Source: a virus
Length of the DNA stretch: 64,000 bases
Strand: one strand, 5' to 3'
Virus record (IMG/VR): IMGVR_UViG_3300030090_003995
Coordinates: 23,980 to 87,979 of that record
The translations under genes were made by a program, and so were the position numbers. The notes under the pieces are model-generated. The model saw only the letters and a program-made list of their open reading frames with translations, searched no databases and had not been told where the DNA came from. This document shows positions 1-64,000 of the stretch, in pieces (the first letter of the stretch is position 1; every line of letters starts with the position of its first letter).

Positions 1-1
1 T

Positions 2-73
2 GCGAGACATAAATGTAAAACTTGTAAAAGAGGCGATTATTCAGCAAGATGTATGGCTTGTAGGGATTGGTAA
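2..73 (+). CDS. 3' end of a small Cys-rich (Zn-finger-like) protein, truncated by the window edge
   Basis: Manual translation ARHKCKTCKRGDYSARCMACRDW*, two CxxC pairs. Confidence 0.5.
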   Translation, partial: ARHKCKTCKRGDYSARCMACRDW

Positions 74-75
74 TT

Positions 76-243
76 ATGTTAGGAATTGTGTTAGCATCAT
101 TAATTATTTTGGTTGCCATTTTTTGGTATAATTTTTGGGTTTCATTAAATGACCTTGTTGATGGTGTTATTGAAGTTGAGGCTGAGGAAATAACAGAAGA
201 GTTATGGAAAAGTCATAAATTATTAAGGAGGATTCATAAATGA
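76..243 (+). CDS. small membrane protein (55 aa)
   Basis: Manual translation MLGIVLASLIILVAIFWYNFW...; stop overlaps the portal start (ATGA). Confidence 0.6.
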   Translation: MLGIVLASLIILVAIFWYNFWVSLNDLVDGVIEVEAEEITEELWKSHKLLRRIHK

Positions 244-1883
244 GTGAGAAAAGAAGATGGAGGATTGGGAACTTTTTGCGAAGAAAAACTCCTAAACCTG
301 GAGACCGTAAAGTATTTAATTTAGGAATACAGGAAAGAGAAGCAAATTATTTAATGACAACACCTCTATTATATAACGTTGCATATAATTCAGTTATTAC
401 TCGAACCTGTATTACGCAATTGAAAAATGAAGTGTTTAGACGTGGTTATGAATGGAGAAAGAACTTTGCTCATAAATGTCAAGATTGTGGAAAACAACAT
501 GAGAAGCCAGTTGAAGAGTGTTCAGAATGTGGTTCTAGAAATTTAAAGAAACCTGACCAAAAACAATTAAAGTATGCCAAAAATATGTTTGAGGGTTATG
601 TCAATAAGTCTAATCAAATGTTGATTGATGTTCTTAAAGAACTTGAAGACGATTTAAATATTGTCGATGATGCTTACCTTGTTCTTGTTAAAGAGTATTA
701 TTTAGATGGTAACGGTGAAATTAAATTGCACCGTGTTAAAGAAATCTATCGTGCTGACCCAGTTACTATGGCTATTTATTCCGATGAAGTTGGAGAAAGA
801 GGAACCAAAGGGTTTACTGCTTTGAATGATAGAAATTATATTTCAGAAAATCAATTTGAGTGTCACCCTGAAACACAAGAAATTCTTTATCCTATACATT
901 ATGTAAATAGAGTGCATGGTGAAGACCAGTTCTTTATTGAAGGTGAAGTTTTACACTTTAGTAAATATTCTCCAACAAGGATGTATGGGCAATCTCCTGT
1001 TATTACATTGTTTAATCATATTACTACTCTTATTGCTATGGAGAACTATGTTAATCAGTCTTATACTAAAAGCCGTATGCCTAAAGGATTGCTCGCTGTT
1101 CAAACTAGAAACATTGAATCAATGAGAACTTTTTGGCGAGCGGTTAAAGAAAAGATGGAAGAAGACCCACACTTCATTCCTGTTATGGGTATTGAAGCAG
1201 AAAATGGAAAGGGTTCAGTTGAGTGGATTAAATTTATGGATTCATTGAAAGAGATGGATTATGTTGCAGTTAAGGAAGATTTGCGAGATAGGATTGCTGC
1301 TTTCTATGGGGTTAGTAAAATCTTTATGGCAGACAATTCATCAAGTGGTGGATTGAATAATGAAGGTATGCAAATTCTTGTTACAAATCGTGCGGTAGAA
1401 ATGGCACAGAACGTTTACAATCATTATGTCTTCCCTTGGTTTGTTGGAGAATTTGGAATTACAGATTGGAAGTTAGTATTGCCACCATCAGAAGAAGAAG
1501 ATGAAATTGCAGTAATGCGAAAGCGAGAAATTGAAGTTAATATTGCCGCTTCAATTAAAAATCTTGGATTTATTGTTGATATGAATGAAGATGGTGAATT
1601 TACATTCAAGAAAGAACCACCTGCACCACCGGCAGGACAACCACAACAAGGTGATAAAGGTGATAAAGGCGGTAAAATAGAAACCGACCCTTATGCGGGA
1701 ACAAATATTGATGCAAGTCAATTAGGGCAAATGCAAGAACAAATGATGGCGGGTGGAAAAGATTCATCCGGTGGAGGCACAAGGAATAAACCCTCTATGA
1801 GCGTTGGACCTGATAAGAGAGCCACAGGCTTACCAAAAGAAGCCGGAAACCAAAATGTCGATAAAAGAACAGAAAGAAGGTGA
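240..1883 (+). CDS. portal protein with Zn-ribbon insertion
   Basis: Portal-like segments (DDAYLVL, GEVLHF, YGQSP, RIAAFYGV); first gene of the head module; CQDC...CSEC insertion; low-complexity C-terminal tail. Confidence 0.85.
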   Translation: MSEKRRWRIGNFLRRKTPKPGDRKVFNLGIQEREANYLMTTPLLYNVAYNSVITRTCITQLKNEVFRRGYEWRKNFAHKCQDCGKQHEKPVEECSECGSRNLKKPDQKQLKYAKNMFEGYVNKSNQMLIDVLKELEDDLNIVDDAYLVLVKEYYLDGNGEIKLHRVKEIYRADPVTMAIYSDEVGERGTKGFTALNDRNYISENQFECHPETQEILYPIHYVNRVHGEDQFFIEGEVLHFSKYSPTRMYGQSPVITLFNHITTLIAMENYVNQSYTKSRMPKGLLAVQTRNIESMRTFWRAVKEKMEEDPHFIPVMGIEAENGKGSVEWIKFMDSLKEMDYVAVKEDLRDRIAAFYGVSKIFMADNSSSGGLNNEGMQILVTNRAVEMAQNVYNHYVFPWFVGEFGITDWKLVLPPSEEEDEIAVMRKREIEVNIAASIKNLGFIVDMNEDGEFTFKKEPPAPPAGQPQQGDKGDKGGKIETDPYAGTNIDASQLGQMQEQMMAGGKDSSGGGTRNKPSMSVGPDKRATGLPKEAGNQNVDKRTERR

Positions 1884-1887
1884 TTAA

Positions 1888-2331
1888 ATGAGTTGGTTTG
1901 ATATATTAAAAGCCCAACAAAGGTTATTTAGCGAACCCCCTTTAACAGAAGAAGAGGAAGCAGTTTTAGATGAAGGATTGGAGGAAAATCCATTCTTGAG
2001 ACCAAGGGAAGGTAAAGTCTTAGCAGCGACCGAAGACCATAAAAAGCCTAAAAAATCAAAACAATTAAAACTTCCGGGTGCGCCTATTAGAACAAAAGTT
2101 CCTATATCTGAATTTAGAGATGGTTCTAGTCCAACAGGTGATGATACAAAATTAACCGTTCAACAACAAACAAGACTGGCTCAAAAAGAACCTAGAGGGC
2201 ATTTTAAAGAATTAGCCAATGAAATGACAAGATTGGCATTACGTTCTCAAAATTCTGATGGTCAAAAACAAAAGAAATTATTAGGGCGTATGAGAATGCG
2301 ATTAGAAGAAGAAAATATACCGAGGGCTTAA
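1888..2331 (+). CDS. MSW-ILK leader protein (putative internal virion cargo)
   Basis: Starts MSWFDILK after a GGTGAT RBS. Confidence 0.7.
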   Translation: MSWFDILKAQQRLFSEPPLTEEEEAVLDEGLEENPFLRPREGKVLAATEDHKKPKKSKQLKLPGAPIRTKVPISEFRDGSSPTGDDTKLTVQQQTRLAQKEPRGHFKELANEMTRLALRSQNSDGQKQKKLLGRMRMRLEEENIPRA

Positions 2332-2332
2332 T

Positions 2333-2551
2333 ATGACAAGTAGAGAAGATGTAGCAAAAATTCGTAGGGAACTACAAGAAACTGAGAGAGTGCTAACTTT
2401 AGCAGAACAGAAAAAAACTATCAATAAAAATCATGCACCTGTGCAATTACCTGATAAAAAGACTCATTATAATGAGAGGACTTCATCCAATCAAATTGAT
2501 TATGTTGTTCATTTGCCTAAGAAGCAAAAGCGTAGCGAAAATAAGTGGTGA
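2333..2551 (+). CDS. hypothetical protein (72 aa)
   Basis: ORF track; tightly packed in the operon. Confidence 0.6.
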   Translation: MTSREDVAKIRRELQETERVLTLAEQKKTINKNHAPVQLPDKKTHYNERTSSNQIDYVVHLPKKQKRSENKW

Positions 2552-2556
2552 GTAAA

Positions 2557-5500
2557 ATGACATTACTAAAAGCCTATCTAATGAATAAGCGTGACCCGTT
2601 TACATTAGCGAAGGCTTTCCTTGATGTGCTTAAAGATGAACAAGCATGGAGAGAAGAACAATTAGGTGAGTTAGGTGCAAAATATTTCAGTGATGCGATG
2701 GAGTTTTATGAAGATGAACTTGCTGAAATCAATGGTAAGATTGTAGAAAATAATTCTAAAATTAAAGAGATTAGAACAAGACTTGCCCCTAATTATACTT
2801 TTGAAGATAAAATTGAGTATGAGGGTCCAGATGGTGAAACCTTTATTCGTAGAGAAACTAGAGGTCTTACTGATGAAGAATCTAATTTGGAGCGTTTAGA
2901 ACTAGAAAGTGCTGAATCTCTTAATAATGATTATGCTGAAATAAGGGAGTCTGTCAACGGTCACTTATCTGATTTAACTACACACTATACTAATTTAACA
3001 GGTGAGGAATACGATAGAAGTGATGAAAATAAAATACGTTTGACCTTAAAGGGGTTAAAAATATTAGCAGATAGAATAGATGATTTAGGTGAAATTAAGC
3101 CACCCGATTCTATAAAACAATTGGATGCTAATTTAGAAAATGCTAAGAAACTTTACGAAAGGTCATTAGAAGAATTAAAATCAGATTTACAGGAAAAAAA
3201 TGCTCCCCAAGATATTATTACTAATGCAACTGCTAAATTAAAACGCAAGTTTGATACAAAAATGTCTACATTAGAATCATCAAGAAGTGGTATGTCTAAG
3301 AGTTATGAATCTTTACTATCTCAAAAATATAAACTTGAACAAAGAATTATTAGAGGAAAAAAAGATTTAGAAAGAATGGGTATTGATGTAAAGGAATACG
3401 GCCCGAAATATTCAAAAGAATCAGACTTTAAAAAACCACAGTCTAAACCTGAAACAGCGGAAGAGAAGAAGGCTAGAGAAGAAAAAGAAGAACAGGAAAA
3501 TCTTGAAAGAAGAATAGATTTGAAAAAACAAGCGTTAGTCCGTTTAGCAAAAAGAGCCCTTGAATGGGAAAAACAAGGTTTTATTCCTGGCCCTAAATAC
3601 AAAGCGGGAAGAAGAAAAACTACGGGAAAATTAGATAGAGATTATGCTCGCCCAATTAAAAGTGGAAAATACAAAGGCATTACCCTTAAAGGCGATGAGG
3701 TAGAATTAGATGCAAAAATGACTAAACTGGTAAATGATAGCAATATTGGTGTCAATGAACTTATTAGTCAGGTTAATAAACTTAATCCAAATTTAACTAT
3801 TTCTCTTCCTGAAACACAAAAAACTGTTGACGTAAAGAGGGATATTAGAGGGCTTCCAATAAGAGATAAGGATGGGAATGAAATACCAGTTAAATTTGGT
3901 GAAAATAAACCATACACTCAAGAAGAAATATCTCGCGCTAAGAGTCAAGAACAGAAAGAATATATGGTGCGTATGAATAATTTAGGTATCGGTAAGGGAA
4001 AAAGAAAAGTTAAACAAACCGCTGGTAATTTAAAAAATTGGAAAGAGTGGAGAGAAGAGTTTTCAAGAGTAGTAAGTGATGAAAATCTTCAATTAATGCG
4101 CAACCAATTAAATGATTTCTTTAAAGATTTAGACCCTGAAGTTATGCGTTTATTTGATAAAGATGCACATTCCACTGACACTACTAGATTTGGTTTGGCA
4201 TCAAGCAAAGAAGGTTCAGATGGTAACATTAAATGGACTAAACATGTTAGCAGAAGAAAAACATTACAAATATTAGGTAAGATTTTTTCTGAGGCACTAA
4301 GGACTGATATTTTATCTGATATACAAAAAGTTAATGCAGAGAAAATTCTGAATGCTATTGACGAGGAGTTAGGGATTTCTGGCGGAAAACAAATTAGAGA
4401 ACAACCGGTTGCTGACCAGCAAGTTACTAATATGATGGAATTACTACAAGATTTTTATGATGAGACTCAAATTCTTTTAGAATCTGATACTGATGATGAA
4501 TGGAATGAAGAACCAGTTGAAAGGTTAGAAGATTTAACTGAAGAAGTTGCACAATTATTACAGGATATGGATGAAGAAAATCCTTCACAAGAAGATTATG
4601 TTAATTTATTAATTAGATACCATTTAATAAATGTCACAATTAGGGAATTGGGTAGAGAATTACCAAATCAAGCCTTACAAGCAAAACGTTCTTTAAGAGA
4701 ATATTTAGATTCATTAGAGAATAGATATGAAGATATGTATGGTAATATTGCTGATGATAAGTTACAATCTTTGCAACGTCTTGCTCAAGATTCAACTGAT
4801 TCCGAAGAAGATAAAAGAAAATTAGAACAAGAAATTAGAAGAACATCTACTAAAACTTCTTGGAAACCACCTAAAGGTTATCATGATAAAGATGATACTG
4901 TTAGAAGAAGAGAAAGGGTAAAATTACATAAAGCAGAATTACAGATGCATATTGATATATTTAAACGGTTATCTGAAGGTGGAGAGGTAAAGATAACTAA
5001 ACCTATTAGACACCCTGACCAAACTGATAAAGAATATGCAGAAGCAAAACGTAGGTTTGAACCTAAAGTAATTTCAGGTAAAAAAATTCCTAAAAGGCAA
5101 GGTAATCAAAGACCTCTAAAACAGTTAGCAGAAATGGTAATTCCTAAATTTAAAGTGGATATGGAAAAATCTAGACAAAAGCGATTGTATGGTAAAATTT
5201 TAACTCAAGAACGTATTGATGGTATTAGAAATAATTTGGTTGCAGAATTAGGAAGAGGTGAAGAAGTTGATATTGAGAATTTTGATAGTTTATATTCTTC
5301 AGCGGTAGATATTATAGGGCCAAAATCTTATACTGATAGATATAAACAGGTTAAGACTCTAACAGGTAAAGAATTAGAACAACTTGGTTTAGAGGATGTT
5401 AAAGAAGAGTTTTTAGCAAGAAGAGTTAGAGGTGAAGGTACTGATGACGAAGAATTTATTCCTGATTCTGAAATTAGTGATGCCGATGAATTTGATGCCG

Positions 5501-5937
5501 CTAATACATTAATGGACCAAGCAACTGCTATGGTTATGAATTACAAAGATGACGATGGTAAGATTGTTGAAATACCTGAAGATGCAGCGCCTTATTTAGA
5601 AATAGTAGAACAACGATTTAAACAGGCTAGAGATGAGGCTTTAAAGGTTCAAGCAGAAAGTGAAGATGATGAACTTCCTAAAGAGTTCCGTTCTAAATCT
5701 GGCACAACAATTAATTTTGATGAGTGGTTACAAAATATAGAATCGGCAAAGGCTGAAGCGCAATCTAAGAAGTTAGATGAAAGAAAATATGGTGAAGATA
5801 AAAAGGTTAAGAGAAAACCTAAGAGACCTGTTGTTAAATTACCAGAAACAAGAACAATTGATGAAGAGAGAGAAAGAGGAGAAAATTTGTTAGACCCTTC
5901 AATTCTAAGAAGACCTGAACAGGAGGAAGAAGAATGA
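2557..5937 (+). CDS. large, highly charged coiled-coil protein, possibly an internal head protein
   Basis: About 1126 aa, K/E/D/R-rich and helical; ATG 2557 after GGTGAG; no recognised catalytic motif. Confidence 0.7.
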   Translation: MTLLKAYLMNKRDPFTLAKAFLDVLKDEQAWREEQLGELGAKYFSDAMEFYEDELAEINGKIVENNSKIKEIRTRLAPNYTFEDKIEYEGPDGETFIRRETRGLTDEESNLERLELESAESLNNDYAEIRESVNGHLSDLTTHYTNLTGEEYDRSDENKIRLTLKGLKILADRIDDLGEIKPPDSIKQLDANLENAKKLYERSLEELKSDLQEKNAPQDIITNATAKLKRKFDTKMSTLESSRSGMSKSYESLLSQKYKLEQRIIRGKKDLERMGIDVKEYGPKYSKESDFKKPQSKPETAEEKKAREEKEEQENLERRIDLKKQALVRLAKRALEWEKQGFIPGPKYKAGRRKTTGKLDRDYARPIKSGKYKGITLKGDEVELDAKMTKLVNDSNIGVNELISQVNKLNPNLTISLPETQKTVDVKRDIRGLPIRDKDGNEIPVKFGENKPYTQEEISRAKSQEQKEYMVRMNNLGIGKGKRKVKQTAGNLKNWKEWREEFSRVVSDENLQLMRNQLNDFFKDLDPEVMRLFDKDAHSTDTTRFGLASSKEGSDGNIKWTKHVSRRKTLQILGKIFSEALRTDILSDIQKVNAEKILNAIDEELGISGGKQIREQPVADQQVTNMMELLQDFYDETQILLESDTDDEWNEEPVERLEDLTEEVAQLLQDMDEENPSQEDYVNLLIRYHLINVTIRELGRELPNQALQAKRSLREYLDSLENRYEDMYGNIADDKLQSLQRLAQDSTDSEEDKRKLEQEIRRTSTKTSWKPPKGYHDKDDTVRRRERVKLHKAELQMHIDIFKRLSEGGEVKITKPIRHPDQTDKEYAEAKRRFEPKVISGKKIPKRQGNQRPLKQLAEMVIPKFKVDMEKSRQKRLYGKILTQERIDGIRNNLVAELGRGEEVDIENFDSLYSSAVDIIGPKSYTDRYKQVKTLTGKELEQLGLEDVKEEFLARRVRGEGTDDEEFIPDSEISDADEFDAANTLMDQATAMVMNYKDDDGKIVEIPEDAAPYLEIVEQRFKQARDEALKVQAESEDDELPKEFRSKSGTTINFDEWLQNIESAKAEAQSKKLDERKYGEDKKVKRKPKRPVVKLPETRTIDEERERGENLLDPSILRRPEQEEEE

Positions 5938-6287
5938 GTTGGAAAAAGATATTAAAATTTCAATCTGACGGTTTAGATGAACATAATGTGGATGAACTTC
6001 TTGTTCATCCAATTGAGCGATTAGGTTTCCGATTACAAACGAATGAGTCATATATAGTTGGTGATAATCCAGAATCAGGAGAAGCCGGATGGAATACCGG
6101 ACAGTATTCTTTGGATTTTGCCCACACAACAGGAACGCGATATACTGTAAAAAGGACACATATACGTGCTACCCCCACATCTCCCCAATATTATATTTTT
6201 AGGGGTAATGAGGGAATTGTTGGTAAACCTTTCAATTATATAGAAGTAGTAGATTGGTTTGAACACGAAGCGGAGAGTTTATCATGA
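5934..6287 (+). CDS. MSW-ILK leader protein
   Basis: Starts MSWKKILK; ATGA overlap with the upstream gene. Confidence 0.7.
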   Translation: MSWKKILKFQSDGLDEHNVDELLVHPIERLGFRLQTNESYIVGDNPESGEAGWNTGQYSLDFAHTTGTRYTVKRTHIRATPTSPQYYIFRGNEGIVGKPFNYIEVVDWFEHEAESLS

Positions 6288-6616
6288 CGTGGTTTGAAGT
6301 AATTAAAGAAGATAGTCCGGCTTTGGCTAGTCTATCACAAAAAGAAAAAAAGAAACTCAAAAAGGTTTTGCAAGCAGCCGAACCTTCAGAATACTTTGGT
6401 CAAGACTTTACAAGAATGGGAGAATTGATTGAATTAATGAGAGAATTAGATTTGGTTAAGGGAGATAAAAAAATGCAAAAGAAAATGAAATCTATTTCTG
6501 AGCAAAATGTAGATGTTGTCGCTATGGCTGCTAAATTGCGAAAAGAATATGAAGAAATGTATAGACAACTTCGACAAATTGTATATCCTAAAAGCAAGGG
6601 GTTGAGAAAGAAATGA
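6284..6616 (+). CDS. MSW-ILK leader protein (helical)
   Basis: Starts MTWFEVIK. Confidence 0.7.
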   Translation: MTWFEVIKEDSPALASLSQKEKKKLKKVLQAAEPSEYFGQDFTRMGELIELMRELDLVKGDKKMQKKMKSISEQNVDVVAMAAKLRKEYEEMYRQLRQIVYPKSKGLRKK

Positions 6617-6876
6617 GTTGGGAAAATATAATTAAAATGAGAAGAATTATTCCTGAAGTAGAGGAAGTCATGCCCTATTATAATGGGTTAGATGAATTAC
6701 TCACTATGGTTAAAAAAGATATGGAAGAAGTTGTAAGTTTTATTATGAATGATGATTTAGAAAGGGCCGAAATTAAGTGGGATAAAATGAAAGGAGGCAT
6801 TCTCGATTTAGAAGGAACCTTTACTGGAATTAAAGACGTTAATGCGTTTATTACTAGATTATTAGGTGATGCTTAA
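6613..6876 (+). CDS. MSW-ILK leader protein
   Basis: Starts MSWENIIK. Confidence 0.7.
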   Translation: MSWENIIKMRRIIPEVEEVMPYYNGLDELLTMVKKDMEEVVSFIMNDDLERAEIKWDKMKGGILDLEGTFTGIKDVNAFITRLLGDA

Positions 6877-7022
6877 TGAGTAAAATGGATTTCGCTAAAG
6901 CGAATAAAGAACTTAGACATCATATTATTTTAATGCTTGACCATTTTGATAATCAAGATGAAGAAGGTTGGAACAAACTACTTAAAATTGCAAGATTTGT
7001 GGTGGAGGTAGATTATAAATGA
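6876..7022 (+). CDS. hypothetical protein (48 aa)
   Basis: Manual translation MSKMDFAKANKELRHH...GWNKLLKIARFVVEVDYK*; overlaps both neighbours and fills the gap exactly. Confidence 0.6.
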   Translation: MSKMDFAKANKELRHHIILMLDHFDNQDEEGWNKLLKIARFVVEVDYK

Positions 7023-7264
7023 GCGAAAATAAAGATGAAACGCTAGAAGTTCTGAAATTATTAGTGGATAAAATCCAAAAATTAGAAGAAACTGTCTATA
7101 ACAATGACAACGTATTAATGAAAGCGGGTCTTGTAAAGGTTGATAGTCCAACACCAAGTATGGGCGGTGGAGATGGGGTTATTCCTGATTCTAAGGCTAT
7201 TGCTAAGATGAGTTGGGATGAAATCAATACATTGGTTACTCGATTAGGAGGCGGAACAATATGA
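7019..7264 (+). CDS. small protein with a scaffold-like C-terminal helix
   Basis: N-terminal coiled coil; C-terminal IPDSKAIAKMSWDEINTLVTRL resembles the C-terminus of the protease-scaffold. Confidence 0.65.
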   Translation: MSENKDETLEVLKLLVDKIQKLEETVYNNDNVLMKAGLVKVDSPTPSMGGGDGVIPDSKAIAKMSWDEINTLVTRLGGGTI

Positions 7265-7779
7265 ATACTGAAGAAATCTTGAAAAAGTTAAAAGAGATTC
7301 AAGTCGAGGCGATTAATAATCTACATAGTGATGATAAAGAAAGTCAACTTCAAGTCGCTGATAAAGAAAAATTACCGAATGAAGAACTTGTTGGTGGAGA
7401 AGAAGTTAAGATTAAAAGACCAAAGGCTGAAAATGTTAAAGTTCCTGATAGTTTAAGTCGAACAACACCAATGGCCGGCCCAACAAAATTCAATACGCCT
7501 GAAGAGGTTTATACAAGTGGTGAAAAGAAAAGCATTACAATTGAATCAATCCAAGCACAATTAGACGATTTAAAAAAGGATATGAATGCTGATAGATGGG
7601 GCGGAGAATTAGGTAATTTATTAATGGAGGCTGAATCATATTTAACTGAGCATGAGCAAAACAGGCGAGAAGGTAAAATTAAATATGACCAACAGGATAT
7701 TGATGAATTAAGGATTGAAATTAATAGAAATCCTCCTAGCCCTGGCAATATTAGAAATGTCTTAGCCCGATTTCCGTGA
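7261..7779 (+). CDS. hypothetical head-module protein
   Basis: ORF track; starts MNTEEILK (leader variant). Confidence 0.65.
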   Translation: MNTEEILKKLKEIQVEAINNLHSDDKESQLQVADKEKLPNEELVGGEEVKIKRPKAENVKVPDSLSRTTPMAGPTKFNTPEEVYTSGEKKSITIESIQAQLDDLKKDMNADRWGGELGNLLMEAESYLTEHEQNRREGKIKYDQQDIDELRIEINRNPPSPGNIRNVLARFP

Positions 7780-7784
7780 TTAGT

Positions 7785-10340
7785 ATGCCATTAAGCGGTC
7801 TTAGTTTTAGAAAAGAGAAAAACCCTCTTTCTAGGCGTATTCAACGCCTATTTGAACAGATTAGGGCCGACTATCTATCTGCTAAACAACAACCTAAAGA
7901 ATTCGCTAAAGATTGGGAAAAGGCAGTTGATAAACTAATAAACATTTATTCAGATATTGACGACCTTTCTTCTCAATTAAAAACTGTATTAGAAGAGAAA
8001 GATTTGAATTCTTCTGAAGCGAAGGATGCTACCTCTTCAACTGCCCAAAAAGTGTATAATGCTGTTAAAACTTTAAGATACGACAGTGACTACGTTAGAG
8101 ACCCCTTTGTTAAAAAGTTTGGTAAAGAGGTTCTTGAGAAATTATTAGAGAGTAAAGCCCATCTTGCTCTATTTATCCATTGGTGTCTTAGAAATGACCG
8201 AAATGCACTTCCTAGAGAGTTTTGGGAGGAATACCTGCCCGAAGGTGACAAAATAACTGACGGGTATGAGGGTCTTGACCTACATGAGAAGGCGATAGTA
8301 CCCTTCATTACTGAACATTATGGGGATGGAAAAAATAGTCAAGGTGTTAAAGCAAAAGTTAAGGGGTCTATGGCCTTATTTAAGGATTTATACACACGTT
8401 TCTATTCCAAATCCGAGTGGGCCGAGTTACTTGGCCTCGATATTGAGAAGTCTGAAAAAGATAAAAGCGATATTAACTTCATGGTTCCAAATAAACCAAT
8501 GTATAGGATTTTTGAGATTGATGATATTAAAGAGTTACGCGGTTTTACTGGAGATTGGGTTGTTCAAGAAAAATATGATGGTATGCGAATACAATTACAT
8601 AAAATTGATAATAAGGTGAAAATCTTCTCATTTAATGGTAATGATATTACAGATAAATGTCCAGAACAAGTTAAAATTCTCAAAGAAAAGAAGTTTGGGG
8701 AATGTATCTTAGATGGGGAGTTAATGTTATCAACGAAAGAAAAGCCTCTTCCCCGCGCTCAAGTTATTGCTCATGTATTTAAGAATAAAGAAGTTGATGG
8801 GGAGTTAAAGGTTCATGTTTTTGATATTATGCGCCATAATGACCGTGATTTAGCAGATTCTCCTTTACAAGATAGAATTAACATTTTATTTCAAAATTAT
8901 TCCATCCATTCGGATGAAAAATTAGCGTTCCCATCTAAGAAAGACACGCGAATTGCAGATAGTTTAGAAGATATTCAACGTTATGGTAAAGAAATTATGA
9001 AAATTCCAACATCTGAGGGTGTTGTCATTAAAGATTTAACTTCTACTTACATTAAAGGTGCGAAAAAGAATCCTAAGTGGATAAAATGGAAAAAATTTGT
9101 TGATTTGGACCTTATTGTTTTAGATAAGAAAACAACTAAGTCTAATCTAAATTCTTATACTCTTGGGGCTGGCCCATTAACTATGGAACAGGCTCGCAGT
9201 TTACAATCTGAGAAGATAAATGATAGATATTACTTAAATGTTGGGAAGGCTCTTAATACTAAGATAAATGTTGAAGTTGGTAAAATTGTTCGTGTGACTG
9301 TTGATGAAGTTAAGAAGAATAGAAAGGGCCAATATCGAGTATTTACTGCAAAAGTCATTGAGATTCCTGAAGTCGAACATCCTGATAAATTAATCACTTT
9401 AGAGTTGTTAGCCGGTGAAGGTGAAGTTAAAAATTATAAGGCTAAAGCATTAGAAAAGGGATATTCTATTACCGACGATATACATGGTGAAACAGAAGTT
9501 ATTCTTAAGCATGATTTAGACGGCTTTACAATTTATGGATTTAAAGATAATAACTTAATGTCAAAGAACGCGTTAGTAGATTTAGACCTTGTTAAAGAGC
9601 AAATTTCTGAATTAATAACAAAATATTCTAATCAAATGAAATCATTAATTATGACCATAATTAGAAGAAATGGTAATAAAATGACTTTAGAAGATATTAT
9701 AGAAGAAGGGTTAAGAGATAAGAATTTTAAGAAGATTTATGAAAAACACTATGGTAGTCCTAAAGAATTAGGAAAGGCTATGAAAGATGACAAAATGGAT
9801 GGTATAATTTTATTAGACAATATTCATTTTTCTACAGCAAATGAGAAGGAAGCCGAAAAAGTAGAAGTTGAGACTAACCCTGATGTTATTGTTAAGGAGT
9901 ATAAAACTCCTGAAAAGTATAGAAAAGGTAATTTTAAATTGTATCTTAGAAAAGATGAAAACTTAAATTTAACCTTTCAATTAGGGGAAGAAGTTATTGG
10001 TTGGGAAATTCAAATTGACTCAATTGATAATGTATTTGATTTATTTGGTAAAGCAGGTAAGTACCCTGCTAGGATTCAAGAAACAGTTTCAAAGGAAAAA
10101 CTAATTGATAAAGGTTCTGTTGAGTTAGGCGTACAAAGACATGGTTATCACGAATACATCTTAAAAGGCGAAAAGTTTGATACTAAACTTCATTTAAGAG
10201 TTGTCCCATTAAAGGACCAAAAACAATGGATAGCGTTTTCTAGTTTTGTAAAGGAACCTGTTGAACCCTCCACAGATGATGGTATATGGGATATTAGAGA
10301 GGATGAGAACAAGGATTTGTCCTTTGAAAGTCTTGAATAG
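7785..10340 (+). CDS. multidomain ATP-dependent DNA ligase in the head module (N-terminal helical domain + adenylation/OB domains + degenerate LigD phosphoesterase-like C-terminus)
   Basis: Motif I QEKYDGMR, III ILDGEL, IIIa VFDIM, IV EGVVIK, V WIKWK; C-terminal LIDKGSVE...YILKGEKF...WIAF. Confidence 0.85.
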   Translation: MPLSGLSFRKEKNPLSRRIQRLFEQIRADYLSAKQQPKEFAKDWEKAVDKLINIYSDIDDLSSQLKTVLEEKDLNSSEAKDATSSTAQKVYNAVKTLRYDSDYVRDPFVKKFGKEVLEKLLESKAHLALFIHWCLRNDRNALPREFWEEYLPEGDKITDGYEGLDLHEKAIVPFITEHYGDGKNSQGVKAKVKGSMALFKDLYTRFYSKSEWAELLGLDIEKSEKDKSDINFMVPNKPMYRIFEIDDIKELRGFTGDWVVQEKYDGMRIQLHKIDNKVKIFSFNGNDITDKCPEQVKILKEKKFGECILDGELMLSTKEKPLPRAQVIAHVFKNKEVDGELKVHVFDIMRHNDRDLADSPLQDRINILFQNYSIHSDEKLAFPSKKDTRIADSLEDIQRYGKEIMKIPTSEGVVIKDLTSTYIKGAKKNPKWIKWKKFVDLDLIVLDKKTTKSNLNSYTLGAGPLTMEQARSLQSEKINDRYYLNVGKALNTKINVEVGKIVRVTVDEVKKNRKGQYRVFTAKVIEIPEVEHPDKLITLELLAGEGEVKNYKAKALEKGYSITDDIHGETEVILKHDLDGFTIYGFKDNNLMSKNALVDLDLVKEQISELITKYSNQMKSLIMTIIRRNGNKMTLEDIIEEGLRDKNFKKIYEKHYGSPKELGKAMKDDKMDGIILLDNIHFSTANEKEAEKVEVETNPDVIVKEYKTPEKYRKGNFKLYLRKDENLNLTFQLGEEVIGWEIQIDSIDNVFDLFGKAGKYPARIQETVSKEKLIDKGSVELGVQRHGYHEYILKGEKFDTKLHLRVVPLKDQKQWIAFSSFVKEPVEPSTDDGIWDIREDENKDLSFESLE

Positions 10341-10347
10341 GTTTCGC

Positions 10348-10355
10348 TTTAAGTA
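10348..10355 (+). promoter_or_regulatory. putative archaeal TATA box for the protease/capsid operon
   Basis: TTTAAGTA in the short intergenic gap, ending about 22 nt upstream of ATG 10377. Confidence 0.4.
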
Positions 10356-10376
10356 GTCAATCGGAGATGGTGATTC

Positions 10377-11714
10377 ATGGCGAGCGCAACGCTTCAACAA
10401 AGTGCGACAATTAGAACAAATAATCCTTCTGATTTTCAAATAATTAAATCTGATGATTTATACATTGGTGGATATGCTTCTATTGAATTAGTAGATAAGC
10501 AAAACGATTTAATTACATTAGAAGCATTAAATGATGCTGTTAAAAAATTCATGCAAGCACCAAGATACAGAAACGTTATGAATAATCATTCAAATGTTCA
10601 AGTTGGTGAAGTAGTCAAAGAATATCGAGATAAGACAGGAAAATTATGGAAAACTGATGTTGATGATGTTGGTTTTTTTGTTGTAATAAAATTAAGAGAT
10701 GATATTGAGAAGGCTAAAGAAGTTAGTCGGGACATTAGAAAAGGTACTCTTCGTTCTTTCAGCATTGGGGGTCAAGCACTCGAAAAGCGTAAACGAGAGA
10801 ATGATGAATTAGGAAAGTTTAATGAAATTAGTAAATTGGAATTGCATGAAGTAACTATTTGTGAAAAAGGCATTAATCCAGAAGCAAAATTTGATATTCT
10901 AAAACAAGACAGTGGTGATAACATGACCGAAGTTACAAAAGCGTTAGAAGAACTAAACTCTCTCTTAAAAGAAATTAGAGGAGAAAGTGTATCAAAAGCC
11001 CCTAATCCAAAATCGGAAGAGGGATTTGAAATGCAAGAATTACCGGAAGGTGAAGAAAAAATGACAAGTGAATATTTAGACACTGAAGAAGAAACTGAAG
11101 AATCACCTGAAATGCTAGAAATGGCAGAAGGTGAAGAAGAGGAAATGATGGAATTAGCCTCAAGCGAAGAAGATGACCCTGAAAAGGAATTAAAGAGCAA
11201 AACAAGCCATACCCATGAAACACAATTAGTGGATGAGGCTGGTCTAGAAGTTGTAGTGGGTGGACAACCTTCAACAAAACATGGACAGCGTAAAGATATG
11301 GGGATTCCTGCCGGAACTGAAACCAAAAAGTCCATTTATGGTGGAGATACACCAACACTCGATTTGAGTCCTGAGAATCTTGAAAAGGCTTATGCTGAAT
11401 TTAAGGCTGAGCAAATGGAAAAAATGGCTTACAATGATATTAAGTCGTCTTTCCAAGCACGATTCGATGCTGAAGTTGCAGCAAAAGCAGATTCAATCGA
11501 GAAGGCAAACTATGACCCACGAAGTGAGGTCAACGAACTTAAAAAGCAGTTTAGTGAGTTAATTGACACACTAAAGGGTGAGAAGGAAAATGTTATCCGA
11601 AAGCAACAAGAGGCTGTTGATAACCTAAACATTCCTTCAGGTGATGATTTGGCTAAGATGGATTGGAATGAAGTCCATTTGGCTATGGCTCGACTAGAGC
11701 GCAATTTCCGCTGA
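10377..11714 (+). CDS. HK97-family prohead protease fused to an acidic/coiled-coil scaffold
   Basis: IGGYAS..VDKQND, MNNHS (His), SFSIGG (Ser), LHEVTI...NPEA; immediately upstream of the capsid gene. Confidence 0.9.
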   Translation: MASATLQQSATIRTNNPSDFQIIKSDDLYIGGYASIELVDKQNDLITLEALNDAVKKFMQAPRYRNVMNNHSNVQVGEVVKEYRDKTGKLWKTDVDDVGFFVVIKLRDDIEKAKEVSRDIRKGTLRSFSIGGQALEKRKRENDELGKFNEISKLELHEVTICEKGINPEAKFDILKQDSGDNMTEVTKALEELNSLLKEIRGESVSKAPNPKSEEGFEMQELPEGEEKMTSEYLDTEEETEESPEMLEMAEGEEEEMMELASSEEDDPEKELKSKTSHTHETQLVDEAGLEVVVGGQPSTKHGQRKDMGIPAGTETKKSIYGGDTPTLDLSPENLEKAYAEFKAEQMEKMAYNDIKSSFQARFDAEVAAKADSIEKANYDPRSEVNELKKQFSELIDTLKGEKENVIRKQQEAVDNLNIPSGDDLAKMDWNEVHLAMARLERNFR

Positions 11715-11742
11715 ATACGGATTAAAAAAAAGGTGATTAAAA

Positions 11743-13107
11743 ATGGTAAAATATATTAACACTATCGCTGACCTTGAACAAGCCACTTACGGTACGTTTG
11801 GTGGAAATAGCGACATTCTGAAAAGTGGTGGGTCTTTACTCGGACTTCACACAGCACACGATACAAACGCAACAAACGCATTTGTTGGAACTGCGGCTTC
11901 AAACCTCAGTAACTTGTATAACGTAATTTATGGACAGAAAGTTTGGTCAATGCTCAATCAAGAGATTAACCCACTTTCTATTCTTCCTAAGCGACCATAC
12001 ACTTCAAGCGGTTGGCGCGTATTAATTGACCGACCTGCTGGTGGAAGTGCTGCGGCTTTTGCGATTGGAACGCAAGATATTACTGCAACTCCAACTGCTG
12101 ATATGAGCGCACCTTCAGCCGATAGTATCGGTGGTGTGAAAGAAAACCACGCTTTGAATAGTGTTGGACTTTCTGAACTATCTCCAGAATATGCGACCTT
12201 ATTTATGAGTCCTAAGACTGTTGCGCATATGTTCGGTTATTCCGAAGTTGCAGCAGAAATGGCGAAAATTGATGATGGTATCGGTGATATTCGTAACATT
12301 GTTCGTGAAGATATGGGTAAATTCCACGCTGAGGTTCAGTCCAAAATGCTTGTAATGCCTCTTGAAAATTACGACCACTCAAGTTATGCAGATATTGAAT
12401 TAAACTACACTTCATTATTGAAGATTGTAGCAAGTAGTCAAGAAATGGAGGCTATGATTGATGCAGGTATGCACGGTTCAATGGGTGGTTCTTCATCAAC
12501 AGGCGGTTTAGTAGACCAAATGAGTTATTTGTATGGAAACAATTCTCGTGATTTGGTTGCAAATGCTTACAATGAATCATATATGGATGCTTATGTCAAT
12601 TATGGTAGTGGATATGCTGCTGGCGATGTTCGAGCATTAACTCTAACTTTGCTTAATACTACTTTGCAGAACCTCCGAACAAACGGTGGTACGCCAAAGT
12701 GTATCTTAACTGGATATGATACAATTCAAGCAATTGCTGATTTGTTACAGTCCCAAGAACGATTTATGGAGCGAAAAGAAATTGTTCCTACACATAATGG
12801 TGTTCGTGGTGTAAAGGGCCGAGAAGTCGGTTTCCGAGTAGCGACATATTTCGATATTCCGCTAATTCCATGTAAAGATATGGCAAGCACAGGTGAAGCA
12901 ACAGGTAAACTAAGCGATTTATTGTTCTTAGACACTGACCATCTTTGGATGGCTGTAATGAAACCAACTCAATACTTTGAGGATGGTATTAATTCTGGAA
13001 ACCCATTCGGTGTTGGCGCACTTGGAAACAAGGCCATGTTCCGAACAATGGGCGAAACTGGCTGTACTTTCTTTAAGGGACAAGGCAAGATTACTAACGT
13101 GAACTGA
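11743..13107 (+). CDS. major capsid protein (HK97 fold)
   Basis: Position after the protease; 454 aa; YGQKVWSMLNQE, IPLIP, LLFLDTD, QGKITN patterns of archaeal tailed-virus MCPs; AGGTGA RBS. Confidence 0.85.
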   Translation: MVKYINTIADLEQATYGTFGGNSDILKSGGSLLGLHTAHDTNATNAFVGTAASNLSNLYNVIYGQKVWSMLNQEINPLSILPKRPYTSSGWRVLIDRPAGGSAAAFAIGTQDITATPTADMSAPSADSIGGVKENHALNSVGLSELSPEYATLFMSPKTVAHMFGYSEVAAEMAKIDDGIGDIRNIVREDMGKFHAEVQSKMLVMPLENYDHSSYADIELNYTSLLKIVASSQEMEAMIDAGMHGSMGGSSSTGGLVDQMSYLYGNNSRDLVANAYNESYMDAYVNYGSGYAAGDVRALTLTLLNTTLQNLRTNGGTPKCILTGYDTIQAIADLLQSQERFMERKEIVPTHNGVRGVKGREVGFRVATYFDIPLIPCKDMASTGEATGKLSDLLFLDTDHLWMAVMKPTQYFEDGINSGNPFGVGALGNKAMFRTMGETGCTFFKGQGKITNVN

Positions 13108-13142
13108 GGCTTTTTAGTCATTAAAATAAAAGGTGATTAAAA

Positions 13143-13493
13143 ATGACAACACATACGGTAACTATTTTAACAGACCATAAAGGTGTAGCAAAGCCAAAAG
13201 TTAGTGGAGATGAATACGTCGTTGATGTTTGTGTAGATAGCACAAATATGCCATCAGGTGGAGTGACAGTTTCAGCATCAGAATGTGGATTAGCAACAAT
13301 TCACTGTGTAACAGTAACAGGGGCAGAGAACGGTAATCATTACAAAATTGTTCCAGAAATTGCGGCAGAAACAGGGGCTTATGCTTCATCATCATCATTT
13401 AAACTACATTATGCTGATGATTTAAGTAGCGGTTCAACAACAAGCGATACTAACGTAGGTTCAGTAAGGGTTCGTGTTTGGGGCTTAATTTGA
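13143..13493 (+). CDS. putative minor capsid/decoration protein
   Basis: Small beta-rich S/T/G/V protein directly after the MCP, same RBS context (aaaggtgattaaaaatg). Confidence 0.55.
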   Translation: MTTHTVTILTDHKGVAKPKVSGDEYVVDVCVDSTNMPSGGVTVSASECGLATIHCVTVTGAENGNHYKIVPEIAAETGAYASSSSFKLHYADDLSSGSTTSDTNVGSVRVRVWGLI

Positions 13494-13504
13494 GGTGATT
13501 TGGT

Positions 13505-13885
13505 TTGGCTAGACTATTGCTAAAAGACAGTAATCCAGAAAAATACGTGACAACACGTAAAACTGGAAGATTGAAAAGAGGTGAGTCTGCTGAATTATCT
13601 GCTGATAACATTGTAGCGTTCTTAGGAACGGAACATTGGGAAGTAACATTGAGTGAAGAAGAAGTTAATGGGTTAAGTGATAAGAAATTAGCATTAGCAC
13701 AAAGACTACTTAATTTGAAATCGAAAGAAGCGGTGTTAAACGCACTACTTCCTGAAAAGACAATCGTTCAAACGGTTACTTCAGCAGTTACTTCAACGGT
13801 AAAATCAGTAACGCCCACTTTGAATAAAAAGGTGACTAAGGAAGAAACTTCGGATGAGGCTATTTTAGCCGATGATTCCGAATGA
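13505..13885 (+). CDS. hypothetical protein (TTG start)
   Basis: GAGGTGAT RBS upstream of TTG. Confidence 0.65.
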   Translation: MARLLLKDSNPEKYVTTRKTGRLKRGESAELSADNIVAFLGTEHWEVTLSEEEVNGLSDKKLALAQRLLNLKSKEAVLNALLPEKTIVQTVTSAVTSTVKSVTPTLNKKVTKEETSDEAILADDSE

Positions 13886-13911
13886 TTCCGAATGGTTAAT
13901 ATGGTGGTCTG

Positions 13912-13934
13912 CCTCTCCCCAATACGGGGAGGGG
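13912..13934 (+). terminator. GC-rich hairpin after the capsid operon
   Basis: CCTCTCCCC-aatac-GGGGAGGGG stem in an AT-rich intergenic gap. Confidence 0.5.
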
Positions 13935-13960
13935 TGGCCCCAATTAAATAGGTGATAAAA

Positions 13961-14305
13961 ATGAGTCATGCAGGATGTAGAAGTAGTGGTTTAATTACCG
14001 CAGATACGTTAGTTAATACAGGTCAATGTAAGTTAATTAGTTTTCATGGTTATAATAATCATGCGACCGATGCTTGCACAATTAAAATTTATGATAATAC
14101 TGCCGCAAGCAATCCACAAATAGCAGAAATTTATTTGCCCGGAAAATTGTCATCTGTTATGGATGATACATCAGGTGGCGACCAAGAGGCTAGGACCGCA
14201 ACGGCGGTTAATTTTGAATGTGATTTTCATGCTATTCTTTGTAGAAATGGAATTTATGTTGATGTAACAGGTGGAACACCTCGAATATTTATTGAGTTTG
14301 CATAA
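13961..14305 (+). CDS. small beta-rich putative virion protein
   Basis: AGGTGAT RBS; alternating beta-strand pattern (IKIYDN, NGIYVDVTG). Confidence 0.55.
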   Translation: MSHAGCRSSGLITADTLVNTGQCKLISFHGYNNHATDACTIKIYDNTAASNPQIAEIYLPGKLSSVMDDTSGGDQEARTATAVNFECDFHAILCRNGIYVDVTGGTPRIFIEFA

Positions 14306-14314
14306 GGTGGTTAA

Positions 14315-14689
14315 ATGGCAGCAATTAATAAAGATACTAGACTAGTTATGACGATTTTATTCGTCGGTGCAGTAAGTGGAATGAATGTGTATTTCTATGC
14401 CAATTATGGCGCAGAATTACCTTGGACACCATTAAGTCATGCTGTGTTATTTTCTCTAATTACGATTGGGTTTGTAATGGGAATTAAAGCAGTATTTGAC
14501 TTAATTATGAACGACAGGATGGAATTATGGTTACTTGATAGAAAAATTAATATGTATTGGGAAAAGCGCAAGAGAGAAGAAACTCAACGAAATAAAATTG
14601 TTGATTCTATGCGCCAATATAATATGAACCCGTATATGCAAAATAACCAAGAAGTGCCAGCAGTTTTTCTTGAAGGTATTGAGCCTTGA
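14315..14689 (+). CDS. two-TM membrane protein (holin-like topology)
   Basis: Two hydrophobic helices followed by a charged coiled-coil tail. Confidence 0.65.
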   Translation: MAAINKDTRLVMTILFVGAVSGMNVYFYANYGAELPWTPLSHAVLFSLITIGFVMGIKAVFDLIMNDRMELWLLDRKINMYWEKRKREETQRNKIVDSMRQYNMNPYMQNNQEVPAVFLEGIEP

Positions 14690-14701
14690 TGGGGAATAGA
14701 T

Positions 14702-14914
14702 GTGCTTTTAGACTTATTTGGTTTAGATGAAACGTCTGTTGCTTATGATATGACAAGAGCGCATTCTGCTGATATATTATTTCTAAAAATGAGAGCAATT
14801 ATGTGGTGTATAACAACAGGTGTTGGGGCATTATTAATTGGTAATATATGTGGAGTATTTGGAATTAATTTCTTTGGTATGACTTGGGAATGGTTAACAG
14901 GGTTGTGGCATTAA
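14702..14914 (+). CDS. small membrane protein
   Basis: Hydrophobic Gly-rich segment followed by a Trp-rich amphipathic C-terminus. Confidence 0.6.
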   Translation: MLLDLFGLDETSVAYDMTRAHSADILFLKMRAIMWCITTGVGALLIGNICGVFGINFFGMTWEWLTGLWH

Positions 14915-15270
14915 TGAGTTGGCAAGATATTTTAAAGAATGATGAAAGAAACCCTAAATTTAGGGAAGGAGATGAATTGGAGGGCTATTGGATTAGTGAT
15001 TATATTAGTGATTATATTTTTGAGGGAAATAAATTACGCTCGGGTAATAGTTGGTGGGAAGAAGCCGCTGGTGAAGATTACTTGGATAAGTTATTAAAAG
15101 AATTCATAGAAAGTGGTGAAGAATATACTAAAGAAGCAGTAGATAAATGGTTGGAGAAAAATATAAGTCAAGAAGAATTTAATAGAATGGCTAAAGAAAT
15201 TAGAGATGATGATTACGGCCCAGACTATGAAGATTTTGGACCGGTTGAAGGATATAAAGATTATTATTAG
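14914..15270 (+). CDS. MSW-ILK leader protein (acidic)
   Basis: Starts MSWQDILK at ATG 14914 (TAATG overlap). Confidence 0.7.
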   Translation: MSWQDILKNDERNPKFREGDELEGYWISDYISDYIFEGNKLRSGNSWWEEAAGEDYLDKLLKEFIESGEEYTKEAVDKWLEKNISQEEFNRMAKEIRDDDYGPDYEDFGPVEGYKDYY

Positions 15271-15279
15271 GTGATTAAA

Positions 15280-15453
15280 ATGAGTTGGTTTGATACATTA
15301 AAAATGCACTGTGGAACTAAACAGAAAGTAGATGATGATTTTGAAAAAACAAAAGGAATTGCTAGACAGTTACGGCCTGATTTCAAACCTGATTTTAAAG
15401 AAAAAGATACCAAAAAGTACGGAATTAAACATCAAATACGTAGAGGTCAATAG
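15280..15453 (+). CDS. MSW-ILK leader protein (basic)
   Basis: Starts MSWFDTLK after taggtgattaaa. Confidence 0.65.
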   Translation: MSWFDTLKMHCGTKQKVDDDFEKTKGIARQLRPDFKPDFKEKDTKKYGIKHQIRRGQ

Positions 15454-15463
15454 GTGATTTCAT

Positions 15464-16132
15464 GTGTCAGTTGTTGCAGGTTTCGCAATTGTTTGTTTAG
15501 AAGCGGCAGGTTCATTTTGGAAAAAATTTCACGCAATTAATTTTGGAGTCTATGGTGCATCAAGAGTTGGAAAAACTACTTTACATAGACAATTACGAAC
15601 AAGAGGAGAAGTACCTGAAATCAAAAAAAGAACGGTCGGTTTAGAAAGAGCAACAAGAAAACTGGTTAAAATTGATAAAGATATGCACACAATCAAAGCC
15701 GCAGATATTGGAGGAGAATCAGCATATTGGAATCTTTGGAAAAAAGATATGAGAAAAAGAAAACCAAAACACGTTATATTCATGATAGACCATCGGCATT
15801 TAGAAAGTAATGTAAATATGGATAACCAATTAGCATGGCAGTATTTTGTTGATTTAATTTGTGACCCATATTGGAGAGATGGAAAGAAAAAGAAAAGAAA
15901 AAAGGATAAAGATTATCCAAAGTCTATTGGTATATGGGCAAATAAATACGATTTATGGGGGAAAGAAAATGGATTCAACGACATTTCAAAACACCCTATT
16001 TTTGAACCATTCGCGTATGGAATGCAACGACTTAATGAAATTGGAATACCTTGTTTCAAATATGTCGTTAGTGCAAAATCCGACCCTGAAATGGTATATC
16101 GCGGAGTAATGACAATGTGTGATGATTATTAA
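15464..16132 (+). CDS. Arf/Sar1-like small GTPase (Ras superfamily)
   Basis: G1 GASRVGKT, G2 RTVG, G3 DIGGE, G4 NKYD, G5 SAK; hydrophobic N-terminal extension. Confidence 0.85.
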   Translation: MSVVAGFAIVCLEAAGSFWKKFHAINFGVYGASRVGKTTLHRQLRTRGEVPEIKKRTVGLERATRKLVKIDKDMHTIKAADIGGESAYWNLWKKDMRKRKPKHVIFMIDHRHLESNVNMDNQLAWQYFVDLICDPYWRDGKKKKRKKDKDYPKSIGIWANKYDLWGKENGFNDISKHPIFEPFAYGMQRLNEIGIPCFKYVVSAKSDPEMVYRGVMTMCDDY

Positions 16133-16142
16133 GGTGATTAAA

Positions 16143-16406
16143 ATGAGTTGGCAAGATATATTAAAGGATGATGCAAAATGGGGCAGAATCCATCAACATC
16201 TAAAAGATAAATTAGAAGAATATAAACGTGACTACCCGTCTGCAAACACTTTAAGTTTTAATAAATTTGACGAAATTTATGAAGATATTATACAGGCGGC
16301 TATTGAGGATGAACAACGTCTACAAAAATTGGCTAAATATGCAGGATTTAGTCATTTTAATCCTCAACATCAAGGAAAAAGTGATGTGGTGGCGTTTTAC
16401 TATTAG
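16143..16406 (+). CDS. MSW-ILK leader protein
   Basis: Starts MSWQDILK after taaggtgattaaa. Confidence 0.7.
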   Translation: MSWQDILKDDAKWGRIHQHLKDKLEEYKRDYPSANTLSFNKFDEIYEDIIQAAIEDEQRLQKLAKYAGFSHFNPQHQGKSDVVAFYY

Positions 16407-16415
16407 GTGATTAAT

Positions 16416-16607
16416 ATGAGTTGGGATGATATATTAAAATTAGAAACTCCCCTACAAAAACCATTGAATGAAGCGTTAAGATTGTTAGAACCAACCACGC
16501 GCTATGAGATGGATGAAAGCAAGCAACAATACCAAGATTTAAGGAATGCTATTACTAAATTTTTAGAATGGGAACAAACGTTTCTACTGAGCCAAAGAAA
16601 TAGGTGA
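16416..16607 (+). CDS. MSW-ILK leader protein
   Basis: Starts MSWDDILK after taggtgattaat. Confidence 0.7.
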   Translation: MSWDDILKLETPLQKPLNEALRLLEPTTRYEMDESKQQYQDLRNAITKFLEWEQTFLLSQRNR

Positions 16608-16612
16608 TTAAA

Positions 16613-17170
16613 ATGGGTTGGGAAGATATTCTAAAATTAAGATACAAGCCACCGAAAAAATTTGGATACGAAAGTGATGCAGATTTCAAGAGAAGATTGG
16701 CAGCATACGACCGAAAATATCAAAGTGACAAAAGTAGAGGTGTTTTAGGAACAAGAGAAGAAATTGAAGCCGATGAGCAACGTAAGAAAGATAAATTTGC
16801 TCAAAATCAAAAAGAATTAGAGGAATCATCAATTGATTGGAATAAAGCACTAAACACTATGGTTTTGCTAGAAAAAGAAGTAAAACGTAGATTTGAACCG
16901 AGAGGTAATGACCCCGGAGAAAGGATGTTACAAAATGTATTTATAAATGCGGCTAATAAACCAATGCGAGAATTAGCAGATATTTACCTCGCTCAACCTA
17001 AAGGTTCAGAAGGCGGAATAAAAGAATGGAATAGAGCAAGAAGGTATCTTGCTCAAGTTTTACTTGACCCTCGATATGTTGGTCTGTTAAATAATTTAAG
17101 ATTAGCGCGTGATGATGAGTCATTAGAAAGGTTTCTTGAAAATAATGGGTTTGGAGATGGTTCTGAATGA
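16613..17170 (+). CDS. MSW-ILK leader protein
   Basis: Starts MGWEDILK after taggtgattaaa. Confidence 0.7.
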   Translation: MGWEDILKLRYKPPKKFGYESDADFKRRLAAYDRKYQSDKSRGVLGTREEIEADEQRKKDKFAQNQKELEESSIDWNKALNTMVLLEKEVKRRFEPRGNDPGERMLQNVFINAANKPMRELADIYLAQPKGSEGGIKEWNRARRYLAQVLLDPRYVGLLNNLRLARDDESLERFLENNGFGDGSE

Positions 17171-17823
17171 GTGTTAGTTATTCACCTTCAAATTTAATTG
17201 GGATGGGCCAAGGTCAAAATTCAACAATGGGATTCACACCATTACAAATTGCTAGAATGCCCGGCCCTATTTCACCATACGAATATAAAAATATCAAAGA
17301 AAAAAAACAATTAAAGGAGATTCGTAAAGTACTCAGTCCCGAGAAAAAGAAATTTTTATTTTTAAAATACGGTTTTAAATTCAATGTTAAACATAGATGT
17401 GTTGTTTGTGGTTCATATCACGAATGGGAAGCATCAGATACAATGAGGCCACCAATTCCATTATCAGAGGTTCATAAAGGTAGACCATTAAAAGGTACAT
17501 TATGTCCTAAACACGCGTCAATGTACATTCAAATGGAGACTTTAGAACAACAAATTCTCGCAAACAATCACGGTTTAGAATTTAAAAAATACATTCCAAA
17601 GGCGAAAGTCCCTAAAATGATGCAAAGGGGTCCATTAACAGATTTATCGCCAGCAGACGTTACAACTCTAGTATCAGCAGGTTGGGTTGTTGAACCACCA
17701 AAAGGAACAAAAGAAACACCACATATGCAATATACTAGAATTATGTTGGAAGTTCAAGGGAAACTTTCACAGATACAAAAAATTATTCCTTTAATTGAGG
17801 TTGAAGAAAATGGTGAGAAGTAG
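17167..17823 (+). CDS. Zn-finger-containing hypothetical protein
   Basis: CVVC...CPKH ligands; basic, with a C-terminal helix. Confidence 0.65.
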   Translation: MSVSYSPSNLIGMGQGQNSTMGFTPLQIARMPGPISPYEYKNIKEKKQLKEIRKVLSPEKKKFLFLKYGFKFNVKHRCVVCGSYHEWEASDTMRPPIPLSEVHKGRPLKGTLCPKHASMYIQMETLEQQILANNHGLEFKKYIPKAKVPKMMQRGPLTDLSPADVTTLVSAGWVVEPPKGTKETPHMQYTRIMLEVQGKLSQIQKIIPLIEVEENGEK

Positions 17824-18463
17824 TACATTAAACTCGGCACTGGCGGATTCTCAGAATCAAAGTTTTAAGAGCATGAACAATCTCTTAACTTTGCAAGAGA
17901 ACCATGTAGAAGAATTTTTCCAATATCACGGGCCTGAATTTATGAATGCCCTTGAAAAGTTAATGGAAGATGTTGTTCAAAGAGTAGTATCAAATATGTT
18001 AGCAAGTTTGGAATTTGTTTTAAACCCAGCATCAAACCATATTACATTACAAGAAAAATGTCTTTCAGAATATCAAAAAATTACTCAAGAAAACATTGAC
18101 TTAGATATTCAAACTATTCTTGCTACGGCAGTAAATAGTGAAGTTATTCATCAACGTAAGATGGCTAAACAACAATATCTTGAAAGTCAAGGATTTAGCC
18201 CGCAAACAACTGGACAACAATATACAGTTGCTCAAGGTGTTGGAATGGGCGCAACATCCGGTGGAATGGCCGGAGGTGTAATGGGTATAAATCAAGGAAT
18301 GCAGAGTGGTTATCCAATTCCGCCTAATGGTTACGACCAAATGAATAATCCTTATTGGATTGACCCACAAACAGGCCAAATGTCATATACCCCGCCTAGT
18401 GGTGGAATTGGCTTAGGCCAAAAAATGGCTAAAGCAGCAGCATGGGCAAAGTGGCTAGTGTGA
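17810..18463 (+). CDS. coiled-coil protein with G/M/Q/P low-complexity tail and amphipathic C-terminus
   Basis: Helical N-terminal half; GMGATSGGMAGGVMG; ends KMAKAAAWAKWLV. Confidence 0.65.
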   Translation: MVRSSTLNSALADSQNQSFKSMNNLLTLQENHVEEFFQYHGPEFMNALEKLMEDVVQRVVSNMLASLEFVLNPASNHITLQEKCLSEYQKITQENIDLDIQTILATAVNSEVIHQRKMAKQQYLESQGFSPQTTGQQYTVAQGVGMGATSGGMAGGVMGINQGMQSGYPIPPNGYDQMNNPYWIDPQTGQMSYTPPSGGIGLGQKMAKAAAWAKWLV

Positions 18464-18477
18464 GGGGGTAAAATTGG

Positions 18478-20247
18478 ATGGCTCTCAAATATTCTTGGTT
18501 TAAACTTGACAAAGATGAAAAGTTTGAAAGCCATAATTTTGAGCAACAAGAGATTACTGAACCCAAATTAAAATATATTTTTGGTTTGTACTTGTTTGAT
18601 TTAAAAAATAAAGCGGAGTTAGATATTGTTCCTGCTAGATTAAAAGATATTAAATCTAGAACTATTGGCGACTATACAGATATTGACGTTAATAATCCGC
18701 CTGATTCTGTTTGGTCTGATGACCATACCACAGAATTGTTGAGCAAAATTGATAATGCTAGGCGAAGCCTTCTTCAAATGGATTTAGATGATGCGATTAA
18801 AAATTATACCGGTGCAAAACATAAAGTAAATGTTGGTGGAAAAGAAGAAGAAATATTAGAAGCGTTATATTTAGATGTAGATGAAAAAAGTTGGGATGTT
18901 GAGGATGTTGTCAACGAGGAATTACATGAAATGTTTTATAGACCAGTTTTTACTACTAAAGATGAAAAATTAAAGAAAAAGCAATTGATGTTATTAAATC
19001 CTATAGAGGTTGAAAATAAACAAGATTATAAGAGATTAGTTAAATTAGATTTAGATGATTGGCAGAAGATAATTGATTCTAATATTAATATGCCTAAATT
19101 TATAAATATTGTTAAAGGTAAAAAGGGAAATAAAATAACCCTCACATTAAATATAGATTTCTCAAGTTCAGATGCACAAATTAATGCTGTTAAAAAAATC
19201 TTTCCCGGCCAAAAAGTAAAATTTATGCCTTCTAGAGAAGAACTTAAATCTACTTCAACTGTTGCACAAATTAGAATGCCAGCGCAAAATGCTGAAGGGG
19301 CTAAAGGAGAGTATAAACGTGAATTGGCAAGTCCTGACGAAATTAGAGATTACAATTATCACGCCTTGGAAGATGCTGTAGATTTAAATGAAGATGAAGA
19401 AGGGTTAAAAAATGTATTGATGGCACTAAATGAATTTTCAAAAGAATCACAGATACAAGAGTCTCTACCGCCCCTAAAAACAACAAGAGTCAAAACTACT
19501 TACGGAGATATATTAGTCCAAGGTGTTCCATTTGATGCTGAAGATTACATAGATGGTTTAGAAGTTGAAATTTCTGATAAAGATAGTGGTGAAATACTCG
19601 AAACAGTTTTTGGTACTTTAGAAGAATTGAAGAAAGACCCTAGATTTGAGAAAGTTTTGGCTAAATATGAAACTTCTAAAAGAAAAGCAGATAGATATAT
19701 TGATAAACTAAAAAAGGATGCTAAAAAAATAAGAGATAATTTAGCAAAAACTAAGAAAAAAAGACAAGAGATTAACTTCACTGGCACTTCAAATGTAGCA
19801 CTAAAAGAAATGTTTCAGAGCGAAAGTCAAGAGTCTTTAAAGGATATAACATTAAATTGGATAAGAAATATAAATTCTGATGGTAGTTTGTATAGATTAT
19901 TTCAACAAATACTTTTACCAATGAGTGTAACTTCTCAAGGTGATTACAAAATAGTTATTCAATTGAATAAGAAAGGTTTAAATTATTCCGGACAAGTTAA
20001 AAGGTGGCAATATATTCAAACTGCAGAATTAGATACTAAATTTTTAAGTATGCCTTCAGGCCGCCAATCAAGGGTTAAATTAGATATTGGTAGAAAAACC
20101 GATAAAGGAAAAACTGAAAGTATGCGGGGTGATTATCGTACAGATATGGGTTTAGGGTATAATCCAGTAAGACAGTTTTTAACTAAATTTGTAACAAATA
20201 GGCTATCAAAACTAGATAAAGCAATCGAATCTTTAAGGAGGAATTAA
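18478..20247 (+). CDS. hypothetical charged protein (589 aa)
   Basis: ORF track; GAGGGGG RBS; no recognised motif. Confidence 0.7.
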   Translation: MALKYSWFKLDKDEKFESHNFEQQEITEPKLKYIFGLYLFDLKNKAELDIVPARLKDIKSRTIGDYTDIDVNNPPDSVWSDDHTTELLSKIDNARRSLLQMDLDDAIKNYTGAKHKVNVGGKEEEILEALYLDVDEKSWDVEDVVNEELHEMFYRPVFTTKDEKLKKKQLMLLNPIEVENKQDYKRLVKLDLDDWQKIIDSNINMPKFINIVKGKKGNKITLTLNIDFSSSDAQINAVKKIFPGQKVKFMPSREELKSTSTVAQIRMPAQNAEGAKGEYKRELASPDEIRDYNYHALEDAVDLNEDEEGLKNVLMALNEFSKESQIQESLPPLKTTRVKTTYGDILVQGVPFDAEDYIDGLEVEISDKDSGEILETVFGTLEELKKDPRFEKVLAKYETSKRKADRYIDKLKKDAKKIRDNLAKTKKKRQEINFTGTSNVALKEMFQSESQESLKDITLNWIRNINSDGSLYRLFQQILLPMSVTSQGDYKIVIQLNKKGLNYSGQVKRWQYIQTAELDTKFLSMPSGRQSRVKLDIGRKTDKGKTESMRGDYRTDMGLGYNPVRQFLTKFVTNRLSKLDKAIESLRRN

Positions 20248-20249
20248 TA

Positions 20250-21344
20250 ATGGTTAAGTTATCATCACCATCTGACTATACGGCAGTAAATCCTAACTAT
20301 GCTATTGGGCAAGGGTATTACACTAACGAAGATAAAATAGCAGATTTACTACAAATACCATCTTTCTCCGCCACGACCAATCCATCTTACGACCAAGTGG
20401 GCGACATTATTAAGGATGTAGAAGACGAAATAGATGAAAAAACCGGAATGTCGTTTAGACCAATCATTTACGCGAATGAGATGCACAATTTTCGTAGTCC
20501 AACGGGCGGGTCTTTGCGAAAGTGGCCCTCATGGTGGTCAGACTACGTTGGTTTTTGCCAACTAAACCACAGACATATCCGCAAAATGATTAGAATAGAA
20601 GTTTGGCAGGGAAATAGGTGGACAGACCTTTGTTCGGCAACTGCAAAGGTTAGCGTGTCTAATGACCAAGTTGGTTCTAGCGGTTCTATTACACTAACAT
20701 TACCTAATAACGTAACATTCGTTTTAAATAAAGGAACGACAAATAGCCAATACAATAATGCCTATGGTGCTAAAACTATTGCTCAAGAAATTTGTCATTT
20801 AATAAATGAAACCTTTCCTTCAATAACTGCTAGATTTACAGGTGCTACTGCTTCTAAATCTTTAGTGGGTTCAGATGGAACTAATGTTTCTGATTTCTTT
20901 TATGCTACTGTAAATACAGAAGATGAAACTGAAGTTATAATTTCTTCATTATTACCCGGCGATGATGGGTCACAATGTTCTATTGCAGTAACAGGTTCGG
21001 GTTTAACTAAAAGCGATTTTACAGATAATGAAGAAATGAAACGTCTTGGTACATGGTGGAAAGTAGATGAAGAAGGCCGTATTTTCTTTAGAACCAAATT
21101 TCCTTATATGGAAAAAAATTCAATTCGTATGACTTATATTGCAGGTAATCCTAGAGTTCCCGGAATTATTTCTCAAGCAGCAACAAAAATGTCAGCGATG
21201 GAAATTTTACGGCATGATGACCAAACAGTGTTAATTGCAGAATCAGGTTCACAAATTGATATTAAAACTAAATACGACTTGTTAAAACAAGAAGCCGCAG
21301 AATTATTGAAACTTACAAGAGAAACTATCTTTTTGATTGAGTGA
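20250..21344 (+). CDS. putative head-tail adaptor with an inserted domain
   Basis: N-terminal YT...IADLL / IKDVEDEIDEKTG and C-terminal IRMTYIAG..VPGIISQAA pattern of connector proteins; lies between head and tail genes. Confidence 0.6.
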   Translation: MVKLSSPSDYTAVNPNYAIGQGYYTNEDKIADLLQIPSFSATTNPSYDQVGDIIKDVEDEIDEKTGMSFRPIIYANEMHNFRSPTGGSLRKWPSWWSDYVGFCQLNHRHIRKMIRIEVWQGNRWTDLCSATAKVSVSNDQVGSSGSITLTLPNNVTFVLNKGTTNSQYNNAYGAKTIAQEICHLINETFPSITARFTGATASKSLVGSDGTNVSDFFYATVNTEDETEVIISSLLPGDDGSQCSIAVTGSGLTKSDFTDNEEMKRLGTWWKVDEEGRIFFRTKFPYMEKNSIRMTYIAGNPRVPGIISQAATKMSAMEILRHDDQTVLIAESGSQIDIKTKYDLLKQEAAELLKLTRETIFLIE

Positions 21345-21349
21345 TTAAT

Positions 21350-21754
21350 ATGTCATGGACTAATATTCTAAAAAATGAGTCTCATTTTATTTGGAATGCA
21401 GATATATTTTCTTGGTCTGATAAGCACAAAGAGTGGCTTGAAAGTTTAGATTGGGGTCAAATTAGACAATACAAAACAGGATTTCCAATTTGGCAGATAG
21501 AAAAACACTTCAATTCTCAAATTACTGACTTAAAGGGAATTATGGATAAGGCATGGGAAGCCCTTTCAGAAAATCTTGAAGATAAAAAAGAGTTACAGCA
21601 ATTAAGTGATAGTTTAGGTAATCAATATCAAGAGATGATAACAGGGATTCTTAATCATGCTAATGATGCATTTAGACAAATAGCAGGAATTCAATATGAT
21701 TTGGCAAGTCAAGATGAAGCAACAGGAGCAGTTAAACTAAAGTGGGTGGAATAA
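21350..21754 (+). CDS. MSW-ILK leader protein
   Basis: Starts MSWTNILK. Confidence 0.7.
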   Translation: MSWTNILKNESHFIWNADIFSWSDKHKEWLESLDWGQIRQYKTGFPIWQIEKHFNSQITDLKGIMDKAWEALSENLEDKKELQQLSDSLGNQYQEMITGILNHANDAFRQIAGIQYDLASQDEATGAVKLKWVE

Positions 21755-22032
21755 TGACGTGGGATACTGTTCTTAAAGTTAGAAGAAAAATAAATATGCC
21801 TCATTTAAAAAGAATTGTAGACCATATTTTACCAAACATGGTTGAAGATGAATTTGCGTTATCAGATTTAGCAAAAATGGTTACAACGACTTATTTAGAA
21901 TATAATCCTAATACTAAACGGGCGTTAAATATATCCTCTATTTTAAGTCAAATGTTACAAAATAGAGGATATGAGCAGTTTTATAAATATTCTAAGGGTC
22001 AACGTTTAACTTATTATAGGAAAGTGCAATAA
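21754..22032 (+). CDS. MSW-ILK leader protein (possible winged helix)
   Basis: Starts MTWDTVLK; three helices followed by a beta-hairpin pattern. Confidence 0.65.
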   Translation: MTWDTVLKVRRKINMPHLKRIVDHILPNMVEDEFALSDLAKMVTTTYLEYNPNTKRALNISSILSQMLQNRGYEQFYKYSKGQRLTYYRKVQ

Positions 22033-22241
22033 TGGTTACAATTAAAGATATAGAAATTAGACTTAGAAATGGTCAAACTTTAATTGATGATTTAATTAAA
22101 AAGGAGAGAGACTTGGAAACTCTTTATCAAGAAACTATGGGCGTTTCATTTGAAATAGATGAAGATAAAATAGCACAAAAGTTTTATGATGAAATATTAA
22201 AAGATTTACAAAAATTCGCAAAAGAGCGGGGGATTTATTAA
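22032..22241 (+). CDS. hypothetical protein
   Basis: ORF track; translationally coupled. Confidence 0.6.
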   Translation: MVTIKDIEIRLRNGQTLIDDLIKKERDLETLYQETMGVSFEIDEDKIAQKFYDEILKDLQKFAKERGIY

Positions 22242-22822
22242 TGGATGAAACTACATATTTAGTGGCATTAATTGACCCATCAGGTTATTCAGATGATGGC
22301 GCAACAGTATCTTCAATAAATGGTGCTGCTTTCTCTTCGACAAATACTTGGGCTAAATCAGCAGAAGCAGTATTAGGTGGTTCTTGGGCTACTTTAGTAG
22401 GAACACCAACAGTGGTTGATATTAGAAATATGACTAAAAATAAAGCCATGCGATATGATTTATCAGCAGGTGATATTATTATTGTATATGAAAGTGGTCA
22501 AACGATTGAATATCCTACTATTTCTTGGGATGTTCGTAATGAATTTTATAACATGACAATAGATATTAGAACCCTTCAAGACGAAAGAGGTGCTTCCGAC
22601 GCAAACTTTGCCCGCAGCAGATTGGAAAACCTTTACAAAGTCTTACGACATAGATTGGAACAGAACCGCAAGGGTGCGACAATTACATTATCCGATGGCG
22701 AATCTTTAAAGATGAATCAATTATTTGTAGGAAATAGAACTGAATCAAATAATAGAAACAAAAGATTATTCGGATATAAATTAACCGCTGATATGAAAAA
22801 GTACGCGGTGGCTTTACCTTAG
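22241..22822 (+). CDS. putative tail terminator/completion protein
   Basis: Directly upstream of the tail tube gene; size and alpha/beta pattern fit. Confidence 0.5.
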   Translation: MDETTYLVALIDPSGYSDDGATVSSINGAAFSSTNTWAKSAEAVLGGSWATLVGTPTVVDIRNMTKNKAMRYDLSAGDIIIVYESGQTIEYPTISWDVRNEFYNMTIDIRTLQDERGASDANFARSRLENLYKVLRHRLEQNRKGATITLSDGESLKMNQLFVGNRTESNNRNKRLFGYKLTADMKKYAVALP

Positions 22823-22850
22823 TAAGTAAGTAAAAAAAAGGTGATTAAAA

Positions 22851-24389
22851 ATGGCAATTAATAGCGAAGTATTTCTGGGTAGTGGCGCAAGTTTAATGTT
22901 TGTGCCAGAATTAGATTTTTATGTGAAACCAAGCGCAAATCCGGCAACAGATGATACATCAGTTGCTTTCCATAGTGATATAACTTGGGCTAAATTAGTA
23001 ACTAATTTATACACTGGTTGTACATTAGAACTGCGTAATGCTTCAAATAATTTTATTTCCTCACATAAAGTAACTAGTAATACATATAATACTCTACATT
23101 TTACACCAAAAGTTACTGCAACAGGAACATTAACTAATTATTACTATATTTTAAAAGGTTTTGCTGCTCCATTACCCGCACCTGATGGTTCAGGACACGC
23201 AAGACTATGTGCAGACAATTGGTTAGGTTTAGTAGAAAGTGCTACTTTTCCTAACATTGATATTGAAATGAGACAAATGAATAATCAATTAGGTGGGACT
23301 AGAAATTTTAGTCATCAATTTAAAGGGATTGAAACTACTTCAGGAGGAAATCTTGGACTTGTTCTTACTCACCCATGTTGGCTATATTATTTCTTAGGCA
23401 AAGCCGGGACTGTAACACCTCATACTGATTTAATTACTGCTAACACAGGTCTTAATTCTGATGTTAGGGCATCATCTACAAATGGTTTATTTATTGATAA
23501 TGGGGCGCATTTAGCACAAGGTCCGATTTTCTACCGTTCTATTGGTGATAAAGTAGTTCCACCACTTATGAAAGGGGCAGATGCTTATGGAAGTATGGAT
23601 TTAGTGGCTTTACCAACATTGGCTAATAAATTAATTACATACGCTTTTACAGAAGCAAATGGTGTAAGTTTACCTTCCTTTTCACTTGAACAAAATTTAA
23701 GTAAATTGGAAGATAGTGATGCGTATGTTGATTCTACTGAAACTAATGAATCTCATAACTTTGTTCGAATCGCAAGAGGAAATAGAGTTAATACATTGAC
23801 ATTAACTGCTAATGAAAATGAAGAAGTTAAAATGACTTTAGATTTAAATAGTAGCACTATTGATACACCAACAACTGATTATACATATCAAGGGAGAAGA
23901 GGTGTAACTGCTGATTCTAGTTTATTTAACAATAATGCTAGCCAAGATTCATATAATGAACCATATTTCTTTACTGACGGTGTTATTTCTATTTATGGTC
24001 AAACCTTTTTAAAGATTCAATCTTTCTCATTAACAATGAATAATAACTTAATGGATAAGAGATATGTTGGTATGGCAAATAAAAAAGTCAAAGATTCTAT
24101 CCCAGCACAAAGAACATATGAAATATCATTCAGTGCTTTAGTTACAGATTCAAAATTATTTAATGAATTAAGACAAGCCGGTGAAAATACTAGTAATGAT
24201 ATGACATTGACCTTTACTAAGGCAAATAATACTAATGAAACATTTAATATTACTTTCCAAAATTATATCACAAATTCTGCAAATTGGACTATTCCGGAAG
24301 ATAGAGGCCCAGTTACTGTTGATATGACAGTAAATCCTAGAACGATGAGTAGTTGCACAGCAACAACAAATTGGGTTTTACAGGGGTGA
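22851..24389 (+). CDS. major tail tube protein (siphovirus type) with insertions
   Basis: PSFSLE, GNRVNTLTLT, SFSLTMNNNL motifs; upstream of chaperones and tape measure; strong RBS. Confidence 0.75.
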   Translation: MAINSEVFLGSGASLMFVPELDFYVKPSANPATDDTSVAFHSDITWAKLVTNLYTGCTLELRNASNNFISSHKVTSNTYNTLHFTPKVTATGTLTNYYYILKGFAAPLPAPDGSGHARLCADNWLGLVESATFPNIDIEMRQMNNQLGGTRNFSHQFKGIETTSGGNLGLVLTHPCWLYYFLGKAGTVTPHTDLITANTGLNSDVRASSTNGLFIDNGAHLAQGPIFYRSIGDKVVPPLMKGADAYGSMDLVALPTLANKLITYAFTEANGVSLPSFSLEQNLSKLEDSDAYVDSTETNESHNFVRIARGNRVNTLTLTANENEEVKMTLDLNSSTIDTPTTDYTYQGRRGVTADSSLFNNNASQDSYNEPYFFTDGVISIYGQTFLKIQSFSLTMNNNLMDKRYVGMANKKVKDSIPAQRTYEISFSALVTDSKLFNELRQAGENTSNDMTLTFTKANNTNETFNITFQNYITNSANWTIPEDRGPVTVDMTVNPRTMSSCTATTNWVLQG

Positions 24390-24393
24390 TTAA

Positions 24394-24522
24394 ATGGGTA
24401 AAGGATATTCATATGATGAAATTGTTAAACGTAATTTGGCTGAAAAAAGTAAGCCAAAAAAGAAATCAATTAATAAAAAAACTGAAACTAAAAAGGAGAC
24501 TGAAGAGAAACCTGAAGAGTAA
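24394..24522 (+). CDS. small Lys/Glu-rich protein (42 aa)
   Basis: GGGGTGAT RBS; MGKGYSYDEIVKRNLAEKSKPKKK...EEKPEE*. Confidence 0.55.
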   Translation: MGKGYSYDEIVKRNLAEKSKPKKKSINKKTETKKETEEKPEE

Positions 24523-24579
24523 ACATAATTTTCCACCACAGTATGTGTGTATGTAAAAGTGGTAGGTGGAAGTGATGAA

Positions 24580-24951
24580 ATGTTTGATGAAAAGAAAATT
24601 GTAACGAACAAAGAGACCTTATTTGTGTTGAATGAGAGTGAACTACATTATATTAAAGTAGCACCTGATTCAGAAGAATATTTAAAAATATGGATTAAAC
24701 AACCAACTTGGCTACAAGTAGAACAAGCAGTTAATTCTGTTCTAAAACTTAATGCTAGGACTCAAGACATGGATTTAGATTTAAACGCCATGTATAAATA
24801 TATGGTTGATAATTTTATTGACAAGACTGAGCCTCATCTCAGTTCTGTCGATTTACTACGACTCACGCCCTTTGTGGGCAATCAGATTAAAGAGATTCTC
24901 CCAAATCCTTTCAAGGATTTACAGGGGGATGAAGTAAAAAACGAAGATTGA
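24580..24951 (+). CDS. tail assembly chaperone (G-like)
   Basis: Between tail tube and tape measure; slippery site at the 3' end. Confidence 0.75.
   Translation: MFDEKKIVTNKETLFVLNESELHYIKVAPDSEEYLKIWIKQPTWLQVEQAVNSVLKLNARTQDMDLDLNAMYKYMVDNFIDKTEPHLSSVDLLRLTPFVGNQIKEILPNPFKDLQGDEVKNED
24936..24942 (+). promoter_or_regulatory. -1 programmed ribosomal frameshift site (A AAA AAC)
   Basis: GTA AAA AAC GAA GAT TGA; the -1 frame reads K-K-R-R-L-K-A-A into ORF 24948-25154. Confidence 0.8.
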
Positions 24952-25154
24952 AGGCGGCGATTAAAGGTGGAAAATCCACACCTCAAGACGCTTCCCTAAT
25001 TATCGTTTATACCTTAGCGAAAGCATTAGCAATTAGCCCATTAGAAGTTTATAAGATGCCGGCACCATTAGTGCAAGATTTATTATCAGTTCATTTTGTT
25101 ATGGAAGAAATTAAATCTGATGAAATGCAAAAATCTTTAAAAAGTGTGAAGTGA
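24942..25154 (+). CDS. tail assembly chaperone frameshift extension (GT-like)
   Basis: In the -1 frame of the upstream chaperone; LAKALAISPLEVYKMP pattern; no RBS or ATG of its own. Confidence 0.7.
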   Translation, partial: RRLKAAIKGGKSTPQDASLIIVYTLAKALAISPLEVYKMPAPLVQDLLSVHFVMEEIKSDEMQKSLKSVK

Positions 25155-25159
25155 TTTAT

Positions 25160-27211
25160 ATGGCAGCGGAGCAAAAAGAAATGCTAGAAGCGTTAAACAC
25201 TTTAATTGGCTTGCATAAAGACGCAGCGAAAAAAACAGAACAACATAGAATAGAACAAGAAAAAGCAGAATTGGGATTAGTCGCATACAAAGATAGTATG
25301 AGAGGTCTGTCTGCTGAAATTCAAAATGTTAATAATTATTCAAAAGAAATGGGCCGAACAATGGCTCAAGCCGCTCAAGAAAGTAAAGTTTGGACCGCTG
25401 CTTCTCGGCTGCTATCGGGAACAGGGCTATGGTCTATTCAAAATGGTATTCGTGGTATTATTGACGTGTTTGCTATTTATGACACTTCACAACAAAAAGC
25501 AATGAATAGACAAAATCAGGCTGCTAAAGTAATGGAAAACTACGCTGATGTTCTTGAAAAATATAAAGAAGAACAAATCAAATTAAACGACGCTATTGAA
25601 GCGGGTGCTGATGCAACATATTGGGAAACAAATGCTGCATATAAATTAATGAAAGCAAAGGGTATTTCTCATGAAACCTCCATTAAACTTCTTAAAGAAG
25701 AAATGGATGTTATGGATGATATGATTAAAAAACAAAAACGTTTAATAGAAGGAAGTTGGTTTTCCAAAAAAACAGCGGATTTGAGGGCAAGAATTGGATT
25801 AAAAATTAGAGGAAGACTAAAAAAGGATTTTCAAGATAGGGAAAAATATATTGAACAAGTCAATAAAGGTAGATTTTTAGTAAATCAGGGTTCTGTCAAT
25901 ACCGGCGCAAGGGTAACAGCATATCATGGTCAGGATGCTAAAGCACTACATCATTTTACGGAAATGATTAAACCATTTGAAATGGGTTTATCGGCAATAG
26001 GAAAAACTGCGGAAATGTTAGGTAAAGGTGCTACAAAGGGGGTTTCACAAGCATTTGGTGTAGGTAAAGCGATTTGGGATATGGGGCCGGATAGTTCAGA
26101 ACAAAGACGAGCAAAAAGACTAGAAAAACAAAAAATGGCTGAATTTAAAGAGGGGCAAGGAATAGGGTTTAGTGGTCAACAATTCGCTAACTTGTTTGAT
26201 ATTCCTGATGTTAAAGCAAAAAAACCCGGAGGATGGGATAGTTGGGCTAATTTCAAAAAGCGTGTGGCATTTGAAAGAGGACAATTTAATAGAAGTAAAT
26301 TTGGTAAAAAAATGTTGGAGTTTCAAGAATTTATAAAAAAGAAAGTTATTCCCAATATAATGTTCGTGTTTAGTAAATTAAAAATGGCTATGCTTTATTT
26401 CGTAGCAGCATTAGTAGTTGTTATGGCACTAATGCCATTAATTAAAAGTTTATGGGAAGGTGTAAAAGAAACGGCTGGGTTATTATCAGCAATAGGAATT
26501 GGAGTATGGGACCAAGTAAAGAGTATTTGGGGAGATGCTGTTAAATTACTTGAAGTAACATGGGGTATGATTTATTCAGCATTTACTGGAGATGCGGAAG
26601 CACTTGTAGGTTATACTTTAGACTTTTTATGGGTAAGTGCTAAATTGATTTTTAAACTTGCCGCATTAACATTTACTGTGGCAATTGGCGCGGCAGTAGC
26701 ATTAGGATTAGGTATTTGGAATTGGATTGTAACTAACGGTCCCGGCAAATTAATAAAAATCTTACTATATGCAGGACTCATTTTAATTGTTTATCATATA
26801 GCAGCACAAGCAATAGCGATGATTGCTTCAATAATAGCAGGTATTATTGGTGTAATTCCTGTTGGTATTGCTTTGCTTGTTATTGCACTTGGCGTTGTAT
26901 TGCATCAATTTGGTCGATGGATTGGGAAAAATTTATTTGGATTTTCAGAAGGTGGTGTGGTCAATCATACCGGAATGTCTTTAGTTGGTGAAAAGGGTCC
27001 AGAATTTGTAAACTTACCAAGGGGTTCTAGAGTCTTCAGTAATAAAGATAGTAAAAAAATGGTTGGTGGTAATGTAACTAATAATATTTCAGTAAATGTT
27101 CAAGGAAGAGTGGGCGCATCAGATTCAGAAATTAGAGATATTGCTAGAAAGGTTGGTGTTCAGATTAATAGAGAAATAAATAGGACAACATCTTCAGCAA
27201 CAAGGTCGTGA
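25160..27211 (+). CDS. tail tape measure protein
   Basis: Coiled-coil N-terminus, several hydrophobic helices, C-terminal FSEGGVV...LVGEKGPEFV motif. Confidence 0.85.
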   Translation: MAAEQKEMLEALNTLIGLHKDAAKKTEQHRIEQEKAELGLVAYKDSMRGLSAEIQNVNNYSKEMGRTMAQAAQESKVWTAASRLLSGTGLWSIQNGIRGIIDVFAIYDTSQQKAMNRQNQAAKVMENYADVLEKYKEEQIKLNDAIEAGADATYWETNAAYKLMKAKGISHETSIKLLKEEMDVMDDMIKKQKRLIEGSWFSKKTADLRARIGLKIRGRLKKDFQDREKYIEQVNKGRFLVNQGSVNTGARVTAYHGQDAKALHHFTEMIKPFEMGLSAIGKTAEMLGKGATKGVSQAFGVGKAIWDMGPDSSEQRRAKRLEKQKMAEFKEGQGIGFSGQQFANLFDIPDVKAKKPGGWDSWANFKKRVAFERGQFNRSKFGKKMLEFQEFIKKKVIPNIMFVFSKLKMAMLYFVAALVVVMALMPLIKSLWEGVKETAGLLSAIGIGVWDQVKSIWGDAVKLLEVTWGMIYSAFTGDAEALVGYTLDFLWVSAKLIFKLAALTFTVAIGAAVALGLGIWNWIVTNGPGKLIKILLYAGLILIVYHIAAQAIAMIASIIAGIIGVIPVGIALLVIALGVVLHQFGRWIGKNLFGFSEGGVVNHTGMSLVGEKGPEFVNLPRGSRVFSNKDSKKMVGGNVTNNISVNVQGRVGASDSEIRDIARKVGVQINREINRTTSSATRS

Positions 27212-27215
27212 TTAA

Positions 27216-27965
27216 ATGGTTAGTAATAGTTCAATAGGTGATGTTGGCGGGCATTCTGTGTTGTTAAATTTGGCATCGAGGTCAGGTTTAAGTTCTGGAG
27301 AAAATTGGACTCAAAATAGAATTTCGTTAAAGGCGGATAATATCACCTTTAACACTTCAAAAGATGTTCTCGCTTTACCATTACCTTTGAGCGGTTGGGC
27401 AACAGGTGAATCAACAAAAGTAGCATTAGATTTTGGCGTTGCCACTAAAAATATTTCACTTAGCGGGATTATTACCGAACAAAATATTCTTAAGAAGTTT
27501 AAAGATGACGATACTTCTTATAATAGATTCATGACAGCACATGAAGTTTCTCAACTGATTCATTCTTATGTTGATTCATCTTTTCTACAACAGCAGCAAA
27601 ATCTAAATTCAATTATTATTTTGATGCCTTCTAGAGTAAATAAAAATTGGGATTATTATACTACATCTGTTGATGGTGTCTCAGCAAATGTAGATGCAAA
27701 CACCGCAACTGAAGATGCACCATTAATTCCTTTTTCATATAAAGTCCGTGGTGGCGGTTCTTCAGGTTCAGGTATTACTTCTCGTAGCACTACCTTTGAT
27801 GCCGCACCTTTACAATTAGGAAATTTTCCTGTTCCAGTTACAACCACTGATGAATCAGAAAATTTAGAAGGATTTATTAGAAACTTTAGCACAACTATGG
27901 TGGGTGGACAACCATATCTTGATTTTACTATGGATTTTGAAATAGCAAAGAGTCCTTTGGGGTGA
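27216..27965 (+). CDS. putative distal tail (Dit-like) protein
   Basis: Immediately after the tape measure gene; beta-rich (KNISLSGII, DFTMDF). Confidence 0.55.
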   Translation: MVSNSSIGDVGGHSVLLNLASRSGLSSGENWTQNRISLKADNITFNTSKDVLALPLPLSGWATGESTKVALDFGVATKNISLSGIITEQNILKKFKDDDTSYNRFMTAHEVSQLIHSYVDSSFLQQQQNLNSIIILMPSRVNKNWDYYTTSVDGVSANVDANTATEDAPLIPFSYKVRGGGSSGSGITSRSTTFDAAPLQLGNFPVPVTTTDESENLEGFIRNFSTTMVGGQPYLDFTMDFEIAKSPLG

Positions 27966-27969
27966 TTAA

Positions 27970-29163
27970 ATGTCTTATCAGGTGTTAATTGGTGAAAGGA
28001 AATCATTAGTATTTCCTGTCATGTGTTATGGTTATTTAACTGTTGATTATGATGATGAGATTGCCGGACAAAATTATGGTTTATTTGGTCACGACGATTC
28101 GATAACTTTACAGGCTATTATTACACCTTATGATATAAATGGTTTCGGGCATGAATATACAGGATTAGACAATGCGATTGGTGAACATGGAATTGTTGAT
28201 TCTGTTAAAACTTTGCCCGCTAGACAGGCCCGCGATGATGCTTCATCAGCATTATATTACAAAAAAAATGGTACGGGTTCGACAGAAGTTATAGAGACCA
28301 AGACTCAAAGATATAATTATTTAACACCGGCTGCTGCTTTAACACATGAAATGACTATTTTTTACAATGAAGTTTTTCATTTATCACTATTAAACGCTAC
28401 AAGTGTTCATACTAACCAGCCAGCAGAATATAAATTAAGACTAAGAGTTGCCGCTGATGGTGTAGTCGATACTTTAACAAGTGATATTGCAATATCAGCA
28501 GATTTTGAATTATTGAAAAGTGCAGATATTGGCGTTGAAACATACCATAGTAGTAGCCTAGTTAGCAAATATAAAGGTTTAGCAACAATTGAATCTAGCG
28601 GAAATAGCGGTGTTAGTGGGAATACAATTAAAATTACTGGCGGAACTAATACTGATGAGTTATTTTATGTGGACCAAAAACTCTATACTTTAAGTGGACA
28701 AACTTTTACACACGCGGCAACGGTAGCAAGTGTTGGTACAAATGTAAAAACCTTTACAGTAGATTCTTCTCCAACTCACTCATTGACAAATGACGCAATA
28801 ATTTATACTGAAATTCCAAAAGAAGCATTATATTTAGAATCAGCAATTCATATTGCCGCGTCTTTTAATCCAGCAACAGGAAGAATGGCAGTATTTAGAG
28901 GTGGTAATATGATAGCGAATAAAGTCCATAGTGCCGCACCAATTTCCCAATTTCAACTTGCTGGGCAAGATTCATACATAGGTGCAAAAATTACTGGGGA
29001 ATCTGCTGATGCAAATGCTAGTGATAGACAACAATTTATGGGAGAATTGCATGAATTATCTATTAGTGGAAATGATATTCAAAGTTTTCTTAGTACAGAA
29101 ACTTTAACACCACAATACTCAGACTTGTTATTATATTTTAGATTTGAAGAGGTGGATTTATAA
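27970..29163 (+). CDS. tail protein with a split concanavalin A/LamG-like domain
   Basis: ITLQAII, HIAASF..MAVF, YIGA, FMGELHELSI, LLLYFRFEE. Confidence 0.6.
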   Translation: MSYQVLIGERKSLVFPVMCYGYLTVDYDDEIAGQNYGLFGHDDSITLQAIITPYDINGFGHEYTGLDNAIGEHGIVDSVKTLPARQARDDASSALYYKKNGTGSTEVIETKTQRYNYLTPAAALTHEMTIFYNEVFHLSLLNATSVHTNQPAEYKLRLRVAADGVVDTLTSDIAISADFELLKSADIGVETYHSSSLVSKYKGLATIESSGNSGVSGNTIKITGGTNTDELFYVDQKLYTLSGQTFTHAATVASVGTNVKTFTVDSSPTHSLTNDAIIYTEIPKEALYLESAIHIAASFNPATGRMAVFRGGNMIANKVHSAAPISQFQLAGQDSYIGAKITGESADANASDRQQFMGELHELSISGNDIQSFLSTETLTPQYSDLLLYFRFEEVDL

Positions 29164-32100
29164 TGACTAATGATAAGTTATTTATTATGAAAAAAGGGTC
29201 AAAACCCGGTGACACACCAACATTAGGAACAAACGTGTACTACGATACTGCAACAAATCCATTAGTTATTTGTGATGATGACACAATTGATGATGCTGCT
29301 ACTATCGCTTGTTATGAAGTTAGAAATGATTGGGTTTTACCGCTTAAAGGAATAAGAACTCATACTTCAGGTGTTGCAGTTGATAATGGAAGTGGTTATG
29401 CTACAAGTGTTGATACGATTAATGTTGATGGTGGCGACCCAAGAGATTTACTTGAAGTAGGTTGGCATACATACAAAAGTGATGGAACATTTATTGGGAC
29501 TATCAAAAGTATGGCTTATGATGGAACACATGGAACAATCGTTTTTACAACAAATATACAAACTGCTTTAGCAAATAATGATGTTATTCATAGAGCATGG
29601 GGTGTATCTAATTCTAAAACTTACAATGTATTAAATAGAATATACCCAAATGATTCAACAAGTGTTGATTTATATTTAGAAAATTTAAACAATACACCTG
29701 GATATAGAATTGATTGCGCATCATACAAAAGTGATGGTTCTACATTAAGTGTGGGTGTATCATTGGCATCATTAGATATAGCAACAAATGATTATTTTGT
29801 TATGATTAACAATTTAGACCCATTGAAACATCACATCGCTAAAATAACAGAAATTACAACTAATGATGTTGCTGGGGATTCTTTTGAGTTTAGCCCTAAA
29901 TACGGTTCAGAAATTCCTAAAGGGACTAAATTTGCTATTTATAAGGGTCCACTTGTAACTGATACAGGCGTTGTTGCTGTTGGTTACGGGTTATATGGAA
30001 ATACTCAAAATTATGGAACTGATTCTGATGAAACCGATGGAACAGGAACGGCTACTGATGCAAGACACGCAGGATTAACACAAATTTCTGCACCTAATTT
30101 TTACTTCTATAATGATAGGCTAAACAAAAAAAATGAATTAAATCATAATACAAAATATATGCTTCATTATTCTAGGACTACAAGTGCGGCTACTCATTAT
30201 TTTAGAGCATTTTTAACTTGTCAAGATTACGGACTGAAAGTTGTTGATTATGGGCCATACACAATGAACGCAACACTAACAGATAAATCTAGAGAATTTG
30301 ATTCTATTAGTTCTACTCCACAATCTACTGACCATTACTCGGCTTCAGTAAGTGAAACATACACTGTTGATGTTGAGGATTGGGATAGATGTTTTACAAA
30401 TAATAAAAGGAATACAAAAAATTTAATTAGACAGTGGTCTAATAATAGAGTTTTTACTGCCACTTCACAAGATGCAAATGCTTATCCTGAAGGAACCTTT
30501 ACAGGCCCAACGAGATATTTACATTATACTACTTCACCAAATGCTTGTAGTTCTATTCCTGATGTATTAGAAATGGAAGTTTTTGATTCTATTAATGAAA
30601 GTGGAAGTTATGTAGATATGGTTATTGCTGATGCGAAAAGAATATATGGTAGAAAATTAAAACAGCATGATAAAATTACAATTAAAAAAATAATTGGTAG
30701 AGACAATTTAGATGAAAATTTTAAAGCACTTCCCGGAAAATGGAGTGGAAATTCTGGCGGAACTGATTTTACTGTCGAATTAGATACAGGTCAAGATTTA
30801 AGAATTTTATTACAAAAAACGACAGCATCAGGAACAAAATATGAAACGTTTTTAATTGGTAATTATTACTATTTTATCACCGGCATAGACGCCCCTGTTA
30901 ATGCTAATATTAGAACACAATCAATTACAATAGGTGGATATAAAGGTAAAACTGATGCAGAATTTGTTGGTGGGGGAACCATTCAGGAAACATTTACAGA
31001 TAGTACAGGATATAGGAGAGCATGGTCAGTTTTAACTGAATCATTACTAACAGATGTATCAATTGATACAGATGTTACATATAGTAATATTGGAACCGCC
31101 ACACAATCTTCAACAATCACTTATGCAAATCAGACTATTAGTTCTAATAATTCTAGACTATATAATTCAGAATTACTTTTACAAGGAGGTTACCTTTTTA
31201 ATTATTCTATACCAATAGAGTATGGGGATAAAACTCATAAAATTTTAAAATTACAATCGCCTAGAAAACAAATGTACCAAGATGAAACTTTAGGTAATGA
31301 AAGTTTACTAGAATATTTTATTGGTGATTATGCTATAATGAAGACAATATTTGTTGGTAGAATTGAAAGTTTAGAGGATTATATTGAACAAGGAATGTTT
31401 AAATATAAATTATCGGGAAGAGGAAATATAAATAAATTATTGGGCCCAATTGTAAATAAAGATTATAAGCATACGGAAGATATTATATATTCTACTTATG
31501 GTCCTATTTTCAATATGAAAGATAGTGGTTATGATGTTAATTTATCTACTGGAGCATACGCTTGGTCGCCTACTCCAGTTATTTTTGATGGAAGTGGTTC
31601 TTGGGGCTCAACAGTAAAAAGGTTATTATTTAAACAAGATGGAAATTTACTCGGTAATGTTTCTAGCACATCATCTAACCAATTAAACTTTGTTGGTGCT
31701 AGTGGGGCGTTACAAACATCAGTTGATAATAACGATTCTATTTATGAAGGTTTAACAGATAGAAATATTATTAGTCTATCAAAGTCTTTAGAAGCCAATC
31801 CAACATTGAATATTTCCCCCTTGTCTTTACGAGGAACTGCTGGAAAGGGGTTAATTTTTACATCTGGCCAAAAATTAGATGTTAATGATTATGGGGTTCC
31901 AACAACGGAATTATCTACTTTAGTTGGGACTTCCGCCCATTCTCATTCTAGGGCTTTAGGTTATAATATTCATAATCCACAGTCGGTAAATGAAGGTGTT
32001 GATTTACCATTTATGTTTAATGTTAAAGATGAAGTAACTACTGGTGGAACATTTTCTAAAATAAATACAGTTAATAGTTTAACAGAATATGAAGTCGTTA

Positions 32101-35100
32101 GTATAGATTCTGGCGTAGGCTCATCAATTATAGAAATAGCACCTAATTGCCCAGTAATTATGGGTAGAGTAGATGATAACCCTAATGATGTTAGGTTTGA
32201 AACGTTAACCGCCACAACTATAAACCCTGACGATAATTATGCTATTGGTCATAATTATGCTATTGAGGTGAATGATAATTATTCCAATACAAACTCAGCC
32301 ATTAATGGTAAGTATATTTACAATTCTGCTGGAATTTTATTAGGAAAGGTGTTAAATGTTATTGATGATGGGGATTCTGGTTATGGGTGTTTAATAATAT
32401 TAGATAGACCATTAACAGTTGCCATCACCACTTCTACTTTATTTTACACTTCAACTAGTAAAACTCATGGTTTGTATTTAATTAATACTCAAGGATTAAG
32501 AAATGGCGGAATATTACAATTAACTAATTCTATATTAAACACTTTATATCAACCAACAATTTTTAACCTTTCGCAAACACCTGATGGTACACACACATTA
32601 GATGCTCTTAACCGTCATTATTGTGCAGTAGATAGATATGGTTCATATTTTTGGAGATATTTGGATTTACAAAAAGGAAAAAAGGGTTCAATTTCCTACG
32701 CTAAAAGGCAAAATATTAGTGGAGATTTAACTGATATTTATTCTGCGCAATTAGGTGAATTTAATGCTTACGCACCAGCATTTAGATTTAATCCCGGAAG
32801 CGACGTATCTCTTAATTTAACAGATTTTAATTATGATTCAGATTATAGTAATGATTACCAAAAAATGGGTTCCCATGAAACTAGAAATGTATTTCCGGTA
32901 TTGGGTAGTAATTTTGCTGATTATGATAAATATAGTTCTAATTCTGCAACACACCCAACAGGTTATAATTTAATACCTAAAAAGTATAGTACAACATTAG
33001 GTGGGCCTTGGAATATTGATTGGGATGGCGCAGTATGGGATTCAACGGCTATTAGAAAGGTTGCTTCAGGAATAAAGGCTAATGCTGTTAAAGCAACTAG
33101 GGATAGGCTAGAACTTATTGACCCTAAAGTAATAACACCATTTTTATTTACAACCGCTGATTTATTTCCCGATAGCCTAACAAGAACAAATCATATTGGG
33201 AATGTTGAGAGAGATTTTAGTAATTATAGTATTATGTTAAAATCAAAACCGACTCAAATTAAAAGTTCCACAGAACATGATAAATATGTTGGTAAATTAA
33301 ATCAATTAGAATTAAGTGATGATTCTTACGAAACGTTATTAATTAATTCCGCATCAATTAAAACTAATCAAATGAGAAGATTAGGTTTAATGCGATTAAC
33401 AGAAATTACATTTGATTGGCATTTTAATATGATTGACCCTGAAAATATTAAAGAAAAGGATAAAAACAATGTACCTTTTTTCAAATACGCTAGATATCAA
33501 AAAGTAACTGATAGTTCAGAAACAATTAGTAGTATTTCAGGGGCAGTAATTACTTGTACAAATTCCGTTACTGCTAGTAAATTCCCTGACGGTTCTTATG
33601 TTTTTGATTCTAATGGTAATTACTTGGGTACAGTTAATTCTAGCGGTGTAAGCGGAAGTAATATTACACTTACCGCTGATGTTAAATTAGTTAATGGTGC
33701 GGCAGCAACTGGTAATTTATATTATATAGAAAAGGGCCACACTAATAATCAGTCATACTATGAGTATTTTATTGGCGGAAAGGATGGAGATGACTCATTT
33801 ACAAACTTTACTGAAGAATCAGCAAACAGTACTAATGATGCTGATGATTCATGGGGTAATACTCCAAGACCATTAAATATGTTACAGATGGCTATTTTTA
33901 ATGGTTATGGTTCTTGTACTGAAACTCTTAATGAATCTACATCTTCTGCTGAAGAGGCTAATAATGAAGGATATGGAGCATCAGATTCTAGTGCATTTAA
34001 AAAATATTTTATTAGAAAAATGGATATGGCTGCAAATGGTAATCATGAAATAGGTTATTTAAATCATATTACTTTACCACCTGTTTTTGAAGGATTTGTT
34101 TTAGAAAAATTATATCAAGCAGGTTCTTCAGGAACAAGATTAAGACCATCAGGTTCAGGAAGTTATATTAGCGGAACGACTATCGCTACAAATGGTGCAT
34201 CACAAGGAGATATTCAAAATCAACTTAAGTATGGTGATAAAATTTATACTGATAATGGAGAATTCGTTGGAACATTCGCTTCAGTCGATGCAAGCGCAGT
34301 AATTACTATCGTTGAAAATTTAAATACAACAACCACTTTAAATCGTGGTGGAGATGATGCTACTTTCTTATGTAAGGGTGGTACACAAATAACAGATTAC
34401 CATTCATCAGGTAATCATATTGATATTGCAACAGGTAAAGGTGGTAATGAAAGTGGTGGACACGCATTATCATCTAAAGAACACGTTGCTAAATATTCTT
34501 ATGCTGCTACTGCTTCTACAATTCCTGATGCAGAATATGTTCATCCTTCAAGAGTTTTAGAAGGAATTTTTAACTTTTTCCAAGATACTAGAATACAAAA
34601 CCCATATGCTAACTTAAGAGCAGTAGCACTAACTAGACATAAAGTAGAAAATAGTGGAGGAAAATTGGGTTGGAATGTAACAGAAGATATTAAACCGAAA
34701 ATAGGCGCGGGAATGTCTGCATTATTAGGTTCAGTTGGAAATGGTGGAGGACTAGATGGTGAGGACAAGCAACAACAATTAAAAATAAAAGTTGGGTCTG
34801 ATTTAGACTATGTTCAACAGGATTATCCACCAATGTTTATTGCTGCTAGATTATTTGATAGTCATACTTTTCCAGATGGTTTTTCTACTCACGATGACTT
34901 TAGGGGAGAATTTGCTAAATTTACTAGAACTAAATCTGCAACAGGACAAGTTTTCAAAAATAGGGGTGAACAGGGTGGAAAACAAACCCTTTGCGATGGT
35001 GGAGAATTTGTATTTAAGCCTATATTTAACACTCAAGGAACAAATACTAGTATTACTTATGATACTACAACGCCAAATGGAAGTAGTATGGCTAGAATTA

Positions 35101-36812
35101 GAATTCGCCCAGATACAGATGGTAAGATGGCTTGGCTCGCTTATTCACCAAATTTAACTGGTTGTTATTTAGTTTCTACTGATGCAAAGGAATGGGACAG
35201 TACAGATGTTAGTTCCGATAATCTTTTCTCAGATTCTACACATAATAGAATACCTAAATACATTTCATACATTATTTCACATGAAATAAGTAGAACTGAT
35301 AGTATAATATATCATGACTTTATTGTTGATAATATGGGCTCAGCGACTAAACAAAATAATTATAAGATAATGCGCCCTAATCACGTCTGCTTTTATCCTG
35401 AAAGTCCGAATGAAATTGATTTATACAAATTAGATTATTCTTACACAAAACGTGCAGATAGTAATGAAATGTATTCTAGAATCCCACATTTAAGATATTG
35501 GGAAGATGGTTGGAAACATGATGATGTTGGAGAACCTGATTATGGAGAAGGAATACAATCTATGTATGTAGTAATTAATCCGGACCATACTTCAACTGAG
35601 AAATTTTTGATACCAAGAGTTCACACAGGAGGTTATACACATGATGATTTATTATTCGGTTCAGGAAAAACTTTTGAAGAAGGTTCATATGATATGTTAG
35701 CAAGTGACGGTGTTAATAAAGAAAGAAAGACTCTAAACATTTCAAAATCAAGCGGTTGGGGTTCACAGAATGGAACAACAATTAGATTCAATGAAAAATT
35801 TGATAAAAAAATGTCAGGAGTTGTTTCTTTAGGAGAAATCTTTTCAATAGAAACAGCGACACCGGTTTCATTACAAAATGTAGAATCCGCAACAATAGGA
35901 ACTGGAGTCACTATCGGAGAAGAAGTAGAAGATATAGTAAATGATATTTTAGAAACTAATAGTATTGTTTATACAAAAACTGATAGAGAATTCCCATATG
36001 TTACAGCACCGAATATTCAAGGTGCAGATGTGTATAATTCAGTTAAATATTTAGGAACTTTAAAGGACAAAGAGTTATCTTTTAACAAAGATAAGATTGA
36101 ATTTATACCAAAAGATTATACATATAGACAGTCTAATATAGAACTTTCTGAAACAAATAGTGACATACAAGTTGTGGAGTTATCTAGAAATAAATCAGGG
36201 TTTGATATTTATAATGAAATAATTGTTTATGGTCATGGTGTGAAATCTACCAAAAGAGATAGTAAAAGTATCAAAGAAATAGGAAAGAAAACTCTAGAAG
36301 AGTTTGATGATAAACTAATGACACAACCCGAAGTTGATGAAAGAGCAAGAGGATTATTACAATTACATTCAGCAGACTCACAAAGAATTACTTTTAGAGT
36401 TTCAGAAAAGAATTTAGAATTATTACAATCCGGAGACATAATTACAGTTGAATGGCCCAGTCAACATATTCCAAGAAGCAACTTTATAGTTTTAGAAATA
36501 AGACATTCTATCAATGGATTATTAGAAATTGAAGCAGGTTCATTTAAGAAAGGATTAGAAGGCACTCTCGCCCAAATGATAGTTCAACAGAAAAAAGTAG
36601 ATTCCTTTTTAAGAAGTGATAGGTTTAAAGCACCTGTTGTAGATGAAGGACATTTTGAATCCTTTAGGGTTAAACCAATTAAACTAGTGATTAAAAAGAC
36701 TTCAACATCAGGTTCAACGCAGATAGGTTTAACTACTGCGCTAGGGTTCACAACAACGCTTGACATAGGGACTACAACAGTTACAGAAGAATTAAATGAG
36801 GATTATACATGA
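29163..36812 (+). CDS. giant tail hub/adhesin protein (2549 aa)
   Basis: S/T/G/N-rich beta protein; hub-like segments (IFVGRIE...LSGRG; YNEIIVYG...LQSGDIITV); internal repeats. Confidence 0.7.
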   Translation: MTNDKLFIMKKGSKPGDTPTLGTNVYYDTATNPLVICDDDTIDDAATIACYEVRNDWVLPLKGIRTHTSGVAVDNGSGYATSVDTINVDGGDPRDLLEVGWHTYKSDGTFIGTIKSMAYDGTHGTIVFTTNIQTALANNDVIHRAWGVSNSKTYNVLNRIYPNDSTSVDLYLENLNNTPGYRIDCASYKSDGSTLSVGVSLASLDIATNDYFVMINNLDPLKHHIAKITEITTNDVAGDSFEFSPKYGSEIPKGTKFAIYKGPLVTDTGVVAVGYGLYGNTQNYGTDSDETDGTGTATDARHAGLTQISAPNFYFYNDRLNKKNELNHNTKYMLHYSRTTSAATHYFRAFLTCQDYGLKVVDYGPYTMNATLTDKSREFDSISSTPQSTDHYSASVSETYTVDVEDWDRCFTNNKRNTKNLIRQWSNNRVFTATSQDANAYPEGTFTGPTRYLHYTTSPNACSSIPDVLEMEVFDSINESGSYVDMVIADAKRIYGRKLKQHDKITIKKIIGRDNLDENFKALPGKWSGNSGGTDFTVELDTGQDLRILLQKTTASGTKYETFLIGNYYYFITGIDAPVNANIRTQSITIGGYKGKTDAEFVGGGTIQETFTDSTGYRRAWSVLTESLLTDVSIDTDVTYSNIGTATQSSTITYANQTISSNNSRLYNSELLLQGGYLFNYSIPIEYGDKTHKILKLQSPRKQMYQDETLGNESLLEYFIGDYAIMKTIFVGRIESLEDYIEQGMFKYKLSGRGNINKLLGPIVNKDYKHTEDIIYSTYGPIFNMKDSGYDVNLSTGAYAWSPTPVIFDGSGSWGSTVKRLLFKQDGNLLGNVSSTSSNQLNFVGASGALQTSVDNNDSIYEGLTDRNIISLSKSLEANPTLNISPLSLRGTAGKGLIFTSGQKLDVNDYGVPTTELSTLVGTSAHSHSRALGYNIHNPQSVNEGVDLPFMFNVKDEVTTGGTFSKINTVNSLTEYEVVSIDSGVGSSIIEIAPNCPVIMGRVDDNPNDVRFETLTATTINPDDNYAIGHNYAIEVNDNYSNTNSAINGKYIYNSAGILLGKVLNVIDDGDSGYGCLIILDRPLTVAITTSTLFYTSTSKTHGLYLINTQGLRNGGILQLTNSILNTLYQPTIFNLSQTPDGTHTLDALNRHYCAVDRYGSYFWRYLDLQKGKKGSISYAKRQNISGDLTDIYSAQLGEFNAYAPAFRFNPGSDVSLNLTDFNYDSDYSNDYQKMGSHETRNVFPVLGSNFADYDKYSSNSATHPTGYNLIPKKYSTTLGGPWNIDWDGAVWDSTAIRKVASGIKANAVKATRDRLELIDPKVITPFLFTTADLFPDSLTRTNHIGNVERDFSNYSIMLKSKPTQIKSSTEHDKYVGKLNQLELSDDSYETLLINSASIKTNQMRRLGLMRLTEITFDWHFNMIDPENIKEKDKNNVPFFKYARYQKVTDSSETISSISGAVITCTNSVTASKFPDGSYVFDSNGNYLGTVNSSGVSGSNITLTADVKLVNGAAATGNLYYIEKGHTNNQSYYEYFIGGKDGDDSFTNFTEESANSTNDADDSWGNTPRPLNMLQMAIFNGYGSCTETLNESTSSAEEANNEGYGASDSSAFKKYFIRKMDMAANGNHEIGYLNHITLPPVFEGFVLEKLYQAGSSGTRLRPSGSGSYISGTTIATNGASQGDIQNQLKYGDKIYTDNGEFVGTFASVDASAVITIVENLNTTTTLNRGGDDATFLCKGGTQITDYHSSGNHIDIATGKGGNESGGHALSSKEHVAKYSYAATASTIPDAEYVHPSRVLEGIFNFFQDTRIQNPYANLRAVALTRHKVENSGGKLGWNVTEDIKPKIGAGMSALLGSVGNGGGLDGEDKQQQLKIKVGSDLDYVQQDYPPMFIAARLFDSHTFPDGFSTHDDFRGEFAKFTRTKSATGQVFKNRGEQGGKQTLCDGGEFVFKPIFNTQGTNTSITYDTTTPNGSSMARIRIRPDTDGKMAWLAYSPNLTGCYLVSTDAKEWDSTDVSSDNLFSDSTHNRIPKYISYIISHEISRTDSIIYHDFIVDNMGSATKQNNYKIMRPNHVCFYPESPNEIDLYKLDYSYTKRADSNEMYSRIPHLRYWEDGWKHDDVGEPDYGEGIQSMYVVINPDHTSTEKFLIPRVHTGGYTHDDLLFGSGKTFEEGSYDMLASDGVNKERKTLNISKSSGWGSQNGTTIRFNEKFDKKMSGVVSLGEIFSIETATPVSLQNVESATIGTGVTIGEEVEDIVNDILETNSIVYTKTDREFPYVTAPNIQGADVYNSVKYLGTLKDKELSFNKDKIEFIPKDYTYRQSNIELSETNSDIQVVELSRNKSGFDIYNEIIVYGHGVKSTKRDSKSIKEIGKKTLEEFDDKLMTQPEVDERARGLLQLHSADSQRITFRVSEKNLELLQSGDIITVEWPSQHIPRSNFIVLEIRHSINGLLEIEAGSFKKGLEGTLAQMIVQQKKVDSFLRSDRFKAPVVDEGHFESFRVKPIKLVIKKTSTSGSTQIGLTTALGFTTTLDIGTTTVTEELNEDYT

Positions 36813-37210
36813 TAACCGATAAAATGAAAAGAAAAATAGCATTGTTCTTGAAAGACCAAGTAACTAAAGCCAATATGGGAACAGGCGGAAACGCAAGTTT
36901 TCCAACAACAGAACAATTAGATGTTCCAATTTTAACCACATTAGTAACTACTGTAAACTCAGAATCAAATGATAACACTATTGACTTTAAAGCAACATTT
37001 ACAGGTAGTAGTTTGTTAGGAAATACTATTAGAGAAATTGGGTTATTTAGTGATACTATGCCAGCAGATGACAAATTTGATGAATTACGTGGAGGTTCCA
37101 GTATCGGGACAACAGACACAACAATGCTAACTCGTATAAATTTTGACCCAATTGGGCCTTTTTCGGCATCAGATGAAATCGAATTTATATTTACAATAGA
37201 GGTGGAATAA
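36809..37210 (+). CDS. small tail/baseplate protein
   Basis: MGTGG, IREIGLF, MLTRINF pattern typical of fibre-attachment proteins. Confidence 0.55.
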   Translation: MITDKMKRKIALFLKDQVTKANMGTGGNASFPTTEQLDVPILTTLVTTVNSESNDNTIDFKATFTGSSLLGNTIREIGLFSDTMPADDKFDELRGGSSIGTTDTTMLTRINFDPIGPFSASDEIEFIFTIEVE

Positions 37211-37211
37211 T

Positions 37212-38879
37212 ATGGTAACAAGTGTAAACGAAGGAATGTATACAGAAATGGATTCTGCTGGAACACCAATTCAGGGAATTAGAGATACTAATGACTTTAT
37301 TCATTCAGGAATAATTAAAGGTCTGAGCGCAGGAATTAGAGGGCATTATGCTATAAAAAATGGTGCTTACAACGGAAGTGTTGGATTTGAAATAGTTCAA
37401 GGTAATTCTGGAGGAAAAACTACATTAGCAGTTGCGGCTGGAAAAGTATTCAGAGATGGTGCGTATAATTCCGTGGCTACTGTAACATTTACTGCTAATT
37501 CCAGTCCATCTACTTTTGATGAACCAAGTTCAGGCACATCATATTTTATGATAGTAGCCGACGCTTCAAACGTTTTAAAAATTAGAGGGGATAAAGCCAA
37601 TACAAATTCTCTTCCCGTCAATAAACATACAAGTTCATCAGCAACAGATATTCTTACAGGTGACGTTCCAATTGCTATTGTTAAAATGGCTAATGGTGGA
37701 ACGGTTGATGCAAGACCAATTCAATTTTTAACAACAGACCAAGATGAAAAAACTGTTACTATTGGTCATACTACGACTAATGCCTTTGTTGAGGCTATGT
37801 CAATTTCAAGCACCGCTTCTGTTACTACTTTTGAGAATAAAGTAAGTGATGCTGATATTGTTTTTCAAGTAAAAGATGGAAGTTCGGCTAGTCAAGAAGT
37901 ATTAAGAATAGATGCTGCTGCCCAAAGAATTGGAATTAACGCTTCTTCACCTTCATCCGATTTACATATTGATAGTTCAGGTGTTACTGAATTAAGAGTA
38001 AGTTCAACACAAGATACTAATTATAGTGTAGCAAATATTATTTGCCACACAATTAATGATTATAGAGGTAGCGGTTTATACATATCTGCTGATGATGATA
38101 GCGGTGATGCTCAAGACCAAACTTGGGCTATTGGAACAGCATATTCTAAAGATGATTTACAAATCGGTTTTTATCAAGATAAATATGATGATGTAGTAAA
38201 TAGTGCTAATGACCCCTTAGACCCAACTCAAGGTGTAGTTAGAATTACTACTGGCGGTAATGTTGGAATTGGTTTATTTGATGGTGGAGATACCCCAAGC
38301 GCACCTGAATATATGTTACATCTAGTTTCAATGACAGACCAAAGACCTCAATTAATGTTAGAAAATAGAAACACAGATGAAAACGCAGGAAATGAACCTG
38401 AAATTATTTTTAAAAGACAGGCTACACCTTCCGCAGAAGGCGACCACGATTCTTTTGATATAGGAAACATTAAATGGAATGCAAGGGACCATAATGGTAA
38501 TTATCTTACTTTTTGTCAAGTAATGGGTGATATTGTCGATGATTCTGATGGTTCTGAAGATGGTAGATTAGTTTTCTATATGCAAGCAGGTGGCACTAAT
38601 TCAGAACATTTTAGAGTAGGCGGTGGTGCTGTTACAGTTAATAGTCAAGGACTTAGTAATATTGATTTTATTGTTGAGTCTGATACTTATAATGTTATTA
38701 ATGTTGATGCTAGTAATGATTCAATTTCTATCGGTGGAAACGATTCTGCTAAAATCGGATTTTATGGCGCAACACCAATTGTCTGTGCAACAGTATCCGC
38801 TGGTGATATTGCTAGTAGTCCTGAAGCGGTAGTATTGGCTACTGCTTTATCAAATCTAGGATTAATTAATGTAGCATGA
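37212..38879 (+). CDS. tail fibre / receptor-binding protein
   Basis: RIGINASSPSSDLHI and RITTGGNVGIG fibre repeats; last late gene. Confidence 0.7.
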   Translation: MVTSVNEGMYTEMDSAGTPIQGIRDTNDFIHSGIIKGLSAGIRGHYAIKNGAYNGSVGFEIVQGNSGGKTTLAVAAGKVFRDGAYNSVATVTFTANSSPSTFDEPSSGTSYFMIVADASNVLKIRGDKANTNSLPVNKHTSSSATDILTGDVPIAIVKMANGGTVDARPIQFLTTDQDEKTVTIGHTTTNAFVEAMSISSTASVTTFENKVSDADIVFQVKDGSSASQEVLRIDAAAQRIGINASSPSSDLHIDSSGVTELRVSSTQDTNYSVANIICHTINDYRGSGLYISADDDSGDAQDQTWAIGTAYSKDDLQIGFYQDKYDDVVNSANDPLDPTQGVVRITTGGNVGIGLFDGGDTPSAPEYMLHLVSMTDQRPQLMLENRNTDENAGNEPEIIFKRQATPSAEGDHDSFDIGNIKWNARDHNGNYLTFCQVMGDIVDDSDGSEDGRLVFYMQAGGTNSEHFRVGGGAVTVNSQGLSNIDFIVESDTYNVINVDASNDSISIGGNDSAKIGFYGATPIVCATVSAGDIASSPEAVVLATALSNLGLINVA

Positions 38880-38914
38880 TTAATAGATTTAATTTCAAAA
38901 TGGATTTAATTACT

Positions 38915-39022
38915 ATGCCCCCTCACGGCCCTTCTAACGCGATTGAGCATGGCGGTGGTGGTGATACCTACCCGACCTATTGGATGCGCTTAGAGGCCAT
39001 CTTACGGGCCTTTAGAGGGCAT
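38915..39022. repeat. GC-rich imperfect inverted repeat in the convergence gap
   Basis: Nested complementary pairs ATGCCC/GGGCAT, GGCCC/GGGCC, TCTAA/TTAGA. Confidence 0.5.
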
Positions 39023-39093
39023 TCCAATTGAAGATTCGGGATAACTGATAGTGTTAGATTTTAGCAACAAAAAATAACATGGTAAATTTGACC

Positions 39094-39142
39094 AAAAAAA
39101 ATTTAGGCCGAGGGAACCGAAATTCCCCCGACCTTTATTTTT
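39094..39142. terminator. putative bidirectional terminator
   Basis: AGG-CCG-AGGGAA-ccgaaa-TTCCC-CCG-ACCT hairpin with an upstream A-tract and a downstream T-tract where the two operons converge. Confidence 0.55.
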
Positions 39143-39279
39143 GTCTTATTAGACCACAAAGCAAAACATTCCCTGCATTCCCAGACTTTAATCGAATCTG
39201 CCGACCCAACATATACCCCAATAATTCTCTTGGGTATTGTCTGCATATTGCATACAGGACACTTTTGCTTTAAACTCAT
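39103..39279 (-). CDS. small Zn-ribbon protein (58 aa)
   Basis: Manual translation MSLKQKCPVC...VWECRECFALWS... Confidence 0.6.
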   Translation of the reverse strand: MSLKQKCPVCNMQTIPKRIIGVYVGSADSIKVWECRECFALWSNKTKIKVGGISVPSA

Positions 39280-39431
39280 TATTTTTCACCGCGTTTAATT
39301 TTTTGCATGATGTTTTCCATATATTCTTCAATTGTATCTTCAGTGATGCTTGTTTGACCAAACGCCGCAAAAAATAAAATCGAAATGATACATAGGAAAA
39401 CTAACCATGCGAATACTTCACCTGTTTCCAT
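39279..39431 (-). CDS. small membrane protein (50 aa)
   Basis: Manual translation METGEVFAWLVFLCIISILFFAAFG...; GGTGAT RBS. Confidence 0.6.
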   Translation of the reverse strand: METGEVFAWLVFLCIISILFFAAFGQTSITEDTIEEYMENIMQKIKRGEK

Positions 39432-39435
39432 TTTA

Positions 39436-40035
39436 TCACCACTCCATTTTCATTTCTACAAATTCTTCTTTTTCTATACTAAAGCCCTTAATCATGTTAT
39501 CTAATCCATGCATATACAAATCATACACCAATTTACAATCTTTAAGGCAATAGTCTACTACTTCTTGATATTCACCCGCTTTCCAAAGAGCAGGGGCCAT
39601 AACACTCTCTAATGATTTAGTTTCTCCCAATGTATTATCCACTAAATTTTGTAGAGAAAATCTTTCACCATATTGTTTAGTCAATTCTCTACTAGTGTCA
39701 ATATATTGCTCATCATTTAAAAACTTTCTAACACAATAAATATCCATTGAGTCTCTTAATACTGGCAAATCAAATGTAGCAATATTGTGACCCAATAGTT
39801 TAGTGCCACTTTTATACATATCATCTAAATCGTATTTCAATTGGCTCAGCGGTAGCACTTTAGTATTACCCTTTTCTATAACTTTATCAACTAATTCTTT
39901 TTCTACATATGTTTTTCCAATTGTTCCATCCCACGTTGCCACCGTCGAGACAAGAAACATATGAGTATTTCCCCAACCACCAATTTCCGTAGAAAGGTTT
40001 TTAGTTTCAATATCAAATGCAACTACATTACCCAC
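39436..40035 (-). CDS. DnaQ/RNase H-like 3'-5' exonuclease
   Basis: ExoI AFDIET, ExoII GHNIATFD, ExoIII YCLKD. Confidence 0.85.
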   Translation of the reverse strand: MGNVVAFDIETKNLSTEIGGWGNTHMFLVSTVATWDGTIGKTYVEKELVDKVIEKGNTKVLPLSQLKYDLDDMYKSGTKLLGHNIATFDLPVLRDSMDIYCVRKFLNDEQYIDTSRELTKQYGERFSLQNLVDNTLGETKSLESVMAPALWKAGEYQEVVDYCLKDCKLVYDLYMHGLDNMIKGFSIEKEEFVEMKMEW

Positions 40036-40039
40036 CCTT

Positions 40040-40270
40040 TCAGCCCCAAAGTTTGTTAAGTTCTTTTTGCTTATCTGACTTTTTATCAGGCATAATATAT
40101 GTTGCTTTTGCTAAGAAAAATACTATTTTTTCTCCACTAACATTTACAGTTGCGGTTGTTACCCAACCATCTTTACCTCTAGCGTTTAATGCTTCAATAA
40201 TGGCCGCCGGCCCTTGTGAAATATCAAACACTATCATATCATTTTCATACGTTGCTTTCATATTATTCAT
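40040..40270 (-). CDS. small hypothetical protein (DUF4177-like)
   Basis: LNARGKDGWV motif. Confidence 0.5.
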   Translation of the reverse strand: MNNMKATYENDMIVFDISQGPAAIIEALNARGKDGWVTTATVNVSGEKIVFFLAKATYIMPDKKSDKQKELNKLWG

Positions 40271-41741
40271 CCTCCTTTACCTTTACTAATACTGTTTTAC
40301 CATGTTTTTTAGTATCAAATTTATGTGCAATTTTAGGCCAAGTTCTATAAAATTTAGCGTGTGGAATGTTATACTTTTCTTCCAATTCTATTCTTAGCAC
40401 AGATTTTGTTACCCAACCATCCTCTTTCTTATCAGGAGAAATGTTGTAAAAGCAATTAATATAATCATTCATCCCTGCGGTTTCCGCCACAGTTTGCCGT
40501 TTTACCTTCAGTGCCGTAAGCATCCAAGCGACGAGACTCATATAACCTTGTCGGACAATTGCAGATGATTGTTTAACGTTTCTTGCAGTTACAACCCATT
40601 TTTCGGCATCTTTGCGACCCGGAGTTTCAGTGATAGCACACAATACTGCAAATTTAGTAATATAAATCAAAGAGTTTGTTTCAAACAAACTTACAATTCT
40701 TCTCACTTCATCAGGAACCTTTGTCAAAAATGCAACCATGTTATCGTATTCTAATTGAACCAATTCTTGAACACCATCACCCCAAATCATCATTTCTTCT
40801 GACGGACAATTAAAACGTTCATCTTCGGGCAAGTCGGCCATTCTATCATCAAAATCTAAAGCCAACATATCATGCCTTTCTTTTGCACATTCATACAATG
40901 TAACAAACGCCTGACTAAATCTGTTCTTTGGCGTTGTTCGTCGTTTAATAGTGCCAATAGAAGAAATTAGTTCTGAACGCATTTTATTCAATACTTCTTG
41001 TGGAACATCATTTACATATAAAAACATTCTTTGTAAGACACCCTTATCAGCAATAGTTTCAGTTAAGTGTTCAGGGAAATAAGAAGTTGCCCAAACCGAC
41101 CTTTGGCAATCAGTTGTGGCAATAGGTTTTCCTGTCAATACTCTTCTAATTAAATAACCATCAGTAGTTAGAGTATTCATCATTTTTTGAAAGAAAGTAA
41201 CCATACTATCTTTGTTTGACATTTTCTTGAAGATACCGCTACTTTCAAACTCATCAAAAAGTAAAAGGCCGCTACCTTCAATATGACCCTTAACTTCATT
41301 CCAAATTGTATCGGGTTCACCTTCTTCTCCCCTATCTGGATTTCTAACTTCAACATAACTACTTACTAAAGCAGAATCTGTAAAATCGACACAATCAAAT
41401 GTATCAAACTTTGTATCATGCCTTAATTCTACTTGTTGCCATGTAAGTTTAGCCACCTCATTTAAAAAATCATTCAATACAGATTTTCCACTACGTGCAG
41501 TTTGAATCCAACAAACGTGTATTCTAGTATCTTCAATTGTGAATCCGTAAGGAATTCTTACGAAATCTTTTGTTAGTTGGCCCAACATTGTAAAGTATGC
41601 TAAAATTGCTGGGAATTCATTATATCTTGACACTTGGCCGAAAGTTTCAGTCCAAGTATTCACTAATTCAGGTAATTTTTCTTGGTCAGATACATCAGTC
41701 CAATTGACTGTGTATTCTGATAAATCTACTTGTTCATTCAT
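40263..41741 (-). CDS. MCM-related AAA+ ATPase, putative replicative helicase
   Basis: Walker A TARSGKS, Walker B LLLFDE, Arg finger VLQRM, C-terminal winged-helix pattern. Confidence 0.65.
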   Translation of the reverse strand: MNEQVDLSEYTVNWTDVSDQEKLPELVNTWTETFGQVSRYNEFPAILAYFTMLGQLTKDFVRIPYGFTIEDTRIHVCWIQTARSGKSVLNDFLNEVAKLTWQQVELRHDTKFDTFDCVDFTDSALVSSYVEVRNPDRGEEGEPDTIWNEVKGHIEGSGLLLFDEFESSGIFKKMSNKDSMVTFFQKMMNTLTTDGYLIRRVLTGKPIATTDCQRSVWATSYFPEHLTETIADKGVLQRMFLYVNDVPQEVLNKMRSELISSIGTIKRRTTPKNRFSQAFVTLYECAKERHDMLALDFDDRMADLPEDERFNCPSEEMMIWGDGVQELVQLEYDNMVAFLTKVPDEVRRIVSLFETNSLIYITKFAVLCAITETPGRKDAEKWVVTARNVKQSSAIVRQGYMSLVAWMLTALKVKRQTVAETAGMNDYINCFYNISPDKKEDGWVTKSVLRIELEEKYNIPHAKFYRTWPKIAHKFDTKKHGKTVLVKVKEDE

Positions 41742-42436
41742 TGTTTCACCTTCTCATTCGAGTTTAATACATTATTAATTCTATCTGCTACTTTATTTCC
41801 GATTCCTTTAACTATTGTTAACTCTTTTAAATTACTATCTCCAATTTCCATAATACATCCATGCTCTTTCAATAAATTTTTCGCTTTCGTTTCACTTACG
41901 CCTTTAATTGTTGTCAACATATCCACTCTAACGTCATCAGTTGCTGTTCTAGTTGGTATTGACGGGTTAATCATTTTTCTTTCTATTGGGGCCATTTTTG
42001 CTATTGTTAATATTTCATCCACTACATCAGTAACATTATCTCTCCAAATAACACCAATGTCATAATCTAATCTAAGTCTACCAATAGCACCTTTGAATCT
42101 TAATTTATAAGTTTGTTTTAATTGTTGTGGGTTAACATTTGAATTTAGTTTTGTAATATATTTCATATTAGATAAAGCGTCATCCAATGAACCATAAATA
42201 ACTACAAAATTCTTATGATACCATTTATCCATATTATCTATTTGAGTCCAAATCCTGTTATTTATTACCGATTGCATAAAGTCAACCGCTGATTTGGCTT
42301 CAAAACATACGGTTCCAATAACATAATCACCAACCTCTAACCATTTTTTCTCATTTACAATTCCCATTTTATTTGCTCTCTGCTCTATTAATTTTGCTAA
42401 TTCTGAATTTTCTCTACTATCTATAATCAATTTCAT
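41738..42436 (-). CDS. XPF/ERCC4 endonuclease with HhH domain
   Basis: IIDSRE, LEVGDY, FEAKSAVDF, HhH repeats IKGVS and VKGIG. Confidence 0.9.
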   Translation of the reverse strand: MKLIIDSRENSELAKLIEQRANKMGIVNEKKWLEVGDYVIGTVCFEAKSAVDFMQSVINNRIWTQIDNMDKWYHKNFVVIYGSLDDALSNMKYITKLNSNVNPQQLKQTYKLRFKGAIGRLRLDYDIGVIWRDNVTDVVDEILTIAKMAPIERKMINPSIPTRTATDDVRVDMLTTIKGVSETKAKNLLKEHGCIMEIGDSNLKELTIVKGIGNKVADRINNVLNSNEKVKQ

Positions 42437-43446
42437 TTTTCAACCTCCGGATAACGCCAACATTTTCCTACACAATAACCTTCACTAATTAATTTTTCAC
42501 AAGTCGGTGCTAAATACCCACCATCATTTGACACAGTATATTGTGCATGATGACGAGTTACACTTTCATCCCAATCTAACCAAACCCCATCTTTAGAAGC
42601 AATATTCTTAATTTCTTCCATAATGATTTCTAACATCTTTTGCTGTTCTGCATAATCATAACACTTTTGGTTATTAGCCAATAATGTTCTAAACCATGAT
42701 ACAAGGTAAACTCTTGCTTCATGTGTTGGATTCTCCACCATGATGCTATTATTCAAACAAGGAATAATTGGCAGTTTTCCAACCCGCTCAACCGTAGCAA
42801 TCTCAATAGGTGCATACGCAAATAGAGGGGCATTGGGCCACGCGACCTTACTTTTTCCATAGCGTTTTGGCGCGGAGAAAGGTGGATTCTTCGCTAGAGC
42901 AATTATTTCATCCATAGTGGTCAATTGTTCCCGCGTTAAAGGAATACAATACAGAAAATCTTTAGTGTTCATATTCACTGTATTTGGAACCCTTCGCAAT
43001 CTTCGCGTTTGAACGCCCGATTTATCTAATGTCTTGTTTGTGGCAATAGGATAAAGTTTATTGAAAAACTGTTGAATATCTCTAATTGAAGATGCAACTT
43101 CGCCAAATACAAAAACGTGAAAACCGTTTCCACTAAAGTAGATTTCAAATTCATAATCTTTTTCAAGTAGATAATTCACGACTAGTTTGGTATCTTGTAA
43201 AGATAAATCCAAAGGCTTTCCATGTGAATCAAAATCTAAAAATAATCTATCTAAGATTACAGAAGAAGTAAATGCTTGACTATCCCCAAATCTTTTGTAA
43301 TCATATACGCTCGTATAACAATTCATTTTATTATTGAATCTTTGTAAGAACGTAGCAAACTCTTCTCTATCTTGAACAATTTGCCTTTTTAACTGTTGCT
43401 TTTTAGTTAAATGGCTACCTGCCCAAACTTCTCTTGGAAATTTCAT
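42433..43446 (-). CDS. archaeo-eukaryotic primase, PriS-PriL fusion
   Basis: FLDFD, FSGNGFHV, RRLRRVPNTVN; C-terminal PC...HEAR...TC....C...C Fe-S ligands. Confidence 0.85.
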   Translation of the reverse strand: MKFPREVWAGSHLTKKQQLKRQIVQDREEFATFLQRFNNKMNCYTSVYDYKRFGDSQAFTSSVILDRLFLDFDSHGKPLDLSLQDTKLVVNYLLEKDYEFEIYFSGNGFHVFVFGEVASSIRDIQQFFNKLYPIATNKTLDKSGVQTRRLRRVPNTVNMNTKDFLYCIPLTREQLTTMDEIIALAKNPPFSAPKRYGKSKVAWPNAPLFAYAPIEIATVERVGKLPIIPCLNNSIMVENPTHEARVYLVSWFRTLLANNQKCYDYAEQQKMLEIIMEEIKNIASKDGVWLDWDESVTRHHAQYTVSNDGGYLAPTCEKLISEGYCVGKCWRYPEVEK

Positions 43447-43862
43447 AATCTTTCAACACCTGGCGGTAAATCAGTTCCATCGGTATTTTTAGTTTTTTCG
43501 TATTTTGGTATCTGTTTTTTGTTAATTGTCTTCGGTTTTGGTGGTAAAGGTAGTTCTTCCACAATCCCTTTTTGGTCCTGTAATAGAGTTGGTGGGTCAA
43601 AACTAACAGTCGCAGATTCAAAGTATTTTTTGAATGCATCCATAACTTCTTGTGTTAGATATTCCATAGCCAAATTTTTATACAATTGACCAAATGATAT
43701 TCCATCAGCCACTTCAATTCTCTTACTCCATAAGTTATTAATCATATCAATAACTGTTATTTCCTCATACAATTCTTCAGCAACCCTTTTAGAAGTTTCA
43801 GTTAACTGCAATAATTCTCCAAATTTCCACTCTTTACTCATAATATATTCTTCAATGTTCAT
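43443..43862 (-). CDS. hypothetical protein
   Basis: ORF track; coupled to both neighbours. Confidence 0.6.
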   Translation of the reverse strand: MNIEEYIMSKEWKFGELLQLTETSKRVAEELYEEITVIDMINNLWSKRIEVADGISFGQLYKNLAMEYLTQEVMDAFKKYFESATVSFDPPTLLQDQKGIVEELPLPPKPKTINKKQIPKYEKTKNTDGTDLPPGVERL

Positions 43863-44788
43863 AACCATCCACTCCCTCTATTTAACTCTGCATCCATCGC
43901 CGCCGGACAAATACCAACATACGAACAATGCTCACATTTCTTATGAAAATAACTAGGCTTAAAATATCCATTTTCATATGAATAAATTAATTCAGCCAAG
44001 GATTTTTTCATTGCAGTTTCAGACCGCTTATTGACTTCTTCCACATACACATAATTACTAGCGGGATAATACCATCCCCAATGTGTTATTGTCCCATCCC
44101 AATCAGGGGAAGATTCCATTAGTAATTTATAATATGCCATTTCTCTTCTCATTGTTGTTTTCTTACTATCCTTCCAAACACCAGTCTTTAATTCAAAAGG
44201 AATAGAATATCCATCTTCCGTATAAACTCTATCAATGATACCTTGAAGGTGAACGATATAATCTCTACTTAAAGGGAATTTAGGGTTGTCATTTGCACCA
44301 ACAGTAATTTCTGCATTAAGCATAATTTCATTACCTTCAGGCATCCATTCTTCTATCTTATCTTGATTGCGAGCATCAACAAATCTTTGTGCCTCAAATG
44401 CGGCAATAGTATCTGTCATATCGGAATATTCAGTAATAGGAAATAATCCTGTAATATACTCGTTAACTTCTAAGAAAGACATATTTTCCATTTTATTAAT
44501 GTCTGCCTCTTTGTACATATCTTCATAAGCATCGTGGATAATAGTTCCTTTTAACATAGCCTCAGTTTGGTCTTGAGGTCGTCTATCAATATAGGAAAAT
44601 TCATATTGTTTATTACACCATTTAAAGGAACCAAGTGAAGATTTCGTAATTTTTAAAATTGGCTTATCTTCATCATCAGCCCATTCATGGTTCCATTGAT
44701 ATGTATATTCATCATCAGGTTTTGGAACAGGTCTAACCCATTCCCCATTTTCATTTTCGTGTCCGTATGTTCTTTCATAACTCATCAT
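43859..44788 (-). CDS. Cas4/RecB-like PD-(D/E)XK nuclease with Fe-S ligands
   Basis: KWC, GTIIH, GIIDRV, ELKTG, CEHCSYVGIC. Confidence 0.85.
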   Translation of the reverse strand: MMSYERTYGHENENGEWVRPVPKPDDEYTYQWNHEWADDEDKPILKITKSSLGSFKWCNKQYEFSYIDRRPQDQTEAMLKGTIIHDAYEDMYKEADINKMENMSFLEVNEYITGLFPITEYSDMTDTIAAFEAQRFVDARNQDKIEEWMPEGNEIMLNAEITVGANDNPKFPLSRDYIVHLQGIIDRVYTEDGYSIPFELKTGVWKDSKKTTMRREMAYYKLLMESSPDWDGTITHWGWYYPASNYVYVEEVNKRSETAMKKSLAELIYSYENGYFKPSYFHKKCEHCSYVGICPAAMDAELNRGSGWL

Positions 44789-45576
44789 AACCACTCTCCT
44801 AAACTTTTTTGATTTTCATCTACAATAAATTCTTTTACGTTCCAACCCATCGCTAGGAATATGGGTGACGCTTTTTGAATAATAGATTTTTGGGCATACG
44901 CATTCCAATCTACTAAAAACCTTTCATCAAACTCTTTCATCTCTTTCACCGCCACATATTTTGCTATTCGTTCTTTACCATTAGGTAGTATAAAATTTTG
45001 CGGACCATCAATATGTGAACACTCTATATAAAAATAAGAATCCGTAATTGGGTCATCGGGATTAATATGCTGATTGTAATAACATAGTCCTGCCGTTCCA
45101 CCTGATATAGATTTATATTCATCAATATTTCTTCGTAATCGACTACGTTTAACAATACCTTCTATACCAACTCGGCCCTTTCTAACATCATTATATCTGT
45201 TTTGGCAATATTCTAAAATTTCAGATTTAGATTTTTGTCCTGCCCACATTTTAAGTAACTCACCTTGAAACTCTTTTCCAACTTTATTTTCACTGATACG
45301 TTTAGTAGAATAACCAGTTACAACAAATTGGTGTTCATCTAAGTATTTACCATCTTTCCAAGAAATGAAGCCGGCATTTCTATTACGTTTAGCACCAACC
45401 CCAAGACCTTCATAATACTTTTCAAATTCTAAGGTAACTGGGTGATTTTCTAAACCCAAAAGATTTGGGAAATGTTCACGCATTTTAGAATTCAAAAGTT
45501 TACAAATCTCTTCTGCTTTATCTATACTCTCAATTGGAACATAAATTGAATCTGTGTGTGCATATACTACTTTCAT
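44785..45576 (-). CDS. polB: split family B DNA polymerase, C-terminal subunit (motif C + thumb)
   Basis: Starts MKVVYAHTDSIYV; LEFEKYY; KRNRNAG. Confidence 0.85.
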   Translation of the reverse strand: MKVVYAHTDSIYVPIESIDKAEEICKLLNSKMREHFPNLLGLENHPVTLEFEKYYEGLGVGAKRNRNAGFISWKDGKYLDEHQFVVTGYSTKRISENKVGKEFQGELLKMWAGQKSKSEILEYCQNRYNDVRKGRVGIEGIVKRSRLRRNIDEYKSISGGTAGLCYYNQHINPDDPITDSYFYIECSHIDGPQNFILPNGKERIAKYVAVKEMKEFDERFLVDWNAYAQKSIIQKASPIFLAMGWNVKEFIVDENQKSLGEWL

Positions 45577-45827
45577 TCTTCATCATCTCCTATCCATTTC
45601 CACATTCCCGGTTTTTTGTGAAATCTACAAAGTTGAATATACTCAACATTGGGGTTTTGTTTTAAGAGATTAGTTAATCTACCAATAGTTACTTGATGAC
45701 TTGTTTTACCATAACCATTCATATTGGGGTAATTATTTAGTATTACCAATAACTCATTTGTATAAAACTCCCTAAGTTTCCACGCTTCTTTATTAATTCG
45801 CTGTTTTACAATTTTATGTCTAACCAT
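45573..45827 (-). CDS. small basic protein inserted between the polB halves
   Basis: Overlaps both polB genes; winged-helix-like pattern. Confidence 0.6.
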   Translation of the reverse strand: MVRHKIVKQRINKEAWKLREFYTNELLVILNNYPNMNGYGKTSHQVTIGRLTNLLKQNPNVEYIQLCRFHKKPGMWKWIGDDEE

Positions 45828-47475
45828 CTAATCCTCTCACAATAAATGCCGCTTCTCTAATTGCTTCTCTTGCACTTGCAGTAATGGCCGCCGCTAATGT
45901 TACATTAGCCCAACCAAATCCTTGATAGGCAATAATTCCATAAAATGATGCCATAAGGCGTTTTACAGCCATTTGACTATTCTCCCACTTAGTATATTCA
46001 CGTTTATCAGTTGCGGCGTTTCTTCTACGTTTATATTCATCACGCAAAGTTTTTAATTCCAATACAGACCGAGGTAATAGTCCCAACTTATCTGTTTTGA
46101 AATAGACCATTTGCTTCTCGGTAACGGGCGAAAAATCGCGCGGTGTTTTCAAATTAACAGCAAAATCTGTTTTGGTTGGGGATATAGTTTCAAAACTAAT
46201 GTTTCTTGCCAACATCATTGATGGGTATAGTCCCGCATAATCAAATGCGGCAACCCCTAAATGTAATCCATTTGTTCCTTCACTCAATGGGTCATAAATT
46301 AATGCACCATCGTATTCTTCACGCATTTTAGATTTATCACCTGTTGGTGCTTTCCAATCAGCGTTACGCATGAAGTATATGCTACCCATATTTGAAGCAT
46401 AAAAACAGGCGTCGAATGGTGCGATTAGAAGCCTTTGTAGAGACAATATCCCTTCTGATAATCCCATCTCATCATCTATACGGTGAAGTAATTCAACATC
46501 CACTCTTGCATATTCAAGGTATCTTTCTGTATCTTCTAACCAACCTCTCTTGAAAAACTCGTTTTTATCAGGGAATTTTTCTGATACTAACTTCTTTGTT
46601 CCCAATACTGTTTCCGATACATAGTCAAGTGCTAATGATGGTAATGTTCCACGTTGCGAATCATTCCATTGTCGCTCAAATGCGAGGTCAAGATTCAATG
46701 TTATACGCCCCCGTATAGGTTGTGATACCGGAGAATAATTGTCCACCTTCTCAGTTACCTCGTTATATTTTACACCCTTAACTTCATTATACGGTGAAAG
46801 CCCTCTTGGGTCAATACCGTTATGGTGCATCCTATGAATCAATTTAGGTAAATCGAATTTAAGCCCAAACCACGCAATAAGCATATCAGGGTCTTGTTCT
46901 CGAATATCAGATAGGAATGCCTCAAGCATTTTCTTTTCACTATCATAACAATCTCCTAAAGAAGCAATATATCCGTTCTGAGGTTGCCAATAATAAATTG
47001 TATGTTTCTTTGTATAGTTATCATAAACTACAATACAAGTAATAGCATCACCATGTTCAGGGTCATCAGTAATCCATTCCATATCCCAATACCATTTGCG
47101 TAAATTATATTCTTTTAATTCTGATAATTCATCTACACAATAACGATTGTGAAAAGGTACATCGGCTTCATAAGTTTTAGACCAATGTTTTCTAGCCTTG
47201 TAAATGTCAGATGGTCTAGCAACAATAACCTTTTTTAATGACTTTCCGTGAAGGTTTCTCCAATCACCATATTCATATTTATATGGCATTTCTAATTTAA
47301 CTCTACGCCCATCAACATTCATATTAATTTGATAAAACGCAGGCTCATCTGAATTAGCAGAAACAAAGAAATAAGGCTCAAAATCCTGAACAGTTTCTTC
47401 TTGTCGCTTTTCATCTTCTCGCCACCTTAAATGTATTTTACCATCATTCTCAGTTTGACAAATAATCATACTCAT
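45820..47475 (-). CDS. polB: split family B DNA polymerase, N-terminal subunit (exonuclease + motifs A and B)
   Basis: YEADVPF, WDMEW, KFDLP, YARVD, FDYAGLYPS, KRLMASFYG. Confidence 0.9.
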   Translation of the reverse strand: MSMIICQTENDGKIHLRWREDEKRQEETVQDFEPYFFVSANSDEPAFYQINMNVDGRRVKLEMPYKYEYGDWRNLHGKSLKKVIVARPSDIYKARKHWSKTYEADVPFHNRYCVDELSELKEYNLRKWYWDMEWITDDPEHGDAITCIVVYDNYTKKHTIYYWQPQNGYIASLGDCYDSEKKMLEAFLSDIREQDPDMLIAWFGLKFDLPKLIHRMHHNGIDPRGLSPYNEVKGVKYNEVTEKVDNYSPVSQPIRGRITLNLDLAFERQWNDSQRGTLPSLALDYVSETVLGTKKLVSEKFPDKNEFFKRGWLEDTERYLEYARVDVELLHRIDDEMGLSEGILSLQRLLIAPFDACFYASNMGSIYFMRNADWKAPTGDKSKMREEYDGALIYDPLSEGTNGLHLGVAAFDYAGLYPSMMLARNISFETISPTKTDFAVNLKTPRDFSPVTEKQMVYFKTDKLGLLPRSVLELKTLRDEYKRRRNAATDKREYTKWENSQMAVKRLMASFYGIIAYQGFGWANVTLAAAITASAREAIREAAFIVRGLDG

Positions 47476-47636
47476 TCCACCTTATCTACACAAGGTTCTT
47501 CAGTTACATAGGCAATACTTATTCTATTGAGAATAGCATTACCATCAGCGAAAGTTTTCAGACTATTAACATAAGCCTGCAAATCCAACACTGAATTAGA
47601 TTCAATCTTAAATGTTACAATTTTTCCATATTTCAT
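47472..47636 (-). CDS. hypothetical protein (54 aa)
   Basis: Manual translation MKYGKIVTFKIES...; TAATG and ATGA overlaps on both sides. Confidence 0.55.
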   Translation of the reverse strand: MKYGKIVTFKIESNSVLDLQAYVNSLKTFADGNAILNRISIAYVTEEPCVDKVE

Positions 47637-48400
47637 TATACCACCACATAAGGGGCTCTTGCTACCAACAAATTCTCATTTTGCAATACAAGTAAAGAAT
47701 CATCATTAAAATGACAATTAACTAAACCAGATTTAAATGCTACATGAATCGGCCCACTATATTCTACTGTTGCATCATTACCCCAAATCGCCATAGGATT
47801 TACGCTTTCAGTATATTTTTCACGATTTCCACTTGATGAAGAAATTACCACACCATTGTTTACAACACATAATTTGTAAACCCCATGCCCGACAGATTCA
47901 CAAGATTTGATAATTGCTTGTAGGCTTTCTGCCGGAATAATAAAACCTGATGTTATTGGAAATTCTCCCCATTTAATTTCATTTACAGGTGTAACATTAA
48001 CTGAAGCCCTGAAAAAACTGTCACACGCCCCATCATTAGAATGAGAGTGATATGTTGCAAATTCCGCAGTTTTCATATCTGAAGTAAACATAGCACCATT
48101 ACCTAAATGCAAAGTAACGTTTCCATCATTAAAATTCTTAAGATAATTCTGCGCCTTAGCAATATCAATAACTGCCCAAGATTCGTTTTCTACTTCAAAG
48201 GGAACCCAATAATCTACAAACGTCTGATTGTTAGCATTAATAAAATGATACCCCCGTTTAGGGGCATCAGGTTTGGCAACAATTTTAACTAGGGTTCCCA
48301 ATTTATCAGATTTTAAACCTGTTGATGTAAACCATTTCCCCTTCAATTCTACGGCATTAAACGCATCTTGGAAGGTTGCCTTATCAAGTGTAATTTGCAT
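47636..48400 (-). CDS. pcn: PCNA-like sliding clamp
   Basis: About 254 aa with a two-domain alpha/beta pattern; near polB and RFC; ends LLVARAP. Confidence 0.65.
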   Translation of the reverse strand: MQITLDKATFQDAFNAVELKGKWFTSTGLKSDKLGTLVKIVAKPDAPKRGYHFINANNQTFVDYWVPFEVENESWAVIDIAKAQNYLKNFNDGNVTLHLGNGAMFTSDMKTAEFATYHSHSNDGACDSFFRASVNVTPVNEIKWGEFPITSGFIIPAESLQAIIKSCESVGHGVYKLCVVNNGVVISSSSGNREKYTESVNPMAIWGNDATVEYSGPIHVAFKSGLVNCHFNDDSLLVLQNENLLVARAPYVVV

Positions 48401-49242
48401 CAAAGTTCACCCGTCTGCATTTCTTCAATCGAAGTCCAAGTAACATCCCCGTCATCAATAGTTAAGAAATCAAATGATTTTCCAACTAACTCAGTGTTCG
48501 TTTTACTTGCTACAATTGTTGCAGTAGATGTTTGCTTTGTTCCTAACTTATTAGTCTTAACTTCAATCACTTGGTTCATCTTATCCATTGTAGATTCTTT
48601 GATATTTACTACACGCCCAATGGGATTCGGGTTATTATGTGCATACTCATCCTTCATGTGAGTAATAAAATATCGGTCACATTCCAAACCATCAGTAATT
48701 TTTTCAATTAGATTTTCATACTCAGTGTTCCGCTTTCCCCACTTCATAGGCATTTGTTTAACTTCTGTTGCTCTCTTATCAATACCCATAGCATACCAAC
48801 AAAGACGCAACCATCGGTCGCACCCATCAAATACAAACTTTACAGTTTTTCCTTCAGCCATGTATTCTTTAGCAATAACAATAAATGCTTCTGCTCTTCT
48901 GACTGTTCTATCTAAATCGGGAAAACCTTCTTCATCCCGAACAATAGGGTTTAGAATTTTGATATTTGGGTCAGAATTCCAGTTTGTTCTCCATGTAGGT
49001 TCACACCCATTATCAAAATCTAATACCATAACAATAGCGTCTTCATCTAATTCTTTTGGTGTTCTACAATCTAATGCTAATCCTGATTTTCCTGTCTTAG
49101 CATCACCGTAAATTAAACAACAGAGGTGCGCCCTTTGTCTTTCTAAGAGTGCCTCTAATTCTTGAGTAACTTCTGCTTTAATTATTTCTAATAGATTTTC
49201 TTTTGACACCGCTTGTGTCGTTGTTTGACTTGCCCAACTCAT
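48400..49242 (-). CDS. Sak4/RadB-like RecA-fold ATPase (AAA_24-like)
   Basis: IYGDAKTGKS, VLDFDNG, FVFDG, FITH. Confidence 0.75.
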   Translation of the reverse strand: MSWASQTTTQAVSKENLLEIIKAEVTQELEALLERQRAHLCCLIYGDAKTGKSGLALDCRTPKELDEDAIVMVLDFDNGCEPTWRTNWNSDPNIKILNPIVRDEEGFPDLDRTVRRAEAFIVIAKEYMAEGKTVKFVFDGCDRWLRLCWYAMGIDKRATEVKQMPMKWGKRNTEYENLIEKITDGLECDRYFITHMKDEYAHNNPNPIGRVVNIKESTMDKMNQVIEVKTNKLGTKQTSTATIVASKTNTELVGKSFDFLTIDDGDVTWTSIEEMQTGEL

Positions 49243-49448
49243 TCTCTCATCTCCAATGTATCTAGTATTTCTTGTAATTGGTTTTCATACACTCTTCGTG
49301 TAAACTTTTTTCCACTTTTCATGTGAAATTGAATTTGGTATAATTCATCTCCCCTATCATCAGGTCTTTCATTTGATACCGAATTCCATTCCACCGCTTC
49401 AATTTCAGATTCTTCAATAATTGCTCTATGTACTTTAATAAAACTCAT
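49239..49448 (-). CDS. hypothetical protein
   Basis: ORF track. Confidence 0.6.
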   Translation of the reverse strand: MSFIKVHRAIIEESEIEAVEWNSVSNERPDDRGDELYQIQFHMKSGKKFTRRVYENQLQEILDTLEMRE

Positions 49449-49527
49449 TTAATCGCTTCCTATGGGGCTTCGCACCCCACCGAATGTCATTTGATGCGCC
49501 AACATTTACACACAATATTTGGTTTAA

Positions 49528-50742
49528 TTAAAACCAACCAGTGTAGGTTTCGCCACTATCTTGTGTTGTAGAGGGAGAACCATGCTTATCCAATACAATT
49601 ACACCAAATACATTGATGCTACATTGTCGCATTTCCCCAGTCTCTTGATTTTGTGACTGATTTGAACGACCGATAACCAAAATTTGGCTACCAATTCCAA
49701 AGTCCAAATCAACGTGTTCAGGAACCCAACATGGAGTTGCACCTTGCGGATTGTCGTAATCAAATTCAGAATTCAAATCTGAAATATACAATGTGCGATT
49801 TCCATTAGAGTTTGGGTTCATATACATATTTGTTACCGTTCCATCTGTAACAACAAGACGTTCCTTAGCAGGGCGATTCTTATTATTCACATGGTAATTT
49901 TCCAAATTAATTAATGGGCAAACAAATCCTCGCATATTTTCTGCAATCAGAGTTTGCAGATTATGGTTCGCAGGTTGTGGGTTCTCCAATTCATCATTAT
50001 ACATGATGGTTTCCAAATTTGGAGCATATAGATTTCCACTATCCAAATGGTCTTGAGTAGCAAATACATCAATGTAAACTGCTCGCTCGTTATCAACATT
50101 CCAATTCTTTGCCTTGTCACCCTTTAGACCAATTCTCCAATATTGAGTCTCCTTTCCTTCAAGGGAACCAATAAAGTGTACCCCTCGCTGAAAATTATTC
50201 AACGGTTTAGGATGACCATACTTCTTGTTTTCTTTACCAAACAGGAATTTTTGGTCATCAATAGGAACAATCAAATTTCCATTTACTTCCATTACAGATT
50301 CAGGAAGTTCAGTATTATTCAAAGGTCGGGTCAATACTTCATTATCCATAACTTGACTAACTTCATAGCCTGTTTCTGTTTTACGCAGACGCGCATATTT
50401 TCCGGCATTGAAAGTAGTGTTCTCATCACGAATAATTGCAGCCTTTAATTGGTCACGATTATATTGTTCAAAGTCTCGCAAATCCTCAACCGCAACAACA
50501 TATCCAAAAACGGTGTGATTATCATTACCTTTATTAGATTGTGTGGGTTCTACGCCTGTGTCCAATACTCGCTTTTTTCCAGCAAACCATTGTCTAAATA
50601 GAGTGATAGCAATTTGATTTTGCTCATCACCTAATCCATTTGTGGACTTAATTTCATTCCATTTTTCTTCAATTGCAGACAATTCCATATTTAGAATTCC
50701 TGCCGCTTTTGTCAGTTCATTTCTCACATTTTCATCGTTCAT
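49528..50742 (-). CDS. RPA-like OB-fold ssDNA-binding protein
   Basis: OB-like strands (VVTDGTV...LYISD...CWV...GIGSQILVIGRS...INVFGV); aromatic C-terminal tail; next to the Sak4-like gene. Confidence 0.6.
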   Translation of the reverse strand: MNDENVRNELTKAAGILNMELSAIEEKWNEIKSTNGLGDEQNQIAITLFRQWFAGKKRVLDTGVEPTQSNKGNDNHTVFGYVVAVEDLRDFEQYNRDQLKAAIIRDENTTFNAGKYARLRKTETGYEVSQVMDNEVLTRPLNNTELPESVMEVNGNLIVPIDDQKFLFGKENKKYGHPKPLNNFQRGVHFIGSLEGKETQYWRIGLKGDKAKNWNVDNERAVYIDVFATQDHLDSGNLYAPNLETIMYNDELENPQPANHNLQTLIAENMRGFVCPLINLENYHVNNKNRPAKERLVVTDGTVTNMYMNPNSNGNRTLYISDLNSEFDYDNPQGATPCWVPEHVDLDFGIGSQILVIGRSNQSQNQETGEMRQCSINVFGVIVLDKHGSPSTTQDSGETYTGWF

Positions 50743-50751
50743 TTTTTCACC

Positions 50752-51657
50752 TCAAATTTGGGCAATCATCCAAGACGCTACGATTCTTGGCGTCATGGTG
50801 TTACTTCTATATTCTGTTTCTCCTATAATTCTTAAGAATTTATATTTTAATTCGCTATCATATTCTCCCTTCAGTAATACGTCATGTAGACCATGACATA
50901 TATCTTTAACAGAATGGCCTGAAAACAACATATTTTGCATTTCAGTTAAAGCCTTACTATTTCTGTTAATCATTAGTTCCAGAAGAACCCTGTGTGTCGA
51001 GTCCCGCTCAGACTTATGGCTATTTAAGGGCTTGCCTCCGGCAGTAATTGCTTGAAGTTCCCCAATAGCCTTTCTTAAATCACCATGATGAGAAAGAGCG
51101 AATTTACTCAATTCAGTTGTTGAATCAATTTCAATCCCTTCATTCATTAAGATACGTTCAAGGGTAAACTCAATTATTTCTGGATGCACTAACTTAAAAT
51201 GATAACTAGCACATCTAGATTGAATTGGGTAAATAATCTTGTTTCTATCATTACAGGTAATAATGAACCTTACATTTGAATGATACCTCTCCATGACTCT
51301 TTTAAGAGCATTTTGAGCATCAAGAATCATTCCTTCCATTTCATCTAATAACACAATCTTAAATGGGACATTACCCATTTTTCCTGTTGCGGCGAAGTCT
51401 TTTATTTTCGTTCTTACCGCTTCTAATTTTCTATCATCACTAGCATTTAGTTCTAAAAAATTTGTACTAAAATCTTCCTTTAGAACATCTTTTGCTAATG
51501 CAATTCCGGCACTCGTTTTACCTGTTCCTGCCGGTCCGTAAAGTAATAGGTTAGGAATCTCATTATTTTCAATCCAACTCTTTGCATCTTCAACAAATAA
51601 TTCATTACCCATCACTTCATTAATAGTCTTAGGTCTATACTTTTCAGTCCATAGCAT
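50752..51657 (-). CDS. rfcS: replication factor C small subunit
   Basis: WTEKYRP, GPAGTGKT, LELNASD, LLDEME, PIQSRC, GDLRKAI. Confidence 0.95.
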   Translation of the reverse strand: MLWTEKYRPKTINEVMGNELFVEDAKSWIENNEIPNLLLYGPAGTGKTSAGIALAKDVLKEDFSTNFLELNASDDRKLEAVRTKIKDFAATGKMGNVPFKIVLLDEMEGMILDAQNALKRVMERYHSNVRFIITCNDRNKIIYPIQSRCASYHFKLVHPEIIEFTLERILMNEGIEIDSTTELSKFALSHHGDLRKAIGELQAITAGGKPLNSHKSERDSTHRVLLELMINRNSKALTEMQNMLFSGHSVKDICHGLHDVLLKGEYDSELKYKFLRIIGETEYRSNTMTPRIVASWMIAQI

Positions 51658-51946
51658 CTCTAATTTCCTCCTTTAAATCATAAACTTTACCTGCGGCTTT
51701 TCCTCTATCTTCAACAACAACAAATACATCCGTTCTTCCACCTAAAACAGTGTAAAGACTGTGCGCCGCAGGATAATATCTCCATCTTTTCTTCATTCTT
51801 TCTGTTAATTGTAAGTAATCTCCCGGCCCTTCATCTTTAATTACTTTAATAATCTTCCATAATGTTGAGGGCTTGGAAGATGTAATTCCCTCCGGTAATC
51901 TCATTCCGGATTGGGAACCTCTTGTTCTACCTTTTTTACTAACCAT
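51644..51946 (-). CDS. small basic protein, possible winged helix
   Basis: ORF track; helix-helix-hairpin pattern. Confidence 0.55.
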   Translation of the reverse strand: MVSKKGRTRGSQSGMRLPEGITSSKPSTLWKIIKVIKDEGPGDYLQLTERMKKRWRYYPAAHSLYTVLGGRTDVFVVVEDRGKAAGKVYDLKEEIRDAMD

Positions 51947-52782
51947 TAAAAATCCTCCAAAGTTTTTGTGTAATCTTTTTTGTACGACTTATTCACACGA
52001 TTTTTCTTTTCGCCGTAACCTAACATACGCCACTGTTGATGACTCACTTTAGTTTTAACAAAGTCTCTAACTTCTTTATCTTTCAACAAATCCTTAAGAA
52101 GATACCTCTCATTACTTCTCAACCCTATTTTTCTACAAATTTTATCCACTTCAGTATATTTACCCCTCTTCGGTGAATTTACATTATACCCTTTACCTTT
52201 GTGACCAAATGCCACTAATTCATAGATATAGTTCGTAGGCCACCTCCATTTAACATGGCCATCAATAAATGCTATTTTATTGGGGTGGACATTTTCATTT
52301 AACCAAATCATCAATTGGGGTATTGAAGGTTTGTTATATTTTAACATATCCGCAACGTAATTTCTATCGGTATTATTCACATACTGCCTCATCATCGAAT
52401 ACATATCTTTCTTAACTTCGTCTGGTTCATCTGAATTTGGCGCAATATTCATAATCTTATCTCTACCAATTTTTCCAGTCTGTCTACGCAACTTACATCT
52501 ATTTTTAATCTTCTTAGGCACATCCTTCTCATTGAGGGAAGTTAGAATAATTTTACCCTTATACGTTCTAAATATTTCTAGAATAGAATCGACGTTCGCT
52601 TTGTGGTGAACATCTTCGATTAAAATACCATTTTCTTTAGGAAAGGAATAACTATCAGTGGGAATTTCATTCGCATACATTATGATAGGTTCTCCTAATT
52701 CTTTAATCGCCCTTGTTGTTTTTCCAGTCATGGGTTTACCAACAATCAATTGTGGCTGTTCTTGTACATAATTTGTCAACAT
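51946..52782 (-). CDS. divergent RFC large-subunit-like ATPase
   Basis: IVGKPMTGKTT, ILIEDVH, IILTS, IWLNENV; adjacent to rfcS. Confidence 0.6.
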   Translation of the reverse strand: MLTNYVQEQPQLIVGKPMTGKTTRAIKELGEPIIMYANEIPTDSYSFPKENGILIEDVHHKANVDSILEIFRTYKGKIILTSLNEKDVPKKIKNRCKLRRQTGKIGRDKIMNIAPNSDEPDEVKKDMYSMMRQYVNNTDRNYVADMLKYNKPSIPQLMIWLNENVHPNKIAFIDGHVKWRWPTNYIYELVAFGHKGKGYNVNSPKRGKYTEVDKICRKIGLRSNERYLLKDLLKDKEVRDFVKTKVSHQQWRMLGYGEKKNRVNKSYKKDYTKTLEDF

Positions 52783-53180
52783 TACAATAGCCCCTTTAAT
52801 TTCAATAATTTATCTAAACCCACTTGGGTATTATGTTCTCCTTCATAAATAGTATCAAGCGCTAATTTAAAATAATCCCATTGAATTTTAGAATCGGGAT
52901 AATTTGGAACAAGACTTGCTAGACGGACTAGATTTGTTATTCCAGAAACCCATAAAACGGGTTTTGGTCGTACCTTACTTTCTGCTAATCTATATTGTGA
53001 CTCAATATTTTCTTCCTCTAACGCACCTTGAACATATTCTAAAAATGCAGAAGAATCAGCCCTAAAAAATACTCGCGCTCTAACTTCATACCCAAGATTC
53101 TTTTTCTCATTTCGGTAAATAGTCAATTCGGGCCGCGATGCCGCCAATAAAATTCCTTGTAATTGTTCTCTACTAAGCAC
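52782..53180 (-). CDS. degenerate single-domain LAGLIDADG protein
   Basis: LQGILLAAS helix lacks the acidic residue; GYEVRARVFF; C-terminal GEHNTQVGLDKLLKLK resembles the I-CreI-type tail. Confidence 0.55.
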   Translation of the reverse strand: MLSREQLQGILLAASRPELTIYRNEKKNLGYEVRARVFFRADSSAFLEYVQGALEEENIESQYRLAESKVRPKPVLWVSGITNLVRLASLVPNYPDSKIQWDYFKLALDTIYEGEHNTQVGLDKLLKLKGLL

Positions 53181-53526
53181 CCATATCACTTCCAAACACA
53201 CCAACATATTCATGTGGTAATCTAAGGTGGTCTAGACCATCACTAATCAACAATGGTATAAATTCATATTCAAAGTCACCCGGAAAAACCCATTGAAGAT
53301 TCCAACCTCTAGGCCAACTTTCTTCTTCATCATCCAAAGTTATTTCTCTAATAGATTGCATATATCTAGCAGTATCAAAACCTTCATCCAATAGAGTCAT
53401 AGTTAATCCTTTATTGATAATCGAATTATCCTTAACGGTATAAGCACCATAGACCATAAAGGTATATGTTGTTACAGAACCAAATCGCTCTACCCAATCC
53501 ATAATATCTTCATTAAACATCTTCAT
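53173..53526 (-). CDS. hypothetical protein
   Basis: ORF track. Confidence 0.6.
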   Translation of the reverse strand: MKMFNEDIMDWVERFGSVTTYTFMVYGAYTVKDNSIINKGLTMTLLDEGFDTARYMQSIREITLDDEEESWPRGWNLQWVFPGDFEYEFIPLLISDGLDHLRLPHEYVGVFGSDMGA

Positions 53527-54010
53527 CCCCTTCTCGCCTTTCTTCATCTAAATGAAACCAAATAGATTCTTTTCTAGCGTAATCATTTTGGTCCTCTTCA
53601 TAATACCTATAATTGTGGTTGTAATAAATTGGTCTGAAATGTGCCGGCATTAATCGCCTATCGCCATTATCAATAGCATTAGCGATACAATCATCTAATA
53701 CTCTATGTAATAAATCATCAATCATTTCATAAGCATACGCAATAAATTCCTTAGATACTTGAAATTCTTCACCGGAATTCTTTTTGAAAAAGGAACCCAA
53801 ATGTATCTTTGAATTAAACTTTGGCAACTTTTCCATTGTTGGTACAACTAATTTACCTTCATCAAAATATGGCACTTCTCGCCAATACATTTTCTTAGAT
53901 TTGCCACGCGCATTTGGTTGGCGCATATATACCCAACCATTATCAATCTTTTCAATCATATAAATATCTGCACCAATTGGCACAATATCTCCAACTTCTT
54001 GAGTTTTCAT
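53513..54010 (-). CDS. SH3-like N-terminal domain + histone-fold protein
   Basis: QVSKEFIAYAYEMIDDLLHRVLDDCIANAIDNGDRRLMPAHF fits the histone alpha2-L2-alpha3 layout. Confidence 0.55.
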   Translation of the reverse strand: MKTQEVGDIVPIGADIYMIEKIDNGWVYMRQPNARGKSKKMYWREVPYFDEGKLVVPTMEKLPKFNSKIHLGSFFKKNSGEEFQVSKEFIAYAYEMIDDLLHRVLDDCIANAIDNGDRRLMPAHFRPIYYNHNYRYYEEDQNDYARKESIWFHLDEERREGDEDV

Positions 54011-54011
54011 T

Positions 54012-54113
54012 CTACATCATCTCCAATACAATATTTACAAAGAATGCTAAACTGCCTAGACAGTAAAAACATACTCGCGAATAAAACATAACATTCTTTT
54101 TCGCATCACTCAC
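54012..54113 (-). CDS. hydrophobic micro-protein (33 aa)
   Basis: Manual translation MSDAKKNVMFYSRVCFYCLGSLAFFVNIVLEMM*; GTG overlaps the ligase stop. Confidence 0.45.
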   Translation of the reverse strand: MSDAKKNVMFYSRVCFYCLGSLAFFVNIVLEMM

Positions 54114-55636
54114 TACATCATCTCCTTTAAATCATCAATAGTATTAATATCACTTACAGGTTTGTCATCTCTAATTCTAACCAACCGTGGGAATCTTAGA
54201 CCGTAACCACCTTGTTCATTTGTAGTTACCATATCCGCTTTAATTTCTAATACAATTCTTGGCAATACATTATGTGTTCCATCTGTGTAATCAGTAACTA
54301 AAGGTTTTAATTGTTGGGTCATATTAATAAAATCCATATCTGAAAATCCTGTTCCAGTTGCACCAACATTAATAAATTGTGAACCATTAGAAACTGCAAT
54401 ATCAAAAGAAGCAAATACATTTGCTCTTTTACCATCTCCGTATCTAGCACCTGTTACCACTAAATCAAGATTAATTTGTGGTGGTTTATACTTGAACCAT
54501 TTGCGCTTTCCTGACTCATATTTACCATTTAGGTCTTTTACCATGATACCCTCGAATCCCCCTGCAATTGCTTCATTGTAAAATTCAATACTGTTTTTAC
54601 CTTCTTTTGCCCTTAAAGCCTGATATGGAAATCGCTCTATGGAGGCCATTCTGACGCGCAAAGACTCATCAATGAGGCTCACGCCCTCAACCATCAAAGC
54701 GTCAAACACGGCCACTGTTACAGGGCATTTTAGAGCGGCTTCAGCATGGTTCTTACTATGAAATCGGGTGTTCATCTTCTTGAATTCAGCAGGTCGCCCA
54801 TTTGTTAAAACGGGATATATTTCAGTATCAATAATAAAGTCCTTTATGTCACACTCATTCAAAAACATCTCAACAACATCAGGAAACTGTTGAGTTACAA
54901 TTTTACCACTACGGTTGAAAATAGTAATTTCATCCTGCTTTCGATGAATTTGGTATCTAGCCCCATCATACTTAATATCCATGAGTTTTTCTCTAGGCCA
55001 TTTATTACGAGGAACCTCTTTAGCCAACATTGGTTTTAGAAATGTTGCGTATGATAAATTATTACTAGGTTCTTCACCCGCTTCATACGCCTTTACAATA
55101 TCAGTGTAGGAATTAGTGGCCGCAGATTTTTTAACTTCCGAATCTTTTTTATCATAAATCTTACCCAAAAGTTTTCCGAAGTTCCCTTTACCAAAACCGT
55201 GACGAAGTGTTCTTGTCCAATAACGAACAAACCACTTCTTTTCCAACGCACTCATTCTATTGAATGCAAAATTCCAAGCATTAAAAGAATCCCCATCCAT
55301 TTTACTACAATCAAGAATAAGAACGTTATAGACTTGAAGAATACTAAATCCACTATCTTCACCATTTTCATCAAAGAAATAAACGCCTTCTCCTAAATCA
55401 CCATACATATTTGCATACTGTTCGATTTCATCATCAAACGCATCATAGTGACTAGTAATCCATTTAATTGCTTTCTTCTTACCCAAATTATTCTGTGGGT
55501 ACTCTAACGTCAATAGTGACGCCACAAGATGCTTTTCGGGTAAATTATCCCAAGACCTACGAATAACACCAATAGATGCCGTAGGTGTTAAATCCTCAAT
55601 CGCTTCATTCATTCTACAAAAATTAATCCAACTCAT
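54113..55636 (-). CDS. lig: ATP-dependent DNA ligase (replicative, with N-terminal DNA-binding domain)
   Basis: KPMLA, IKYDGAR, IIDTEI, VFDAL, EGIMVK, WFKYK, LRFPR; start placed at ATG 55636. Confidence 0.92.
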   Translation of the reverse strand: MSWINFCRMNEAIEDLTPTASIGVIRRSWDNLPEKHLVASLLTLEYPQNNLGKKKAIKWITSHYDAFDDEIEQYANMYGDLGEGVYFFDENGEDSGFSILQVYNVLILDCSKMDGDSFNAWNFAFNRMSALEKKWFVRYWTRTLRHGFGKGNFGKLLGKIYDKKDSEVKKSAATNSYTDIVKAYEAGEEPSNNLSYATFLKPMLAKEVPRNKWPREKLMDIKYDGARYQIHRKQDEITIFNRSGKIVTQQFPDVVEMFLNECDIKDFIIDTEIYPVLTNGRPAEFKKMNTRFHSKNHAEAALKCPVTVAVFDALMVEGVSLIDESLRVRMASIERFPYQALRAKEGKNSIEFYNEAIAGGFEGIMVKDLNGKYESGKRKWFKYKPPQINLDLVVTGARYGDGKRANVFASFDIAVSNGSQFINVGATGTGFSDMDFINMTQQLKPLVTDYTDGTHNVLPRIVLEIKADMVTTNEQGGYGLRFPRLVRIRDDKPVSDINTIDDLKEMM

Positions 55637-55716
55637 TCTAATTCTCTCCATTCTTTTATTATCCATAGTGCAAATGTTCCCCATATAAACAACATACACC
55701 AATACGCTTGGCTCAT
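55633..55716 (-). CDS. hydrophobic micro-protein (27 aa)
   Basis: Manual translation MSQAYWCMLFIWGTFALWIIKEWRELE*; TAATG and ATGA overlaps. Confidence 0.45.
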   Translation of the reverse strand: MSQAYWCMLFIWGTFALWIIKEWRELE

Positions 55717-56033
55717 TATTTTCGCCTCACGATTCTCTTTTTATTAGTAATATTTTTTGATAGTTTAGGAGGTCTATTTACATACTCCATACCCCTAGCA
55801 ACTTGGCAACAAAGCCGAATTTTTTGAGTAGATTCTAATTCCCAAAAAGAATCCTCTTTCCACCCAAACTTCTTTTCGATGTGGCGGCATAATTCTCTCC
55901 TCGATTTTTGTTGCAAGTCCATATCAATAGGGACTTTTAAAATTACATCTGTATCATGGTCAAGACCTTTATCTAACCAAACATACACATTTCCCATGAA
56001 GGAAATAATCTTTCGTCTAAGCCATTGACTCAT
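55716..56033 (-). CDS. hypothetical basic protein
   Basis: ATG 56033 after GGAGGAGG. Confidence 0.6.
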   Translation of the reverse strand: MSQWLRRKIISFMGNVYVWLDKGLDHDTDVILKVPIDMDLQQKSRRELCRHIEKKFGWKEDSFWELESTQKIRLCCQVARGMEYVNRPPKLSKNITNKKRIVRRK

Positions 56034-56263
56034 TCTTCCTCCTCCTTCATTTTTTGAATTTGTGGGTCCATCATGCCCATTAACATCTGTTGTACAATTG
56101 TTAAACAATCTCGCATTCCCATCATGTGGCCCAAAGCGAATGGTAATGATTCATAGTAAATTTCAATTAATTCTTCCAAAGATTTACCACTTTTCTCTTC
56201 CAAGAAGCCTTGTGCATCTTGAACGCCCTGTAACAATTCTTGAAAATTAATTTTACTCATCAT
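56030..56263 (-). CDS. hypothetical protein
   Basis: GGTGAG RBS upstream of MMSKINF. Confidence 0.55.
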   Translation of the reverse strand: MMSKINFQELLQGVQDAQGFLEEKSGKSLEELIEIYYESLPFALGHMMGMRDCLTIVQQMLMGMMDPQIQKMKEEEE

Positions 56264-56501
56264 TCTCACCATTAAATAAGTTAGGCCAGATTTCACCAAA
56301 TGCAGAATTTACATCGGTTACTAAAATTCTTTGTGGACCTTCGCCCCATCTTCTCCCCTTTGCATCTTGCGCTCTTTCCGCAAGAAACACCATCAACGAT
56401 TCAATATTTGCGATGAATGTTTTCTTTGCACCGCTTGTCCATTGGTCATTACTCTTCGATTTCTTTATTATTCTCTTCATTTCTAGTTCGCTCACCATCA
56501 T
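56253..56501 (-). CDS. single histone-fold protein
   Basis: MKRIIKKS...WTSGAKKTFIANIESLMVFLAERAQDA...RILVTDVNSAF parallels the alpha1/alpha2/alpha3 layout of archaeal histones. Confidence 0.6.
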   Translation of the reverse strand: MMVSELEMKRIIKKSKSNDQWTSGAKKTFIANIESLMVFLAERAQDAKGRRWGEGPQRILVTDVNSAFGEIWPNLFNGENDE

Positions 56502-56694
56502 TAATCCTCCCTAATATGTTTGCCAAATGTCTTAATTCTGTCATGTTAATCCTAATACCCTTCCGCGTAGGTTTACCATCCTTATGCCAACGAATATCTA
56601 CAATAGGAATATTCCAATATTTACCAGTTTTTATTAGTATTTCTTCCGTCGCTGTTCTTGGAATGCGACCTCTCACTTCAAAATCATCAGCCAA
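56449..56694 (-). CDS. PC4/YdbC-like ssDNA-binding protein
   Basis: VDIRWHKDGKPTRKGIRI signature. Confidence 0.85.
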   Translation of the reverse strand: MADDFEVRGRIPRTATEEILIKTGKYWNIPIVDIRWHKDGKPTRKGIRINMTELRHLANILGRINDGERTRNEENNKEIEE

Positions 56695-58249
56695 AGTATT
56701 TCACCTCACCTTCATCAAAATCCTCACCAACTAAAACTTCAGTGGTAAATACTAATCCCGCGATAGAAGCCGCAGTAACTAATGCACTTTTTGTAATCTT
56801 AACAGGGTCTAAAATTCCCGCTTCCCACATATCAGTGTAAACATCATTCTTTGCATCGTAACCATCACGTTTTGATAAATGGCTATAACTCAATTCATGC
56901 CCTGAATTTTCTGCTAATTGTCTAATAGGTGCTTTTAATGCTGAACGTACAATAGAACAGAGGCCTTTCGAGAAATCATCATTTACACAATTCCAAAGTG
57001 CTAATCCGCCACCAACAACAATTCCTTCTTGAAGTGCCGCCTTTGTCGCATTTAAAGCATCATCCAACCTTTCTTTAGTTTCTCGAATTTCAATATCGGT
57101 TGAACCTCCAACCTTAATCAATGCTACACCACCCAAAAGTCTACCTATTCGCTTATGTAATTTTTCTTTAAACCACTCATTAGTTTGTGATTTCATTTGG
57201 TTAGATAATTCTTTAGCGCGAGCAGTAATGTTTTCGCTTTCCTCATCTGTTGAATCGTGAATCATAGTAGTAGATAATTGACCAATTTTAACTTTATCAA
57301 CAACACCCAAATCTTCTAACTTCACATTAGAAATCTTCATTCCCAAATCAGCATTGAATACAGTACCCCCAATCATTGATTGAATATCCTTTAGAATTTC
57401 TACCTGCTCATCACCAAAGTCTGGAGTTTTCATAGCACACGCATTTACAATCTTATTATGCACATTTGCTAACAAATTAGGAAACGCGGTCCCTTCCAAT
57501 TCTTTACACATAATTAACAAAGGTTTCTTTTCTGACATAGAAATCTCTAGGGCCGGAAGCAATTCGTTAATGTTATTGATAGTCTCATTAGACATTAACA
57601 CCAAACAATTACTAAACTCACAATGAGTACCCTCTTCATTGTTAATCATAAGGTGACTCATATATCCTGAATCCAATTCCATCCCTTCAATAATATCAAA
57701 AGTGGTATCCAGACTTTGACCGTTCTCAATAGAAATAATTCCGTCACGACCAACCTTTTCTACAATATCAGCAATCAATACACCCAATTTAGAATCGTTG
57801 TTTGCGGCAATTGTAGCGACACCCTCTAATTCTTCTCGACCTTTGATTTTTGTAGCCATGCCATCTAATTTTTTCAAAACCAATCTAACATCACTATCCA
57901 TCATTTTCTTTAAATCGACAGGATTTTCTCCATCCTTTACCGCCGCTAATCCATAATGACATAATTGTTGAGCCATAATTGTTGCAGTAGTTGTACCATC
58001 CCCACTATTTTCTTGTGCTTGGGCGGCAACTTCTTGCATTAATTCTACACCCATTTGAACAAATTCATCATCAGATTTAATCGCCTTAGCAATAGTCACA
58101 CCATCATTAATTACGACAGGTTTACCATTCTGCTTAATTACCACTGTTCTTGCTTGTGGCCCCAATGTACATTTAATTGTGTTAGCCACTAAATTAATAC
58201 CATCCATTAGTGCATCTCTAGCCTCTTCATCATATAATATTTCACCCAT
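56687..58249 (-). CDS. groEL: group I chaperonin GroEL
   Basis: TLGP, NDGVTIAK, GDGTTTA, EGMELDSGY, IKVGG, GIVVGGG, GILDP. Confidence 0.95.
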   Translation of the reverse strand: MGEILYDEEARDALMDGINLVANTIKCTLGPQARTVVIKQNGKPVVINDGVTIAKAIKSDDEFVQMGVELMQEVAAQAQENSGDGTTTATIMAQQLCHYGLAAVKDGENPVDLKKMMDSDVRLVLKKLDGMATKIKGREELEGVATIAANNDSKLGVLIADIVEKVGRDGIISIENGQSLDTTFDIIEGMELDSGYMSHLMINNEEGTHCEFSNCLVLMSNETINNINELLPALEISMSEKKPLLIMCKELEGTAFPNLLANVHNKIVNACAMKTPDFGDEQVEILKDIQSMIGGTVFNADLGMKISNVKLEDLGVVDKVKIGQLSTTMIHDSTDEESENITARAKELSNQMKSQTNEWFKEKLHKRIGRLLGGVALIKVGGSTDIEIRETKERLDDALNATKAALQEGIVVGGGLALWNCVNDDFSKGLCSIVRSALKAPIRQLAENSGHELSYSHLSKRDGYDAKNDVYTDMWEAGILDPVKITKSALVTAASIAGLVFTTEVLVGEDFDEGEVKYFG

Positions 58250-58251
58250 AA

Positions 58252-58485
58252 TTATTCCTCCGTATACATTACATCTTGCCAATGAATACAAATATATCCA
58301 TTCATTGGTAGCGCAGACCTATGTTGTTTGTAATAAACTTTCTTACCTATCAGAGTTTTAAATTCTTCCGGGCATTCCTCACCGATAGAAATTACTTTCA
58401 TCGCCGCACCCTGATTAGTCACAATTCCAGACTCAGTAGTTTCTTCAACATGAGCCATTACTACCCAATTTCCATACGCTCTCAT
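58252..58485 (-). CDS. groES: GroES-like co-chaperonin
   Basis: GNWVV, EETTESGIV mobile loop, KVISIG, GKKVYY; directly upstream of groEL. Confidence 0.75.
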   Translation of the reverse strand: MRAYGNWVVMAHVEETTESGIVTNQGAAMKVISIGEECPEEFKTLIGKKVYYKQHRSALPMNGYICIHWQDVMYTEE

Positions 58486-58640
58486 TCTTCTTCACCAACT
58501 TCTTCTAACATACTTAATGCGATTGCATAGATAATATCATGCTTCTCTTCAGGCCATTCTTTATTTAGAATATCCCAAAGGATTACAGAATCCTCATCAC
58601 TTACTTTATTTGCTACTGCTTTTACTAAATCAATATTCAT
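58482..58640 (-). CDS. small hypothetical protein
   Basis: MNIDLVKAVANK... after GGTGG RBS. Confidence 0.5.
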   Translation of the reverse strand: MNIDLVKAVANKVSDEDSVILWDILNKEWPEEKHDIIYAIALSMLEEVGEEE

Positions 58641-58773
58641 TAAAACCACCACTCTCTTCATTTGTGTAACCACACTTACGACATTTCCAAAAATATACAA
58701 ATTGGACTTGTCTACCGTCATAACTTCTATCATGCTCTTCTCGCATATTTGCACCACACATAGGACACCTCAT
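58630..58773 (-). CDS. small Zn-ribbon protein (47 aa)
   Basis: Manual translation MRCPMCGANM...WKCRKCGYTNEESGGFNEY*. Confidence 0.6.
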   Translation of the reverse strand: MRCPMCGANMREEHDRSYDGRQVQFVYFWKCRKCGYTNEESGGFNEY

Positions 58774-59228
58774 TCTTCTTCACCTCCGACCCAATCAGGA
58801 ATTTCTACTCTTTGATAAAATACAGTTTGGGGTTCTCCCTTTCGCCATTCCATAGATTGATTGTCACCTAGAACAATTGCATAATTCATAATAGGTTCCC
58901 ACGTTTTAATTGTGTTCCAGTCTGTTCCTGAAAAATATGCTTGACCAAACGGATGAGTATGAATCCAACATTCGATAGGTAAAGTCATTCCCGTAGGTGG
59001 TTCTTTAAACCAAACAAATCCGGGGTCTCCGGCAGAAATATAAATATTCATCTTACCATCAATAACCACTTGCACTTCGCGCCCAATATCAAACGCGGTT
59101 AAACTCATTTCCCAAATAGTATCTAAGAAATTCTCGTCTACAAATTCAAAATTTCCATCAGCCCAAGCATTCTTAATCTGCTCTTCCCAATCTTCAATCT
59201 TCACTTCAATACTTTCACTTGACAACAT
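58770..59228 (-). CDS. JAB/MPN+ (JAMM) metalloprotease
   Basis: GREV...WIHTHPFGQAYFSGTD = E...HxH(x7)SxxD. Confidence 0.9.
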   Translation of the reverse strand: MLSSESIEVKIEDWEEQIKNAWADGNFEFVDENFLDTIWEMSLTAFDIGREVQVVIDGKMNIYISAGDPGFVWFKEPPTGMTLPIECWIHTHPFGQAYFSGTDWNTIKTWEPIMNYAIVLGDNQSMEWRKGEPQTVFYQRVEIPDWVGGEEE

Positions 59229-59434
59229 TAAATAATCCCTCCAATATTGTTGGCAACATAAATTCCAACCAATACTACTATTACACCCACAAGGAAATAC
59301 TTCCCATTGGATTCTGATTCTTGCTTTGTTTTATATTGTTGCCAATCGTCATGGCTAATAAAACGTACTTTACCATTTTCATCCTTTACATAAGGTCTTC
59401 CATTCTTCGCAATAAACACTCTTTTATCATTCAT
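59228..59434 (-). CDS. small C-terminally anchored membrane protein
   Basis: YFLVGVIVVLVGIYVA transmembrane segment. Confidence 0.6.
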   Translation of the reverse strand: MNDKRVFIAKNGRPYVKDENGKVRFISHDDWQQYKTKQESESNGKYFLVGVIVVLVGIYVANNIGGII

Positions 59435-59651
59435 TTACATACACCACCGGATGGTCAAATGCTTTTCCGCATCCACAATGTCCTTCTCTTCTCCACTTTT
59501 TTCTTCCTTTGAAATCATAACCGTCAAAAATCATACCACGGCCTGTTATATACAGGGCATCAGGCGTTAAAGCCCAAAGTCTACCGCATCCTTTTTCCGG
59601 ACATTCCCATCTTACTAGTTTCTTATTTCTTCCTAATCCTTTCAATGTCAT
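59427..59651 (-). CDS. small Zn-finger protein
   Basis: CPEKGC...CGCG. Confidence 0.55.
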   Translation of the reverse strand: MTLKGLGRNKKLVRWECPEKGCGRLWALTPDALYITGRGMIFDGYDFKGRKKWRREGHCGCGKAFDHPVVYVNE

Positions 59652-59779
59652 TTTAACACCACCATAACCAATACACACAACGTGATAATATTCACCACAT
59701 TGACTGTAATAATAATTCTATTTGTTTTTTCTATCAGAACATTTAACTTCTCTAATAGAATATTTGTATCATCCATCAT
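59648..59779 (-). CDS. small coiled-coil + TM protein (43 aa)
   Basis: Manual translation MMDDTNILLEKLNVLIEK...IITLCVLVMVVLK*. Confidence 0.55.
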   Translation of the reverse strand: MMDDTNILLEKLNVLIEKTNRIIITVNVVNIITLCVLVMVVLK

Positions 59780-59781
59780 AC

Positions 59782-60354
59782 TCACACATTCACAACCTTA
59801 AAATCTGCTACATCATCTTTTGCAAAATATCGGTGAATCCATTCAGCACCCATACCTGCGGCAATTACATGAGAAAAATGTTGTCCTTCTGTTGAACCAT
59901 CCCATGAATCACCTTGACAACTAAATGAACCTTCAGGTCCGGCTAACAAAGTATCATGTTTGTTTTTATCAGCCCTGTAAGAAATGTAAGCACAATTTCT
60001 ACCCTGCGCTCTCAAATCTAACCATTTAACATTAGAGCGATAAAGTAACCGGCGCACATCTAAATTGTCAGCACAACAGACTACCAAATCATACCCTTTA
60101 ATTTGCTTCTCAGTTAAAATTGGATAAGAAATATGCCTTGTAACAGATTCATAATTCCAACTCATTACCGATGCTTTATTCATTTCGTTCTCTTTTGACT
60201 TAAAATTCTGATAAGTTAAATTCTTTTTCTCAACATTATCAGGGTCAGCCACAACCATATCATATACCTTTGTCTTATCTAGAAGCGGAATCAAGTAACT
60301 TCCAATTCCACCTGCACCAATCATCAACATCTTTCTATTCTTTTTTCCTTGCAT
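59782..60354 (-). CDS. ThiF/E1-like adenylyltransferase
   Basis: IGAGGIGS, DPDNVEKKNL..Q, NKA, CCADN..VRR; SCQ as candidate thiolating Cys. Confidence 0.9.
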   Translation of the reverse strand: MQGKKNRKMLMIGAGGIGSYLIPLLDKTKVYDMVVADPDNVEKKNLTYQNFKSKENEMNKASVMSWNYESVTRHISYPILTEKQIKGYDLVVCCADNLDVRRLLYRSNVKWLDLRAQGRNCAYISYRADKNKHDTLLAGPEGSFSCQGDSWDGSTEGQHFSHVIAAGMGAEWIHRYFAKDDVADFKVVNV

Positions 60355-61315
60355 TCTTATGCACTCCTTCTACAAATTCATCAAACGTCATTAGTGGGGT
60401 CCACTTATCAAAAACGTCTTCTCTCGTTAGATTAACTAACTTCAATACTGCTATTAGATTATTTCTCAGGGTTACTTCAGTAATATTACAAACGTCAGAA
60501 ATTTCCATCTGCGTTCTCAAAGAACCAGTTGGGTTCAACCTACCCGCTAAATAAATACAAGCGGCAACAAAACCAGTATTTGCGGTAACATATTTACTTT
60601 CAGCAATCTCAATCATTAACATAGTTAATTTTACTGAGGCACTTGTCAAGTCGTTATCTGCCCCCAACAAATTGCAATATTTTTGCACTTCATCAGGAAT
60701 ATTTCTTTGCGAGAGAATCCACGGCTTTCTAAAGAAAGTAGCAATTCTTCTTGCACTTTTAGCAACTTGTCTAGGATGTGCGCTATTTTTAGCACAAATT
60801 TCATCAATAGTCCTAGAAATACCATTATCCTTAAATGTGTAATATACTAAGGCCGCCGCTCTAACTTCCAACGACATTCCTGATAATATTCTTTCTCTTT
60901 GGGTTGTCTTATAGTTCCATAAAACTTGGTCTCTTAAACTTTTACCCGCACCAAATTCTGATGCCAACATATTACATAACACTAACCCCTTTGATAGATT
61001 TCTTTCATGTGTAGTTTTATGATTTATCGCGTGTGTTCTTCTTAAGATTCTCCCAATTTTTGAATTATCTCTCGAACCATCTAAGTTGGTCATTCCTACT
61101 ACACTTCCTAACACAAAACCCTCTTGTGTCGGATTATGTGTTCTTGGAGAATTTGGGTCGTTTGGTCTTTCTTTGCCAGATGAAGTTGCCTCTAACATTT
61201 CATCTTGTAACACAAAACCACAATCTTCACAATACAACTCACCTTTATTAGAGTCTAATTTTAGATTTCTAGAATTACATTCTGTACATTTCACAATATC
61301 TTCTACGTCGGACAT
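60335..61315 (-). CDS. tfb: transcription initiation factor IIB (TFB)
   Basis: Zn ribbon CTEC...GELYCEDCGFV; two cyclin repeats (RTIDEI; RTQMEISDVCNITEVTLRN). Confidence 0.92.
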   Translation of the reverse strand: MSDVEDIVKCTECNSRNLKLDSNKGELYCEDCGFVLQDEMLEATSSGKERPNDPNSPRTHNPTQEGFVLGSVVGMTNLDGSRDNSKIGRILRRTHAINHKTTHERNLSKGLVLCNMLASEFGAGKSLRDQVLWNYKTTQRERILSGMSLEVRAAALVYYTFKDNGISRTIDEICAKNSAHPRQVAKSARRIATFFRKPWILSQRNIPDEVQKYCNLLGADNDLTSASVKLTMLMIEIAESKYVTANTGFVAACIYLAGRLNPTGSLRTQMEISDVCNITEVTLRNNLIAVLKLVNLTREDVFDKWTPLMTFDEFVEGVHKNARKKE

Positions 61316-61491
61316 TATTCCATCTCCTCTATTTTGTAAATAGCCACTTGTCTTCGTATATTTGACATAACATCGGCTAATTCTCGTATGTCTTTTTCGG
61401 CTTCAACCCATGCTTCTTCGTCTTCACAAATAACAATAGCAGTTATTACCTTTCTAATTTTAGTTGTGTCTAAACCACTTGGCGTTTTCAT
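61315..61491 (-). CDS. hypothetical protein (58 aa)
   Basis: Manual translation MKTPSGLDTTKIRK...; overlaps both neighbours. Confidence 0.55.
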   Translation of the reverse strand: MKTPSGLDTTKIRKVITAIVICEDEEAWVEAEKDIRELADVMSNIRRQVAIYKIEEME

Positions 61492-62702
61492 TTATTAATC
61501 ACTCCTTGTAAATCTTTCATTGAAATATTAGGCAAATGTAATCTAGCCTCAGTTTGACCATCGTAATGGTTGTCACTTAAATAATGGCTAATTGTGCTAA
61601 CAATTTCAATCGTCATCTTATCATTCAGTAATGCAAATGCTCTGGCCGCAAATTGGTCACCCACTGATGAATGTTTGGTCATGTTATCAATACAAATTGG
61701 TCCTTTAAGGAAACCATCATCAAATGGTATTTGACGGTGACTATCACCAATATCAAAAACATAAGTCGATACTGCTTGAATTTCGCTCTTGAATTGGTTA
61801 TCAGTAATTACCCAATCTGCCATTTTACCTTTAACAATAATTGCCTTAACAGTGTTATTATCCCAAAACACTTTCATTCTATCCTTGTAAGTAACAGACA
61901 TATCCTTAACTAATTGATAGGCTCTTTTCTGCACTAACTCATCAGTCCTGTTTTGTTGTAGGAATGCAACCATCATATTTTCTTGGGCAGTAGTTGGTAC
62001 TTCACCAATAAGTCTATGCCACAACTTTTTAGGCGTTAATCTAGCCTTAAACCAAGAAGATGATTTTTGACCATGTAAATAATAATTCATGTAAGTATTC
62101 ATTTTCTTAATTGAAATTGGAGCCCAGATTCCATCTGAAATCTCCATAGCGCATTCATCCGGCCCAATCATTTTAACATTGAATCTGACTTCAACCTTTT
62201 TACCCTTAAGATACCAATGATAGGGCGCACGATTTTCTAGAGCATATGAAACATTTTCAGGTAAAAGTATATTGTTAAAACAATATTCTGCCAACTTCTG
62301 CACATCTTCTTCAAAACATGAACGGTAAATAGTTCTTGCTATTGCAGTAACGGCAGTATCTTTTGTAGTTATCATTCCTTGAATCATATATTTATTTCCA
62401 TCTTTATGACAATGAATCTTAGCACCATTAATTATAATGAACCCACTAAAACTTGGGCGACCCTTTTTACCCCAACCCAAATAAGAATTCACCCACATTT
62501 TAATTGCCTTAATTGTGGGTTCTCTGTCGTTTCGATAATGGTTTGGGTTGATGGTATTAGATTGGTAAGTATGGTATCTACGACTCCACGCACCATAATT
62601 TGGTGTTTGAAACCAAGTCATATTCTGACCTTCCACATCAATAGTGGTTTTATATTTTTTACCAGAATCATCTGGCGCATTAATTTCTAAATTTATACTC
62701 AT
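61488..62702 (-). CDS. hypothetical protein with a possible E2-like C-terminal motif
   Basis: 404 aa; GPICIDNM resembles the E2 G-x-ICLD catalytic loop (weak). Confidence 0.5.
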   Translation of the reverse strand: MSINLEINAPDDSGKKYKTTIDVEGQNMTWFQTPNYGAWSRRYHTYQSNTINPNHYRNDREPTIKAIKMWVNSYLGWGKKGRPSFSGFIIINGAKIHCHKDGNKYMIQGMITTKDTAVTAIARTIYRSCFEEDVQKLAEYCFNNILLPENVSYALENRAPYHWYLKGKKVEVRFNVKMIGPDECAMEISDGIWAPISIKKMNTYMNYYLHGQKSSSWFKARLTPKKLWHRLIGEVPTTAQENMMVAFLQQNRTDELVQKRAYQLVKDMSVTYKDRMKVFWDNNTVKAIIVKGKMADWVITDNQFKSEIQAVSTYVFDIGDSHRQIPFDDGFLKGPICIDNMTKHSSVGDQFAARAFALLNDKMTIEIVSTISHYLSDNHYDGQTEARLHLPNISMKDLQGVINK

Positions 62703-62866
62703 CTTAATCCTCTCGTTGTTCTTTTAAAATTCTTGTCACATTTATCGTGACGCTCTTTCTTTTGTTCTGTCGGGTCAAGTAATTGACCTCCACATATTCG
62801 ACACCTTGTTGCAATTCTTTTCATATACGACCGTTTACTTTTAGTGTATTCCGGGTCTTTACTCAT
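62699..62866 (-). CDS. small Zn-finger protein (55 aa)
   Basis: Manual translation ...TRCRICGGQLLDPTE...HDKC... Confidence 0.55.
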   Translation of the reverse strand: MSKDPEYTKSKRSYMKRIATRCRICGGQLLDPTEQKKERHDKCDKNFKRTTRGLR

Positions 62867-63195
62867 TCTTCCTCCTCCGTGTCTAGTAAATATTTATACA
62901 ACATGACACGCAGTAAATCAGCAGGGTAGCGTTTTAATTCTCCCCAAGTATATTCTTCATCACCAATAATAGGGCGGTATCTTGCCATATCTTGCCCAGT
63001 GCGTTCTTTGGTGTAAAAGGAAGTCAATGTATATTCATACAATCCACCCCTAATATCCTTTCTAACAACGGTTCTAGTTTCAGTCCAAACTCGTTGACCA
63101 CCTCTAGTTCTGTCAGGGTTAACCTTATCTTTAAACAGGTTAATCATGTCACTCTTTTTCATATCTTTTAATTCTTCATATCCTTCAAAATTCAT
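62863..63195 (-). CDS. hypothetical protein
   Basis: ORF track. Confidence 0.55.
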   Translation of the reverse strand: MNFEGYEELKDMKKSDMINLFKDKVNPDRTRGGQRVWTETRTVVRKDIRGGLYEYTLTSFYTKERTGQDMARYRPIIGDEEYTWGELKRYPADLLRVMLYKYLLDTEEEE

Positions 63196-63481
63196 TTTCT
63201 TCACCTTCCGGGTTCTTCTTGTAATAGTCTAACCTATCTTCTATTTTTTTCGCCAACGCCAAGAAATACGTATAAGCAAATTTATTCGATGGGAATTTAA
63301 ACCCATCAAGTATTCTAGTTAGTGTAAAATCTACACGGTCCCTAGTAATATCTGTAAATTCATGCGCATCAGTTAAAACATCCTCTACGAATTCACCATC
63401 TGTAAACATTCCTTGGTCTACCATATCCAAAATTATAGCATCAAACATTTCCCAATCTTTGAACCTATTCTTCCACCACAT
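63185..63481 (-). CDS. hypothetical protein
   Basis: ORF track. Confidence 0.55.
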   Translation of the reverse strand: MWWKNRFKDWEMFDAIILDMVDQGMFTDGEFVEDVLTDAHEFTDITRDRVDFTLTRILDGFKFPSNKFAYTYFLALAKKIEDRLDYYKKNPEGEENEF

Positions 63482-63483
63482 GA

Positions 63484-64000
63484 TTATCCACACTCAGAAT
63501 GTCCACATTTATCGCAGGTGGCGCAACCACCTTGAAATACCATATTGCCATCTTCACAAGTATGACAAGTTTCAGTATAGGGGTCATCACTTCTTGATGC
63601 AAATTCTTTTAGAACGTTTGAAATCTGTGCAACGGTTCCACGCATAGAACCCTTTGACTTCTCCAATTGCTCAATCAACTTATCAAGTGGGATATGATAC
63701 CTTAGACCCACTGAAATAAGTCTAGAAATGCTATCCAATTGCTCACGCCTTTGAGTGTGTTCAATTGTTGGCCGATTCAAATACGGATAGTTCACGAACA
63801 TCTCAATAGGAGTATTCTCATAATGAGATACAGTAATGTAAATGTATTCATCCTCAAGACCTTCAGCCGGTAATCGGAATCTAACTGCTTCGCTAATATC
63901 ATCTAAATCTTTAGGTTTAGTTTTACTTTCGCTAGTATTCAATACTTGAACCGACTTTGACCCATCACGATAAATAGTCACACCTTTACAATTATTCTCC
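63484..64000 (-). CDS. nrdJ: class II ribonucleotide reductase, 3' end (runs off the window)
   Basis: Frame is open to the window edge: NCKGVTIYRDGSK; TSCPD-type domain (ISRLISVGLR); C-terminal CHTC...GGCATCDKCGHSECG. Confidence 0.85.
   Translation of the reverse strand, partial: ENNCKGVTIYRDGSKSVQVLNTSESKTKPKDLDDISEAVRFRLPAEGLEDEYIYITVSHYENTPIEMFVNYPYLNRPTIEHTQRREQLDSISRLISVGLRYHIPLDKLIEQLEKSKGSMRGTVAQISNVLKEFASRSDDPYTETCHTCEDGNMVFQGGCATCDKCGHSECG

Follow-up and report, generated by a model that had tools for sequence, protein, structure and literature searches.

A probable ubiquitin-like conjugation kit encoded by magrovirus-type archaeal viruses

The window analysed here is a stretch of 64,000 nt from a contig of 87,979 bp, whose source is a magrovirus-type archaeal virus of the ocean. 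On its minus strand we observe four genes, all real open reading frames in the ORF list of the window: a 152-aa JAMM/JAB metallopeptidase in which the E...HxHx7SxxD motif is complete (58770..59228), a minimal E1-like adenylyltransferase of the ThiF superfamily, 190 aa long (59782..60354), a viral transcription factor B, TFB (60335..61315; Pfam matches to the TFIIB repeat at 6.9e-12 and to Zn_Ribbon_TF at 2.6e-9), and a 404-aa protein, p404 (61488..62702), whose family is so far found only in viral or metagenomic contigs. At higher coordinates on the same strand lies a ribonucleotide reductase (RNR) gene cut at the contig end, of which the C-terminal 171 codons, with the TSCPD domain only, are left (63484..64000); in the relative G001 this RNR is complete, at 719 aa.

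The E1 matches Pfam ThiF with E 7.5e-14 and 51.9 bits (cut-off 28.1), the match being confined to the N-terminal half and covering profile positions 20–130 of 238 only. The alignment of its family (18 members) shows as invariant GxGGIG, DPD, N45/Y48/Q49, K60, D96-N97, R101-R102 and G-S-F-S-C146-Q, so the motifs that bind ATP and Mg are kept throughout along with one Cys. Throughout this family the motif is NLxYQ, with Tyr for the usual Arg of NLxRQ, and CxxC pairs that would form a Zn site are absent, C93 and C94 being the only conserved cysteines beyond C146; no rhodanese domain is seen in the E1 either. The preliminary description had named the small size, the missing CxxC pairs, the Tyr-bearing motif and the SCQ Cys, and the family alignment agrees with it in all of them. 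The best NCBIfam matches are ThiF and MoeB, while UbaA reaches 30 bits vs a cut-off of 450, and in the PDB the family profile finds MccB, UBA5, Cap2, Uba4 and NAE1 (2e-8 to 1e-6). In metagenomes, 772 E1-like clusters of 185–190 aa are present. In the literature, one paper names the ThiF gene alone, as a common archaeal-virus gene. About one third of a normal ThiF domain is missing from this E1, as is the conserved Arg, which counts against the reading we prefer below.

Twelve homologues of the JAB peptidase all share E51, H90-x-H92, S100 and D103, in agreement with the earlier description of an intact JAMM protease downstream of E1. It scores 19.6 bits (E 9e-4) with Pfam Prok-JAB, under the cut-off of 25, which counts against our preferred reading, and its profile matches AMSH-like JAMM deubiquitinases over the motif (E 0.005–0.02). 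Three small ORFs separate it from E1 (59228..59785, minus strand): a 45-aa membrane protein (59651–59785), a Zn-ribbon protein (59427–59678, start probably 59651) and a membrane protein of 68 aa, hydrophobic at its C-terminal end (59228–59434). They are conserved in the window's own clade only (L002–L008), whereas E1 directly abuts JAB in L010–L014, and they probably do not belong to the kit.

The gene order p55–p404–TFB–E1–JAB–chaperonin–ligase, where p55 is a 55-aa protein, is conserved in all 13 loci found by E1 and in 68 of 68 loci with sufficient flank found by a ubiquitin-like protein (Ubl) described below; because it is kept in both sets, chance is ruled out as the source of this arrangement. 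Co-occurrence of E1 and JAB, a check proposed in the preliminary description, is strict (13/13 and 68/68, respectively). The genes of p404, E1 and JAB lie on one strand in 68 of the 76 Ubl loci, the remaining eight stopping before the expected position of E1, and TFB occupies the same position in 66 of the 76, with 20–60% identity. Genes of the kit are interspersed with TFB, RNR and small ORFs and do not form a tight operon, a feature counted against our preferred reading.

A Ubl was reported missing from the window, and we find that it is missing from the entire contig, with no match to ThiS, ubiquitin or Prok_Ub at E<=5 and none to the Ubl family profile, which matches four relatives at E<=1e-33. 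The suggestion that the virus has its own Ubl elsewhere in the genome holds for its relatives: a 66-aa ThiS/MoaD-like Ubl with Gly-Gly is present in relatives, at 68 loci together with E1, but is absent from the source contig. In the four relatives it lies on the far side of RNR, two genes past it in G001, and in the closest relative (L002) at locus bases 80–274, approximately 2.2 kb past the point where the source contig stops. As the source contig ends within the RNR gene that separates the Ubl from the module, the Ubl gene is missing from it; judging by these four relatives, the source virus itself would have one. Over the 68 loci the Ubl is located 2.8–6.5 kb upstream of E1. The GG is invariant in 76 viral loci and is followed by a variable tail of zero (11 loci), one (38) or two (27) residues. 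The Ubl alone gives no match to Pfam ThiS; aligned by HHalign with 13 ThiS/MoaD sequences, its family alignment reaches a probability of 95.6% over 62 columns, GG on GG, while 40 controls with shuffled columns stay at or below 1.6% and reversing the alignment gives 0.5%.

Proteins of the ThiS/MoaD-like class are also used in sulfur transfer, which counts against a conjugation reading. The E1 might adenylate this protein, host enzymes would convert it to a thiocarboxylate needed to thiolate tRNA or make cofactors, and JAB would merely mature the carrier. Maturation of a carrier by a JAMM protease has precedents in QbsD/QbsE and Mec/CysO, and the viral set shares with these, as well as with the ThiF/MoeB–ThiS/MoaD pairs, a GG carrier, an adenylation core of the ThiF type and the removal of residues past the GG by a JAMM protease. 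The profile comparison of the tag and the top NCBIfam matches of E1 point in the same direction, as does a published note (PMC8276007) that classes viral ThiF/MoeB as an auxiliary metabolic gene. Still, we consider sulfur chemistry very unlikely. The preliminary description listed no sulfur-transfer genes, and we observe no rhodanese, MoaE or Ncs6/TtuA-type families, and no enzymes that would donate or accept sulfur, either in the source contig or in three near-complete genomes (93–97% complete). In addition, the E1 has neither a rhodanese domain nor a Zn site and carries Tyr for the Arg of NLxRQ, the set is accompanied by p404, a conserved Cys-bearing UBC-like protein, and its genes are placed in the early/replication module, adjoining TFB and chaperonin genes, not metabolic ones.

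p404 has no family assignment in Pfam, PHROG, NCBIfam or PADLOC; its family comprises 163 representative clusters. In the AF2 model (pLDDT 88.1) the N-terminal two-thirds are predicted to consist of repeated beta-meander-plus-helix units, and residues 250–404 (155 residues; 61491..61955, minus strand) form a putative UBC/RWD-like domain (pLDDT 92.2, pTM 0.89), built of a helix, a beta-meander, a loop bearing Cys337 and further helices. The GPICIDN...LLND stretch, earlier likened to the E2 catalytic loop, is confirmed, and the domain matches almost only UBC, RWD and UEV folds, with weak scores. In 52 relatives C337, D349, Q350, R354, N360 and D361 are invariant. The family has a single invariant Cys, C337, located in G-P-I-C-I-D-N right after the last strand, about ten residues before the next helix, and in the model its position corresponds to that of the E2 cysteine. 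The best VIA-align rows are the FANCL ELF domain (Z 5.2), UBE2S (Z 4.8; 111 residues aligned, rmsd 4.4), Ubc9 (Z 4.6) and RWD (Z 4.5), and the best 50 are nearly all E2, RWD or UEV domains, bacterial BubB and CdnG-E2 among them; all scores are Z<=5.3, and Z<8 can reflect a common arrangement. The comparison with UBC folds by Foldseek, proposed earlier, yields almost exclusively E2s among the best 50, with E>=0.2 and TM of about 0.33.

In the predicted complex of the E1 dimer with p404 the score is 0.53, compared to 0.01 for the best of three controls; the runs share at least 88% of contacts, and partner pLDDT is at least 74. Of 80 solved complexes, 58 attain the mark for this score, as do two of 110 mismatched pairs; scores of 0.60 or less comprise just seven of the 80 solved complexes plus both passing mismatches. 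Support from the complex is weak. Based on a predicted fold of low similarity and one invariant Cys, the C-terminal domain of p404 is a candidate E2, and this is the weakest part of our reading because the fold scores are low, p404 matches no sequence family and the E1–p404 complex is weakly supported.

In Haloferax sampylation no enzyme besides the E1 UbaA is known to be needed. By analogy, Ubl, E1 and JAB might be a full tagging system in which the E1 transfers the tag directly. p404 would then lack catalytic activity and act as an RWD/UEV-like adaptor or, in transcription, as a partner of TFB, next to which it is encoded in nearly all loci. The low UBC fold scores agree with such a role, non-catalytic RWD and FANCL ELF domains scoring equal to E2s, and so does the lack of an E2 sequence signature: no E2 Pfam family matches the 52 family members at E<=1, and p404 has no HPN motif. 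On the contrary, the sole invariant Cys, which occupies the E2 position within a G-x-I-C-[LI]-D-like loop, the finding that p404 accompanies E1, JAB and Ubl in every one of the 68 loci, and the predicted E1–p404 complex, which weakly passed the mark, argue for a catalytic p404, and we regard transfer by E1 alone as rather unlikely.

The explanation we favour as probable is a virus-encoded Ubl conjugation kit, conserved across magrovirus-type archaeal viruses, in which JAB trims, E1 activates and the E2-like p404 carries the tag; the window probably holds three of its four parts. As the Ubl gene would lie just past the broken contig end, the virus probably tags proteins on its own. The 66-aa tag would be made with zero to two extra residues past its C-terminal GG, which JAB, the proposed trimming enzyme for this precursor, would remove; JAB is possibly also a deconjugase, taking the tag off targets. 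With ATP, the E1 would adenylate the exposed glycine, possibly followed by a thioester on the invariant Cys146, and the tag could then be handed to Cys337 of p404. The extra N-terminal domains of p404 would select targets, presumably viral or host proteins, and a separate E3 would not be needed. The interpretation in the preliminary description, that the virus conjugates or removes a modifier, is supported and its observations are confirmed: UBC-like matches to p404 are present, with weak scores, E1 and JAB co-occur, and a sulfur-transfer partner is absent from three near-complete genomes. As a possible purpose it had suggested takeover or counter-defence.

By analogy, the kit may work like bacterial BilABCD or archaeal sampylation, being a member of neither. 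BilABCD of Types I and II consists of the Ubl BilA, the E2 BilB/CEHH, the JAB deubiquitinase BilC and the E1 BilD, and in Type II the deubiquitinase pre-processes the Ubl, exposing a glycine, upon which E1 and E2 conjugate it to lysines (PMC10557695). The same four kinds of parts are seen here, including a Ubl precursor with residues past the conserved Gly and a JAB that would expose it, as well as an E1 and an E2-like protein that has diverged and is hard to spot by sequence, and no dedicated E3. However, the viral genes are spread over approximately 5–8 kb among RNR, TFB and small ORFs, compared to a Ubl–E2–DUB–E1 operon, and belong to an archaeal virus rather than a bacterial defence island; the viral E1, just one domain of 190 aa, has neither the inactive adenylation domain nor the mobile CYS domain, and the 404-aa E2-like protein has extra N-terminal domains.

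Sampylation in Haloferax volcanii employs SAMP1–3, the E1 UbaA and the JAMM protease HvJAMM1 (PMC4895103). The common features are a ThiS/MoaD-like tag with terminal GG, a MoeB/ThiF-type E1, a JAMM protease and the archaeal setting, and the known Haloferax targets include the transcription factor TBP2. The viral set differs in that its E1 is shorter than UbaA by about 60 residues and has no Zn site, its tag alone has no Pfam ThiS match, and an E2-like partner accompanies it.

Type II CBASS with Cap2/Cap3 also combines E1-type adenylation with a JAB that reverses or processes; Cap2 E1-E2 models are the best PADLOC matches of the viral E1 (down to 8.8e-11) and the only ones, with no match to Bil models, and Cap2 chains are among its PDB profile matches. 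However, Cap2 is an E1-E2 fusion conjugating the CD-NTase C-terminus, while the viral kit has neither CD-NTase nor fusion and has a separate beta-grasp tag. As bacterial Bil and Cap2/Cap3 are antiviral (PMC10557695) and Cap2 models lead the PADLOC matches of the E1, the kit might act mainly on a host Ubl system; e.g., JAB could free viral proteins of host tags, and the E1/E2-like pair could divert or mimic host components. Among named Atlas clusters the closest to the Ubl is a ThiS family of Thermoplasmatota archaea (score 0.84, a lead only), which could fit such interference. We find interference most improbable, since the virus family retains its own Ubl with invariant GG and precursor tail, as expected of a write system that is self-contained; moreover, a scan of cellular genomes gave the short E1 on two MAG contigs only, one of them magrovirus-like.

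Two small genes flank that of p404 on the same strand. The 58-aa ORF between p404 and TFB (61315..61491), with no match in the family search, is present in three of the 13 E1 loci (L002, L005, L008) at E<=1e-3. The Cys/His-rich p55 (62699..62866) is encoded directly upstream of p404 wherever detected, that is, in all 11 of the 13 E1 loci reaching far enough upstream, with 38–71% identity; its family search gives weak Zn-ribbon matches only, and we can speculate that it is an adaptor or E3-like.

The source contig from IMG/VR (87,979 bp, CheckV completeness 93%), of which the window covers bases 23980-87979, is magrovirus-like in its gene content. It has genes for a GroEL-type chaperonin (Cpn60_TCP1, 2e-43) and for an ATP-dependent DNA ligase (1.5e-36), together with a fragment of a class II-type ribonucleotide reductase (RNR, 63484-64000, minus strand), and TFB along with a large block of late genes. 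Magroviruses, which are tailed, have been attributed to archaea of Marine Group II (Philosof et al., 2017, PMC5434244). The genes of the candidate conjugation kit found in the window, and the conserved neighbours p55 and TFB, are all encoded by the minus strand: a 55-aa Cys/His-rich protein (p55, 62699-62866), a 404-aa candidate E2 (p404, 61488-62702), TFB (60335-61315, a clear match in Pfam), a 190-aa ThiF-like E1 (59782-60354), and a 152-aa JAMM peptidase (JAB, 58770-59228). The order p55, p404, TFB, E1, JAB, chaperonin, ligase is retained in all 13 viral loci found with E1, and E1 is better conserved in them (57-86% identity to the window copy) than TFB (22-60%) or p404 (30-65%). The spacing between E1 and JAB differs between clades: only in the clade of the window are they separated by three small ORFs (59228-59785, minus strand), encoding a Zn-ribbon protein and two predicted membrane proteins (45 and 68 aa), while in the clade comprising L010-L014 the two genes abut. 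The 45-aa predicted membrane protein is 91% identical in the relative genome G001.

The preliminary description reported no clear ubiquitin-like protein (Ubl) ending in GG, and indeed neither the ThiS, ubiquitin and Prok_Ub models of Pfam nor a dedicated Ubl profile identify one anywhere on the contig; the ThiS model finds none in five relatives either, the sequence of the viral Ubl having diverged beyond the reach of the Pfam models. The contig ends within the RNR gene, of which only the last 171 codons, including the TSCPD domain, are present. The genome G001 (97% complete), which carries the L005 locus with an E1 75% identical to that of the window, is collinear with the contig and holds approximately 8.4 kb missing here, between the two contig ends. 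In this stretch, two genes upstream of a 719-aa RNR, we observe a small ORF with a conserved 66-aa core ending in PAIVGG-Y. Searching viral contigs with this ORF yields 76 loci, including those on the contigs of L002-L009. The GG is invariant in all 76, followed by a tail of no residues in 11 loci, one in 38 and two in 27, the tail residues being variable. In 68 of the 76 loci p404, E1 and JAB are located downstream of the Ubl gene on the same strand, with a Ubl-to-E1 distance of 2.8-6.5 kb (median 4.7 kb), and the remaining eight stop short of the position where E1 would be. Hence, all four kinds of parts, p404 being tentatively counted as the E2, are found together in each of the 68 relatives with sufficient flanking sequence. 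The joint occurrence of E1 and JAB, previously proposed as a check, is seen in 13 out of 13 E1 loci and in the same 68 Ubl loci.

A single Ubl sequence has no match in Pfam, its profile retrieves no Ubl among the PDB sequences, and the Atlas contains no structure for it. When the Ubl alignment is compared with 13 ThiS/MoaD sequences that PF02597 retrieved from bacterial genomes, HHalign gives a probability of 95.6% over 62 columns, with GG aligned to GG, compared to at most 1.6% for 40 column-shuffled controls and 0.5% for the reversed alignment. The Ubl profile identifies the gene in the relative genomes G001-G004 (E<=1e-33) and not in this contig. L002 is the closest relative, with an RNR C-terminus 100% identical to the one here, and its Ubl gene lies about 2.2 kb past the point where the contig stops. 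As the contig is cut within RNR and the relatives have Ubl beyond this gene, this virus almost certainly has the tag gene as well, a short way past the end of the assembly. This agrees with the earlier suggestion of an own Ubl elsewhere in the genome: in the relatives it is the 66-aa GG protein beyond RNR, and for this virus the assignment is made by comparison with them. A lesson for annotation is that the lack of a Ubl in a window can be an assembly artefact.

The E1 matches the Pfam ThiF family (PF00899) with 51.9 bits (cut-off 28.1, E 7.5e-14), covering only positions 20-130 of the 238 in the profile. Its best PADLOC matches are the E1 parts of CBASS Cap2 (8.8e-11), and the best NCBIfam ones are ThiF, MoeB and UbaA, each far under its own cut-off, while the profile of the E1 family matches MccB, UBA5, Cap2, Uba4 and NAE1 in PDB at 2e-8 to 2e-6. 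The family comprises 772 clusters of 185-190-aa proteins from marine metagenomes, and the E1 consists of a single 190-aa domain with no rhodanese domain. Invariant in 18 aligned members are G13-x-G15-G16-I-G18 (GxGGIG), the DPD motif (D37/D39), E42, K44, N45, Y48, Q49, K60, D96-N97, R101-R102, the DLRAQGRN block, and G-S-F-S-C146-Q. Thus the nucleotide-binding GxGxxG, the ribose-binding Asp, the Lys, and the Mg-binding Asp of the D-N motif appear to be retained in these 18 sequences, the roles of the residues being assumed by analogy with MoeB/ThiF. The features noted for the single window copy hold family-wide. In HMMER alignments, the Arg of the NLxRQ motif, present in 9egc and MccB, is replaced by the invariant Tyr48 (NLxYQ); no CxxC pairs, forming the Zn site of the MoeB, ThiF and UbaA type, are seen in any of the 18 sequences; and the cysteine of the SCQ motif, Cys146 in GSFSCQ, is invariant and is a candidate for the catalytic Cys of the crossover loop. 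The CxxC pairs are not universal in the E1/ThiF superfamily.

In cellular genomes, scanned with the E1 alignment, the short E1 is present on two contigs only, remaining matches being N-termini of ordinary ThiF proteins. One of them (L098), a 12-kb contig binned as a Maricaulis MAG, contains homologues of p404, E1, JAB and GroEL, and is probably a mis-binned magrovirus-like contig. The other one (L099, 5 kb) belongs to a Pacearchaeota MAG; its short E1 (3869-4429, 187 aa) has 35% identity, an LYS variant of the motif, and the ESCQ cysteine. The latter suggests that the minimal E1 family extends beyond magroviruses.

The presence of an intact JAMM protease downstream of E1 is borne out by comparison: the complete motif of JAB, E51...H90-x-H92-x7-S100-x-x-D103, is invariant in 12 homologues. 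The similarity to known families is low, with 19.6 bits for Pfam Prok-JAB, under the cut-off of 25 (E 9e-4), and weak matches of the JAB profile to AMSH-like DUBs in PDB (E 0.005-0.02).

The third part, p404, has no family match in four libraries. An exhaustive HMMER search yields 163 representative clusters of proteins of similar length, 52 of which were used as the alignment for an AlphaFold2 model (pLDDT 88.1), composed of repeated beta-meander-plus-helix units. The preliminary description saw in the C-terminal part of p404 a likeness to the E2 catalytic loop and proposed a Foldseek comparison with UBC folds. The full-length model has no Foldseek match in PDB at E<=0.001, while in the whole-model VIA search residues 253-390 are matched to FANCL-ELF, UBE2S, Ubc9, Ube2K and RWD domains with Z of 4-5.3. 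Residues 250-404 folded alone give a confident model (pLDDT 92.2, pTM 0.89), and among the best 50 Foldseek and VIA-align matches of this domain nearly all are E2, RWD or UEV, including the bacterial E2-like BubB and CdnG-E2, at low scores (Foldseek E>=0.2, TM about 0.33; VIA Z<=5.2). The order of elements in the domain model is helix 2-22, strands 27-87, Cys88 (corresponding to C337 of p404), and helix 98-110, so that C337 directly follows the last strand, about 10 residues ahead of the next helix. In UbcH5 the Cys is at position 85 and helix 2 at 99-111, and the positions of the elements, as modeled, nearly coincide; C337 is thereby matched to the E2 Cys by topology rather than by residue-level superposition. 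C337 is the sole invariant Cys in 52 sequences, and its context, G-P-I-C-I-D-N, resembles G-x-I-C-L-D-I-L of E2. On the other hand, the p404 consensus has no HPN motif upstream of GPICIDN, and none of the 52 members matches any E2 family of Pfam, UQ_con and Prok-E2 among them, at E<=1; p404 itself has no E2 match in PADLOC. The HPN motif is also missing from some bacterial E2-like proteins. The predicted complex of the E1 dimer with full-length p404 lends weak support, scoring 0.53 versus 0.01 for the best control: the mark applied to such scores is reached by 58 out of 80 solved complexes and 2 out of 110 mismatched pairs, and scores of at most 0.60 are seen in only 7 of the 80 solved complexes and in both passing mismatches. 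The agreement of contacts between runs is at least 88%, and the partner pLDDT at least 74. Overall, p404 is fairly probably an E2-like carrier.

The variable tail of zero to two residues after the invariant GG calls for a trimming peptidase, with JAB being the sole candidate. In the proposed cascade JAB would remove these residues; trimming of the same kind has been shown for pre-processing of BilA by BilC (PMC10557695). Then E1 would adenylate the exposed glycine of the trimmed Ubl, as expected from the retained ATP- and Mg-binding residues and the invariant Cys, perhaps with formation of a thioester, and the tag might be passed to Cys337 of p404 and further onto targets, possibly chosen by the large N-terminal part of p404. 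A role of the Ubl as a sulfur carrier is the classical alternative for ThiS/ThiF-like pairs, but, consistent with what was noted for the window, no genes of the rhodanese, MoaE or Ncs6/TtuA types are found in three genomes that are 93-97% complete, the E1 lacks both a rhodanese domain and a Zn site, and the set is always accompanied by a UBC-like protein that bears a Cys.

Returning to conjugation, in 66 of the 76 Ubl loci TFB is flanked by the E2-like gene and E1, and in Haloferax sampylation is known to target TBP2 (PMC4895103). Taken together, these two facts suggest, without showing, a link between the kit and takeover of transcription. A much bolder scenario, which we consider rather unlikely, is that magroviruses run their own minimal Ubl cascade during infection, consisting of the 66-aa tag, the 190-aa E1, and a three-domain E2 that would serve as its own substrate adaptor, and mark host proteins, e.g., defence proteins or the TBP/TFB of the host, so that the archaeal proteasome removes them as the viral TFB takes over transcription. 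If true, the viruses would have their own equivalent of the antiviral Bil systems of bacteria, with the smallest known E1.

The kit would work like Type I/II BilABCD and archaeal sampylation, without belonging to either. BilABCD is a tight Ubl-E2-DUB-E1 operon with a multidomain E1 (IAD, AAD, CYS) (PMC10557695), whereas the viral Ubl and E1 genes are 2.8-6.5 kb apart, with RNR, TFB and small ORFs in between, the E1 has a single domain, and Bil models do not match the kit. As for sampylation, the UbaA model scores the viral E1 at 30 bits, with the cut-off of 450. The kit genes are mentioned neither by Philosof et al. (PMC5434244) nor in a 2023 magrovirus survey. In a single paragraph, Coutinho et al. 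(2021, PMC8276007) name a ThiF/MoeB gene as one of the auxiliary genes seen most often in archaeal viruses and tie it loosely to ubiquitination. In the literature on magroviruses, archaeal-virus ThiF/JAB, and phage Ubl kits we found no description of the tag, JAB and an E2-like partner as a set. The original observation is confirmed, and its reading as a Ubl-type conjugation module is supported.

Prokaryotic Ubl-E1-E2-JAB systems have so far been studied as cellular ones: in bacteria these are the antiviral Bil/Bub/CBASS systems, and in archaea sampylation. Among marine archaeal viruses, magroviruses are one of the most abundant groups, and here the same Ubl logic is represented by their conserved core genes. 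An E1 of about 190 aa would redefine the minimal activating enzyme, and sequence searches do not reveal the E2-like p404 family. Should the kit conjugate proteins, it would serve as a small and tractable model for transfer from E1 to E2 and as a test of Ubl conjugation on both sides of virus-host conflicts.

Several other small proteins with C-terminal GG were considered as modifiers. The 47-aa CxxC...CxxC Zn-ribbon ORF (58630-58773, minus strand), whose start overlaps the stop of JAB in ATGA and which ends in SGG-FNEY, is rejected: its GG doubles as a ribosome-binding site, being part of a Shine-Dalgarno-like GGTGG that precedes the following ATG by 6 nt, and neither GG nor position is conserved (of the homologues in L002, L003 and L006, the L003 copy lacks GG and the L006 copy does not adjoin JAB; L005 lacks the gene). 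This ORF overlaps the N-terminal part of a mechanically called 91-aa ORF (58482-58757), whose true start is probably the ATG near 58641. A family of 70-73-aa CxxC...HxxxH proteins (L009:6519-6728, L010:7174-7392, L012:7097-7315, L013:7096-7314, L014:3112-3330), with no homologue in this genome, always adjoins E1/JAB in one magrovirus clade. In L009 its gene is located between the two, in the other loci behind JAB. The proteins terminate in GG and one to three residues (GG-A or GG-LVP), and in L013 GGAGG doubles as a ribosome-binding site; the family is rejected as a Ubl by an HHalign probability of 0.1% versus ThiS/MoaD. Also rejected is the 68-aa protein ending in GG-II (59228-59434), which has a hydrophobic C-terminus and GG not conserved in L002-L006. 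In a 105-aa late protein ending in GG (genome positions 13963-14277) the GG overlaps the start region of the next gene.

Runs of Glu (GEEE, EEEE) or GG-EEE terminate many proteins of this virus, e.g., at 58770-58790, 58482-58500 and 62863-62880. These C-terminal runs arise where the following gene overlaps and has its ribosome-binding site (GGAGG/GAGGA) inside the coding end, so that C-terminal GG or EEE is often a by-product of translational coupling.

The genes around the chaperonin include a 77-aa ORF (58252-58485, minus strand) directly upstream of it, GroES-like by eye and kept at the same position in most related loci, with no match to Cpn10 in Pfam at E<=0.01; magroviruses were assumed to have no co-chaperonin (Philosof et al., PMC5434244). 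The chaperonin and the ligase are separated by two small conserved ORFs (56253-56694, minus strand), encoding an 82-aa protein, histone-fold-like by eye and with no Pfam match, and an 81-aa protein weakly similar to PC4, an ssDNA-binding transcriptional coactivator (E 0.0013, under the cut-off). Finally, more than 20 otherwise unrelated late-module proteins (window 1888-22032 and genome 7470-23800) share the start M-S/T-W-x-x-I/V-L-K, e.g., MSWQDILK, and the 105-aa protein ending in GG belongs to this MSWxxILK group.
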